64,000 nt of DNA from an uncultured Bacilli bacterium (GCA_905235635.1 CAJOMC010000003.1:15018-79017); one strand, 5' to 3'. Positions 1 through 64,000 are shown, numbered from the stretch's first letter. Program-made: numbers and translations. Notes: a model not told the origin generated them from the sequence alone.

Positions 1-1
1 T

Positions 2-454
2 AATGCAGTATTTAGTGAAAGAGGTGTTAATCTTCCATTTGAAGTTGGTACTATGATTGAAGTACCACGTGCTGCACTCCTCGCAGATGAAATCGCTAAA
101 GAAGCAGAATTCTTCTCATTTGGTACTAACGACTTAACACAAATGACATTTGGATTCTCACGTGATGACGCTGGTAAATTCCTTGAAGATTACTATACTA
201 AGAAAATATTTGAATCTGACCCATTCGCTCACCTTGACACAAATGGTGTAGGCAAGTTAATCAAACATGCTGTTGAAGCTGGTAGAAGTACTCGTCCAAG
301 CCTCCATTGCGGTATCTGTGGTGAACATGGTGGTGATCCATCTTCTATCGAATTCTGCCACAATGCTGGTTTATCTTATGTTTCTTGCTCTCCATTTAGA
401 GTTCCAATCGCTCGTTTAGCCGCAGCTCAAGCACAAGTTAAAAACCCTAGATAA
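2..454 (+). CDS. ppdK: pyruvate, phosphate dikinase, C-terminal fragment (5' end lies outside the window)
   Basis: Frame is open from base 2. Translation ...[41 protein letters not shown]...[18 protein letters not shown]...[17 protein letters not shown] matches the PEP-utilising TIM-barrel C-terminus of PPDK. A terminator hairpin follows. Confidence 0.9.
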
Positions 455-469
455 TTAATCAATAATATT

Positions 470-500
470 AAAGAGGCTCATTAATTTGAGTCTCTTTTAT
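470..500 (+). terminator. rho-independent terminator after ppdK
   Basis: AAAGAGGCTCA / TGAGTCTCTTT stem (one G-U pair), loop TTAATT, followed by a T-rich tail. Confidence 0.7.
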
Positions 501-534
501 AATACTTATAGTAAAATATTAATAAGAGGTTTTT

Positions 535-1461
535 ATGAAGAGTGTTTTTGTGCTTGGTGGAATAAATATGGATTACATAATTCACGTTGATAAAATACCA
601 TCACCTGGTGAATCTAAACCTGGTTATGATTTTTTATATTCACAAGGGGGTAAAGGTGCAAACCAGGCGATTGCCGCAAAGAAACTAGGAGTAAATAATG
701 TCTATATGATCGCATCATTAGGAGACGATTATATAAAGGATTTACTATTAAAATCAATTAAATCATATGATATAGATATAAGTGGCGTTCAAATTAATGG
801 GGATACCTCTCCTACTTGTATGATTACATTTGATGATTCAATTAAAGATAATTTCGTAATAATAAATGATGGATCAAATATATTAGTTAATAAATATAAA
901 GTAGAATCATTCTTAAAGGAAAAGGCTAAACCTGGCGATATCTTTATGACTGTGCTTGAGAATAATGTAGATGCAGTATATCATTCTCTTCTTATCGCAA
1001 AATCTCTAAATATGTATACGATATTTAACGCAGCACCTGCGCAAAAACTAGATGATTCTATCTATAAATATGCAGATTTATTAGTAGTGAATGAATCGGA
1101 GTGTTATACTCTTTCAGGAATTAAAGTTATAAATGAAGAAGATGCGATTATGGCGTATAACTTCTTTTATGAAAGAGGAACTGAAGATTTAATTATTACT
1201 CTTGGAGACAAGGGTTCATACTATATAAAAGATAGTATAGTTTATTATACAAAAGCGTTAATTAAAGATACGGTTGATACAACATCTGCGGGTGATACAT
1301 TTATTGGCGCTATCGCATCAAGACTATCTTTGGGTGATACAATTACCAATTCTTTAAAATTTAGTTCAGTAGCTTCATCAATCACGGTATCAAGAAAAGG
1401 GTCATCCATTTCTATTCCAAGCCTGGATGAAGTTTTAAGTTTAATAGATAAGAATAAATAA
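535..1461 (+). CDS. rbsK: ribokinase (PfkB family sugar kinase)
   Basis: GGKGANQA and DTTSAGDTFIGA signature motifs; 308 aa; AAGAGG SD 5 nt upstream of the ATG. Confidence 0.85.
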   Translation: MKSVFVLGGINMDYIIHVDKIPSPGESKPGYDFLYSQGGKGANQAIAAKKLGVNNVYMIASLGDDYIKDLLLKSIKSYDIDISGVQINGDTSPTCMITFDDSIKDNFVIINDGSNILVNKYKVESFLKEKAKPGDIFMTVLENNVDAVYHSLLIAKSLNMYTIFNAAPAQKLDDSIYKYADLLVVNESECYTLSGIKVINEEDAIMAYNFFYERGTEDLIITLGDKGSYYIKDSIVYYTKALIKDTVDTTSAGDTFIGAIASRLSLGDTITNSLKFSSVASSITVSRKGSSISIPSLDEVLSLIDKNK

Positions 1462-1508
1462 TTTAGGTTTATAATATTATTAGAATATTATAATTCATGG
1501 AGTTTCAT

Positions 1509-2237
1509 ATGGATAAAGATACTATCAAAATTGGTGTTCCATTTAAAGGCATGATAGGGCATAGAGGATGCGCAGGACTTGAGACTGAGAATACTCTTAA
1601 AGCTTTTAATGAAGGAGGATCTCGTTCATATATTGGTCTTGAATGTGACGTACATCCAACACTTGATGGTTTTATTGTGGTAAATCATGATGAAACACTT
1701 GAAAGAGTAGTTGGGAATAAAGCAATAATAAATAAGATGAATTTTAGTGAATTAAGAGAAATTCCGTTCCCCGATAAATCAAACAATAACGAGATTAATC
1801 CTTTAATACGTTTACCACTTCTTGAAGAATATCTTGATGTGTGTATTAAATATAACAAGATTCCAGTAGTAGAACTTAAACAAACTCTCAAATCTAAAGA
1901 TATTAATAAAGTGCTTGAGATAGTAAATAGTAAACACTTAATGGATAAAGTTATCTTTATCTCATTTTTCCCCGGATATTTAACTAAGATTAGAAGAAAA
2001 CTACCTAATGTACAAATACAGTTCTTATCTCAAAAATGGAGTGAAGGGGTATTTAATTTATGTACTCACTTTAATTTTGGCATTGACCTTGAACACACAG
2101 AGTGTACAAAAGAAGTAATAGATAAAATGCATAGTAAAGGACTAAAAGTGAATGTATATACCGTAGATGATAAGGATGAAGCACTAAGACTTATCTCATA
2201 TGGTATAGACTTTATCACTTCAAATATACTTGAATAA
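1509..2237 (+). CDS. glpQ: glycerophosphodiester phosphodiesterase
   Basis: GHRG..ENT..ECDV..VVNHDETLER motifs of the GDPD family. GGAG at 1499-1502 sits 6 nt before the ATG at 1509, so this start is preferred over the track start at 1497. Confidence 0.8.
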   Translation: MDKDTIKIGVPFKGMIGHRGCAGLETENTLKAFNEGGSRSYIGLECDVHPTLDGFIVVNHDETLERVVGNKAIINKMNFSELREIPFPDKSNNNEINPLIRLPLLEEYLDVCIKYNKIPVVELKQTLKSKDINKVLEIVNSKHLMDKVIFISFFPGYLTKIRRKLPNVQIQFLSQKWSEGVFNLCTHFNFGIDLEHTECTKEVIDKMHSKGLKVNVYTVDDKDEALRLISYGIDFITSNILE

Positions 2238-3073
2238 TGAATAAAAATTTATATAGCGCATTAATAAATGAAATAAATAACGAGATGTTGTTTATAACAT
2301 TCAACTATAATGCAAACTATCTTTCAAGAGATATAATTAATAAATTTGAGGAAAAAGAATTTAGAGATTTATCATCATCTAGATATTTAAAGAAGTTGAT
2401 CAAGCAATTTCTTGAATATTCAGATGAAATAGGTAATTTTATCACTCCCGATGAAATTGATATCTTAAGAAAGGGAGAATTTAATAAAAGTAATTTATTA
2501 TATCTTTATGATAAGATGACTCCATATCTTGAATCATATATTAAATTGCTTGATGAATTTGGTTCTAAAATAAGCTCAACGCTAGATACTAAAAGGCTCT
2601 CTAGCGGTTATACTGGTAAATTTCCCCTATATATGATATTAAGCGAGAATAAGTTAACACTTGAGCGCGCCTATATTCTTACTAACGCAAAAACGGTTTT
2701 AAGCAAACAATCAAAGAAATTTGGATTCTATGTATCATATGTAGATTATGACATAAAACTAGACAATTATCACTTAGATGGTTTCGATTTAAGAGATAGA
2801 TCTATTAATGAGATAATTGATTATGTAGATAAAAAATCCTTTAAATTCGATATGAACAGTTCAACCTACTATGAGACAGATACAATCGAATTTAAAGAAA
2901 ATATGGAGTATAGCTTAGGAGAACTGTCATTCTTCCTAGATAAAAAGAGACAGACCTTTAATGGGCTTAAGGCTGCCTTCAAACAAAGTTTTAAGACAGT
3001 GGGTATTTCCATCTTAATTCTTGTGGTATTTTTGGTTTTTTATTTTTTATATAGATATTTTATAAGGAGATAA
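2237..3073 (+). CDS. hypothetical protein with a single C-terminal transmembrane anchor
   Basis: 278-aa ORF. Its start overlaps the glpQ stop (TAATG). The C-terminus VGISILILVVFLVFYFLYRYF is strongly hydrophobic. No family recognised. Confidence 0.6.
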   Translation: MNKNLYSALINEINNEMLFITFNYNANYLSRDIINKFEEKEFRDLSSSRYLKKLIKQFLEYSDEIGNFITPDEIDILRKGEFNKSNLLYLYDKMTPYLESYIKLLDEFGSKISSTLDTKRLSSGYTGKFPLYMILSENKLTLERAYILTNAKTVLSKQSKKFGFYVSYVDYDIKLDNYHLDGFDLRDRSINEIIDYVDKKSFKFDMNSSTYYETDTIEFKENMEYSLGELSFFLDKKRQTFNGLKAAFKQSFKTVGISILILVVFLVFYFLYRYFIRR

Positions 3074-3078
3074 TATAA

Positions 3079-4797
3079 ATGAACGAAAAAGAATACGAGT
3101 TATGGCTACATGAAGCGAAAAATGATCCTGAATTAATGAAAGGGCTCAAAGCTCAAAGCAAGGAAGAAAGAGAAGAAGCTTTCACAGGTGAACTAACATT
3201 TGGTACTGGTGGTATGAGAGGAATCATGGGATATGGTCCTAATAGAATGAGTGCTTATACCTTAAGAAAGGCTAATTATGGTTTAGCCAAATTCTTATTA
3301 AAGAATTATAAGAGCGATGCATATAGAGGAGTCGTTATATCACATGATGGTAGATTAAACTCTCGTAATTTTGCCTTTGAATGCGCAAGCGTACTTGGCG
3401 CATTCGGTATCAAGTCATTCCTCTTTGACTCATTAAGAACTACCCCTGAATTATCATTTAGTGTAAGATACGTAAACGCAATCGCAGGTATAATGGTAAC
3501 CGCTTCTCATAACCCACCAAAATATAATGGTTATAAGATTTATAATGAAGATGGATGCCAGTATACTCCATTTTATGCAGACCAAATAATAGATGAGATT
3601 AAACAAATTGATAATATCTTTAAAATCCCAAGACTTTCAATTGAAGACTTAGAAAATATGGGACTTATAAAGATATTATCTAATGATGTAGATAGAGCTT
3701 TCCTTGATATATCAAAGACTGTACTACTTCGTCCAAATGATGAAAAGAAGATTAAATTAGTTTATACTCCACTTCATGGATGTGGTAACCCAACAGTAAG
3801 AGATGCACTAGTAGAAAATGGATTTGACGTAACATGTGTTGAAAAACAAATGGTACATGACCCATCTTTTAAGACTGTTAAATCACCTAACCCAGAAGAT
3901 CCAAGAGCGTTCGAACTCGCGAGTGAACTAGGTCATAAAATTAAGGCAGACTTACTGCTTGCGACTGACCCAGACGCAGATAGAGTTGGTATTGGTGTAT
4001 ATAATGGAACAGATTATGTATATTTATCTGGTAACCAAACAGGCGCGCTTCTTGTTTACTATAGATTAAACACTATGAAAGAATTAGGTATTCTTCCGAA
4101 GAAAGGAAAATTCTTTGATACTGTAGTTACATCTGACCTTGCGGCAAAAATCGCAAAGTCATTCGGTTACTCACGCATTCAAACATTAACTGGTTTTAAA
4201 TACATTGGTGAACAAGCTAAACTCCTTGAGGGAACTGATGAAGCATATATCTTTGGATATGAAGAATCATTCGGTTATATAATAAAAGATTACGTTAGAG
4301 ATAAAGACTCTATTCAATCATGTCTTGCGATATCTGAGATGGCAAATTATTACCTTAATAAGGGAAAGAATTTATGCCAAGTACTAGATGAAATTTATGA
4401 TAAATATGGCTACTTTAAAGAATTTACTAGGTCTACTTACTTTGAAGGAGTAGAAGGCCCAAAAACTATGGCTAATCTAATGGAATATTTTAGAAATGAG
4501 GAAATTACTCAAATTGGTGGTCTAAAAGTATTACTTAAAGAAGACTATGAGACTCAAGTTGGATATCAACTAAACACAGGTAAGAATTACCAAATAAAAT
4601 TACCTAAATCTAACGTATTAAAATTCTATTTAGAAAACGAATGTTGGGTTGTGCTTCGTCCATCAGGAACTGAACCTAAACTCAAAATTTACTTTGAAGT
4701 TAAAACACCATCAGAAGCAGAATCTGAAGCACTCCTTCTTAAGTTAGATGGTGAAGTATTCGATAAAATTAAAGAATTATCTGGAATAGATGGTTAA
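3079..4797 (+). CDS. pgcA: phosphoglucomutase / phosphomannomutase (alpha-D-phosphohexomutase)
   Basis: TASHNPPKYNGYK phosphoserine loop; 572 aa, typical of Firmicute PgcA; AAGGAG SD upstream. Confidence 0.9.
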   Translation: MNEKEYELWLHEAKNDPELMKGLKAQSKEEREEAFTGELTFGTGGMRGIMGYGPNRMSAYTLRKANYGLAKFLLKNYKSDAYRGVVISHDGRLNSRNFAFECASVLGAFGIKSFLFDSLRTTPELSFSVRYVNAIAGIMVTASHNPPKYNGYKIYNEDGCQYTPFYADQIIDEIKQIDNIFKIPRLSIEDLENMGLIKILSNDVDRAFLDISKTVLLRPNDEKKIKLVYTPLHGCGNPTVRDALVENGFDVTCVEKQMVHDPSFKTVKSPNPEDPRAFELASELGHKIKADLLLATDPDADRVGIGVYNGTDYVYLSGNQTGALLVYYRLNTMKELGILPKKGKFFDTVVTSDLAAKIAKSFGYSRIQTLTGFKYIGEQAKLLEGTDEAYIFGYEESFGYIIKDYVRDKDSIQSCLAISEMANYYLNKGKNLCQVLDEIYDKYGYFKEFTRSTYFEGVEGPKTMANLMEYFRNEEITQIGGLKVLLKEDYETQVGYQLNTGKNYQIKLPKSNVLKFYLENECWVVLRPSGTEPKLKIYFEVKTPSEAESEALLLKLDGEVFDKIKELSGIDG

Positions 4798-4999
4798 TTT
4801 TTTAGTATCAACTATCGCAAAAATTGCGATAGTTCTAGGAATTATATTAGTATTCTTATTTATTACCATATTAAATATTAAAATTAAGAAACCTGACTAT
4901 GATTCAACTGATCCTGATAGTCCATGTTTTAGTTGCGCTAAGAAGTCTAGTTGTTTTTTCATTAATAAGGAAGATGATGAGGATTTAAGTCATGAATAA
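4790..4999 (+). CDS. small membrane protein with a Cys-rich acidic tail
   Basis: 69 aa with an N-terminal TM helix (IAKIAIVLGIILVFLFITIL), then SPCFSCAKKSSC and an acidic tail. It overlaps the pgcA stop by 8 nt and the ung start by 8 nt. Confidence 0.55.
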   Translation: MVNFLVSTIAKIAIVLGIILVFLFITILNIKIKKPDYDSTDPDSPCFSCAKKSSCFFINKEDDEDLSHE

Positions 5000-5669
5000 G
5001 CATATAGGCAATTCTTGGGATATAGTATTAAACGATGAGTTTAATAAAGAATATTTTAAAAAGTTAGAAGAAAGAATAGATAATGAGTATGATACATATC
5101 TTTGTCATCCAGATAAAGATTTAATCTTTAATGCATTTATCTTGACCCCAATTGAAAAGATAAAAGTGGTTATAATTGGTCAAGATCCCTACTTCAACGA
5201 AAACCAAGCAATGGGATTATCATTTAGTGTAAAAGAAGGAATTAAAAAGCCACCATCTCTTGAAAATATCTTTAAAGAGATGCAGAATGATGTCAATCTT
5301 GAAATCCCAAAATCTGGCGATTTAACGCTACTCGCAAAAGAAGGAGTATTCCTTCTTAATGCGACACTCTCTGTAAGAGATAAAGAACCACTTTCGCACA
5401 AAGGATTAGGATGGGAAACTTTCACTGATAATGTTATTTCTTTATTAAATAAGGTTGAAAGACCCATAGTATTTATACTTTGGGGTAATAATGCAAAAGA
5501 AAAAGAAAGGCTAATTACATCCTCACATCACCTGATTATAAAGTCTTCACACCCATCCCCACTTGGGGCATACAATGGTTTTTTTAATTCAAAACCATTT
5601 TCAAGAGCGAATAAATTTTTAATGAGTAATTCAATTTCTCCGGTTGATTGGAATATAATTGAGGAATAG
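4992..5669 (+). CDS. ung: uracil-DNA glycosylase
   Basis: GQDPY water-activating loop and HPSPL motif; 225 aa. Confidence 0.92.
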   Translation: MNKHIGNSWDIVLNDEFNKEYFKKLEERIDNEYDTYLCHPDKDLIFNAFILTPIEKIKVVIIGQDPYFNENQAMGLSFSVKEGIKKPPSLENIFKEMQNDVNLEIPKSGDLTLLAKEGVFLLNATLSVRDKEPLSHKGLGWETFTDNVISLLNKVERPIVFILWGNNAKEKERLITSSHHLIIKSSHPSPLGAYNGFFNSKPFSRANKFLMSNSISPVDWNIIEE

Positions 5670-5673
5670 ATGT

Positions 5674-5709
5674 AAAATAGACAGATTCAGTTCCGAATCT
5701 GTCTATTTT
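5674..5709. terminator. bidirectional terminator between ung (+) and the GH13 gene (-)
   Basis: Perfect 15-bp stem AAAATAGACAGATTC / GAATCTGTCTATTTT with a 6-nt loop; A/T runs on both sides. Confidence 0.85.
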
Positions 5710-5717
5710 AATGTCAA

Positions 5718-7769
5718 TTATAGTTCGAATATTTTAACTTCACCACTTCCAAGATAACAATATAAATCACCATTTACATTGAAATCGTAGAAGTCTCTTG
5801 GCATTTCATATGTGCCGTAAATGAGTCTAGCTTTCGTCTCAATATTCTTTGATTTTTGTCTTAATACATCAAGGTATACATTAACGTATTCACCACCCCA
5901 CATATTGGAGTTGCCAATTATAATAAGACATTTATTAGTATCTTTATTAAAGTATGATATACCTATTAAGTGTTGATTATCATTGTAGAAATGAAGTTGA
6001 ACATAGTTGGATAGATTAGTAATTTGATCAACCCATTTTTCTCTTGCCTTAACCACATCTTTCAAGTGATTTACTATCTCACTTGAAGTTTGGTGAGAAT
6101 AATGGAAGGCATATTTATCAAATAACGCTAGTTTTCCATAGAAGAGGTCATCCTTTGGAAGAGCGAGCAAATCAGTTTGATCTGCATCAACACCTGTATT
6201 CATTGGTTCAGCTTCATACACTTCTTGACCACTATTGATGAATGGAATTGAATTAGGGATGAAGTAGTTTAGAATTGTTAAGAACCTTGTGAGTTTGCCT
6301 CCGCCCTCTCTTTTTGTAATACGTCTCGTATCATGTGTTTCTCCACATGCAAAGGCAGGAATAACTTTTTCAGGCAACATATTTATAAACTTCTTTAGTT
6401 CTCCTTCTGATACTCTAGGTTCAGCCCAGAAACCATTACCTATCATAGCGTTATAGCCTTTTTCTTTCGCGGAAATATCATTTTCCATATTTAATTCTTC
6501 AGCAATAAAAGAGAAATCGCTATCAACTTTCTTAGCTTCTTCAATAATCATATCAAGGAGTTCTTTTGGAAGAGCATGACCCATATCAATTCTTGCGCCA
6601 TCAATTCCAAAATGCGTCTGGTAGAACGGAATAATGCTCGAAAGAAGTTTCCATAACTCTAGATTTGGTTTTTTACCAGGATATAAATTACTCTTGATTG
6701 TATAACATAAGATATATGGATTATGTTTAATCTTTAGATATTCTTTAGAATCTACTGGATCGTCTAGATATAATCTAAAGTATGTAACATCACTCCATGG
6801 TGGTTGAATGTCATTGATTTGGTCAGAAAATGCAGGTGCAACCCTTAAATCAAATTCTTCTTCAACCTTTTTGAGGAATTTAACAGTATCTTTTTCTTTA
6901 ATTGAGTTCCATTTTTCCTCATCTACTTCAAGCGGATTCTTTTCAAACATTTTTATATGTCTTAATACATCACTTGATTCATATACCTGTTTCATCCATT
7001 GTTTACTTGGATATGTTGTATCAGGAATTGATTCTACAAATGGCACACGATAGTTGTGAGCCTCACTTGCCTTAATCCAGTAGAACCAGTCAGGGTGATC
7101 TTTAATTAAATCAGATACAACAGAATTAGTTCTAGGGATTATATCAATAGTTACTCTAATACCTAAGATATGGCACGCTTCAACTAAAGCTGCGAATTCT
7201 TCTTCAAGAGTTGTATCATCTCCTGTCATTACCTCTTTTAACATTGGGTCTAGTTCAGTAAATGATTGAACACTGTATGGACTTCCAAGCTCACCCTTTT
7301 TATCCTTAAGTGCATATTTAGAGAGTGGAAGTAAATATAATACTGTAACACCCATACGTTTAAGAAGAGGAAGAAGAGCTAAAGTCTTAACAAATGTACC
7401 TGTTTCTTTAAGTCCATCTAAGTTAGATATATCAAGCGAATAACTTCTATCGCTATCCCAAGATGAAGATGATCTAACCATCATAGAATATAGAACACTC
7501 TTTTTAATCCAGTCACCATTTGTATCTTTTAGTTTTAGTGCCTTTGATAGTGATTTAGAATAATCGATTCCCTTTTCCTTCTTTGGAAGAATATATTCCT
7601 CTATTACAGCGCTATAAAAATCATATGGGTTAACCATAACCTCATTTTGAGGTAACTCTTTGTGCTCAATATGATAGTCCTCAAGAAACCAGAGTTTTGG
7701 CACAGTATAATTAATTTTCTCTTTCTTTCTTTTCTTTAGAGATTCTAATACTTTTTTTAGTTCGCTCAT
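5718..7769 (-). CDS. GH13 alpha-amylase-family glucan-active enzyme (subfamily not assignable by eye)
   Basis: GIDGARIDMGHALP (GH13 region II), FIAEEL (region III Glu), CGETHDT (region IV); 683 aa; no signal peptide. Confidence 0.75.
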   Translation of the reverse strand: MSELKKVLESLKKRKKEKINYTVPKLWFLEDYHIEHKELPQNEVMVNPYDFYSAVIEEYILPKKEKGIDYSKSLSKALKLKDTNGDWIKKSVLYSMMVRSSSSWDSDRSYSLDISNLDGLKETGTFVKTLALLPLLKRMGVTVLYLLPLSKYALKDKKGELGSPYSVQSFTELDPMLKEVMTGDDTTLEEEFAALVEACHILGIRVTIDIIPRTNSVVSDLIKDHPDWFYWIKASEAHNYRVPFVESIPDTTYPSKQWMKQVYESSDVLRHIKMFEKNPLEVDEEKWNSIKEKDTVKFLKKVEEEFDLRVAPAFSDQINDIQPPWSDVTYFRLYLDDPVDSKEYLKIKHNPYILCYTIKSNLYPGKKPNLELWKLLSSIIPFYQTHFGIDGARIDMGHALPKELLDMIIEEAKKVDSDFSFIAEELNMENDISAKEKGYNAMIGNGFWAEPRVSEGELKKFINMLPEKVIPAFACGETHDTRRITKREGGGKLTRFLTILNYFIPNSIPFINSGQEVYEAEPMNTGVDADQTDLLALPKDDLFYGKLALFDKYAFHYSHQTSSEIVNHLKDVVKAREKWVDQITNLSNYVQLHFYNDNQHLIGISYFNKDTNKCLIIIGNSNMWGGEYVNVYLDVLRQKSKNIETKARLIYGTYEMPRDFYDFNVNGDLYCYLGSGEVKIFEL

Positions 7770-7823
7770 ATAATCCTCGTAAAAAATAATGATACTATTT
7801 ATAAATAAATAATATCATACAAA

Positions 7824-7852
7824 TTGACTTATATCAACGCAGTGAGTATAAT
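7824..7852 (+). promoter_or_regulatory. sigma-A-type promoter for the membrane-protein/eno transcription unit
   Basis: TTGACT, 17-nt spacer, TATAAT. AAGGAG SD at 7863-7868 lies 7 nt before the TTG start at 7876. Confidence 0.6.
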
Positions 7853-7875
7853 AATTATGATAAAGGAGAATAGGT

Positions 7876-8331
7876 TTGAATAAGACAAAAGATATAGTTT
7901 ATGTAACATTCATGGGACTTATTATGTTTCTATCTGGTTCTATTCTTTTAGGTGGAATTAGATTCGTTATTAACCTAATATTTCCGATTGATTTTATCTC
8001 GATATTAATCTATTTTATGTTGGTTAGATTTTTAACTAAATTAGTTATGAGAGGAGTTAATACTAGGTGTCTTTATTACTCGATATATCTACCGACACTA
8101 TCCGTGTTAATGTATCTGCTTGTTGGACCAATATACACCTTTATCTTATTACTTGTCGCAGGTAATTCATTCTTTAGTAGCCTAGCATATACTTTTATAT
8201 CTTATATTGATTCGTTTATTAGTGGATTCACTGGTGAACCACTTCAAATTATGTTAAGTATATTCTACCTATTTATTGAAATACTTGTGCTTTCACTTGG
8301 TGTTCGTGATAGTTATAGATTAACAAAATAA
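7876..8331 (+). CDS. polytopic small membrane protein, unknown function
   Basis: 151 aa with about four hydrophobic helices; TTG start with a strong SD; immediately upstream of eno. Confidence 0.6.
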   Translation: MNKTKDIVYVTFMGLIMFLSGSILLGGIRFVINLIFPIDFISILIYFMLVRFLTKLVMRGVNTRCLYYSIYLPTLSVLMYLLVGPIYTFILLLVAGNSFFSSLAYTFISYIDSFISGFTGEPLQIMLSIFYLFIEILVLSLGVRDSYRLTK

Positions 8332-8357
8332 AATATATTTAAGGACGGAGGATAAAA

Positions 8358-9641
8358 ATGCCTTATATTGTTGATGTAGTCGCAAGAGAAGTACTTGATT
8401 CAAGAGGAAACCCTACAGTTGAATGCGACGTTTATACTGAATCAGGATTTTGTGGTTCAGCAATTGTACCATCTGGAGCTTCTACTGGTAAAAATGAAGC
8501 TTTAGAATTAAGAGATGGTGACAAATCACGCTACCTTGGAAAAGGTGTGCTAAAAGCCGTTAATAACGTTAATACTGAAATCAGAGAAGCTATTAATGGT
8601 ATGGACGTTAGAGAACAAGTTTTAATCGATCATAAGATGATGGAACTTGATGGAACACCTAATAAGTCTAGACTTGGTGCTAATGCTATTCTAGCTGTAT
8701 CTATGGCTTGTGCACGTGCTGCGGCTGAATATAGCGGTCTTCCATTATTTAGATATCTTGGTGGATATGGCGCAATGAACCTACCTACTCCAATGATGAA
8801 CATCATGAATGGTGGTGTACACGCTGATAACTCACTTGATATCCAAGAATTCATGATTATGCCTGTAGGCGCTAAAAATGTAAGAGAAGCCATTAGAATG
8901 GGTGCTGAAACATTCCACGCTTTAAAGTCTATCTTAAAGAAAGCTGGTATGGTTACATCTGTAGGTGATGAAGGTGGATTTGCACCTAACGTATCTACTA
9001 CAGAAGAAGCTATTGAATACATTATGCAAGCTATTAAAAATGCAGGATATGTACCTGGAATAGATATCTGCCTCGCATGCGATGTTGCAGCTGACTCAAT
9101 CTATGATGAAGAACATCACAATTATCATATCGATGGCGTAATCAAATCTACAGATGAAATGATTGAATTCTATAAGAATCTATGTGAAAAATATCCACTC
9201 ATTTCTATTGAAGATGGTCTTGTAGAAGATGATTATGAAGGTTGGAAGAAGTTAACTAAAGCACTAGGTGATAAGGTTCAACTAGTTGGTGATGACTTAT
9301 TCGTTACAGATGCTAAGAGACTCGCTAAAGGTATTGAAGGTGGATACGCTAATGCGATTCTAATTAAAGTTAACCAAATCGGTACTATTACAGAAACTTT
9401 CGAAACAGTTGAGATGGCTAAACGTGCTGGCTATGGAACTATTGTATCTCATAGATCTGGTGAATCTGAAGATACATTTATCGCTGATTTATCAGTAGCA
9501 TTAAACGTTCTCCAAATTAAGACTGGCTCACTCTCTAGAACTGACCGTATCGCAAAATACAATCAATTAATGAGAATCGAAGAAGAACTAGGCGCATCTG
9601 CAAAATTCCCTGGAAAATCAGGAATCAACTGCGCTAAATAA
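8358..9641 (+). CDS. eno: enolase (phosphopyruvate hydratase)
   Basis: Full-length 427 aa; [15 protein letters not shown] and IKVNQIGT motifs; strong SD (GGACGGAGGA). Confidence 0.97.
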
Positions 9642-9660
9642 CCTATATATCTTATAGTAT

Positions 9661-9684
9661 AAAATGCCCAGAAATGGGCATTTT
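9661..9684. terminator. bidirectional terminator between eno (+) and nagB (-)
   Basis: AAAATGCCCA / TGGGCATTTT perfect stem, loop GAAA. Confidence 0.85.
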
Positions 9685-9687
9685 ATA

Positions 9688-10380
9688 CTATATTGATTTA
9701 TCTATATAAATATCTACGTTTTTATGTCTATAAAGAATGCTTGCGGGAATTGATTCATGAACTATTCCCTTTTTTAGTTCCTTTATTATATTCTTTTTAT
9801 TTTTCCCGGTTATGACCATTACAATCTTTTTAGATCTCATTATTGATTCTATTCCCATTGTGATAGCTTTTTTAGGAACTTCGTCAGTATTACTAAATAG
9901 TCTAGAATTATCTTTGATGGTAGATTCCGTTAAATCTGTCACATGTGTTAATGAATCAAATGAAGTATATGGTTCATTAAAGCCAATATGTCCATTACTA
10001 CCTATCCCAAGTATCATAATATCAATTCCACCAGCTGTTTTAATCATATCGTCATATTTATCACAGTTTTCTAGTGATGGAAGAAATGTATTATTTATGT
10101 CTATATCTATTTTGTTAAATAGATTATTATTCATATAATATCTATAACTATTTGGATTATATGAATCCAATCCAACATACTCGTCTAAATTAAAAGTTTT
10201 TGTATTTTTAAAACAAACTTCTCCCTTATTGTATGCATTCACTAATCTTTCGTAAATGCCAATAGGACTTGACCCAGTCGCAAGACCTAAGATAGGATTA
10301 GCTTTCGAGTTAACTAATCCTATAATCTCTTTAGAAATATCATCATAAATTTCGGATAAATTCTTAATGTAATAATTCAT
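9688..10380 (-). CDS. nagB: glucosamine-6-phosphate deaminase
   Basis: GLATGSSP and GIGSNGHIGFNEP motifs; 230 aa. Confidence 0.88.
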   Translation of the reverse strand: MNYYIKNLSEIYDDISKEIIGLVNSKANPILGLATGSSPIGIYERLVNAYNKGEVCFKNTKTFNLDEYVGLDSYNPNSYRYYMNNNLFNKIDIDINNTFLPSLENCDKYDDMIKTAGGIDIMILGIGSNGHIGFNEPYTSFDSLTHVTDLTESTIKDNSRLFSNTDEVPKKAITMGIESIMRSKKIVMVITGKNKKNIIKELKKGIVHESIPASILYRHKNVDIYIDKSI

Positions 10381-10420
10381 TCTATAAAATTATAACATAT
10401 TATCATATAATAAATATATA

Positions 10421-28817: not shown

Positions 28818-29405
28818 ATGAAAGTGAAAAAGATAATTTTAGCCACTAAAAACCTAAATAAAGTTAAAGAATTTAAAGAAATATTTAGTGAGTATGATTA
28901 TGAAGTATTATCTTTACTAGATTTATCATACCCCTTTCTAATTGATGAAAATGGTGATTCTTTTTCTTCTAATTCATATATAAAAGCTAAAGCAATTTAT
29001 GATTACTATAAACTACCTGTGATTGCGGATGATTCTGGATTATCGGTTGATGCACTTGATGGGCTTCCTGGTATTTATTCACATAGGTTTAGTGGAAGAA
29101 GCGCAAGTGATATAGATAATACACACAAAGTTATAAGTATGCTTAAAGATATGGGATTAACTGAATCAAATGCACATTTTACTTGCGCAATAACTTATAT
29201 GGATAGTGAAAAAACTATAACTAAAGAAGGATATATTTATGGGAAAGTAATTCTTGCCCCAAAAGGTTCAAATGGTTTTGGGTATGATCCTATATTTTAT
29301 TTAGATGAATATAAGAAAACACTTGCTGAACTCCCTGAATCTATTAAGAATAAAATATCACATAGATATAACGCACTCCTTAAACTAAAAGAGGTGCTTA
29401 AGTGA
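28818..29405 (+). CDS. rdgB: dITP/XTP pyrophosphatase (Ham1/RdgB)
   Basis: ATKNLNKVKEF, DDSGL.VDAL.G.PG.YS and FGYDPIF motifs; 195 aa. Confidence 0.9.
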   Translation: MKVKKIILATKNLNKVKEFKEIFSEYDYEVLSLLDLSYPFLIDENGDSFSSNSYIKAKAIYDYYKLPVIADDSGLSVDALDGLPGIYSHRFSGRSASDIDNTHKVISMLKDMGLTESNAHFTCAITYMDSEKTITKEGYIYGKVILAPKGSNGFGYDPIFYLDEYKKTLAELPESIKNKISHRYNALLKLKEVLK

Positions 29406-29905
29406 GATCACTTATTTTTAGTGATAGCCACTATAATCTTGAATATCTGGATAAGATGATTAAGGAATATAAGCCAGATAAAATTTATGGACTAGGTGAT
29501 TATGGTGCCTCAGAAATAGAACTTGATTTAAGAAGAGTAATAGGAGTTAGAGGAAATGATCCGTTTGACCCACAATCATATGGATATGATTATCTAGACG
29601 AAATAGATGGATTCAGGATACTTTTTACTCATGGTCATAAATATTCAGTTAAATATGGTAGATACCGTTTAGGACTTCGATCAAGAGAGTTAAATGTTGA
29701 TGTATGTTTTTATGGCCATACGCATGTAGTATCAATAGAAGAGGATAAAGGTATATATTTTATCAATCCTGGAAGCATATCTCTTCCATCATTCCCGAAC
29801 TTTCCTACTCTTATAATAATGGATTCAAAACCTAATTTACTGGATATTAAAATAATAGATGCAGAACTAAATAAGGTATATAAAAATATAATTATCAAGA
29901 AATGA
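29402..29905 (+). CDS. YfcE/MJ0936-family metallophosphoesterase
   Basis: SDSH.., GDYG, FTHGH and GHTH motifs; 167 aa; ATGA/GTGA-type overlaps on both sides. The rdgB-yfcE pairing is as in Bacillus ysnA-ysnB. Confidence 0.8.
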   Translation: MRSLIFSDSHYNLEYLDKMIKEYKPDKIYGLGDYGASEIELDLRRVIGVRGNDPFDPQSYGYDYLDEIDGFRILFTHGHKYSVKYGRYRLGLRSRELNVDVCFYGHTHVVSIEEDKGIYFINPGSISLPSFPNFPTLIIMDSKPNLLDIKIIDAELNKVYKNIIIKK

Positions 29906-32607
29906 CAAACGAAGAAGCATTAAACGAGAAATTCAATAAAATAGTTACTGATATTGAAACATCCACTAGGGATGGTGATTTTCCATTTGTCTTAACATTA
30001 ATTGATGATATAGAAGATTTTGATAGTTTTACCGCAGATAAGAAAAACCAAATATTAAATTATAAAGTTAAGGCGGCTCTTAAGATAGAAGATTATAATT
30101 TACTACTTAATGCCTTAAATGATAAAAAGAAATTACTGAAAGTAGGAACTATTGACCCTAATATCCTATTTTATGAGGCAATAGCGTATGAAGCGCTTGA
30201 TGAAGTTAATCTTGCGATAGAATACTTAAATAATATTATCGATAATATTCCAAGACACTCATTAATTAATAAATACCTAAAACTCGCTCTATTATATGCG
30301 AAAATAGGCGATGTAAAAAAGGCAAGCGAATCATATAATTATGCGTCACAGGTTGATTTTAATCATACTAACGAGATGTTTAGTTTGGTTGAATCTGACC
30401 TTTACTATTTATCTAATAAATATGAAGAAAGTCTTATATCTTTTGAGGATTTCTTCCGCAAGAGTTCAAATAAATATAAATATATTGATAGATATATTTT
30501 GATTGAAATTAAGCTTAATCATCTAGAAGAAGCTTATACTTTCTATACTGCCTATAAGAATAAACAAGGTATTATTCTTTCAAGTCAGAATAAATATAGG
30601 TTCTATAAGGCATCTCTTGAATTACTAAAGCTATTAAATAAGGAAGATGAAGCTCGTGAAGTTATAAAAGAACTAGAAAATATTAAGCCTCACTACGCGC
30701 TAAAAGAAGAGAAAGAGAACTTGAAGATCATCTCGATGATAGAAAAAATGTCTTTAATGCCTATAAGTAAGAATGATTCACCTAAGAATCTAGTTTTAAA
30801 GTATTATAAAGCATTAAAGGAGCTCTGTATTAAACATCTTTTTTACGTATCAGAAACACCTACAGGTTATTCGATATATGAGGCACTTGATACTAGAATG
30901 AGAGAAAAAGGATTATCTTTTGATGAGATTAAAGAAAAGAATCTAGAAGAATATATCCTTAATGACTTTAGCTTAAAAGATCACTATATTAATTATTATT
31001 TAGAAAGAATAGAAGAAGATTTTATTTCTCTTAATCTATATGATGAATACCATAACTTTGGAAAAATAGTATTATCCTATGATCAAGATAAAGAATATAT
31101 TTATGAAGCACTAAAAAATTCCTTATTTAGTTTATTTTTAAGACTTGATAGCATCAAGAAAGATACATTTAAATATGAATCTTTACTAGATATGATGTCT
31201 TTAATGAATTATGGAATTCTACTTTTTAGTGACAATATGATTCATCTTTTAAATGATAAGGCAAAAGATATATTAGAGAATAAAACATCCCTTATTAATT
31301 TTGAATACTTCTTAACCTTGTCTAAGGAAGATATCTTTGTGGATACTTTAAAAAAGAAAAAATCGATAATCAAATTTGAGATTAATTCTAAAGAAAAACA
31401 AATTGAGTTTATACCATATGAGAATAATGGAACCCTATTTACACTAATTAGGGATGTGTCAAATACTATTAATATTGAAAAAGAAAAAGACGATTTTCTG
31501 AAACGTTCTGGAACTAAGTTTTATAACGCAGAAACATTAAAAGAATATGTCGCAAAAAGAAATGAATCATATGCCTTAATTGGGCTTACCATTAATATGG
31601 TTTCCGCGTATGATTCTTTAAGCATAAGAAGTGAAAAGCTGGACCAACTTTATAAATTCCTAATTCAAGAGTCACCTTCATCATCACTCTTTTACTTAGG
31701 TGAAAATCACTATATCATCCTTATGAATAATACTGATAAAAGAGTAATAGAATCACTATATAAATCTATCGCAAGAAACATTAAACAATTATATAAAACA
31801 TCAACTACTTTAAGAGATGAAAATATTAGTGCTTTTGCGACCAAAGCACTAAAGAATAAAACCTGGAGTGACGTAGAGGAAATCCTTGAATATGGTTTTT
31901 TCCTTTCTAATAAGAGAGATGATTTTATCTTCATAGATAGTGAAGAAAAGAAAAAATATGCTTTATATAAGACATATGAAATAGAACTTATTAGATTATT
32001 AAAAGAGGAATCATTAAAGATAGAATATATACCTATTATTGATAAAGATAATGTAATTCATTACTTTATTCCTAAGTTTATCTTACCATTTAATATGGAC
32101 CAAAGAACATTTGAATCAATAATTAATATTAACCATCTCGAATCTAAAGCTGATCAAGTAATGTGTAATGTAGTATTTAATGATCTTAAGGAGTTTAATA
32201 AAGATATAAGAGTTATTATTAATATTCATAAAGAAACTATCTTCAATGATAATTTTGTAAAGAAATGTTCAGTACTATTCAAAAAATCTAATTTGGATAA
32301 TAAGGTAGTATTCAATATAGACAATTTATCTCAAGACAATTATGTCAAAAATGTTAAATCACTTCAAAATAGTGGTATTAAATTTGCAGGATTATTCTCA
32401 ACATTTAGTGACCTCGATACACTTGATAGGTATAGTATTTTATTTATGAATTTTGATGCGGCAAATAACCTTAATTTATCTATCGCAAAATCTATAAAAG
32501 AGAATAAGGATATAGAAATAGTATTATTTGATACTAAAACCGACTTTAGCTTAACCCTTAATTCAAAGGTTAAGTCATACACAAAAGAGGAAATGCTTAA
32601 GTTATAA
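29902..32607 (+). CDS. TPR-like / PAS-like sensor protein with degenerate GGDEF and degenerate EAL domains
   Basis: aa 60-260 hold TPR-like helical repeats. aa 529-690 are collinear with the GGDEF fold (DFLKRSGTKFYN.., YALIGLTINMVSAY, LFYLGENHYIILM), but GG(D/E)EF reads GENHY. aa 693-901 are collinear with EAL (ELIRLL..KIEYIPIID, VVFNIDN, GIKFAGLFSTFSDL..FMNFD), but the EAL and DDFG motifs are lost. Confidence 0.65.
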   Translation: MTNEEALNEKFNKIVTDIETSTRDGDFPFVLTLIDDIEDFDSFTADKKNQILNYKVKAALKIEDYNLLLNALNDKKKLLKVGTIDPNILFYEAIAYEALDEVNLAIEYLNNIIDNIPRHSLINKYLKLALLYAKIGDVKKASESYNYASQVDFNHTNEMFSLVESDLYYLSNKYEESLISFEDFFRKSSNKYKYIDRYILIEIKLNHLEEAYTFYTAYKNKQGIILSSQNKYRFYKASLELLKLLNKEDEAREVIKELENIKPHYALKEEKENLKIISMIEKMSLMPISKNDSPKNLVLKYYKALKELCIKHLFYVSETPTGYSIYEALDTRMREKGLSFDEIKEKNLEEYILNDFSLKDHYINYYLERIEEDFISLNLYDEYHNFGKIVLSYDQDKEYIYEALKNSLFSLFLRLDSIKKDTFKYESLLDMMSLMNYGILLFSDNMIHLLNDKAKDILENKTSLINFEYFLTLSKEDIFVDTLKKKKSIIKFEINSKEKQIEFIPYENNGTLFTLIRDVSNTINIEKEKDDFLKRSGTKFYNAETLKEYVAKRNESYALIGLTINMVSAYDSLSIRSEKLDQLYKFLIQESPSSSLFYLGENHYIILMNNTDKRVIESLYKSIARNIKQLYKTSTTLRDENISAFATKALKNKTWSDVEEILEYGFFLSNKRDDFIFIDSEEKKKYALYKTYEIELIRLLKEESLKIEYIPIIDKDNVIHYFIPKFILPFNMDQRTFESIININHLESKADQVMCNVVFNDLKEFNKDIRVIINIHKETIFNDNFVKKCSVLFKKSNLDNKVVFNIDNLSQDNYVKNVKSLQNSGIKFAGLFSTFSDLDTLDRYSILFMNFDAANNLNLSIAKSIKENKDIEIVLFDTKTDFSLTLNSKVKSYTKEEMLKL

Positions 32608-33908
32608 TGGAAAAAATAGTTAATGTAGTAGGCGCAGGACTTGCGGGAGCTGAGGCGTCTTATCAACTCACAAAAAGAGGGATAAGAGTAAGGCTATATG
32701 AAATGAAGAGAATAAAAAGAAATGAGGCACAAAAAAGTGACTATTTTTCTGAACTAGTTTGCTCGAACTCGCTTAGGTCGTCGAATATTAATAATGCCGT
32801 AGGTCTTTTAAAAGAAGAACTTAGAATGATGGATTCGCTTATTATAAGGATTGCGGATGAAACAAGAGTACCCGCAGGGGATTCGCTTGCGGTAGATAGA
32901 GAACTATTTGCTAAAAGAATCACAGAAGAGATAGAGAATAATCCATTAATTGAAGTAATAAATGAGGAAGTTAAAACAATTCCAAAAGGCCCTACAATTA
33001 TCGCATCTGGACCGCTCACATCGCTCCCCTTATCTAAGTCAATTCAAGAATTCTTTGGTGAAGAATACCTATATTTCTTCGATGCGATAGCACCTATTAT
33101 AGAAAAAGAATCAATTAATTTCGATAAAGCATACTACAAATCTAGATGGGATAAAGGAACTAAAGATTACATTAATTGTCCTTTTACAAAAGAAGAATAT
33201 ATAGAATGGTATAATGAATTAATTAAACTTGAATCTGTCGAGTCACATGATTTTGAAATCAAGGTATTTGAAGGATGTATGCCATTTGAGGAAATGGCTA
33301 AACGTGGCGTTGATACACTTCGTTTTGGTCCAATGAAACCAGTAGGTTTATATCTTCAAAACTTTAAACCCTATGCAGTTGTGCAACTAAGAAAAGATGA
33401 CCTAAAAGATTCTTTATACAATATCGTAGGTTTCCAAACCAAACTAAAATATTCATCACAAGATAAAATAATCCATATGATTCCAGGCCTTGAAAACGCA
33501 AGAATTATAAGATATGGGCAAATGCATAGAAATACCTTTATCAATGCACCTGGTTTAATTAATTCGTCTTATCAGACTCTTAAAAGACCTGACCTCTTCT
33601 TTGCGGGTCAGTTATCTGGCGTTGAAGGATATGTAGAATCAACCGCATCTGGTCTTGTCGCAGGTATAAACATGGCAAGATACCTTAATGGATTATCTCT
33701 CCTATCTTTTCCAAATGATACCGCAATTGGTTCAAGCGCATATTATTTGGAAAATGCTTCAAAGAAAGACTTTCAACCTATGAATGTAAATTATGGTATA
33801 TTTAAGGACTTAGATCTATCTATTAAAGATAAAGCTATAAGAAAAGAAGCCTATAGTAAAAGAGCCCTTGAGTCATTAAAGAGGTTTAAAGATGAATACA
33901 ACGAATAG
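32607..33908 (+). CDS. trmFO: methylenetetrahydrofolate--tRNA-(uracil54-C5)-methyltransferase
   Basis: VVGAGLAGAEASYQL FAD motif; CSNSLR catalytic Cys region; 433 aa; followed by xerC/codV as in Bacillus. Confidence 0.92.
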   Translation: MEKIVNVVGAGLAGAEASYQLTKRGIRVRLYEMKRIKRNEAQKSDYFSELVCSNSLRSSNINNAVGLLKEELRMMDSLIIRIADETRVPAGDSLAVDRELFAKRITEEIENNPLIEVINEEVKTIPKGPTIIASGPLTSLPLSKSIQEFFGEEYLYFFDAIAPIIEKESINFDKAYYKSRWDKGTKDYINCPFTKEEYIEWYNELIKLESVESHDFEIKVFEGCMPFEEMAKRGVDTLRFGPMKPVGLYLQNFKPYAVVQLRKDDLKDSLYNIVGFQTKLKYSSQDKIIHMIPGLENARIIRYGQMHRNTFINAPGLINSSYQTLKRPDLFFAGQLSGVEGYVESTASGLVAGINMARYLNGLSLLSFPNDTAIGSSAYYLENASKKDFQPMNVNYGIFKDLDLSIKDKAIRKEAYSKRALESLKRFKDEYNE

Positions 33909-34812
33909 TCTATATGTAAATGAGTTTCTTTTATATCTAAAAAATGAAAGAAGATATTCGTCTTATACAATTACCGCATACTCTAATGATATTAGTAACT
34001 TCATTAATTTTATTGAAACTGAAGAATTTGGCGATGTAACTGAAATATCGCCAAAGGTAGCGGAATTCTACGTAAGTAAATTAAGAGATGAATATACACC
34101 TAGAACTATACAACGTAAAATATCTAGTGTTAAGTCATTTTATAAATACTTTGCGAACTCAGTTAAAAAGATAGATTCTAATCCTTTTATTTCAGTATCA
34201 CTTCCTAAGGTAGAAAAATCTCTTCCTAAGTTTGTATATGAAGATGAAGTAGAGGAATTTTTAGATAATATTAACACCAGTACTGATTTAGGCAAAAGAG
34301 ATAAATTAATCTTTGAATTATTATATGGATCTGGCATTAGAGTATCTGAACTATGCCAGATAAAACTAAAAGATGTATCCCTAGATGAAAGAAGAATTAT
34401 GATACACGGTAAAGGTTCAAAAGATAGAATAGTTCCTATATCAAAAGGTGCTTTAGATTCATATATGGATTATTTTATCATCGCAAGGCCCATCTTTCTT
34501 TCAAGATCAAAAAACCTTGAAAATGATACACTTTTACTAAATTTTCACGGTGGTTCTTTAACCACTAGAGGTGTAAGAGATATTTTAAATAGAGTGTTAA
34601 GAGAAACTGAAACATTTATGAGAGTTACACCTCATGCATTCCGTCACTCATTCGCAACACATCTATTAAATAATGGAATGGATGTGAGGTTTGTCCAGGA
34701 ACTACTTGGGCACGAAAACCTATCAACCACCCAAATTTATACTAAATTATCAAAAGAAAAACTTAAGGAAGAATATAATAAAGCCTTTAATGATGGTGGA
34801 AAAAATGATTAA
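33892..34812 (+). CDS. xerC: tyrosine recombinase XerC/CodV-type
   Basis: RTIQRKISSVKSFY core-binding region; HAFRHSFATHLL..LLGHENLSTTQIYT catalytic R-H-R-Y box; 306 aa. Confidence 0.88.
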   Translation: MNTTNSLYVNEFLLYLKNERRYSSYTITAYSNDISNFINFIETEEFGDVTEISPKVAEFYVSKLRDEYTPRTIQRKISSVKSFYKYFANSVKKIDSNPFISVSLPKVEKSLPKFVYEDEVEEFLDNINTSTDLGKRDKLIFELLYGSGIRVSELCQIKLKDVSLDERRIMIHGKGSKDRIVPISKGALDSYMDYFIIARPIFLSRSKNLENDTLLLNFHGGSLTTRGVRDILNRVLRETETFMRVTPHAFRHSFATHLLNNGMDVRFVQELLGHENLSTTQIYTKLSKEKLKEEYNKAFNDGGKND

Positions 34813-35272
34813 GATAATTTGTATTGGCAAATTAAAAGAGAAATATCTTGTGGATGGGATAAATGAATACCTAAAAAGATTATCGAGATTCATAAAAGTT
34901 GAAATAATTGAACTAAAAGAGTATCCATCATTTGACGAATCTCAATCTAGTATAGATAAAACTAAAGTTGAAGAAGGAAAGGAAATTTTATCTAAAATAT
35001 CAAATGAATATGTGATAGCCTTAGATCCAAATGGATTAATGCTTGATAGTATAGAGTTTTCAAAAAAGTTAGAATCAATTTATATTAATTCAAGTGATAT
35101 CACCTTTATAATAGGTGGTTCTTATGGATTATCAAGCTCAGTAAAAGATAGAGCGAATTACCTAATGTCTTTTTCTAAGTTGACCTTCCCACACCAACTC
35201 TTTCGTCTCATTCTCTTAGAACAGATTTTTCGTGCCTATAAGATAATGAGAAATGAGACATATAATAAGTAG
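34805..35272 (+). CDS. rlmH: 23S rRNA (pseudouridine1915-N3)-methyltransferase
   Basis: MIKIICIGKLKEKY...IGGSYGLS...LSFSKLTFPHQL SPOUT motifs. A true length of 155 aa fits RlmH; the track ORF (34691) is a spurious 5' extension inside xerC. Confidence 0.9.
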   Translation: MIKIICIGKLKEKYLVDGINEYLKRLSRFIKVEIIELKEYPSFDESQSSIDKTKVEEGKEILSKISNEYVIALDPNGLMLDSIEFSKKLESIYINSSDITFIIGGSYGLSSSVKDRANYLMSFSKLTFPHQLFRLILLEQIFRAYKIMRNETYNK

Positions 35273-35349
35273 GTATTATACATATTATTTTTAAAAATAA
35301 TAAAATCATAATATAATTAAATTATCAAACTAAAGTAGGAGATTAAAAA

Positions 35350-35658
35350 ATGGTAAAAGATTTAAAACTAAATGAACTAGATAAAGCAGTACAAGAAAAC
35401 AGTCTAGTATTTATTGATTTCTTCGCTAACTGGTGTGGACCTTGTAGGGCTATGATGCCTGTAGTTGAAGAATTATCTGAAGAACTTGATGGTAAAGTTG
35501 CATTCTTTAAAGTTAATGTAGATGATAATCAAGACTTCGCAGAAAAATTCCAAGTTATGTCTATCCCTTGTTTCTTTGTGATTAAAAATGGCAAGGTTGA
35601 TTCAAAAACTGTAGGTACTACAACTAAAGAAGCTCTAAAGGCAAAACTCGGTCTATGA
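35350..35658 (+). CDS. trxA: thioredoxin
   Basis: FFANWCGPCRAM active site; 102 aa; AGGAG SD. Confidence 0.93.
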   Translation: MVKDLKLNELDKAVQENSLVFIDFFANWCGPCRAMMPVVEELSEELDGKVAFFKVNVDDNQDFAEKFQVMSIPCFFVIKNGKVDSKTVGTTTKEALKAKLGL

Positions 35659-36467
35659 TTTATGATGCGATAATAATTGGCGCAGGACCTGCGGGCGCAA
35701 CTGCGGCTATTTATCTTAAAAGAACGGGGTTAAATGTATTAGTCTTTTATAAAGATAAAGGATCTCTTGAATTTGCTAAACTAAAGAACTTCTATGGATA
35801 TACTGGTATATCAGGCGATAATCTATTTGATACAGGTATCTCTCAATTAAAAGAGCTAGGTGTTGATGTAGTATGTGATGAAGTATTATCGTGTGAATCA
35901 GATTATATGTCTAAAATATCTGTATCAACTAAAGACAATACTTACGAGGGAAAAACTCTTCTCATTGCGAGTGGAATATCACGAGCTAAAATTAATAAAG
36001 AAATTCAGAAATATCTTGGAAGTGGTGTCTCAACCTGTGCATTCTGTGATGGTCCTTTTTATAGAGGAAAAACTATTTATGTTACTGGAGAAGAACCTTA
36101 TCTATCTCACTTAACGAGCGAACTATCTTATTTCTCTAAAGATATAATAGATGTCCCATATGAAGAGATTAAACAGTTGACTGGCGATATGAACCTAGAT
36201 GGTATTATTCTAAAAGATGGTACTAAGATTCTTGCGAATAACTTATTTCTCGCAGTTCCATTCGGCTCAAAAGCTTTATCTAATACACTCGGTGTTATGC
36301 TTGATCAAGACAACAACATTTTGATAGATAAAGATGGTAAAACTAATGTCTCTATGGTATATGCCGCAGGAGATGTTACTCCAGGTGTTAAACAAGTTGT
36401 TAAGGCATCGAGTGATGGAATGCGCGCAGCTTTATCTATAATCGATTACTTAAAAAAGAATAAGTGA
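35655..36467 (+). CDS. thioredoxin-reductase-like flavoprotein lacking recognisable NADPH-binding motifs
   Basis: GAGPAG FAD motif, CAFC redox pair (aa 128-131) and a C-terminal AAGDV motif are present. The GGGxSA position reads TGEEPY and no HRRxxxR motif is seen. Only 270 aa. ATGA overlap with trxA. Confidence 0.7.
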   Translation: MIYDAIIIGAGPAGATAAIYLKRTGLNVLVFYKDKGSLEFAKLKNFYGYTGISGDNLFDTGISQLKELGVDVVCDEVLSCESDYMSKISVSTKDNTYEGKTLLIASGISRAKINKEIQKYLGSGVSTCAFCDGPFYRGKTIYVTGEEPYLSHLTSELSYFSKDIIDVPYEEIKQLTGDMNLDGIILKDGTKILANNLFLAVPFGSKALSNTLGVMLDQDNNILIDKDGKTNVSMVYAAGDVTPGVKQVVKASSDGMRAALSIIDYLKKNK

Positions 36468-36470
36468 TAC

Positions 36471-36510
36471 ATAAAATATGAAACTCTTTAAAGTGTTTCA
36501 TATTTTATTA
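36471..36510 (+). terminator. hairpin terminator after the TrxR-like gene
   Basis: ATAAAATATGAAAC / GTTTCATATTTTAT perfect 14-bp stem with a 10-nt loop. Confidence 0.7.
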
Positions 36511-36547
36511 TCTAAATATAATCACAAAAATATAATATAATAATAAT

Positions 36548-39511
36548 ATGATTAATATATCTTCTAGCTACTCATTTAATGGTTCACTTATACAAACAAA
36601 ATCATTAAATGGCATAGAAAAACTTGGATATAAGGCACTTGGGCTTGTGGATACAAGCACCGCCTTTTATATTAATTTTTATAGCTATCTTAAATCTCAC
36701 GATATAAAACCTATTTTAGGTTTTAGAGTAAGGGGTAAAAACTATGATTATATTATCTATGCGAAAAATAGTATTGGATATAAAAAGATATTATATTATG
36801 CATCAGAAATAACACCTAAGGACGATGCGAAAGATGTCTATGATTTAATTAAAGATCCTAATCTAATATACGTATTCGATTTATCGCATTTTACTTCCGA
36901 AAATTTTAGTAACATTAAAGAAGAATATGACTTTTTAGTAAACGAAGGCTATAGTGTCTATCTTGGAGTAGATTTCTTATATTATCCTTGTGAAGTTGGC
37001 CTATATCCTCAAATAAAAGATAACTATAAATGCTTAACCATTGAGAGTGTGAAATATATTAATGAAGATGATAAAGAAGCTAGTGATGTGCTTCATGCAA
37101 TCTTAAATCAAACAAAGATAGAAGAGCCTAATATCTTTGATATAGAGGGTAGTATTTCACACCACTTAAAGAACTATAATTCTTTTATTAATTCATACAA
37201 GGATTATCCTGAATTAATAAAAGAACTTAATGATTTTGTATCACAAATAGATATAGAAATAGAGACCACTAAAGTTCTTCCTAAATATCAAAATAGTTAT
37301 AATATGGAATCAAGTGAATTCTTAAGAGCTCTCGCAAATAAGGGACTTAAAAGAAGACTATCTGGAACCAGTAAGGATCTAGATTATTATAAGAAAAGAC
37401 TAGATTATGAATTAGATATCATCCATAGGATGGGTTTTGATGATTACTTCCTTGTGGTATATGATTTTGTATTATATGCGAAAAAGAATAATATTTATGT
37501 TGGTCCTGGAAGAGGATCTTCTTCATCAAGCCTTGTCTCATATTCACTAGGTATAGTCGAGGTAGATCCAATTGAATATTCTTTATATTTTGAAAGATTT
37601 TTAAATCCTGAAAGAAAGACTATGCCTGATATCGACATAGATATTGAAGATACAAGACGTGATGACGTGATTAGATATGTGAGCGAAAGGTATGGGTTAA
37701 CTCATGTATCTCTTATATCTACCTATCAGACCTTCCTCGCTAAATCATCAATTAGAGATGTTTCTAAAGTGCTTGAGATAGACGATACAAAGGTTAATAT
37801 GCTTGCATCTTTAATTAATGAAACAGAAAATAGTATAGATGCACTTATGCTTAACACAAAAGCTAAAACCTATTATCAAAATGATGATGATTATAAAAGA
37901 ATTATTGATATATCTAAAAAGATAGAAGGGCTACCTAGAAGTATAGGTACTCACGCCGCAGGAGTTATCATCTCTGATAAAGATTTAAGAGAATATAGTG
38001 AAATTCACATGGGTCAGTCTGGCTTTATTCAAACAACCTATGATTCTGATTCCTTAAAATATATAGGTTTACTTAAGATGGACTTCCTATCCTTAAAAAA
38101 CCTATCTATTATTCATGATATTGTCTCAGATATAGAAAAATATGAACATAAGAAAATCAATATCTTTAGATTAAGATTAGATGATCCTGATACATATAGA
38201 TATTTATCTAGTAAATCAACACTAGGTATATTCCAACTTGAAAGCCCTGGAATTAGCGATTTACTAAGAAAGATGAAGGTAAGGAACATCAATGATTTAG
38301 CTCTTGTGCTTGCGCTATATAGACCAGGACCTATGGAATCAATCCCCACATATCTTAGAAGGCGTAATGGTAAAGAAAGAATAGATTATTATGATAAATC
38401 TATCGAAAATGTCTTAAAAGAAACACTAGGAGTTGTAGTATTCCAGGAACAGACCATGGCTATAGTATCTAGATACGCTGGATTAAGCCTCGCTGATGCG
38501 GATATTATAAGACGCGCAATGTCATCTAAAGATGAATCACTAATTAATTCTATCAAAGAAAGATTCTTTGAATCATCACTTAAGATGGGAAGAAATGAGG
38601 ATGTTACTAAGAAATTATTTAGTGATATAGAATCATTTGCGGGATATGGCTTTAATAAAGCCCACGCTATTTCATATTCACTAATTTCCTATTATTTAGC
38701 ATTCCTTAAAACTCACTACACTAAATATTTTTTAGCGAATCTACTTAAAAGTTCATCTAGTATTAAATATATTAAAGAATGTAATCAGTTGGGTATAAAG
38801 GTTATGCCACCTGATGCGAGATTTTCTCGCAGTGAATACACAGTTCACGATACCAGTATTTATATGCCATATACAGAGATTAAAGGAATAGGATATTCTT
38901 ACTCAAATGAAATTGTTCATCTTCTTAAAGAAGCAAACTATGATTTTGAATCTTTTATTAGATTATCAAAAGATAAATTACCTAGAGGATTAGTAGAAGA
39001 TTTAATCTATTCTGGTGTTTTTGATTATACGAAATACAATAAAAACACCCTAATATCATCCCTAGATGGTTTATTTGAATTTGATTCTAGTTTAGTAAAA
39101 GGTATGAAGAATAAAATTGAAATCAAAGATGAATATTCATTTGATTATTTAAAAGAAAAAGAATTTGATTTATTATCTATCAACTTTAAATATCATCCAA
39201 TCAAATTATATAAGGGTGATTATGATAAGATATCAGATATTGAGGTTGATCCATATACACAAAAGACCATAGTAGCCTATATTAGAGGACTTAAAAGATT
39301 TAAAACTAAGAATAATACCTATATGGCAAAATTCTATATAGAAGATGAGTTTAAATCAGTATCTGCGATTATATTCTCAAAAGAATATCTTTCCTATGAG
39401 CATATCTTAAAAGATAATAACCTATACATCTTAGAAGGTACATATAGAAAAGACAACAACAGTGATGATGAAATATTTATTGTGAGGAGAGTATTTCAAT
39501 TAAATGAGTGA
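36548..39511 (+). CDS. dnaE: DNA polymerase III alpha subunit, DnaE type
   Basis: 987 aa with palm/fingers motifs (PDIDIDI, GTHAAGVII, GLLKMDFLSL, FNKAHA) and a C-terminal OB-fold region. The N-terminal PHP region is unusually degenerate. Confidence 0.9.
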   Translation: MINISSSYSFNGSLIQTKSLNGIEKLGYKALGLVDTSTAFYINFYSYLKSHDIKPILGFRVRGKNYDYIIYAKNSIGYKKILYYASEITPKDDAKDVYDLIKDPNLIYVFDLSHFTSENFSNIKEEYDFLVNEGYSVYLGVDFLYYPCEVGLYPQIKDNYKCLTIESVKYINEDDKEASDVLHAILNQTKIEEPNIFDIEGSISHHLKNYNSFINSYKDYPELIKELNDFVSQIDIEIETTKVLPKYQNSYNMESSEFLRALANKGLKRRLSGTSKDLDYYKKRLDYELDIIHRMGFDDYFLVVYDFVLYAKKNNIYVGPGRGSSSSSLVSYSLGIVEVDPIEYSLYFERFLNPERKTMPDIDIDIEDTRRDDVIRYVSERYGLTHVSLISTYQTFLAKSSIRDVSKVLEIDDTKVNMLASLINETENSIDALMLNTKAKTYYQNDDDYKRIIDISKKIEGLPRSIGTHAAGVIISDKDLREYSEIHMGQSGFIQTTYDSDSLKYIGLLKMDFLSLKNLSIIHDIVSDIEKYEHKKINIFRLRLDDPDTYRYLSSKSTLGIFQLESPGISDLLRKMKVRNINDLALVLALYRPGPMESIPTYLRRRNGKERIDYYDKSIENVLKETLGVVVFQEQTMAIVSRYAGLSLADADIIRRAMSSKDESLINSIKERFFESSLKMGRNEDVTKKLFSDIESFAGYGFNKAHAISYSLISYYLAFLKTHYTKYFLANLLKSSSSIKYIKECNQLGIKVMPPDARFSRSEYTVHDTSIYMPYTEIKGIGYSYSNEIVHLLKEANYDFESFIRLSKDKLPRGLVEDLIYSGVFDYTKYNKNTLISSLDGLFEFDSSLVKGMKNKIEIKDEYSFDYLKEKEFDLLSINFKYHPIKLYKGDYDKISDIEVDPYTQKTIVAYIRGLKRFKTKNNTYMAKFYIEDEFKSVSAIIFSKEYLSYEHILKDNNLYILEGTYRKDNNSDDEIFIVRRVFQLNE

Positions 39512-41489
39512 ATTTAATCTTATTACTGAGATGACACCTAAAGGTGATCAAGAAAAAGCGATTAATGAAATAACCAATTATTTAAATAACGGGCAAAATG
39601 AAGTAGTTTTACTTGGTGCAACAGGCACCGGTAAAACTTTTACTATTGCGAATGTGATTAAAAATATTGGAAAGAAAACTTTAGTCCTTGCGCATAATAA
39701 AACTCTAGCTGGCCAACTCTATATGGAACTTAAAAATCTCTTTCCAAATAATAGGGTAGAATATTTTATTTCATACTATGACTACTATCAGCCAGAAGCA
39801 TATGTTGTATCAAGCGACACATATATTGAAAAAGAAGCTACAATCAATGATGAAATAGATAGATTAAGAAATAGTGCCACTGCATCACTTCTTGAAAGGG
39901 ATGATGTCATAGTCGTAGCATCAGTTTCTTGTATCTATGGAATAGGTTCACCTGATTCATATGAGAATCAGATGATTTTACTTAGAAGAGGTGATTTAAT
40001 CTCAAGAAGTGAGCTAATTAAGAAACTAGTTACATCTGATTATTTAAGAACTGACATGGATTTAACTAGAGGCACCTTTAGAGTTAAAGGCGATATAATT
40101 GATATTCTTCCCCCTTATAGATCTGATAAAGCTATAAGAGTTACCATAGAATTTGATGAAATAGCGTCTATTAAGGAAATAGATGTTGTATCACTTAAAA
40201 CTCTCAAAGAGCTAGAAATAGAGATGATTTACCCTGCGAGTCAGTTTGTGACTGATAAAAATACTCTAGATGAATCAATAAGACGAATTGAGGAAGAACT
40301 AGAAGATAGAATTAAATATTTTAATGATAATAATATGCCACTTGAGGCAGAACGAATCTCTCAAAGAACTAGATATGATATTGAGATGCTTAAGGAGATT
40401 GGAACTTGTCAAGGTATAGAAAACTATTCAAGGCACCTAGCATTAAAGGGGCCAGGAGAAGAACCATATACTTTGCTTGATTATCTTGGTAATGATTATT
40501 TAATTGTTGTTGATGAATCACATATCACTATACCTCAGGTAAGAGGTATGTTTAATGGTGATAGATCAAGAAAACAAACTCTAGTTGACTTTGGCTTTAG
40601 ACTTCCAAGCGCTCTAGATAATAGACCACTAAATTTCTGTGAATTTGAATCCAAAATGAAACAAGTTGTCTATATGAGCGCAACCCCTGGTGACTATGAA
40701 AAAGAAAGAGGCCCTATTGTTGAACAGATTATTCGTCCATCATATTTACTAGACCCGCTTGTTGATGTACACCCATCTACTAATGAGATAGATGACGTCT
40801 TAAAAGAAGTAGATAAGACAGTAAAGAACGGCTATAGAGTGTTAATTACTACCCTAACTATTAAGATGAGTGAAGATTTATCCGACTATTTAAAGAAGTT
40901 AGGCTATAAAGTAGCCTATCTTCATAGTGAAATAAAAGCATTAGAACGTCTTGAGATAATTAGAAAACTACGTCTTGGTGAATATGAAATCCTGGTAGGT
41001 ATTAACCTACTTAGAGAGGGTCTTGATATACCAGAGGTACAAAAAATCCTCGTTCTTGATGCGGACAAAGAAGGTTTCTTAAGAAGTGAAAGATCACTCA
41101 TTCAAACTATAGGTAGAGCCGCAAGGAATGCAGATGGTGAGGTAATACTATACGCAGACCACATGACAGATTCTATTTCAAACACCATTAAGGAAACCTA
41201 TAGAAGACGTAAGATTCAAGAAGAATATAATATTCTTCATAATACTACCCCAAAGACAATCTATAAACCTATTGGTGAAGCATTAATATTATCTAAAGAG
41301 ATTAAATCAGAAGAAGATAAAGTTAAACTTGATATCACTAGACTTCCTTTAAAAGAAAGAGAGAAAGTATTCTCTCATATGGAAAAGGAAATGGCTAAAG
41401 CTGCGAAAGCTTTAGACTTTGAACGTGCTATGGAAATAAGAGATGCATTATTTGAACTAAAAGCTCTAGTAGGAGATAAACTTGCCTAA
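39504..41489 (+). CDS. uvrB: excinuclease ABC subunit B
   Basis: GATGTGKTF Walker A, DESH box, helicase motifs and the C-terminal UVR motif (ALDFERAMEIRDALFELK); 661 aa. Confidence 0.96.
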   Translation: MSEFNLITEMTPKGDQEKAINEITNYLNNGQNEVVLLGATGTGKTFTIANVIKNIGKKTLVLAHNKTLAGQLYMELKNLFPNNRVEYFISYYDYYQPEAYVVSSDTYIEKEATINDEIDRLRNSATASLLERDDVIVVASVSCIYGIGSPDSYENQMILLRRGDLISRSELIKKLVTSDYLRTDMDLTRGTFRVKGDIIDILPPYRSDKAIRVTIEFDEIASIKEIDVVSLKTLKELEIEMIYPASQFVTDKNTLDESIRRIEEELEDRIKYFNDNNMPLEAERISQRTRYDIEMLKEIGTCQGIENYSRHLALKGPGEEPYTLLDYLGNDYLIVVDESHITIPQVRGMFNGDRSRKQTLVDFGFRLPSALDNRPLNFCEFESKMKQVVYMSATPGDYEKERGPIVEQIIRPSYLLDPLVDVHPSTNEIDDVLKEVDKTVKNGYRVLITTLTIKMSEDLSDYLKKLGYKVAYLHSEIKALERLEIIRKLRLGEYEILVGINLLREGLDIPEVQKILVLDADKEGFLRSERSLIQTIGRAARNADGEVILYADHMTDSISNTIKETYRRRKIQEEYNILHNTTPKTIYKPIGEALILSKEIKSEEDKVKLDITRLPLKEREKVFSHMEKEMAKAAKALDFERAMEIRDALFELKALVGDKLA

Positions 41490-42822
41490 TATTAAAGTAA
41501 ATGATAGATTTATCGCATCGTCCTTAGGTATTAATAATTACGCAAAAGGAATCTGTAAGATTGATTCTTTTTTAGTATTTGTGGATGATTTATATCAAGG
41601 TGAAACTGCAATTATTGAAATAACTGACGTAAAGAAAAACTATGCATTCGCTAAAGTGATAGAATATAAAAATACTATTAAAGAGAGAGCAAAAGATAAA
41701 TGCCATCATAGTCATTTATCAGGGACATGCCCTTTTAATAATATTACTTTAGATTATGAAAACTACATTAAAACTAATATGGTTAAATCTAATATAGAAA
41801 GGGCATTAAACATCAAATTAGATAATATAGAATGCCTATCTTTAAATGAAAATGATAAAAGAAACAAAATAACTGTATTCTTTAATAAGTTAGGAGAATT
41901 TGGCTATTTTATGCCAAATACTCATAATATAGTTAAAATAGATGATTGTATTCAAATACATAGTGATATCTTAGATTTATTAAATCATTTAAGCACTTTA
42001 GTTAAAGAATATAATATACCCATATTTGACTATGTGAATAAAACCGGTATTTTTAAAGGTGTATCTATTAGGCGTAGTGATTATAACCAAAAGATGACTA
42101 TAATGTTACTATCTACTAAATTAGATAACAAATATAAAGATATAACTAAATTACTAATATCAAAATATAGTAACATCATTGGTGTATCTGTCTCTATCAT
42201 AGGTAAAGATACTACAGTAGTATATGGCAAAGAGACTACTTTATATGGAGTTAACTATATAGAAGAAAAAATACTAGGTAACCTGTATAGAATATCTAAT
42301 CAATCATTCCTCCAGGTTAATACTAAAGGAGCTGAATTAATTTATAATACAGCCATTAAAATGGCAAACCTAAAAACCACTGATAAAGTATTAGATCTAT
42401 ATTCAGGGGCTGGAGGAATTTCGCTAAGTATAGCGAAATACGTTAAAGATGTTATTGGAATAGAAATAGTTAAAGATGCAGTAGATAGTGCTAACTATAA
42501 TAAGAGTATTAATGATATAAACAATGTGTATTTCTATAATACCGATGCATCTAACGCTAAAAATATTATTAATAATAAGAAATTTGATGTGATATTTGTT
42601 GACCCGCCAAGGCAAGGATTATCACACGATACAATAGATTTTATTATTAAAGAATTACCAAGAAAAATAATATATGTATCATGTGACTCATATACCTTAT
42701 CCAACAATTTAAAAGAACTAATTAGATTCTATGAATTAGATGATATTAAGGTATTAAACACATTCGTTTCATCAAGACATTCTGAAGTAGTATGTGCACT
42801 ATCAATTAAGGAGCAAAATTAA
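41482..42822 (+). CDS. 23S rRNA (uracil-C5)-methyltransferase, RlmCD/RumA family
   Basis: N-terminal TRAM-like domain; LDLYSGAGGISL SAM motif; FVDPPRQG; catalytic VSCD. TTG start overlaps uvrB by 8 nt. Confidence 0.85.
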   Translation: MPNIKVNDRFIASSLGINNYAKGICKIDSFLVFVDDLYQGETAIIEITDVKKNYAFAKVIEYKNTIKERAKDKCHHSHLSGTCPFNNITLDYENYIKTNMVKSNIERALNIKLDNIECLSLNENDKRNKITVFFNKLGEFGYFMPNTHNIVKIDDCIQIHSDILDLLNHLSTLVKEYNIPIFDYVNKTGIFKGVSIRRSDYNQKMTIMLLSTKLDNKYKDITKLLISKYSNIIGVSVSIIGKDTTVVYGKETTLYGVNYIEEKILGNLYRISNQSFLQVNTKGAELIYNTAIKMANLKTTDKVLDLYSGAGGISLSIAKYVKDVIGIEIVKDAVDSANYNKSINDINNVYFYNTDASNAKNIINNKKFDVIFVDPPRQGLSHDTIDFIIKELPRKIIYVSCDSYTLSNNLKELIRFYELDDIKVLNTFVSSRHSEVVCALSIKEQN

Positions 42823-42887
42823 AACTAGATTCACTTTATAATAAGTTAAATCTCTTAGAGTTAATCGCCCTAGGTTGTGTTGGAACT

Positions 42888-43049
42888 ATGTTCCTATTTG
42901 CTTTAGTATCAAAAATACTACACCAATGTGGATACACAGTAGTATTCTCTATTCTAAATCTATTAGTTTGTGTTGGAGTTACATTCTTATTCCTAATTGA
43001 TAAAAACATAATTAAATTAAATTCTAGGAATAAAGAAAATGAAGAATAA
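42888..43049 (+). CDS. small hydrophobic protein (53 aa from the ATG; the open frame extends upstream to 42808)
   Basis: + strand frame ...LIALGCVGTMFLFALVSKILHQCGYTVVFSILNLLVCVGVTFLFLIDKN...; a + strand terminator follows. AAGGAG at 42808-42813 has no canonical start behind it. Preferred over the antisense track ORF 42836..43084. Confidence 0.4.
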   Translation: MFLFALVSKILHQCGYTVVFSILNLLVCVGVTFLFLIDKNIIKLNSRNKENEE

Positions 43050-43064
43050 AAGATAAACAAAAAA

Positions 43065-43091
43065 TGTCGCCTCACTGGTGACACTTTTTGT
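43065..43091 (+). terminator. rho-independent terminator closing the dnaE-uvrB-rlmCD-small ORF unit
   Basis: TGTCGCC / GGTGACA stem (one G-U pair), loop TCACT, then CTTTTTGT. Confidence 0.7.
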
Positions 43092-43339
43092 ATTGATTAA
43101 TCATATAATATAGTTTTTTTTACTATTAATTACTGAAAGACATTAATTTATTATCATTATCATAAAATGTATATACAATTATCTTTATTTTATTCATTAA
43201 ATCCAATAAAATTGTATTAGAAGGAGTTAATACTATAATTTATACTATTAATTAAAACCAAATTATAAAAGATCGTAATATTATACATACGATAGAGGCA
43301 CATTCTCCGTATCCAAATATAGTTAAAGATTAATAAAAG

Positions 43340-44128
43340 ATGAAAGCATACTTTATAACTAGTGACACACACAGTTTCTTTGAACCGTTTTATAATGAAC
43401 TACTTGAAAAAGGATTTGATATTAATAATGAAAGTCATATCCTAATTTTCTGTGGAGATTTATTTGATAGAGGACCAGACAGTATGAAACTATACGAGTT
43501 TATTAAATCTATTCCAAAAGGAAGAAGAGTGCTTATAAAAGGAAATCATGAATATTTATTCATTAATTTATTATATAAAGATATCCCAGATCATTATGAC
43601 CATACAAATGGCACAGTTAATACACTTATAACTCTCACAAATGATAAATATACAAACTGGCATGATTTAGTTATAGATCCAAAACTAGATGAAATTAAGA
43701 GATGGTTCCTTTCAAAAGAATGGGTAGATTACTTCGAGACAAACAATTATATATTTACCCATGCATTTATTCCACTTCTAATAGATGAAGCATCATATAT
43801 TAGACATATGTATAATGTAGATATAAGATATTTATCATATAAAGATAATTGGAGAGAATCAACTCCAAAAGAATTCGAAAATGCGACATGGGGCTGTCCT
43901 TGGAGGCTCGCAAAAGCATGGCTAAATCAAACAGGTAAAACAATTGTATGTGGCCACTGGCATACATCAGACTTCTTCAATAATTTAATGAATCTAGAAC
44001 ACAAATATAATCTCTATGAAGAAAACCCTATATTCATATCTAAAGAATATAATCTAATAGGACTAGATGCCTGTACAGCCGCAACCCATAAAGTTAATGT
44101 ATTAGTTCTTAATGAAGATGAATTATAA
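43340..44128 (+). CDS. metallophosphoesterase (PPP/ApaH-like Ser/Thr phosphatase fold)
   Basis: SDTH, GDLFDRGPDS, GNHE and GHWH motifs; 262 aa. Confidence 0.75.
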   Translation: MKAYFITSDTHSFFEPFYNELLEKGFDINNESHILIFCGDLFDRGPDSMKLYEFIKSIPKGRRVLIKGNHEYLFINLLYKDIPDHYDHTNGTVNTLITLTNDKYTNWHDLVIDPKLDEIKRWFLSKEWVDYFETNNYIFTHAFIPLLIDEASYIRHMYNVDIRYLSYKDNWRESTPKEFENATWGCPWRLAKAWLNQTGKTIVCGHWHTSDFFNNLMNLEHKYNLYEENPIFISKEYNLIGLDACTAATHKVNVLVLNEDEL

Positions 44129-44218
44129 AAGCCACAATAAATGTTTATAGTAATAGTTCTATAAGAGTTCGGGTGAGCCATTTAGGTTAATATAAGTGTA
44201 AAATAGTAATAATTTACT

Positions 44219-44264
44219 AATACTAGATTATCTCTACATTTAGGGATTTTCTAGTATTTTTTAT
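44219..44264 (+). terminator. hairpin terminator after the metallophosphoesterase gene
   Basis: AATACTAGA / TCTAGTATT perfect 9-bp stem, long loop, then TTTTTAT. Confidence 0.6.
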
Positions 44265-44278
44265 ATAATACTCTAGTA

Positions 44279-44306
44279 TTGATTAATAATAAAAAAAACT
44301 TATAAT
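44279..44306 (+). promoter_or_regulatory. promoter of the GNAT gene, placed for a leaderless or near-leaderless transcript
   Basis: TTGATT, 16-nt spacer, TATAAT. Only 9 nt separate the -10 box from the ATG at 44316, and there is no SD. Confidence 0.45.
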
Positions 44307-44315
44307 ATAAATATT

Positions 44316-44798
44316 ATGAAAAAAGTATTTGAATCAGAAAGAATAAATTTTGTAGAAATATCGGACGAACTAATAGATGACTATCTAACTATGATAAATG
44401 ATATGGATAATGTACAAAGGTTTATCGGTGAAATTAGAGAGCCTTTTACATATGAAGAAGAGCTTAATTGGGTGCATACAAGGAAGAAGGATAATAATGT
44501 TATATTCTCTATGATTGATAAAGAAACCAATATGTTTATAGGAAATATAGAGTTTATGAACATAGAAGATAGTAGTGCTGAATTAGGCATCTCAATTACA
44601 TATTCTATGCAGATAAAAGGATATGGCATAGAAAGCATTAAAGCCATTCTTAACTATGGCTTTACTACCCTTAATCTTAATAAAATATACCTACGTACTA
44701 AGATATTCAATAATAGGGCAATACACGTTTATCATAAATGTGGATTTAAAGATTTTAAGATGGAAGATAACCATATATTTATGGAAATAGAAAAATAG
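44316..44798 (+). CDS. GNAT-family N-acetyltransferase (RimJ/RimL-like)
   Basis: AELGISI...QIKGYGIESIKAILNYGF...RAIHVYHKCGF acetyl-CoA-binding core; 160 aa. Confidence 0.8.
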   Translation: MKKVFESERINFVEISDELIDDYLTMINDMDNVQRFIGEIREPFTYEEELNWVHTRKKDNNVIFSMIDKETNMFIGNIEFMNIEDSSAELGISITYSMQIKGYGIESIKAILNYGFTTLNLNKIYLRTKIFNNRAIHVYHKCGFKDFKMEDNHIFMEIEK

Positions 44799-44879
44799 TT
44801 CCCATTAATCAACCAAAATATTTATATTTTATTCTACTAGTGATATTATTTATTAAACTAATAATTAAATAATATTTAT

Positions 44880-45986
44880 ATGCAACTACTAAAGATTGAA
44901 GAATTTAAAAGAGAAGATAATAGACAATATAATTTTTATTTACTAAAATCATTTTCAATTATAGCTATGCTTATATGCCATATGGTTTTTAGACTTGGCA
45001 TGTACAAAGAGGGATATGAAAATGATTTTAGTTATTTTTTTGCGGATATTATCTTAGGATGCTACCTAGGTGTTGCGCACGCATTTATGTTTTCAATGGG
45101 TACATCAATCTATTATTCTAATAATCAAAAGCCTATTGAATTAATTAAAAGAGGAATTATTATTTATCTTTTAGGATATGTGCTTAATTTCTTTTGCTAT
45201 GGAATATACGCACTCATTGATGGACTCATTGAAGGCGAATTTGTAGAAGAAACAATAGAAGCATTAATAGGTCAAGATATCTTCCATTTCGCAGGTCTTG
45301 CCTTAATCCTAACCGGATTCCTTAAATCAATAAAATTAAAAGATATCTACATATTAATAATCTCTCTTGTACTATCGTTAGTAGGATATTTCCTTGCCTT
45401 TACATATAATGGTAATAGTTTTATATTAGATTTCATTATTTGTCACTTTGTATATACGGATGGAGTATGTTCATGTTTCTCACTATTTCACTGGTATATA
45501 TTTGTGGCATTTGGTTTATTCTTTGGTAATATTTTAAAGAATACTAAAGATAAAGACCGATTATATAAAAGAGTGTTAATGATATCATTACCTATAATGG
45601 TGGCATATATCGTACTATCATCTATATTTGGTACTTTATTTCTTTCGAAAGAAGGTGAATATTATGCGCTAAGCATACTTGAAGCACTTGGCCTTCTATC
45701 AATTGATTTAGTACTACTATCACTATACCATTTCTTATTAAATAAGGTAGATGCATCTAAATTTAACTTATTTATCGTGATGAGTAAAAACCTTACATCA
45801 ATTTATATAATATCTTGGTGTATTATAGGCTTTTTAGAAGCAGTATTTTGTTATATACTAGGTATAGTGTTTAATTACTTTGTACTATACCTAATGGGTA
45901 TAGTATTAGTAGTGGTTTCTTACTTAATCTCTATTATGTATAAAAACATAAAAAGTAATATTCAACTTAAAAAACAAACTATATAA
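44880..45986 (+). CDS. polytopic membrane protein, acyltransferase-3/DUF1624-like
   Basis: 368 aa with about 10 TM segments. The N-terminal LLKSFSIIAMLICHM resembles the conserved His-containing first helix of membrane O-/N-acyltransferases. Weak call. Confidence 0.5.
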   Translation: MQLLKIEEFKREDNRQYNFYLLKSFSIIAMLICHMVFRLGMYKEGYENDFSYFFADIILGCYLGVAHAFMFSMGTSIYYSNNQKPIELIKRGIIIYLLGYVLNFFCYGIYALIDGLIEGEFVEETIEALIGQDIFHFAGLALILTGFLKSIKLKDIYILIISLVLSLVGYFLAFTYNGNSFILDFIICHFVYTDGVCSCFSLFHWYIFVAFGLFFGNILKNTKDKDRLYKRVLMISLPIMVAYIVLSSIFGTLFLSKEGEYYALSILEALGLLSIDLVLLSLYHFLLNKVDASKFNLFIVMSKNLTSIYIISWCIIGFLEAVFCYILGIVFNYFVLYLMGIVLVVVSYLISIMYKNIKSNIQLKKQTI

Positions 45987-46022
45987 TAATTAATATTTAA
46001 AATGTAAGGAGAGAATAAATTA

Positions 46023-47315
46023 ATGAAAAATTATTTAACAAAAGGACTATCATTAATATTTACTCTAGTATTAGTATTATCTTTATCTGCATGTAAATGG
46101 AACATGAGCGAAGATGCTAATGCTACTGGTAAAGAAGGCTCAATTGCACTATTAAATGAGTTCTTTGCTACTACACTTGAAGATCCTAATTTTGTAGTTA
46201 CATATAAGAGTGATGATGTAGCTCAATATACTGAAAATGTTTTAGGAAAAAACAGCTTTGTTCACAATAAGAATGATGATTTAACATATGCTTATATAAA
46301 AGATGGATTCTATTATTATGTATACACATATAAAGATATCGTTGATGGCGAAATTGTTAATGGACGTTACTATCTAACAAGCGATGAATCAAAACAATAT
46401 TATTCAGAATATGCTGAAGATTATTATAATAATCAATATTGTCAATTCCTATCTAATATTAGATTAATGGAAATGCTTAAGGAAGAAGATGGTGTGACAT
46501 TTAGCTGTGATTATCATAAAGAAAAAGAAGATGAACAATCAACATCTACAGTAGAATTTAAATATATATCAGAAGGTGGAACTATCACAATTAGCGCTAC
46601 AGCTAAAAATGATTTAGTTAAGACAGCTAGTATGATCGTAGTTGATAATACAGATCCAAATGGAAACCGTAATCTAAGTCTTTCATTTGTATATGGAAAT
46701 GCAACTATAATTTTACCTGATACAGATGCTTGGGCAGAAGAAGATTTTAAAGTTGAAGAGGAAGAAGAGCCTACTCCAAATGAACTCGCAATTAGAGCAC
46801 GTGATGAGTTTTTAAGTGAAGGTGGTGTATATACTGATAATATCGTTATCACATGTAAAGCTTATGGATCAGTAATGTTTGTTGAAACACTTTCAAATGG
46901 CATTGATAAGATTGATAATAAAACCTACCAAACATATACATACGCTAAATTAAATGCTAAAGAAGATTTTGATTACTATTATGTATATGATGGAAGTGAA
47001 AAATACTATAAAGTAAATGATCCGCTAACATACGGTTCAGCAAGTGCAAAGTTCTATAAAGAACACGTTAGTCTTTTAGAAGATAATGAAGAAGCTGTAC
47101 TTGAATGTGTGGTTGAAGGCGATACAATGAATTATACTGTTAAAGTTAATGACGCAACTATCTTACAACTTACCGCAACAAAAGTAGATGGCAAAATCCT
47201 TAGTATGACTGAAATATTTAATATAGGATTCCCTATGACATATGAGTTTACATTCGAATATGACACTGCACCACTAACAGAACCAGATTTAACTGGTTTT
47301 GAAGATAGATCATAA
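46023..47315 (+). CDS. acidic lipoprotein built from two homologous halves, unknown function
   Basis: Lipobox LSLSACK; AAGGAG SD. The two halves share order and motifs (..YYYVY.. in both) and are joined by the linker EEDFKVEEEEEPTPNE. Confidence 0.7.
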   Translation: MKNYLTKGLSLIFTLVLVLSLSACKWNMSEDANATGKEGSIALLNEFFATTLEDPNFVVTYKSDDVAQYTENVLGKNSFVHNKNDDLTYAYIKDGFYYYVYTYKDIVDGEIVNGRYYLTSDESKQYYSEYAEDYYNNQYCQFLSNIRLMEMLKEEDGVTFSCDYHKEKEDEQSTSTVEFKYISEGGTITISATAKNDLVKTASMIVVDNTDPNGNRNLSLSFVYGNATIILPDTDAWAEEDFKVEEEEEPTPNELAIRARDEFLSEGGVYTDNIVITCKAYGSVMFVETLSNGIDKIDNKTYQTYTYAKLNAKEDFDYYYVYDGSEKYYKVNDPLTYGSASAKFYKEHVSLLEDNEEAVLECVVEGDTMNYTVKVNDATILQLTATKVDGKILSMTEIFNIGFPMTYEFTFEYDTAPLTEPDLTGFEDRS

Positions 47316-47335
47316 TCAAATTAGTTAGTTAATAT

Positions 47336-48445
47336 ATGAAAAAGATTAATATATTAGTAATAATAATGTTGATGGTTTTTGCGCTTACAAGCTGCAAAAA
47401 CAAAAAAGATTATTTTAAATCATGGAATGATTGTGATTCGTTAAAGACATTAATCGCCTATGTTGAAGATGTCACTAACGAGAAATCACCTAACTTTATT
47501 CCAGTCGAAGATAGAATCGCAACATTCGATATGGATGGTACTTTTATAGGTGAACTTTATCCATCATATTTTGAATATAACCTACTAGAATATCGTGTTC
47601 TTGATGATCCATCATATAAGGATATAGCTCCAGATGATGTTAAGGAAACTGCGATGGATATAAGAAGATTTGTAAGAGAAGGCAAAAAACTTCCAGATCA
47701 TTTCGATATGAAACATGCATACGCTGCCGCAAAAGCTTATAGTGGAATGACTTTAAAAGAATTTGATGAATATGTTAAGGCATATGCAAGGAAAAACGCT
47801 AATGGATTTACTAATCTTACCTATGGTGATGCATTCTATAAACCTATGCTTGAAGTATTTAAATATCTAGAAGATAATGGTTTTACATATTACGTTGTAT
47901 CAGGATCTGATAGATATATCTGCCGTGCAATAGTTGAACCAATAGGCATTCCTTCAAATCGTGTTATTGGTATGGATGTAGTACTTAAATCAGATAACCA
48001 AGGTGATACTGAAGGTGTTAACTATACATACCAAGTCACTGATACACTTATTCGTACCGATGAACTAATTATTAAGAACTTAAAAACTAATAAAGTTAAA
48101 CAAATAGCTCAAGAGATAGGAAAAGTTCCAGTACTATCATTTGGTAATTCAGGCGGTGATAGCGCAATGCATAATTACTGTTTAAGCAACGAAAAATACA
48201 AAACACTCGCATTTATGTTAATTGCGGATGATGATGTAAGAGACCACGCTAATAGAGAGAAGGCTTTAGGTTTAAAAGAAGATTGGATTAAAGCAAATTA
48301 CGTTGTAATTTCTATGCGTGATGATTTTAAAACTATCTATGGAGAAGATGTAGAAAAAGTAGACTTTATATTTGATAATGTAATAACAACATCTTCATCT
48401 ATCTATGATAAGTTAATAATCAACACTGGTTATCAAACTGCATAA
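47336..48445 (+). CDS. HAD-superfamily phosphatase lipoprotein
   Basis: Lipobox FALTSCK; HAD motif I FDMDGTF; SGS motif II region; GNSGGDSAM motif; 369 aa. Confidence 0.7.
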   Translation: MKKINILVIIMLMVFALTSCKNKKDYFKSWNDCDSLKTLIAYVEDVTNEKSPNFIPVEDRIATFDMDGTFIGELYPSYFEYNLLEYRVLDDPSYKDIAPDDVKETAMDIRRFVREGKKLPDHFDMKHAYAAAKAYSGMTLKEFDEYVKAYARKNANGFTNLTYGDAFYKPMLEVFKYLEDNGFTYYVVSGSDRYICRAIVEPIGIPSNRVIGMDVVLKSDNQGDTEGVNYTYQVTDTLIRTDELIIKNLKTNKVKQIAQEIGKVPVLSFGNSGGDSAMHNYCLSNEKYKTLAFMLIADDDVRDHANREKALGLKEDWIKANYVVISMRDDFKTIYGEDVEKVDFIFDNVITTSSSIYDKLIINTGYQTA

Positions 48446-48460
48446 AAGATAAAATCAAAT

Positions 48461-48492
48461 AATGAGGCAAGGCAAAACTTGCCTCATTTTTT
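48461..48492 (+). terminator. rho-independent terminator after the HAD lipoprotein gene
   Basis: AATGAGGCAAG / CTTGCCTCATT perfect 11-bp stem, 6-nt loop, T-run. Confidence 0.85.
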
Positions 48493-48580
48493 ATCTCAGT
48501 CCAAAATTGCAAATAATTTTATAACGTTTATTATAATTGACAAAAACACATTACAATAGTGAACGTAAGGAGTTATTATT

Positions 48581-48898
48581 ATGTCTAAAACTAGAAAAGC
48601 AATAGTGATGCCAGATACAGAGGTAATACTAAAACAGATGGGTGAACAAATAAGACTATCAAGACTTAGAAGAGATATATCTGTTAACTTAATTTGCAAA
48701 AGAGCCTATATATCAAGAACGACACTTTGGAAAGTTGAAAGTGGTGATCCAAGTGTTGCGATAGGTATATATGCAGTAGTTTTACATGCGATAGATAATA
48801 TGGATAGAGATTTGCTTAAAGTGGCAAAAGACGACGAGTTAGGTAGAACTCTTCAAGATTTACGTATCGATGTTAGAAAAAGAGCTTCAATGGGGTAA
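48581..48898 (+). CDS. hipB: XRE-family HTH antitoxin (HipB-like)
   Basis: 105 aa with an HTH core (IRLSRLRRDISVNLICKRAYISRTTLWKVESG); AAGGAG SD; 6 nt upstream of the HipA-like gene. Confidence 0.7.
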   Translation: MSKTRKAIVMPDTEVILKQMGEQIRLSRLRRDISVNLICKRAYISRTTLWKVESGDPSVAIGIYAVVLHAIDNMDRDLLKVAKDDELGRTLQDLRIDVRKRASMG

Positions 48899-48904
48899 CT
48901 CTAA

Positions 48905-50149
48905 ATGGAAGAAAGAACTGTTCATATATACTTAAGCCTCGATGAAGAAATATATTTGGGAAAATTATTTGCACAAAAGATAGGCACAAAAGAAATATAT
49001 TCTATCGAGCTAAGCGATGAGTATCTGAAATCAAAATACAGTAAATATAAACTTGATCCTGAATTAAATAATTATTCAGGAAGACAATTTTTGTCATCCA
49101 AAAAAGCCATTTTTGGTTTTCTTTCTGATGCTGCTCCTGATAAATGGGGAAGAACTTTAATCAAAAGAAAAGAAAATATTCAGTCAAATATAGAAGGAAG
49201 AAGACCAAGAAAACTCACAGAATTAGATTACTTATTATCAGTATATGATGAATCAAGAATGGGTGCTTTAAGATTTAAACTTGACATAAATGGTGATTAT
49301 ATAGCTAATGATGAAGAAAATACTATTCCACCATGGGTCTATATTAGAACATTAGAAGACTACGCAATAAAATATGATTCTGAAGAAGAGATAGATGATG
49401 ATTGGATTAAGAACCTCCTAAAACCAGGTTCATCTTTGGGTGGCGCAAGGCCTAAAGCATCAATTTATTCAACCGATGGTAGCCTATGGATTGCAAAATT
49501 TCCATCCAAAATAGATACTTATGATGTTGGTGCTTGGGAGGCAGTATCATATGAACTCGCTAGAATGTGTAAACTAAATGTTTCAGATTTTAAGTTAGAA
49601 AAGTTTTCTAAGTATGGTTCAACCTTCCTAACTAAAAGATTCGATAGAAATAATAAAGAAAGAATACATTTTATCTCTTTTATGACATGTTTGAATGCGA
49701 TTGATGGTGAATCTAATAATTACAGCTATATAGATTTAGCATCATATATTAAGGCATATTCCTCTAAACCTACTTTAGATTTAATAGAATTGTGGAAAAG
49801 AATCGTATTTAATATGGCTATTTCTAATACAGACGATCACTTAAGGAATCATGGTGTCGTAATAAACAAAGATGGGATTAGATTATCCCCACTTTACGAT
49901 ATAAACCCAAGCCCATATGGTGATAGCCTATCATTAAATATTACGAAAGATAATAATTTAATTGATACAGACAATTTGCTTAAGACGTATATGTACTATA
50001 ACTTAAGTAAGGAAGATGCGGTTAAGTATTATAATGATGTTGTTTCTACTATTAATCATAATTGGATGAAAGTCGCTAAAAACCTAGGTATTTCATCTAG
50101 TTCTATCGAAATGATGAAGTCATCATTCTCTTTAAAAGAAATTAAATAA
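48905..50149 (+). CDS. hipA: HipA-family serine/threonine kinase toxin
   Basis: GSSLGGARPKASI (HipA ATP/P-loop-like motif) and SNTDDHLRNHGVV (catalytic D-x-H-x-(K/R)-N); N-terminal HipA_N-like coupling domain; 414 aa. Confidence 0.8.
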   Translation: MEERTVHIYLSLDEEIYLGKLFAQKIGTKEIYSIELSDEYLKSKYSKYKLDPELNNYSGRQFLSSKKAIFGFLSDAAPDKWGRTLIKRKENIQSNIEGRRPRKLTELDYLLSVYDESRMGALRFKLDINGDYIANDEENTIPPWVYIRTLEDYAIKYDSEEEIDDDWIKNLLKPGSSLGGARPKASIYSTDGSLWIAKFPSKIDTYDVGAWEAVSYELARMCKLNVSDFKLEKFSKYGSTFLTKRFDRNNKERIHFISFMTCLNAIDGESNNYSYIDLASYIKAYSSKPTLDLIELWKRIVFNMAISNTDDHLRNHGVVINKDGIRLSPLYDINPSPYGDSLSLNITKDNNLIDTDNLLKTYMYYNLSKEDAVKYYNDVVSTINHNWMKVAKNLGISSSSIEMMKSSFSLKEIK

Positions 50150-50255
50150 TATATCGGTTTGTTACATTATTAATTCTTGATATATATACTTATTACTTAT
50201 ACAATTAAAGTAATGGGTTTTATTCTATAAAGTTAAATCTCAAGGAGGAAAAAAC

Positions 50256-51293
50256 ATGATAAAAGTTGCATTCTTTGATACTCATGTATATGATAAAAAT
50301 GCTTTTGAAAAATATAATGATAATACTGAAATATCAATAGATTTCTATGAGACAAAGCTAAATAAGAATACGGTAGACTTAGCAAGAAATCATGATGCAG
50401 TATGTGTGTTTGTTAACGATACATTAGATAAAGAAGTTATAGATAAACTTTATGAAAATGGCGTTAAAATGATAGCACTAAGATGTGCAGGTTATAACAA
50501 TGTCGATTTAAAAAGAGCATTCGGAAAGCTTCACGTACTACACGTACCTGCATATTCACCATATGCGGTCGCAGAGCACGCAATGGCCCTCCTCCTTACA
50601 TCTACAAGAAGAATCCACAAAGCTTATATTAGAACGAAAGATTTTAATTTCTCACTTGATGGATTAACTGGTTTTAACTTGCACTCTAAAACTGTAGGCG
50701 TAGTAGGCACAGGGAAAATAGGTAGAATATTTATAGATATATGTAATGGATTTGGAATGAACGTTATCGCATATGATAAATATCCTATTCCAAATTCTGA
50801 TATAAACTATGTATCTTTAGATGAATTATTTAAAGAAAGCGACATTATTTCTCTTCATTGCCCGTTAACTGATGAAACAAAACATATGATTAATGAAGAA
50901 TCTATTAATAAAATGAAGAAAGGTGTAGTAATTATTAATACATCAAGGGGGGCACTTGTTGATGCACTCGCGCTACTTAACGGAATAAAAGATAGAAAAG
51001 TAGGTGCTGCATGTCTTGATGTATATGAAGAAGAAGGTGATGTATTCTTTAAAGATTATTCAGGACATATTATTGATGATGACTTACTCGCAAGATTAAT
51101 ATCTATGCCTAATGTGATAGTCACAAGCCACCAAGCGTTCCTTACAAATGAAGCACTAGATAATATTGCATCTACCACCATATCAAACATTAAATCATTC
51201 TTTAATGATAATAAATCATCAGTAAATGAACTATGTTATAGATGCGGTAAAACTGACACATGTATGAAGAAAAGACAAGAAAAATGTTTTTAA
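50256..51293 (+). CDS. ldhA: D-lactate dehydrogenase / D-isomer-specific 2-hydroxyacid dehydrogenase
   Basis: VGVVGTGKIGR NAD motif, catalytic R..E..H arrangement (NTSRG.., TSHQAF). Carries an extra Cys-rich C-terminal tail. Confidence 0.85.
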   Translation: MIKVAFFDTHVYDKNAFEKYNDNTEISIDFYETKLNKNTVDLARNHDAVCVFVNDTLDKEVIDKLYENGVKMIALRCAGYNNVDLKRAFGKLHVLHVPAYSPYAVAEHAMALLLTSTRRIHKAYIRTKDFNFSLDGLTGFNLHSKTVGVVGTGKIGRIFIDICNGFGMNVIAYDKYPIPNSDINYVSLDELFKESDIISLHCPLTDETKHMINEESINKMKKGVVIINTSRGALVDALALLNGIKDRKVGAACLDVYEEEGDVFFKDYSGHIIDDDLLARLISMPNVIVTSHQAFLTNEALDNIASTTISNIKSFFNDNKSSVNELCYRCGKTDTCMKKRQEKCF

Positions 51294-51315
51294 TTAAAGG
51301 AGTAAAAAGTAGTAT

Positions 51316-52128
51316 ATGAAGAAGATTAAGGATCAAAATGTAAGATTATATAATGGTGTAGAGATGCCATTAATCGGCGCCGGATTTTGGCTTGTTCCAA
51401 ACGAGATTGCAGGTCGTGTTACAAAAGACGCACTAAGCCTAGGATATAGGATGCTTGATACTGCACAGGGATACGGAAATGAATTAGGTATTGGGGAAAT
51501 GCTTGAATCTCTTAATATTAAAAGAGAAAATGTTTTTATTACTTCTAAAATACTGGCAGAAATTAAAAATTATAAGGATGCCAAAGAATCTATTCTAGAA
51601 TCACTTAAGAAACTAAGAGTAGATTATATAGATTTAATGCTTATTCATGCACCAAGACCTTGGGATGAAATGAGCGAATGTAAATATAATTACTTTAAAG
51701 AAAACTTAGAAGTCTGGAAAGCTATGACAGAATGCTACAATGATGGATTAATTAGAGCCATTGGTGTATCTAACTTTAGTGTAGATGATCTTAAGAATAT
51801 AATGGACAATTCTTCTATTAAACCTATGGTAAACCAAGTATGTTTTAACCCCCATAATAGACCACTAGAATTAATTAAGTTCTGTCAAGATAATGATATA
51901 GCATTTGAAGCTTACTCTCCACTAGAACATGGAACTGCAAAGGATAGCAAGAAGGTATTAGAAATAGCTAAGAAATATAATGTATCATTTGCTCAGGTAT
52001 GTCTAAAATATGTATTATCACATGGTACAATCGCTATACCAAAAGCTACAAGTATTGACCACCTAAGAAATAATTTAGAACTTGATTTTGATATTGATAA
52101 AGAAGATTTAGCCTCACTTGATAAATAG
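51316..52128 (+). CDS. aldo/keto reductase (2,5-diketo-D-gluconate reductase-like)
   Basis: LDTAQGYGNE, LMLIHAP and IGVSNF motifs; 270 aa. Confidence 0.85.
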   Translation: MKKIKDQNVRLYNGVEMPLIGAGFWLVPNEIAGRVTKDALSLGYRMLDTAQGYGNELGIGEMLESLNIKRENVFITSKILAEIKNYKDAKESILESLKKLRVDYIDLMLIHAPRPWDEMSECKYNYFKENLEVWKAMTECYNDGLIRAIGVSNFSVDDLKNIMDNSSIKPMVNQVCFNPHNRPLELIKFCQDNDIAFEAYSPLEHGTAKDSKKVLEIAKKYNVSFAQVCLKYVLSHGTIAIPKATSIDHLRNNLELDFDIDKEDLASLDK

Positions 52129-52179
52129 TATAATATCGCTATAATTAGGTATATTACAGTAAATAGGTATTAGTAGTAT

Positions 52180-53013
52180 ATGAGTATCGAAAAGTATGAT
52201 TTTAGTTATAATGTATCATTAAAGACAATAAACTGTATAAATACAGTTAGTTTCACATATCATATAAGCAATCATGATTATCCAATTAATCATATTCATA
52301 CTGACTATACAGAATTTACTATTATAACTGAAGGGGTAATTGAAAATATCACAGGTACTATAAAACAGATTGTTGAAGGTAATACTTTGTTTATTACTCC
52401 GTCAAACAATTCACATTATTTTATTAAAAGAAGTTCAGCTTTAAGTTTTATAAATATAATTGTTAGAGATAAGGCACTAGACGAAATAAATAAAACATTT
52501 AACCTATCTTTAGACTCAATTATAGTACCAAATAAAACCTATAGACTAAGTGATGAATTACTTTATACTATTAAGTCAAATATAGATTATGTAAACTCGC
52601 TTACCGAAGAAGAGTGGGAAAAAACTAATGATGTTTTAAAGTCAACCGTGATTAGTATTTTTAACTATTTATATTTAGAGAATTTAAAAAGCGATCATAC
52701 TGATGGAAAATGGGATAACACTCTTAATAGACTTAAACAAGACCCAGAATTTTATAGATATAATGTTAATGAATTATGCAGTAAACTTGGCTATTCTAGA
52801 ACTCAATTAAATAGAATATTTATGGATAAGTATCAAATGACTCCCTCAGAGTATTTAAGAGATTTAAAAATGAAATATGCCCTATCTTTATTAAGTCATA
52901 CTGATTATTCAATCTCTGAAATATCTAAATTGGTTGGATATACTAATCAAAATCAATTTAACAAAAACTTTAAAGAAATATTTAATAAAATGCCAAGTGA
53001 ATATAAAAGATAA
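52180..53013 (+). CDS. AraC-family transcriptional regulator
   Basis: C-terminal double HTH (LCSKLGYSRTQLNRIF...ISEISKLVGYTNQNQFNKNFKEIFNKMPSEY); N-terminal cupin-like sensor domain. Confidence 0.85.
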   Translation: MSIEKYDFSYNVSLKTINCINTVSFTYHISNHDYPINHIHTDYTEFTIITEGVIENITGTIKQIVEGNTLFITPSNNSHYFIKRSSALSFINIIVRDKALDEINKTFNLSLDSIIVPNKTYRLSDELLYTIKSNIDYVNSLTEEEWEKTNDVLKSTVISIFNYLYLENLKSDHTDGKWDNTLNRLKQDPEFYRYNVNELCSKLGYSRTQLNRIFMDKYQMTPSEYLRDLKMKYALSLLSHTDYSISEISKLVGYTNQNQFNKNFKEIFNKMPSEYKR

Positions 53014-53040
53014 TCGAGGAATTGCCTCGATTATCTTTTA
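53006..53040. terminator. bidirectional terminator between AraC (+) and a metallophosphoesterase gene (-)
   Basis: AAAGATAATCGAGG / CCTCGATTATCTTT perfect 14-bp stem, loop AATTG; overlaps the AraC stop codon. Confidence 0.8.
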
Positions 53041-53050
53041 TCTTATGCAG

Positions 53051-54106
53051 CTAGTTTAAAATATCAATTAATTTATGTTCTATATTGTATGTATTTTCAT
53101 TAATACTAAATAGTAGAGAACCTATCTTGGTGTAGTAATCAAATGTAGATGTTTTTATACCATATGATACTCTAAGCCCATCACAATCAACTGAGAGAGT
53201 ATTATTATGATTATGTGCTACAAACATAGTATCAAATGATAGTTCTTTGAGTTTATCATATAAATCGAATGAAGAGAATCCACCAAGCGCCTCACCTTTA
53301 ACTCCAAAATCCTTATTATCTATAAGTTTTGTACCACCTAAATCATAATATTCTTTATTATCGCCTTTATCATCACTTTGATATCCTTTTTCGAATAAAT
53401 ATTTATTCACAAAATCGGGAATAATATGCGTACATATTGTCTTTTTAACTGGTCGACCGTTTGTGATATCTATATCTTTACTAGTTTTGTACAGGAATTC
53501 TCTTTGATCAGGGAATAGTCCTCCACCTTTTTCAATGTGCTCATCTTGGTTGTATGGAGGATAATCTTTAAGATAAAAATATTCTTTTCCACACCATACG
53601 CCATTTGAATCCATCATAAATATAACTCTAATTAGTTCGTTGTTTCTATATATACCAATATTATAATTTCCATTTCCGGTTAATTCTCTTCTTTTAAATA
53701 AACAATATTTTGAATTTAGAAACTGTGCACATTGCCAAGTAACCCCTAATTTACACTCATTATCGTGATTTCCAAATATTGGAGCCCAAGGAATCTTGTA
53801 TTTATCCATAAATTCACAAAATTCTATTAGATTTGAACCGTTGTCATCAAATTCACCATATATAATATCGCCTGTCACAAGTATTAAATCTGGGCTATTA
53901 TCTCTAATAGCTTTATCGATATAATAGAATTCATTATTCCATTTCATCTCTTTAGTAAATGGAGTACCAAATTTAAAATAATCAAGACGACCATCATATC
54001 TTTGTTGAGAAGGATCAACTGGTTGCATATCAGTAATTTGAAGAATTCTAATATCTCTTTTGAAATCAAAATCTAATCTAAAATCAATTAATTCATTAAG
54101 ATTCAT
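53051..54106 (-). CDS. calcineurin-like metallophosphoesterase (cytoplasmic)
   Basis: ILQITDMQ, VTGDIIYGE, FGNHDNE and VAHNHNN motifs; 351 aa; no signal peptide. Confidence 0.75.
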   Translation of the reverse strand: MNLNELIDFRLDFDFKRDIRILQITDMQPVDPSQQRYDGRLDYFKFGTPFTKEMKWNNEFYYIDKAIRDNSPDLILVTGDIIYGEFDDNGSNLIEFCEFMDKYKIPWAPIFGNHDNECKLGVTWQCAQFLNSKYCLFKRRELTGNGNYNIGIYRNNELIRVIFMMDSNGVWCGKEYFYLKDYPPYNQDEHIEKGGGLFPDQREFLYKTSKDIDITNGRPVKKTICTHIIPDFVNKYLFEKGYQSDDKGDNKEYYDLGGTKLIDNKDFGVKGEALGGFSSFDLYDKLKELSFDTMFVAHNHNNTLSVDCDGLRVSYGIKTSTFDYYTKIGSLLFSINENTYNIEHKLIDILN

Positions 54107-54207
54107 GTCTCTAACCTCTTATATAATGTATTCTATAATACTCAATAAATGTATTCAATATCAAAATGTGCTACACTTATATTAGTATTTGTGAAAGGAA
54201 GAATAAT

Positions 54208-55023
54208 ATGTCATTTATTCAAGAAAATATTTTAGAGATTAACATTGGTCTAAATAAAGAATATAAGATAATTCATATTAGTGATGTTCACGCAGTTACA
54301 TCTTGTGATAATGATAGTGATGATGTGAAAGAAGAAGCACTTAAAGTAGAAGATTTATGGTATAGACAGCGTACCTGGTTTGCAGATAAATTTGGTGAAT
54401 ATTATGACGAATCTCATATGATTCCATCTAAAGAAGCATTTGAAAAACTAATAGATTATATCAATAACGAGAATCCAAATGTATCTATTCTCTCTGGTGA
54501 TATAATTGATTATTACTCTGAATCTAACTTTAAAATGCTTGAAGAGGAATGCGATAAGATTAAAGTTCCATATCTATTTTTAATTGGTAATCATGAAGCA
54601 CCAACTGAAAGATTTAAATCATTAACTAAAAGTGATATTGGGTTTTCTAAGATAGATTTAGGTGAGTTTAAAATAGTTTCAATAGATAATTCTACAAAAT
54701 CTGTGTCACCTGCTACATTAAATAGTTTTAAAGAAGAACTAGATGACAATAAACCGATTATAGTAGCTATGCATATTCCTGTATCAACTTCTTATAATAA
54801 AGATGAAATGAATAAGTTAGATCAATACTTCATTATTAATCACGACGATACAGATAGCACTACAAAGGAATTCATTGATATACTTATTTCGAATCCAAAT
54901 ATTAAGGGAGTTTTATGCGGTCATCTTCATGGATTTAGTTATACACATTATGCAAACGATAAACCCCAAATATCCGCAAGTAGTGGATTAATTGGATGGG
55001 TAAATAAGATTATTGTTAAATAA
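54208..55023 (+). CDS. calcineurin-like metallophosphoesterase (cytoplasmic)
   Basis: IIHISDVHA, LSGDIIDY, IGNHE and CGHLHG motifs. GAAAGGAAG SD favours the ATG at 54208 over the track start at 54166. Confidence 0.75.
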   Translation: MSFIQENILEINIGLNKEYKIIHISDVHAVTSCDNDSDDVKEEALKVEDLWYRQRTWFADKFGEYYDESHMIPSKEAFEKLIDYINNENPNVSILSGDIIDYYSESNFKMLEEECDKIKVPYLFLIGNHEAPTERFKSLTKSDIGFSKIDLGEFKIVSIDNSTKSVSPATLNSFKEELDDNKPIIVAMHIPVSTSYNKDEMNKLDQYFIINHDDTDSTTKEFIDILISNPNIKGVLCGHLHGFSYTHYANDKPQISASSGLIGWVNKIIVK

Positions 55024-55056
55024 ATATTGGAAGCGTTAATATCGCTTCCAATATTT
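55022..55056. terminator. bidirectional terminator between a metallophosphoesterase gene (+) and the GH43-like gene (-)
   Basis: AAATATTGGAAGCG / CGCTTCCAATATTT perfect 14-bp stem, 7-nt loop. Confidence 0.85.
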
Positions 55057-55062
55057 ATTATA

Positions 55063-56127
55063 TTAATCAAAATCTTCTATGCTCCATTCATCTACCCATT
55101 CGATGTGAGGAATGCCATTAGAGTCAAATTTAATTGGTAACCATACATATGTTGCTTCAGATGTGTTTTCATCGCTATATACGTGAATAAGATCTTCTCT
55201 AAATGATGGACCTTCAGGCCTAAAATAGCCATCAAACATTTCTTCACCACTTACTTCCATATTAACGGGTAAATCATTTAACCATCTATCTCCTAAGGCA
55301 ATATATAGATTCTTCTTGAATGGATGTTTGAATACAGATGAAAATTGGGCTCTAAATGATGTTTTTTCTTTATCATTAACACAAGTTTCACCGAGTTCAA
55401 TATATTCACCATGAAGATCTTTTATTTCATGTGTCAGTGTAGGATTAGGGAAGTAACCTGATGTGCCAGATGTGATAATAAACTTTCTTCCATCATGAGT
55501 GAAGTAACAGGGAGCTTCTCTCACAAATGGTGGTCTCTCTTTTTCGATATGGGTTGAGAATTTATCGGTAAAGTTCATATAATCACTTGTTAGTTCTCTT
55601 GCGTATACTGTGTGGTCTTCAGTACCTATATAATAGGCTTTATTGTTTTCTATAAATAAATCAAAATCACCAGCTCTTACACCATCAATCCAATGTGAAA
55701 ACTCATATGGACCTGTGATTTTATCTGATAAGGCAATATAGTATTTAGCGCTTTCAAAATTAGCACCAATTTTTACACATCTTGTGACACATTTAGCCCA
55801 CATTACATATTTTTTTGTTTTCTTATTATAGAGAATATGTGGTCTGTCCATAATATTTCTTGGATAGAAAGGACTATTAGGATTATCGCTAATTATAGCG
55901 ATTCCCTCATCATGCCAGGAGTATAAATCTTTAGATGAATATACTCTTACACCATTATGCCAAATAGATGGCTTTATATCATCTTTAACGGCACGTCCAA
56001 ATACGCCTTCTTTATTTTCTCCATACCAATAATACGTTCCATCAACATACATGATAGAACCACCATGCGCTTGGATTCTTTTCTTTTCATCATCATACCA
56101 AAATTTACCTGGTTTAATTTTATTCAT
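55063..56127 (-). CDS. GH43-like five-bladed beta-propeller glycoside hydrolase (cytoplasmic)
   Basis: N-terminal FWYDDEKKRIQAHGGSIMYVDGTYYWYGE and the repeated ..W.. blade pattern resemble family-43 glycosylhydrolases. Family call is by eye only. Confidence 0.6.
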   Translation of the reverse strand: MNKIKPGKFWYDDEKKRIQAHGGSIMYVDGTYYWYGENKEGVFGRAVKDDIKPSIWHNGVRVYSSKDLYSWHDEGIAIISDNPNSPFYPRNIMDRPHILYNKKTKKYVMWAKCVTRCVKIGANFESAKYYIALSDKITGPYEFSHWIDGVRAGDFDLFIENNKAYYIGTEDHTVYARELTSDYMNFTDKFSTHIEKERPPFVREAPCYFTHDGRKFIITSGTSGYFPNPTLTHEIKDLHGEYIELGETCVNDKEKTSFRAQFSSVFKHPFKKNLYIALGDRWLNDLPVNMEVSGEEMFDGYFRPEGPSFREDLIHVYSDENTSEATYVWLPIKFDSNGIPHIEWVDEWSIEDFD

Positions 56128-56144
56128 AATTTAATACCACTATA

Positions 56145-59100
56145 TTATTCTTCAATAATAAGTTTTTTCCTTCTTTCAAAATTTTTCTCTTGGGCTTTTA
56201 ATTGATAGAAATCACTTGGACTTTGAAGGCAGTGTCCACCATACCAGTCCACATATTTCACCTTTCTTCTATTGATAAAGATATCTTTAATTCTTTCGTA
56301 AAGTGGCTCTTTAGAATACTTAAGTTCATCACCTTTAAGCTTATAATCGAACTTTTTCTTATCTCTTTTATCAATTAACTTATCTCCGCATTCTATATCA
56401 TTATCAATATTTGAATAAGTTATCGCATAAAGCACTAAGTTGCTATTTTTCTTGAGTGTAAGAGTGTCGCTAGCAATCTTAATCTTTACACTATAAAGAT
56501 ATAAATCATCTAGAACTTTGTCGGATTTATTCTTGTGGTAGTGAGTGAAAGCGAACGCTTGAGAAATAGGTTTAGTATAACCATATTCTTTAAGCCCATA
56601 TAAATCCCATGCGCCTAATCTTTCAAATGAATTTTGAACTAATACTTTTTCATTACCTATATTAATATCTTTATCCTTCCCTATGTTTAAAAGAAGAAGA
56701 TATGCGTACCTATACTTTCTATTAAGATTAATTACCTGGTTATTAAATGATACTGCGTTTAACCTATCTCCAAGATTTAGCTTATACTTGATTCCTTTAG
56801 ATGAAATAATACTATCCTTAATAAGTTCTCTTGGAATACTAATCTTATTCTTTAGAGTAGAATCAGATCTATTACTATTACTTGTGATACCAACCTTATT
56901 ATATGGAAGTGCTTCATAGTAGAAATCTTCTTTAACGTCACAAGTGTCTAACTCAACCATATAGGATTTGATCTCATTCTTAGATAAACTAAATGTGAAT
57001 GAATTATTCTCATAAAGATGACTCTTTATAATCTCTTCATCACCTCTAACTTCATTTAAAGATTTAATATTCTTAATGAAGTCAACTTTAACATTATCTA
57101 ATCCTTTTCCATAATAATCTACCACTCTTAGAATATATGAGTTAGAGTATTCACTTTTCTTAAAGCACATAACTCTTGCGTCATTATTTGAAATGCTAAA
57201 GAGTGTTAGATCATTTTTGATTTCACCAGTATGTACACCCATCTTAAAGATATTCATAGGCTTTGTAAATTTCTCGGCCTCTTTAATTGAATTGTCTTCG
57301 CTTGGGATAGAAGAAGTAATTGAGTATGAGAAGATATTTAATCCATAATCAAGTAGGTGTTGAGCGCATTCATATCTATAATTAAACATTGGTGTATGAA
57401 CTGCGGTTAACCTAATCACATTATCCTCTGGTTTATCAAAGCCTTGTCTTGAATCAGATATAATAGTTATGCCTAGTTTATCATCTTCAAGTCTCGCAAA
57501 TTTTTGCGCAGGTACTTCATATAGTAATTCAGTATTATTAGGCCTATCATATTTCCCAATTCCTATATCATATAATGCTTTATCATTTGATATGCTTAGT
57601 GGGAATTTGACCTTAAGGTTAGTTGAAGACTCATGCCACATAAGTTCATTATATACATCAATTCTATCGGTATTCTTCTCTAGAGAAATAATAGTTTTAA
57701 GAGTAGATTTATTAAAGGTTCTATTAATCTCAAGAGAAACCTTTAGAGGACTCTTAAATAATATTTTTGCGCTACCATCTTTAAAATATGCATATGGAGT
57801 TCTCATAATATCACTATATTTTATTTCCCATGAAGGCCATTGAACCGAATCATAGTCTCTTATAAGGTCATATCTAATTGGACTAGATAAAAGCTCCTTT
57901 TTATGTTTCTTATCATAAATGGATGAAATATTATAATCATTATCAAGTATTACTTTATATCTTCCATTCTCTAATGAGTGTTCACTTATTGATAAGAGAT
58001 TTTCTGCATATTCTTTACTAGATGGAATGACATCAAATACCTTAATAGTGTTTCCTTTAATTGTTGCGCTAAATATAACGTTTCCACCCCTATAAATAGC
58101 CGGATACTCTCTCCCTTCTAAGTCAAGCACTTTAATCATTGTGGTATTTATATCTAGTTTAATAGAAAGAGTAGAAGTAGTTTCATCTTGATTAGGATTA
58201 AATACCATAATAGGATTATGGAGTTTAGATGTATCAAATTCTCTTTCTATTCCTTTAATTGCGGATAGATATTCGTCTTTTATGGTATTAAGAGCGAGGA
58301 AATAGTCATTCCAGTTCTTTTTATAGCATTCCATAAAAGATGTACCTGTAATATCATCATGGAAGTGATGCTCAAGGACTCTTAACCATGCAAAATTTAA
58401 CGCATCAAGTGGATATTCTTTTAAGCCAAGAATAGATGATAAAGAATTAGCTTTTTCTGATACATCTAATAAGTTTTCACATTTCTTATTAAGCCTTTTA
58501 GACATTGTTCTTGATGTATAACTTCCAACTCCATGAGTTGTCATTAGAAATTCCTTATCAAATGATTCAAGTTTTTCTCCGTTATTACTAATCTCTTTTA
58601 AATCATTAAAGAATTCGTTCATAGAAGAAGAAACAATTTCTGTATCATTCGATTCATTATCTTTCATTTCGCTAAATAACACATCCATAGCGCTTGGATG
58701 AGGAGATCCACCTCTATCACCTGTCCCATAATAATGCATAGTGTAAGGGATACCAATAGTTTCTATATTTTCATCTATTTTATCTAATGTTTCTTTTGAA
58801 CGTACTTCTTTAAAGATAGTAGAGTAATTACCTGGTTTAAGTGATGTATAGACAAAAGATCCATCAAGTCCCATCCATTTTCCAAATTCAAACGGAGGGT
58901 TAATTGATGAACCCCATGATAACTTTTGAGTAGAAAAGCCAATTAATCCTGAATGTGACATAACCTCGGGAAGTGCACGCCCAAATCCAAAACAGTCAGG
59001 TAAGAATATGTCATTACATTTTTTATTAAACCTTTCTTTAAAGAAATTGTTTCCGTATAATATATTTCTTATTAATGCTTCAGGAGATGGAATGTTTGTA

Positions 59101-59384
59101 TCTCCATTTTCAATGGTACTTCCTGTCACATTCCATTTTCCAAGATTAATATAGTGTTTTAATTTTTCAAAATCTTCTGGATAATATTCTTCAATTAATC
59201 CATATCTATATGCACCTTCAAAGTTAAACTTATAGTCTTTGAATTTTTCAAAGTAATCAAAGTTTTCTTTGAGTGTCCTTGGAAGATATGATTTAACTGT
59301 CTCTTTTTCCGTCCATAGCCATGATGTATCAAGATGAGCACTAGATATTGTATAAATCCTCTTTTTCATATATTTATCTCTCAT
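56145..59384 (-). CDS. GH38 alpha-mannosidase, Ams1/MAN2C1-like long cytoplasmic type
   Basis: SSAHLDTSWLWT matches the H-x-D-x-x-W-L-W metal-site motif of the long GH38 class. HHFHDDITGTS matches the central GH38 motif. 1075-1079 aa (alternative ATG at 59369). Confidence 0.85.
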   Translation of the reverse strand: MRDKYMKKRIYTISSAHLDTSWLWTEKETVKSYLPRTLKENFDYFEKFKDYKFNFEGAYRYGLIEEYYPEDFEKLKHYINLGKWNVTGSTIENGDTNIPSPEALIRNILYGNNFFKERFNKKCNDIFLPDCFGFGRALPEVMSHSGLIGFSTQKLSWGSSINPPFEFGKWMGLDGSFVYTSLKPGNYSTIFKEVRSKETLDKIDENIETIGIPYTMHYYGTGDRGGSPHPSAMDVLFSEMKDNESNDTEIVSSSMNEFFNDLKEISNNGEKLESFDKEFLMTTHGVGSYTSRTMSKRLNKKCENLLDVSEKANSLSSILGLKEYPLDALNFAWLRVLEHHFHDDITGTSFMECYKKNWNDYFLALNTIKDEYLSAIKGIEREFDTSKLHNPIMVFNPNQDETTSTLSIKLDINTTMIKVLDLEGREYPAIYRGGNVIFSATIKGNTIKVFDVIPSSKEYAENLLSISEHSLENGRYKVILDNDYNISSIYDKKHKKELLSSPIRYDLIRDYDSVQWPSWEIKYSDIMRTPYAYFKDGSAKILFKSPLKVSLEINRTFNKSTLKTIISLEKNTDRIDVYNELMWHESSTNLKVKFPLSISNDKALYDIGIGKYDRPNNTELLYEVPAQKFARLEDDKLGITIISDSRQGFDKPEDNVIRLTAVHTPMFNYRYECAQHLLDYGLNIFSYSITSSIPSEDNSIKEAEKFTKPMNIFKMGVHTGEIKNDLTLFSISNNDARVMCFKKSEYSNSYILRVVDYYGKGLDNVKVDFIKNIKSLNEVRGDEEIIKSHLYENNSFTFSLSKNEIKSYMVELDTCDVKEDFYYEALPYNKVGITSNSNRSDSTLKNKISIPRELIKDSIISSKGIKYKLNLGDRLNAVSFNNQVINLNRKYRYAYLLLLNIGKDKDINIGNEKVLVQNSFERLGAWDLYGLKEYGYTKPISQAFAFTHYHKNKSDKVLDDLYLYSVKIKIASDTLTLKKNSNLVLYAITYSNIDNDIECGDKLIDKRDKKKFDYKLKGDELKYSKEPLYERIKDIFINRRKVKYVDWYGGHCLQSPSDFYQLKAQEKNFERRKKLIIEE

Positions 59385-59557
59385 TCTCTATATTTTTGAA
59401 TCTATCAAGATAAAGATACCATATTTTTATATTTTTATGCTTATTAAAATAAAAGATATTGAATATCTAAGAAAAAAAGCGAAAAAACAAATTAAGGTAT
59501 AAAAGTAATAAAGAATAGTATAATTCAAAAAATAATTAAATTTTTAGGAATACTCTG

Positions 59558-59625
59558 AATGTTAATTAAATTAAGTAGAAGAATCACTATAAAATTCGTA
59601 TATTCACTATTTATTAATGTTAATT
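59558..59625 (+). promoter_or_regulatory. direct repeats in the GH38/AraC divergent control region (candidate AraC half-sites)
   Basis: AATGTTAATT occurs at 59558-59567 and 59616-59625. TCACTAT occurs at 59584-59590 and 59604-59610, 20 bp apart. Confidence 0.3.
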
Positions 59626-59663
59626 CGTGTTAGAATAGAAGAAATAAAGAGGTTTGATAATAA

Positions 59664-60485
59664 GTGACAAATATCAAAAAAGAATATAATCCAAAGGATT
59701 TTTATATTCAATCAAATACTAAAAGATATGAAGTTGTAGAAGATTTAATCACTAGTAGTGTAGGATTACATTTTCATGACTACTTAGAAGCTGAACTCGT
59801 CTTGTCAGGTGAAGCTACTCAGTATATCAACGACTATAAAACTCTTATTAAAAGAGGATCTTTTTCACTTCTTAGACCGAATATCGACTGCCACTCAGTA
59901 GAAGTAAATAATTTACAGGTAGTGAAATTCTATGTTAAGCCATTTATCATTGAGCCAGAGCTCTGGAAAGATATATCGCTTTTACTTGATCCACTTGTAA
60001 TTGAACTTGAAGGTGATGACCTTTATCACACTATCAGTATGTTCAATATTATCGAGTATGAACAAAACAAAACCGAAAGATATAGCGACGAGATAATTAG
60101 AAATGGTATAAATTCCTTACTTTACTTTTTTGTCCAAAAGAAGATCGGACAAGAGAGTAATGTTGCAATAAGAAAAAATATTATCAAATATTTGATTGAT
60201 GATGATAGATATTTAACTGATGTATCACTTCAAGATTTTGCGGATGATTTTGGATATAGTTTATCTCACGCATCAAAGTACTTTAAAGAAAATACAGGTA
60301 TGACTTTTTCTGAAGCTAAGCAATACTTTAGAATGCAGGTAGCTAAAAGATTACTTATATCCACTGACTACTCTATAAACGAAATCGCGACTAAGTGCGG
60401 ATTTAACTACTATCACCTATTCCATAACATTTTTAAGAAAACAACTGGTATGACACCATTTGAATTCAAAAAGAACAATAGATAA
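59664..60485 (+). CDS. AraC-family transcriptional regulator
   Basis: C-terminal double HTH (FADDFGYSLSHASKYFKENTGMTFSE...INEIATKCGFNYYHLFHNIFKKTTGMTPFEF); GTG start; divergent from the GH38 gene. Confidence 0.8.
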   Translation: MTNIKKEYNPKDFYIQSNTKRYEVVEDLITSSVGLHFHDYLEAELVLSGEATQYINDYKTLIKRGSFSLLRPNIDCHSVEVNNLQVVKFYVKPFIIEPELWKDISLLLDPLVIELEGDDLYHTISMFNIIEYEQNKTERYSDEIIRNGINSLLYFFVQKKIGQESNVAIRKNIIKYLIDDDRYLTDVSLQDFADDFGYSLSHASKYFKENTGMTFSEAKQYFRMQVAKRLLISTDYSINEIATKCGFNYYHLFHNIFKKTTGMTPFEFKKNNR

Positions 60486-60521
60486 CTGACATTTTAAACA
60501 TTGTTTCATAATTTTCTAAAC

Positions 60522-60573
60522 AAATCACTATCACATTCTTTCATGTTAAAGAATTAGTGATTTTTTATTTTTA
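60522..60573 (+). terminator. terminator after the second AraC gene
   Basis: Two-tier hairpin AAATCACTA..ATTCTTT-CATGTT-AAAGAAT-TAGTGATTT, followed by TTTTATTTTT. Confidence 0.75.
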
Positions 60574-60588
60574 TTATGAAAAAGTATA

Positions 60589-60602
60589 TGAAAGCGATTT
60601 AA
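60589..60602 (+). promoter_or_regulatory. cre-like (CcpA-type) box 1
   Basis: TGAAAGCGATTTAA matches TGWAANCGNTNWCA at 13 of 14 positions. Confidence 0.3.
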
Positions 60603-60752
60603 ATATGGTGAAAAAACAATATAAATCACAAAAAAGAGTATATTATATCACATATAAGTGAATTAAAACCAAGTTAATTTTAATATAAAATTATATTGAT
60701 AAAGTGCATATTAGTTAATTATTAAATAATTATTGATTAAAAGTTTTTTGAA

Positions 60753-60766
60753 AGAAAGCGATTACT
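60753..60766 (+). promoter_or_regulatory. cre-like (CcpA-type) box 2
   Basis: AGAAAGCGATTACT matches the consensus at 12 of 14 positions. It shares the 10-mer GAAAGCGATT with box 1 and lies 37 nt before the permease ATG. Confidence 0.3.
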
Positions 60767-60802
60767 TTTAGAGAAATAGACACTCAATTCTTGGAGGTAT
60801 AA

Positions 60803-61672
60803 ATGAGCGCAAAAGTCAAAAGAACTAGAGAAAAAATCCAAAAAGAGTATAAGGCTACCCTTATCGTTTTTTGCATTATATTCTCTATTTACGCATTTTC
60901 GCTTCTTTATCCTATAATTTGGATTTTCGTTAAATCAATTCAAAATCCAGTTGAGTTTGTGTTTGATGCGGAAAGATTCTTCCCATCATCAATCTATTTT
61001 GGGAACTATACAAGGATGGTTAAGGAATTTGATTTCCTCCCAATGATTACTAACACTATTATCTTAAGTCTTGTGACCCCAACAGTCCAAGTCGCTGCGT
61101 GCTGTTGTATATCATATGCTTACGCTAAATTCAAATTTAAATTAAGAGGTCTTGTATATTTCGTAGCTATCGCAAGTATGTTTATTCCGAGTGTTGGTAC
61201 ACTTGCGGCAACATATGAGCTTATGATGGGGCTAAAACTAATGGACACACTAATTGGATATGTGATTCTATGTGGTACAGGTATGGGATTTAGTTTCTTA
61301 CTTGTTAGTGCTCAATATATGAATGTATCCCATGAATATACTGAGAGTGCAGAAATGGATGGTGCATCGAGGTTTAGAATATTTACTCAGATTGTAACCC
61401 CAATGATCCTTCCAACACTCACAACTTTATGGTTACTTTCATTTATTGGTGTATGGAACGATTATCAAATGCCTTACTTATTCTTACCATCTCATCACAC
61501 TCTATCTGTCGGTATTAAAGAACTTCAATATATAGCCACTCAATCAGGTGGCACAGATTACCCAATACTCTTTGCGGGTATTATCATGGTAGAAGTACCA
61601 GTATTAATATTATTCTTTATCTTCCAGAAGAAGATTCTATCATTCTCAGCTGGAGGAGGCCTTAAAGGCTAA
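60803..61672 (+). CDS. carbohydrate ABC transporter permease (CUT1, LplC/MalG-like)
   Basis: 289 aa, 6 TM segments; EAA-loop region ESAEMDGASRFRIFTQIVTPM; GGAGG SD. Confidence 0.88.
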   Translation: MSAKVKRTREKIQKEYKATLIVFCIIFSIYAFSLLYPIIWIFVKSIQNPVEFVFDAERFFPSSIYFGNYTRMVKEFDFLPMITNTIILSLVTPTVQVAACCCISYAYAKFKFKLRGLVYFVAIASMFIPSVGTLAATYELMMGLKLMDTLIGYVILCGTGMGFSFLLVSAQYMNVSHEYTESAEMDGASRFRIFTQIVTPMILPTLTTLWLLSFIGVWNDYQMPYLFLPSHHTLSVGIKELQYIATQSGGTDYPILFAGIIMVEVPVLILFFIFQKKILSFSAGGGLKG

Positions 61673-61683
61673 AGGAGACGTTT

Positions 61684-63306
61684 ATGAAAAAGATTTTATT
61701 TATATTCTTAGCGCTATTAATGTCACTATCTATAATTGGATGTGAAAAAGATGACAATACTACAACTAATTCCAAATACGATTTAAAGATTACCTACTTT
61801 AATGGTGGTTATGGTGAAGACTGGATTAATAACTTAGTTCAAAGATTTGAAGCTGAATATAACGTTAAAGTTGATATCGTTAAATCAGAAGAAGGTAACT
61901 GTGGCGCAGAAAACTATATTAAATCTGGCTACAACCTTTCTGATATCTATATCGGTGAATGTATGCCTTGGAAGTCACTAGTTCAGTCAGGACTTCTCGC
62001 TGACTTATCAGATGTATATGAAGCTGAGGTAAATACATCAAAGGGCAAACAAAAGATTAAAGACTTTATGGATCCACTTTGTGTAGGTAACTTCTACGCT
62101 CAAAGACAATTAAGCAAAGCTGAATATGTACCATGGGCTATGCCTTGGACAGTTCAGCCAAATGCAATGGCATATAACGAAGATATTCTTAAAGCTATAA
62201 AACATGTTAGTTCAATAGAAGTATCTGAAGGTTTAATCTCAAGCGAAGGAAAATGGTTAAATCCACCTAAGACTTTAAATGATTTATACGCATTCAGTGA
62301 AGATGTAATTGCATTTAATAATAATTCAGCTGAAAAACAAGCATTAGGCGATACTCACTCATATGCTCCATTTGGTTTTGCGGGTGGTATCAATATTGAC
62401 TCTATTGGTTTTATGATTATTACTTGGTGGGCTGAAGCACAAGGACTTTATGAAAGTAATTATCAAGGAGAAGGATCGTTCTATGATTTCTTTAACTTTG
62501 GTAATACAGTTGATTCTAACCAAGGTCAAACAATAGATATGGGTGTATTTAACCAATCAGGACTCGCTCTTGCATATGACACATTTGCAAGTTACATCTT
62601 TGACGATAACGGAAATTATCAAAACACATTAACTAATCCTTATAACAATAACCTCCAACAACTCCAACAATTATTTGTTGCGAATAGAGTTAATGAAAAA
62701 CCAGTACTCTCTATCGCAAGTTCATATCTTGAAAATGAGGTTATCAAGAATAGATATATTGATAGTGATCTAGATGGAAAGAGAGATGTTAACTTCAAGT
62801 TTATGAATGTTCCTAAATTAAATGCTGAATCAGAAGATATCCTATACGGTAGATTATCTGATGGTATTATTATTCCTGCGAAAGCTACTCACATAGATCT
62901 TGCAAAACAATTCCTAATATTTATGTGTAATGAAGAAGAAGTAGTTAATTTCGCAAAAGATACCAATGGTGGTATTAGACCATTTAGTTGTGATTTAAGA
63001 ACTGCCGCAGGAGATTATGAGTTTAGTGAATTTGCTAATTCATTATTTGATGTTTACTATAATTCAAATGTATTCTATGAATATCCAATGAACGTTAAAA
63101 CATATGCAGGTGTTGCACACGTATTCCGTTATAGTGAACCATCATACCATGGCAACAAATCATGGACTGATATCTTAAATCTTATGAAAGATCCAAAAGG
63201 CAAAACACCTGGTAAAGCTATTGCGAATGAAGTAATCTTTAGTTTAACTCAGGCAGAACTTGATTCTTGGATTAGAAAATTCAAACTAACAAACATTACT
63301 AAATAA
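61684..63306 (+). CDS. large extracellular solute-binding lipoprotein (LplA-like, CUT1)
   Basis: Lipobox LSIIGCE; 540 aa; AAGGAG SD; lies between the two permease genes. Confidence 0.8.
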   Translation: MKKILFIFLALLMSLSIIGCEKDDNTTTNSKYDLKITYFNGGYGEDWINNLVQRFEAEYNVKVDIVKSEEGNCGAENYIKSGYNLSDIYIGECMPWKSLVQSGLLADLSDVYEAEVNTSKGKQKIKDFMDPLCVGNFYAQRQLSKAEYVPWAMPWTVQPNAMAYNEDILKAIKHVSSIEVSEGLISSEGKWLNPPKTLNDLYAFSEDVIAFNNNSAEKQALGDTHSYAPFGFAGGINIDSIGFMIITWWAEAQGLYESNYQGEGSFYDFFNFGNTVDSNQGQTIDMGVFNQSGLALAYDTFASYIFDDNGNYQNTLTNPYNNNLQQLQQLFVANRVNEKPVLSIASSYLENEVIKNRYIDSDLDGKRDVNFKFMNVPKLNAESEDILYGRLSDGIIIPAKATHIDLAKQFLIFMCNEEEVVNFAKDTNGGIRPFSCDLRTAAGDYEFSEFANSLFDVYYNSNVFYEYPMNVKTYAGVAHVFRYSEPSYHGNKSWTDILNLMKDPKGKTPGKAIANEVIFSLTQAELDSWIRKFKLTNITK

Positions 63307-63345
63307 AATAACTTATATAGAAATTATTAAATAATATTAATATTT

Positions 63346-64000
63346 ATGTCTAACGAAAAAGAAGCTAGTAATCTTTTAAAAAAGGTTGACTACAAAAAGC
63401 TCAAAAAGAAAAGAAAAATAGCGGAAAAGGTATTCATTATCTTACTACTCCTATATCCTATTGGTCACTGGATTGTATTCTGGTTATACACCAATTTAAG
63501 GACATTTGCCTTTCCATTTATGGAATGGGACTATTGGGAGGCGAGATATCTTTTTCCTCATCCGGAAGGGTTATTCTATAACTTTAAGCAACAAATAGAA
63601 CAGTTCTTCTTAAAAGATACGACAGGAGCTCATACGACAGTATATATAGCTTTCTTTAATACGTTCCACAGTTTAGCGATTAACTTTATTTTACTCCCTC
63701 TTGCGACTATAATAGGTTTCGCTCTCGCAAAGCATGTGCCTGGAGAAAAATTCTTTAGAGTTGTATTCTTCCTTCCAAACATCTTATCCACTGTAGTACT
63801 TTGTCTTGCGTTTAGATTTATGTTTGAATCAAATACTGCCCTATTTGTTGGTCCAGGTGCAAAGCTCCTCCAATTCCTTGGATTTAATTTTGATGGTTGG
63901 AACATCTTGAATAAACCAAGGATATGGACCTTAGTCTATATATTCTGTATATGGGCAGGTCTATCAATAAACGTAGTACTTATTTCTTCGGCATTTCAAA
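63346..64000 (+). CDS. carbohydrate ABC transporter permease (LplB/MalF-like), 3' end outside the window
   Basis: Frame open from the ATG at 63346 to the window end (not in the ORF track because no stop is reached). Translation ...FRVVFFLPNILSTVVLCLAFRFMF... is typical of the first permease subunit. Confidence 0.8.
   Translation, partial: MSNEKEASNLLKKVDYKKLKKKRKIAEKVFIILLLLYPIGHWIVFWLYTNLRTFAFPFMEWDYWEARYLFPHPEGLFYNFKQQIEQFFLKDTTGAHTTVYIAFFNTFHSLAINFILLPLATIIGFALAKHVPGEKFFRVVFFLPNILSTVVLCLAFRFMFESNTALFVGPGAKLLQFLGFNFDGWNILNKPRIWTLVYIFCIWAGLSINVVLISSAFQ

Follow-up and report, generated by a model that had tools for sequence, protein, structure and literature searches.

A TPR- and PAS-like protein with degenerate GGDEF and EAL domains encoded next to rdgB and yfcE

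Within the window, the whole 64-kb stretch of DNA that was analyzed, gene X (29902..32607, plus strand, stop codon included) was assigned from the ORF list and an AF2 model as a 901-aa TPR/PAS-like/PAS-like/degenerate GGDEF/degenerate EAL protein. With somewhat more confidence than doubt, we interpret X as a soluble, enzymatically dead PAS-PAS-GGDEF-EAL descendant that has a DosP-like core and an N-terminal TPR array, and that would function as a c-di-GMP-independent, probably dimeric adaptor or scaffold. The ORF begins with ATG, and its limits and length agreed exactly with those given in an earlier reading of the sequence (the first-pass annotation). An identical protein, P0001, is contained in public assemblies. 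The domain order is TPR array, PAS-like module, long helix, PAS-like module, GGDEF-like domain, and EAL-like domain, in a cytoplasmic, soluble protein. The AF2 model had a mean pLDDT of 86.5 and a pTM of 0.43, with inter-domain geometry not reliably predicted.

The C-terminal GGDEF-EAL tandem

The C-terminal part comprises a degenerate GGDEF-like domain (residues 541-683, 31522..31950), assigned from hhalign, Foldseek, and secondary structure, followed by a linker helix and a degenerate EAL-like TIM-barrel domain (residues 684-901, 31951..32604), assigned from a sub-threshold Pfam EAL match, hhalign, and Foldseek. The Pfam EAL model (PF00563) matched X with an E value of 1.6e-5 and a score of 24.8 bits, less than the cut-off of 31.3, and only over profile positions 46-150 of 236. 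No match to PF00990 (GGDEF) was obtained for X even at E ≤ 10, none was found in 17 close homologs, and an NCBIfam search of X returned no match. Weak PF00563 matches were present in 9 of the 17 homologs, the cut-off of this model was exceeded by two distant relatives (P0028 and P0035, 33.0 and 36.1 bits, respectively), and the distant relative P0024 matched PF00990 at an E value of 4.6e-4 (20.4 bits, below the 23.8-bit cut-off). The profile search that had been proposed as a check on the first-pass annotation thus came close to contradicting a GGDEF-EAL assignment; hmmscan alone remained below threshold, and the homology emerged clearly only with family profiles and structure. When X was aligned to canonical GGDEF-EAL proteins with hhalign, the global probability was 99.9% (E 3e-30, 364 columns); the GGDEF half by itself gave 88% (E 3.2e-6, 115 columns), the EAL half by itself gave 99.3% (E 3e-20), and crossed negative controls gave 0.2%. 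The X family profile also reached the bona fide GGDEF-EAL proteins P0049 and P0055. Foldseek matched the AF2 model to the GGDEF-EAL tandem structures 5m3c, 4rnf, 6pwk, and 3pjw (PA0575, MorA, and LapD), with ~420 aligned columns and E values of 5e-12 to 5e-10. EAL-only structures (3pfm, 3pju, 4rni, and others) superposed with TM values of 0.65-0.73 and rmsd values of 3.1-4.0 Å, and the modeled GGDEF-like domain has the secondary-structure order of GGDEF (alpha-beta-alpha-beta-beta-alpha-beta-alpha-beta). These profile alignments and predicted structures confirm that the C-terminal half of X keeps the GGDEF and EAL folds, with a homology that is real though below curated thresholds.

The active sites were compared residue by residue in the hhalign alignment and the translation. 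In the GGDEF-like domain, T563-I564-N565 (31588..31596) occupies the metal-binding D-x-D position of diguanylate cyclases and G600-E-N-H-Y604 (31699..31713; family consensus GENHF) occupies the GG(D/E)EF active-site motif. The metal-binding residue D327 of PleD corresponds to T563, and conserved acidic residues are missing from these columns across the family, including the E370 motif site. The GTP contacts are likewise absent: of the base-binding residues of PleD, N335 falls in a gap and D344 is replaced by S577, and the phosphate-contacting K332 and R366 are replaced by S568 and Y598, respectively. The RxxD I-site upstream of the GGDEF motif is missing, positions 591-594 reading SPSS in X and in the family consensus. 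In the EAL-like domain, the segment at 32026..32076 runs from Y709-IPIID, equivalent to YQPIv with Q replaced by I, through I723-P-K725, equivalent to E-A-L, and the Arg of EALxR falls in an alignment gap. G830-LFSTF (32389..32406) lies at the DDFGTG site, where D295 is replaced by L831 and the remainder corresponds to a five-residue deletion. The catalytic and metal sites of EAL proteins are thereby represented in X by I723, N774, N805, N808, L831 plus the deletion, F848, F876, and K895. The residues lost (the Q of YQP, the E and R of EALxR, both E of ExxE, the DD, the catalytic K, the E of EGVE, and the Q of QG) are substituted or deleted family-wide. Overall, X retains 0 of 11 GGDEF and 1 of 12 EAL key positions, none of them conserved among 38 relatives; the sole retained position, N774 (the N), is Pro in 22 of the 38. 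A LapD-like comparator, P0055, keeps 10 of the 12 EAL pocket positions, and no intact relative was found among the 38. Judged from these residues, both domains of X are catalytically degenerate, and the proposal of a C-terminal tandem with both active sites destroyed was borne out by hhalign, Foldseek, and the residue alignment. The motifs that had been listed with it, LGENHY (31696-31713), TIN (31588-31596), YIPIID (32026-32043), IPK (32068-32076), and GLFSTF (32389-32406), were all recovered at these positions by translation. Profile-profile alignment reproduced the by-eye register for D-x-D/TIN, GGDEF/GENHY, and EAL/IPK but shifted that of DDFGTG by one residue, to L831 plus the deletion. 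Either DDFGTG register leaves X without acidic residues at that site.

Conservation of the family and its N-terminal domains

The X family is tiny, with 42 matches in 1.84 billion representative proteins, and is confined to gut and wall-less Bacilli, namely Izemoplasmatales and rumen/gut relatives. Full-length, uninterrupted ORFs of ~900 aa occur in more than 40 genomes at identities from 76% down to 23%. The best conserved region is the TPR-like helical-hairpin array (residues 1-308, 29902..30825), which was assigned from all-helical hairpins in the AF2 model, weak TPR profiles, Foldseek, and conservation. The model has 16 helices within residues 3-308 and matches the TPR superhelices 8chy and 1w3b at an E value of 3e-5 in Foldseek. 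TPR profiles scored below threshold on X (TPR_2, 19.1 bits versus 27; TPR_6, 19.5 bits versus 26.3), and weak matches to TPR_2 and TPR_6 were found in 17/17 and 12/17 members, respectively. By its predicted fold the array is of the TPR type, with sequence profiles that stay sub-threshold. Its signature motifs are LINKYLKLALLY, LVESDLYY, and NKYKYxDRYIL, and of the 38 columns in which at least 90% of 42 non-redundant members agree, 33 fall within residues 60-234. In the C-terminal half, the columns at this level in the same 42 members are only the DKR of the GGDEF-like domain and L746 and D751 of the EAL-like domain, the latter having no conserved polar cluster, just these two residues. The DKR triplet (D612-K613-R614, 31735..31743), identified by conservation, lies in the signature T-x-DKR-V/I at the N terminus of the helix past the beta-hairpin. 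By hhalign, D612 pairs with an Asp that opens this helix in the canonical reference P0052, and GGDEF domains commonly carry Asp at the equivalent position.

Between the array and the tandem lie PAS/GAF-like module 1 (residues 309-394, 30826..31083; from a sub-model and Foldseek), a 40-residue connecting helix as in dimeric tandem-PAS sensors (residues 395-434, 31084..31203; from the secondary structure of the model), and PAS-like module 2 with the signaling helix that follows it (residues 435-540, 31204..31521; from models and Foldseek). The sub-model of this region had a pLDDT of 90.5 and matched the tandem PAS proteins LOV-PAS, PpsR, FixL, DhaR(N), and DosP with Foldseek E values of 2e-7 to 1e-3. 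No Pfam PAS or GAF match to X was found, and among the 42 non-redundant members no column of the region reaches 90% conservation and no ligand residues are conserved. At the level of the fold, the AF2 models and Foldseek agreed with the TPR-like and PAS/GAF-like regions that the first-pass annotation had placed in the N-terminal part. DhaR(N) is GAF-like plus PAS, and module 1 may thus be either PAS or GAF.

Genomic neighborhood

Directly upstream of X are rdgB (28818..29405, plus strand), the first gene of a conserved triad, encoding an XTP/dITP diphosphatase (TIGR00042, 183.8 bits versus a cut-off of 145.35), and the gene for a yfcE-family metallophosphodiesterase (29402..29905, plus strand; TIGR00040, 71.8 bits versus a cut-off of 56.25). 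A divergent gene for an Rce1/CPBP-like intramembrane protease (28012..28809, minus strand; PF02517) lies beside the triad, and trmFO, xerC, and rlmH (32607..35272, plus strand; NCBIfam) follow X in the operon. NCBIfam supported the names previously given to rdgB, yfcE, trmFO, xerC, and rlmH, and the reported overlaps flanking X were found as described, with 4 nt shared by yfcE and X (ATGA) and 1 nt by X and trmFO (TAATG). A third overlap joins rdgB to yfcE (4 nt, GTGA). In 25 of 25 loci rdgB-yfcE lies upstream of X with yfcE immediately adjoining, the distance from the yfcE stop to the X start is -41 to +3 nt in 25 of 26, and the divergent Rce1/CPBP-like gene is kept in ~20 of 25. The genes 3' of X differ between genomes, trmFO-xerC-rlmH being found downstream in this genome and in none of the other loci compared. 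The description of a housekeeping operon as an odd home for X therefore holds for its tight packing with rdgB-yfcE but not for the operon as a whole, since the conserved unit is only rdgB-yfcE-X; X has an ancient link, shared by the whole family, to two nucleotide-phosphate hydrolases rather than to genes for tRNA/rRNA modification or recombination. Firmicutes that lack X also widely carry the rdgB-yfcE pair, and the synteny may reflect co-expression alone.

Apart from X, the window contained neither GGDEF, EAL, PilZ, or HD-GYP genes nor c-di-GMP riboswitches, and ~0.5 Mb made up of the window plus related loci yielded no diguanylate cyclase, PilZ gene, or c-di-GMP riboswitch. Three related rumen MAGs encode, a few genes upstream of X, a PTS_EIIC-EAL fusion in which every catalytic motif is intact.

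Related systems and possible roles of X

The best structural match to X was DosP/PdeO of Escherichia coli (PDB 9cmf and 9bkv; 741 columns, E 2.4e-15, ~9% identity by Foldseek), in which the order PAS, PAS, degenerate GGDEF, EAL, with helical linkers, is the same as in X and which probably represents the ancestral type of X. Unlike X, which has no conserved PAS residues and an extra 300-residue TPR array, DosP binds heme in a PAS domain and has an EAL domain that is active. LapD (Pseudomonas fluorescens and Vibrio cholerae) and FimX resemble X in that both domains are inactive, and the S-helix-GGDEF-EAL tandem is matched at an E value of 1e-10 (6pwk and 3pjw). LapD is only mildly degenerate (RGGEF and KVL), and its EAL pocket binds c-di-GMP (PMC3032553). 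LapD sits in the membrane and carries HAMP and periplasmic domains; X is a soluble protein that has TPR and PAS domains instead. CsrD of E. coli shares with X two dead domains in tandem. Its dead GGDEF-EAL tandem regulates non-enzymatically via macromolecular contacts (PMC5635695). CsrD differs from X in being membrane-anchored, in that Pfam still recognizes both its GGDEF and its EAL domain, and in acting on CsrB/C sRNA decay by targeting the sRNAs to RNase E, and with a different N terminus and genomic context the relationship is one of fold only. For a role that does not involve c-di-GMP, the best functional precedent is GdpS of staphylococci: in this Firmicute, which is free of c-di-GMP, the GGDEF domain of GdpS recruits DgkB without need of its catalytic residues (PMC11962490). 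GdpS, however, is a membrane protein of the 5TMR type whose one GGDEF domain keeps its motif, whereas X is soluble, carries a tandem GGDEF-EAL without the motif, and has its most constrained surface in the TPR array, not in GGDEF. In RflP (YdiV) and BluF (YcgF), degenerate EAL proteins that bind or sequester transcription regulators, the fold is purely an interaction module (PMC5635695). These are enterobacterial single-domain or BLUF-EAL proteins without GGDEF, PAS, or TPR domains, and their partners FlhDC and BluR are absent here.

In the adaptor model that we favor, an ancestral PAS-PAS-GGDEF-EAL signaling protein with a DosP-like core would have gained the N-terminal TPR array. The resulting protein would neither make nor degrade c-di-GMP and most probably would not bind it. 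By analogy with DosP, LapD, and LOV-PAS kinases, the PAS/helix/PAS/helix/GGDEF-EAL core could form a rigid, probably dimeric chassis, and the highly conserved TPR groove would bind a conserved protein partner, with X acting in the manner of the c-di-GMP-independent proteins GdpS, CsrD, RflP/YdiV, and BluF. More speculatively, the YfcE-family phosphodiesterase, RdgB, or their substrate pool may be the likeliest thing that X organizes or regulates, because translation of X is coupled to both in every genome. Counting against the adaptor model, the PAS or EAL-like domains may harbor a ligand site of a non-canonical kind.

The first-pass annotation had offered two roles for such a protein, c-di-GMP receptor or protein-interaction scaffold, and the second fared better, as the catalytic and c-di-GMP-contacting residues are gone. 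Doubly degenerate GGDEF-EAL proteins are classically seen as receptors (PMC3032553), the LapD structures stand near the top of the structural matches of X, and c-di-GMP may exist in the lineage given the intact PTS_EIIC-EAL enzyme near X in some related genomes. A receptor role is nevertheless unlikely on sequence grounds because X keeps only 1 of 12 EAL pocket residues, that one not family-conserved, where the LapD-like comparator keeps 10, and because there is no RxxD site. The pocket is substituted or deleted family-wide, conserved polar residues form no cluster in the EAL-like domain, and genes for c-di-GMP synthesis or response were missing from the ~0.5 Mb surveyed. We thus regard as very improbable a LapD/FimX-type receptor whose degenerate EAL pocket binds c-di-GMP or pGpG and signals through PAS and TPR. 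That X is a functionless, decaying relic, a pseudo-enzyme nearing loss in a reduced genome, is scarcely credible: every active site is destroyed and the host lineage is in reductive evolution according to PMC8397711, but the intact ~900-aa ORFs in more than 40 genomes, the confident folds (pLDDT 86-90), the 33 near-invariant TPR residues, and the fixed gene position argue against decay and indicate strong purifying selection. An action on RNA or a transcription factor, with an incidental operon position, would follow the E. coli degenerate GGDEF-EAL and EAL proteins (PMC5635695) and would fit the variable downstream genes, which leave operon content past rdgB-yfcE unconstrained. We consider it improbable, since no nucleic-acid-binding domain or basic patch was identified in X, its relationship to CsrD or RflP is by shared folds alone, and the rdgB-yfcE synteny (25/25 across 23-76% identity) is too consistent to dismiss easily.

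That synteny, with genes overlapping or abutting, favors a doubtful but not negligible alternative, in which X senses another small molecule (a non-canonical purine nucleotide, c-di-AMP, (p)ppGpp, or a metabolite) via PAS-like or remodeled GGDEF/EAL pockets and allosterically regulates the co-translated YfcE and/or RdgB. Both PAS-like modules are high-confidence predictions, and the invariant, family-specific DKR could contact phosphate. Firmicute GdpP-type proteins provide a parallel, with degenerate GGDEF domains beside phosphoesterase domains. The lack of highly conserved columns in the PAS region argues against one conserved ligand or cofactor, and D612 may be a mere structural helix cap given its alignment with the P0052 Asp and the common Asp of GGDEF domains. 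Beyond the adaptor model in its general form, a specific partnership is conceivable though unlikely, namely a nucleotide-hygiene module of three genes in which X would serve as regulatory or scaffolding subunit, bound via its invariant TPR groove to RdgB (ITP/XTP pyrophosphatase) and/or the YfcE-family phosphodiesterase. In such a module X may sense a nucleotide other than c-di-GMP through remodeled GGDEF/EAL or PAS pockets, with DKR as a possible contact. If true, house-cleaning hydrolysis would be tied to cellular state in nucleic-acid-scavenging, genome-reduced Bacilli, GGDEF-EAL proteins would acquire a new output class, and a YfcE/YsnB-type phosphodiesterase would receive its first assigned partner or function.

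Ancestry and active sites of X

Gene X (29902-32607, + strand; 901 aa in the ORF list) had been described in the first-pass annotation as encoding TPR-like and PAS-like regions followed by a C-terminal GGDEF-EAL tandem, dead in both domains, and its coordinates, motifs, and gene names all proved correct by translation and NCBIfam. Plain hmmscan alone left the tandem unsettled: Pfam returned for X an EAL match below threshold (24.8 bits versus a gathering score of 31.3, E 1.6e-5, profile positions 46-150 of 236) and no GGDEF match, NCBIfam returned no family, and among 17 homologs weak EAL matches were found in nine and GGDEF matches in none. PDB sequences searched with X-family profiles yielded hits too weak to stand alone, these being designed TPR proteins for the full-length profile (E ≥ 0.17) and the EAL enzyme Bd1971 for the C-terminal profile (E 0.31). 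Homology to GGDEF-EAL tandems was nevertheless established by three independent lines, namely profile-profile alignment, structure, and profile reach. For the alignment, a profile built from the last 380 residues of 38 X-family sequences was compared by hhalign with a canonical GGDEF-EAL set from an exhaustive representative search, which includes a reference protein (P0052) with perfect GGDEF, EALAR, DDFGTG, EGVE, and QGY motifs. The match had a probability of 99.9% (E 3e-30, 364 columns); by halves, the values were 88% (E 3.2e-6) for GGDEF and 99.3% (E 3e-20) for EAL, versus 0.2% for the crossed controls. The AlphaFold2 model of X on the family alignment was confident (mean pLDDT 86.5), and Foldseek matched it best, among PDB entries, to whole tandem proteins: DosP (E 2.4e-15, 741 columns), the GGDEF-EAL protein PA0575 (E 5e-12), MorA (E 2e-11), and the S-helix-GGDEF-EAL portion of LapD (E 1e-10), followed by ∼30 isolated EAL domains (TM 0.6-0.73, rmsd 3.1-4.4 Å). 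When the X-family profile was run against 1.84 billion representative proteins, its weak end reached genuine GGDEF-EAL proteins, such as P0049 (GGDEF 5e-22, EAL 7e-53) and the LapD-like P0055, and distant family members retained vestiges such as FQP and a C-terminal "...IYDH...V.G" where AEGVE...QG is expected.

The N-terminal assignments were borne out at the fold level as well. Residues 1-308 form 16 helices arranged as hairpins in the AlphaFold2 model, with fold matches to TPR superhelices and weak TPR_2 matches in all 17 members. Residues 286-540, modeled separately (pLDDT 90.5, pTM 0.74), form two PAS-like α/β modules joined by a 40-residue helix, and were best matched by LOV-PAS-HK, the PpsR N-Q-PAS1 fragment, DhaR(N), the FixL tandem PAS, and DosP (E 2e-7 to 1e-3). 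The order TPR, PAS-like, helix, PAS-like, helix, degenerate GGDEF, degenerate EAL therefore follows from part-by-part models and matches, and on these models X appears to consist of a DosP-like chassis to which a TPR array has been added. No membrane segments were predicted in X, the N terminus being a soluble helical repeat. A TPR-only profile, run against 5.8 billion proteins to look for the module in other architectures, recovered just three short fragments on ∼1-kb contigs, in a search whose word prefilter was probably saturated.

Loss of the active sites in X is complete in both domains, as had been claimed. In the GGDEF half, the D-x-D motif is replaced by T563-I-N565 and GGDEF by G600-E-N-H-Y604, and the PleD residues K332, D344, and R366 correspond to S568, S577, and Y598, with a gap at N335. 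In the EAL half, YQP reads Y-I710-P, EAL reads I723-P-K, no residue aligns with the Arg of EALxR, N805-I-D-N808 stands in place of ExxE, DDFGTG is reduced to L831 by a 5-residue deletion, and the catalytic Lys, the Glu of EGVE, and the Gln of QG are F848, F876, and K895, respectively. The sole key EAL residue kept is N774 (RocR N233), where 22 of 38 relatives have Pro. Intact catalytic residues in another register were considered and rejected; global and local profile alignments concur, and the hhalign register is the same as that drawn by eye in the earlier reading. No acidic or conserved column lies near the catalytic motifs in the X-family alignment. Because no X-family member has an intact residue set at either site, the loss is ancient.

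Little c-di-GMP machinery was found in the vicinity of X. No other GGDEF, EAL, PilZ, or HD-GYP gene was detected in the 64-kb window when every six-frame ORF was scanned with custom HMMs, 30 further ORFs were run against Pfam, and the precomputed Pfam tags of the central 20 kb were consulted. The Rfam hits in the window and four related loci were all tRNAs, and none was a c-di-GMP or c-di-AMP riboswitch. The sole canonical match in ∼0.45 Mb of related loci was a PTS_EIIC-EAL fusion, carried by three rumen MAGs that are closely related to one another (L004:3555-5648, L009:5436-7529, and L012:2-2077), situated two to three genes upstream of rdgB-yfcE-X and absent from the window. In this ∼694-aa protein, a PTS EIIC permease domain precedes a C-terminal EAL domain whose motifs are all intact (YQP, ETLLR, N, EVTE, DDFSMG, KID, EYVE, and QG), and on that ground c-di-GMP breakdown may persist in some hosts of X. 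In the window and the ∼0.45 Mb of related loci no cyclase was detected, and the unusual architecture of the fusion suggests sugar-transport-linked c-di-GMP hydrolysis in this lineage.

Conservation, distribution, and gene order

Conservation was mapped across 42 nonredundant full-length members (23-76% identity to X). At a level of at least 90%, 33 columns are conserved in the TPR array (aa 60-234), none in the two PAS-like modules, three in the GGDEF-like domain (D612-K613-R614), and two in the EAL-like domain (L746 and D751). We therefore conclude that the most constrained functional surface is that of the TPR array, a module for protein binding, rather than the former nucleotide sites; the conserved TPR motifs are LINKYLKLALLY, LVESDLYY, and NKYKYxDRYIL, and the invariant residues in the array are N123-K-Y-L-K-L128, L162-V-E-S-D166, and Y194-x-D-R-Y198. 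In the hhalign alignment, the canonical P0052 also has an Asp at the D612 position, where the same helix begins, and canonical EAL helices have a moderately conserved one at that of D751. Both look like inherited structural residues; K613-R614 is specific to the family. The motif T-x-D-K-R-(V/I)-x-x-R (DKR at X 612-614, window 31735-31743) is essentially invariant across all relatives, persisting even in those otherwise unrecognizable across the GGDEF-like domain, and could provide a helix cap plus basic patch, a phosphate contact, or an interdomain contact. The closest homolog shares 76% protein identity with X, a distance at which synonymous substitutions have probably reached saturation.

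The family is very small and confined to one lineage, with 17 matches among 5.8 billion clustered proteins and 42 (E ≤ 1e-3) among 1.84 billion representatives. By genome records, its carriers belong to Izemoplasmatales, "Tenericutes," and "Mycoplasmatota," among them strain zrk2 with a complete genome (CP076020), or are uncultured rumen or gut "Bacillales/Bacillota" MAGs. Automated annotation gives these proteins no name or, at most, a weak EAL Pfam tag, and nothing about gene X was found by literature searches on Izemoplasma and c-di-GMP or in the Izemoplasmatales papers that were searched. The L012 contig (JAILNJ010000138.1) and its protein P0012 carry the source label "Gammaproteobacteria bacterium"; the contig has the same Rce1-like/rdgB/yfcE/X locus and PTS_EIIC-EAL gene as rumen MAGs of the Bacillota/Izemoplasmatales type and is probably misbinned or mislabeled.

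In the window (∼30% G+C, TGA as a stop codon), X begins with a 4-nt overlap with the preceding gene (ATGA) and ends with a 1-nt overlap with the next (TAATG), and the two genes ahead of X, rdgB and yfcE, also overlap each other by 4 nt (GTGA). The upstream genes encode an RdgB/HAM1 XTP/dITP diphosphatase (TIGR00042, 183.8 bits versus a cut-off of 145.35) and a YfcE-family phosphodiesterase (29402-29905; TIGR00040, 71.8 bits versus 56.25), and a divergently transcribed gene for an Rce1/CPBP-like intramembrane protease lies upstream of rdgB; TrmFO, XerC, and RlmH were identified by NCBIfam 3′ of X. The order rdgB-yfcE-X was present in all 25 loci with upstream sequence, usually preceded by the divergent CPBP-like gene, and in 25 of 26 loci the first ATG of X fell within −41 to +3 nt of the yfcE stop, as is typical of translationally coupled genes. 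What lies downstream of X varies among genomes, and trmFO-xerC-rlmH follow it in this genome only. No convincing + strand terminator was found between rdgB and rlmH, the single candidate being a weak 5-bp stem inside X, by a promoter/terminator scan that performed no better than on shuffled sequence, and PADLOC gave no relationship to a defense system. The window rlmH (34691-35272) would encode 193 aa from TTG 34691, overlapping xerC by 122 nt, or 159 aa from ATG 34793, the start called in public assemblies, with the RlmH model matched from residue 6; xerC and trmFO overlap by 17 nt.

Proposed function of X

X is best explained as a c-di-GMP-independent adaptor because its folds are retained, its catalytic and ligand residues are totally lost, its constraint is centered on the TPR array, its 900-aa ORF is shown to be under strong purifying selection, and it is invariably coupled to rdgB-yfcE. 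The PAS-helix-PAS-helix-GGDEF-EAL core would form a rigid chassis, probably dimeric by analogy to DosP, LapD, and LOV-PAS kinases, and a conserved partner would dock into the TPR groove; the chassis resembles that of DosP, in which the TPR array is lacking. YfcE and/or RdgB are suggested as partners by synteny, a tentative assignment that we regard as rather unlikely. The earlier reading had offered either a c-di-GMP receptor or a scaffold, and of these the adaptor fits best. A canonical receptor is improbable: LapD, which is only mildly degenerate (RGGEF and KVL), binds c-di-GMP in its EAL pocket (PMC3032553), and the LapD-like P0055 keeps 10 of 12 pocket positions, whereas X keeps one, has lost the c-di-GMP-binding positions that degenerate receptors retain, and reads SPSS at the RxxD I-site. 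That X is a functionless relic is highly improbable, the pseudogene reading being rejected on conservation grounds. Precedents for an adaptor exist in Staphylococcus aureus, which is not known to make c-di-GMP and in which the GGDEF domain of GdpS recruits DgkB with no need of catalytic residues (PMC11962490), and in Escherichia coli CsrD, RflP, and BluF, degenerate GGDEF/EAL proteins that work via macromolecular contacts (PMC5635695).

The X family is an uncharacterized, unusually extreme form of the known dead GGDEF-EAL tandems, an end point in which the fold is kept, all catalytic and ligand residues are lost, and curated GGDEF models are blind. Dead GGDEF-EAL proteins are known, and nearly all of those studied are proteobacterial, recognizable by sequence, and mostly read as c-di-GMP receptors. 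Distinctive here are the TPR array as the most constrained part, the restriction to one lineage, and the fixed place behind rdgB-yfcE. The host lineage lies on the path from Firmicutes to the wall-less Mollicutes, and X offers a clean natural case of the uses of a GGDEF-EAL chassis after its c-di-GMP chemistry is lost, building on the recent GdpS precedent. X further provides a genetic entry point to YfcE/YsnB phosphodiesterases and a lead to their function, which to our knowledge is still unassigned. Genomic censuses of c-di-GMP enzymes or receptors should leave X-family proteins out.

Other features of the window

Four calcineurin-like metallophosphoesterase genes, namely yfcE and those at 43340-44125, 53054-54106, and 54166-55020, are an unusually dense set for 64 kb; nucleic-acid and nucleotide scavenging has been described in Izemoplasmatales, and the density may be linked to it. 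A 118-aa ORF (27289-27645, + strand) matches chloramphenicol acetyltransferase (PF00302) at roughly half the usual length, and with a separate 67-aa ORF ∼100 nt downstream (L001:4703-4906) it may represent a split or truncated CAT-like pseudogene. A HipA-like kinase (48905-50146, + strand; HipA_C, E 1e-47) is preceded by ORFs of 430 and 369 aa (46023-47312 and 47336-48442) without a Pfam family, G+C falls to 26-27% at 42-46 kb, and the kinase region may represent a toxin-antitoxin cassette or a novel accessory one. Two tRNA genes (17610-17681, + strand, and 20366-20454, − strand) bracket a 381-aa ORF with no Pfam match (17704-18846) and an AAA_14/DUF4143 ATPase (18980-20263), and this interval (17610-20454) could be a small island of inserted DNA. 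Two ORFs encoding 278 and 306 aa (2237-3070, + strand, and 11389-12306, − strand), with no Pfam family at E ≤ 1e-5, lie among carbohydrate-metabolism genes (PfkB, GDPD, phosphoglucomutase, and the Leloir pathway).
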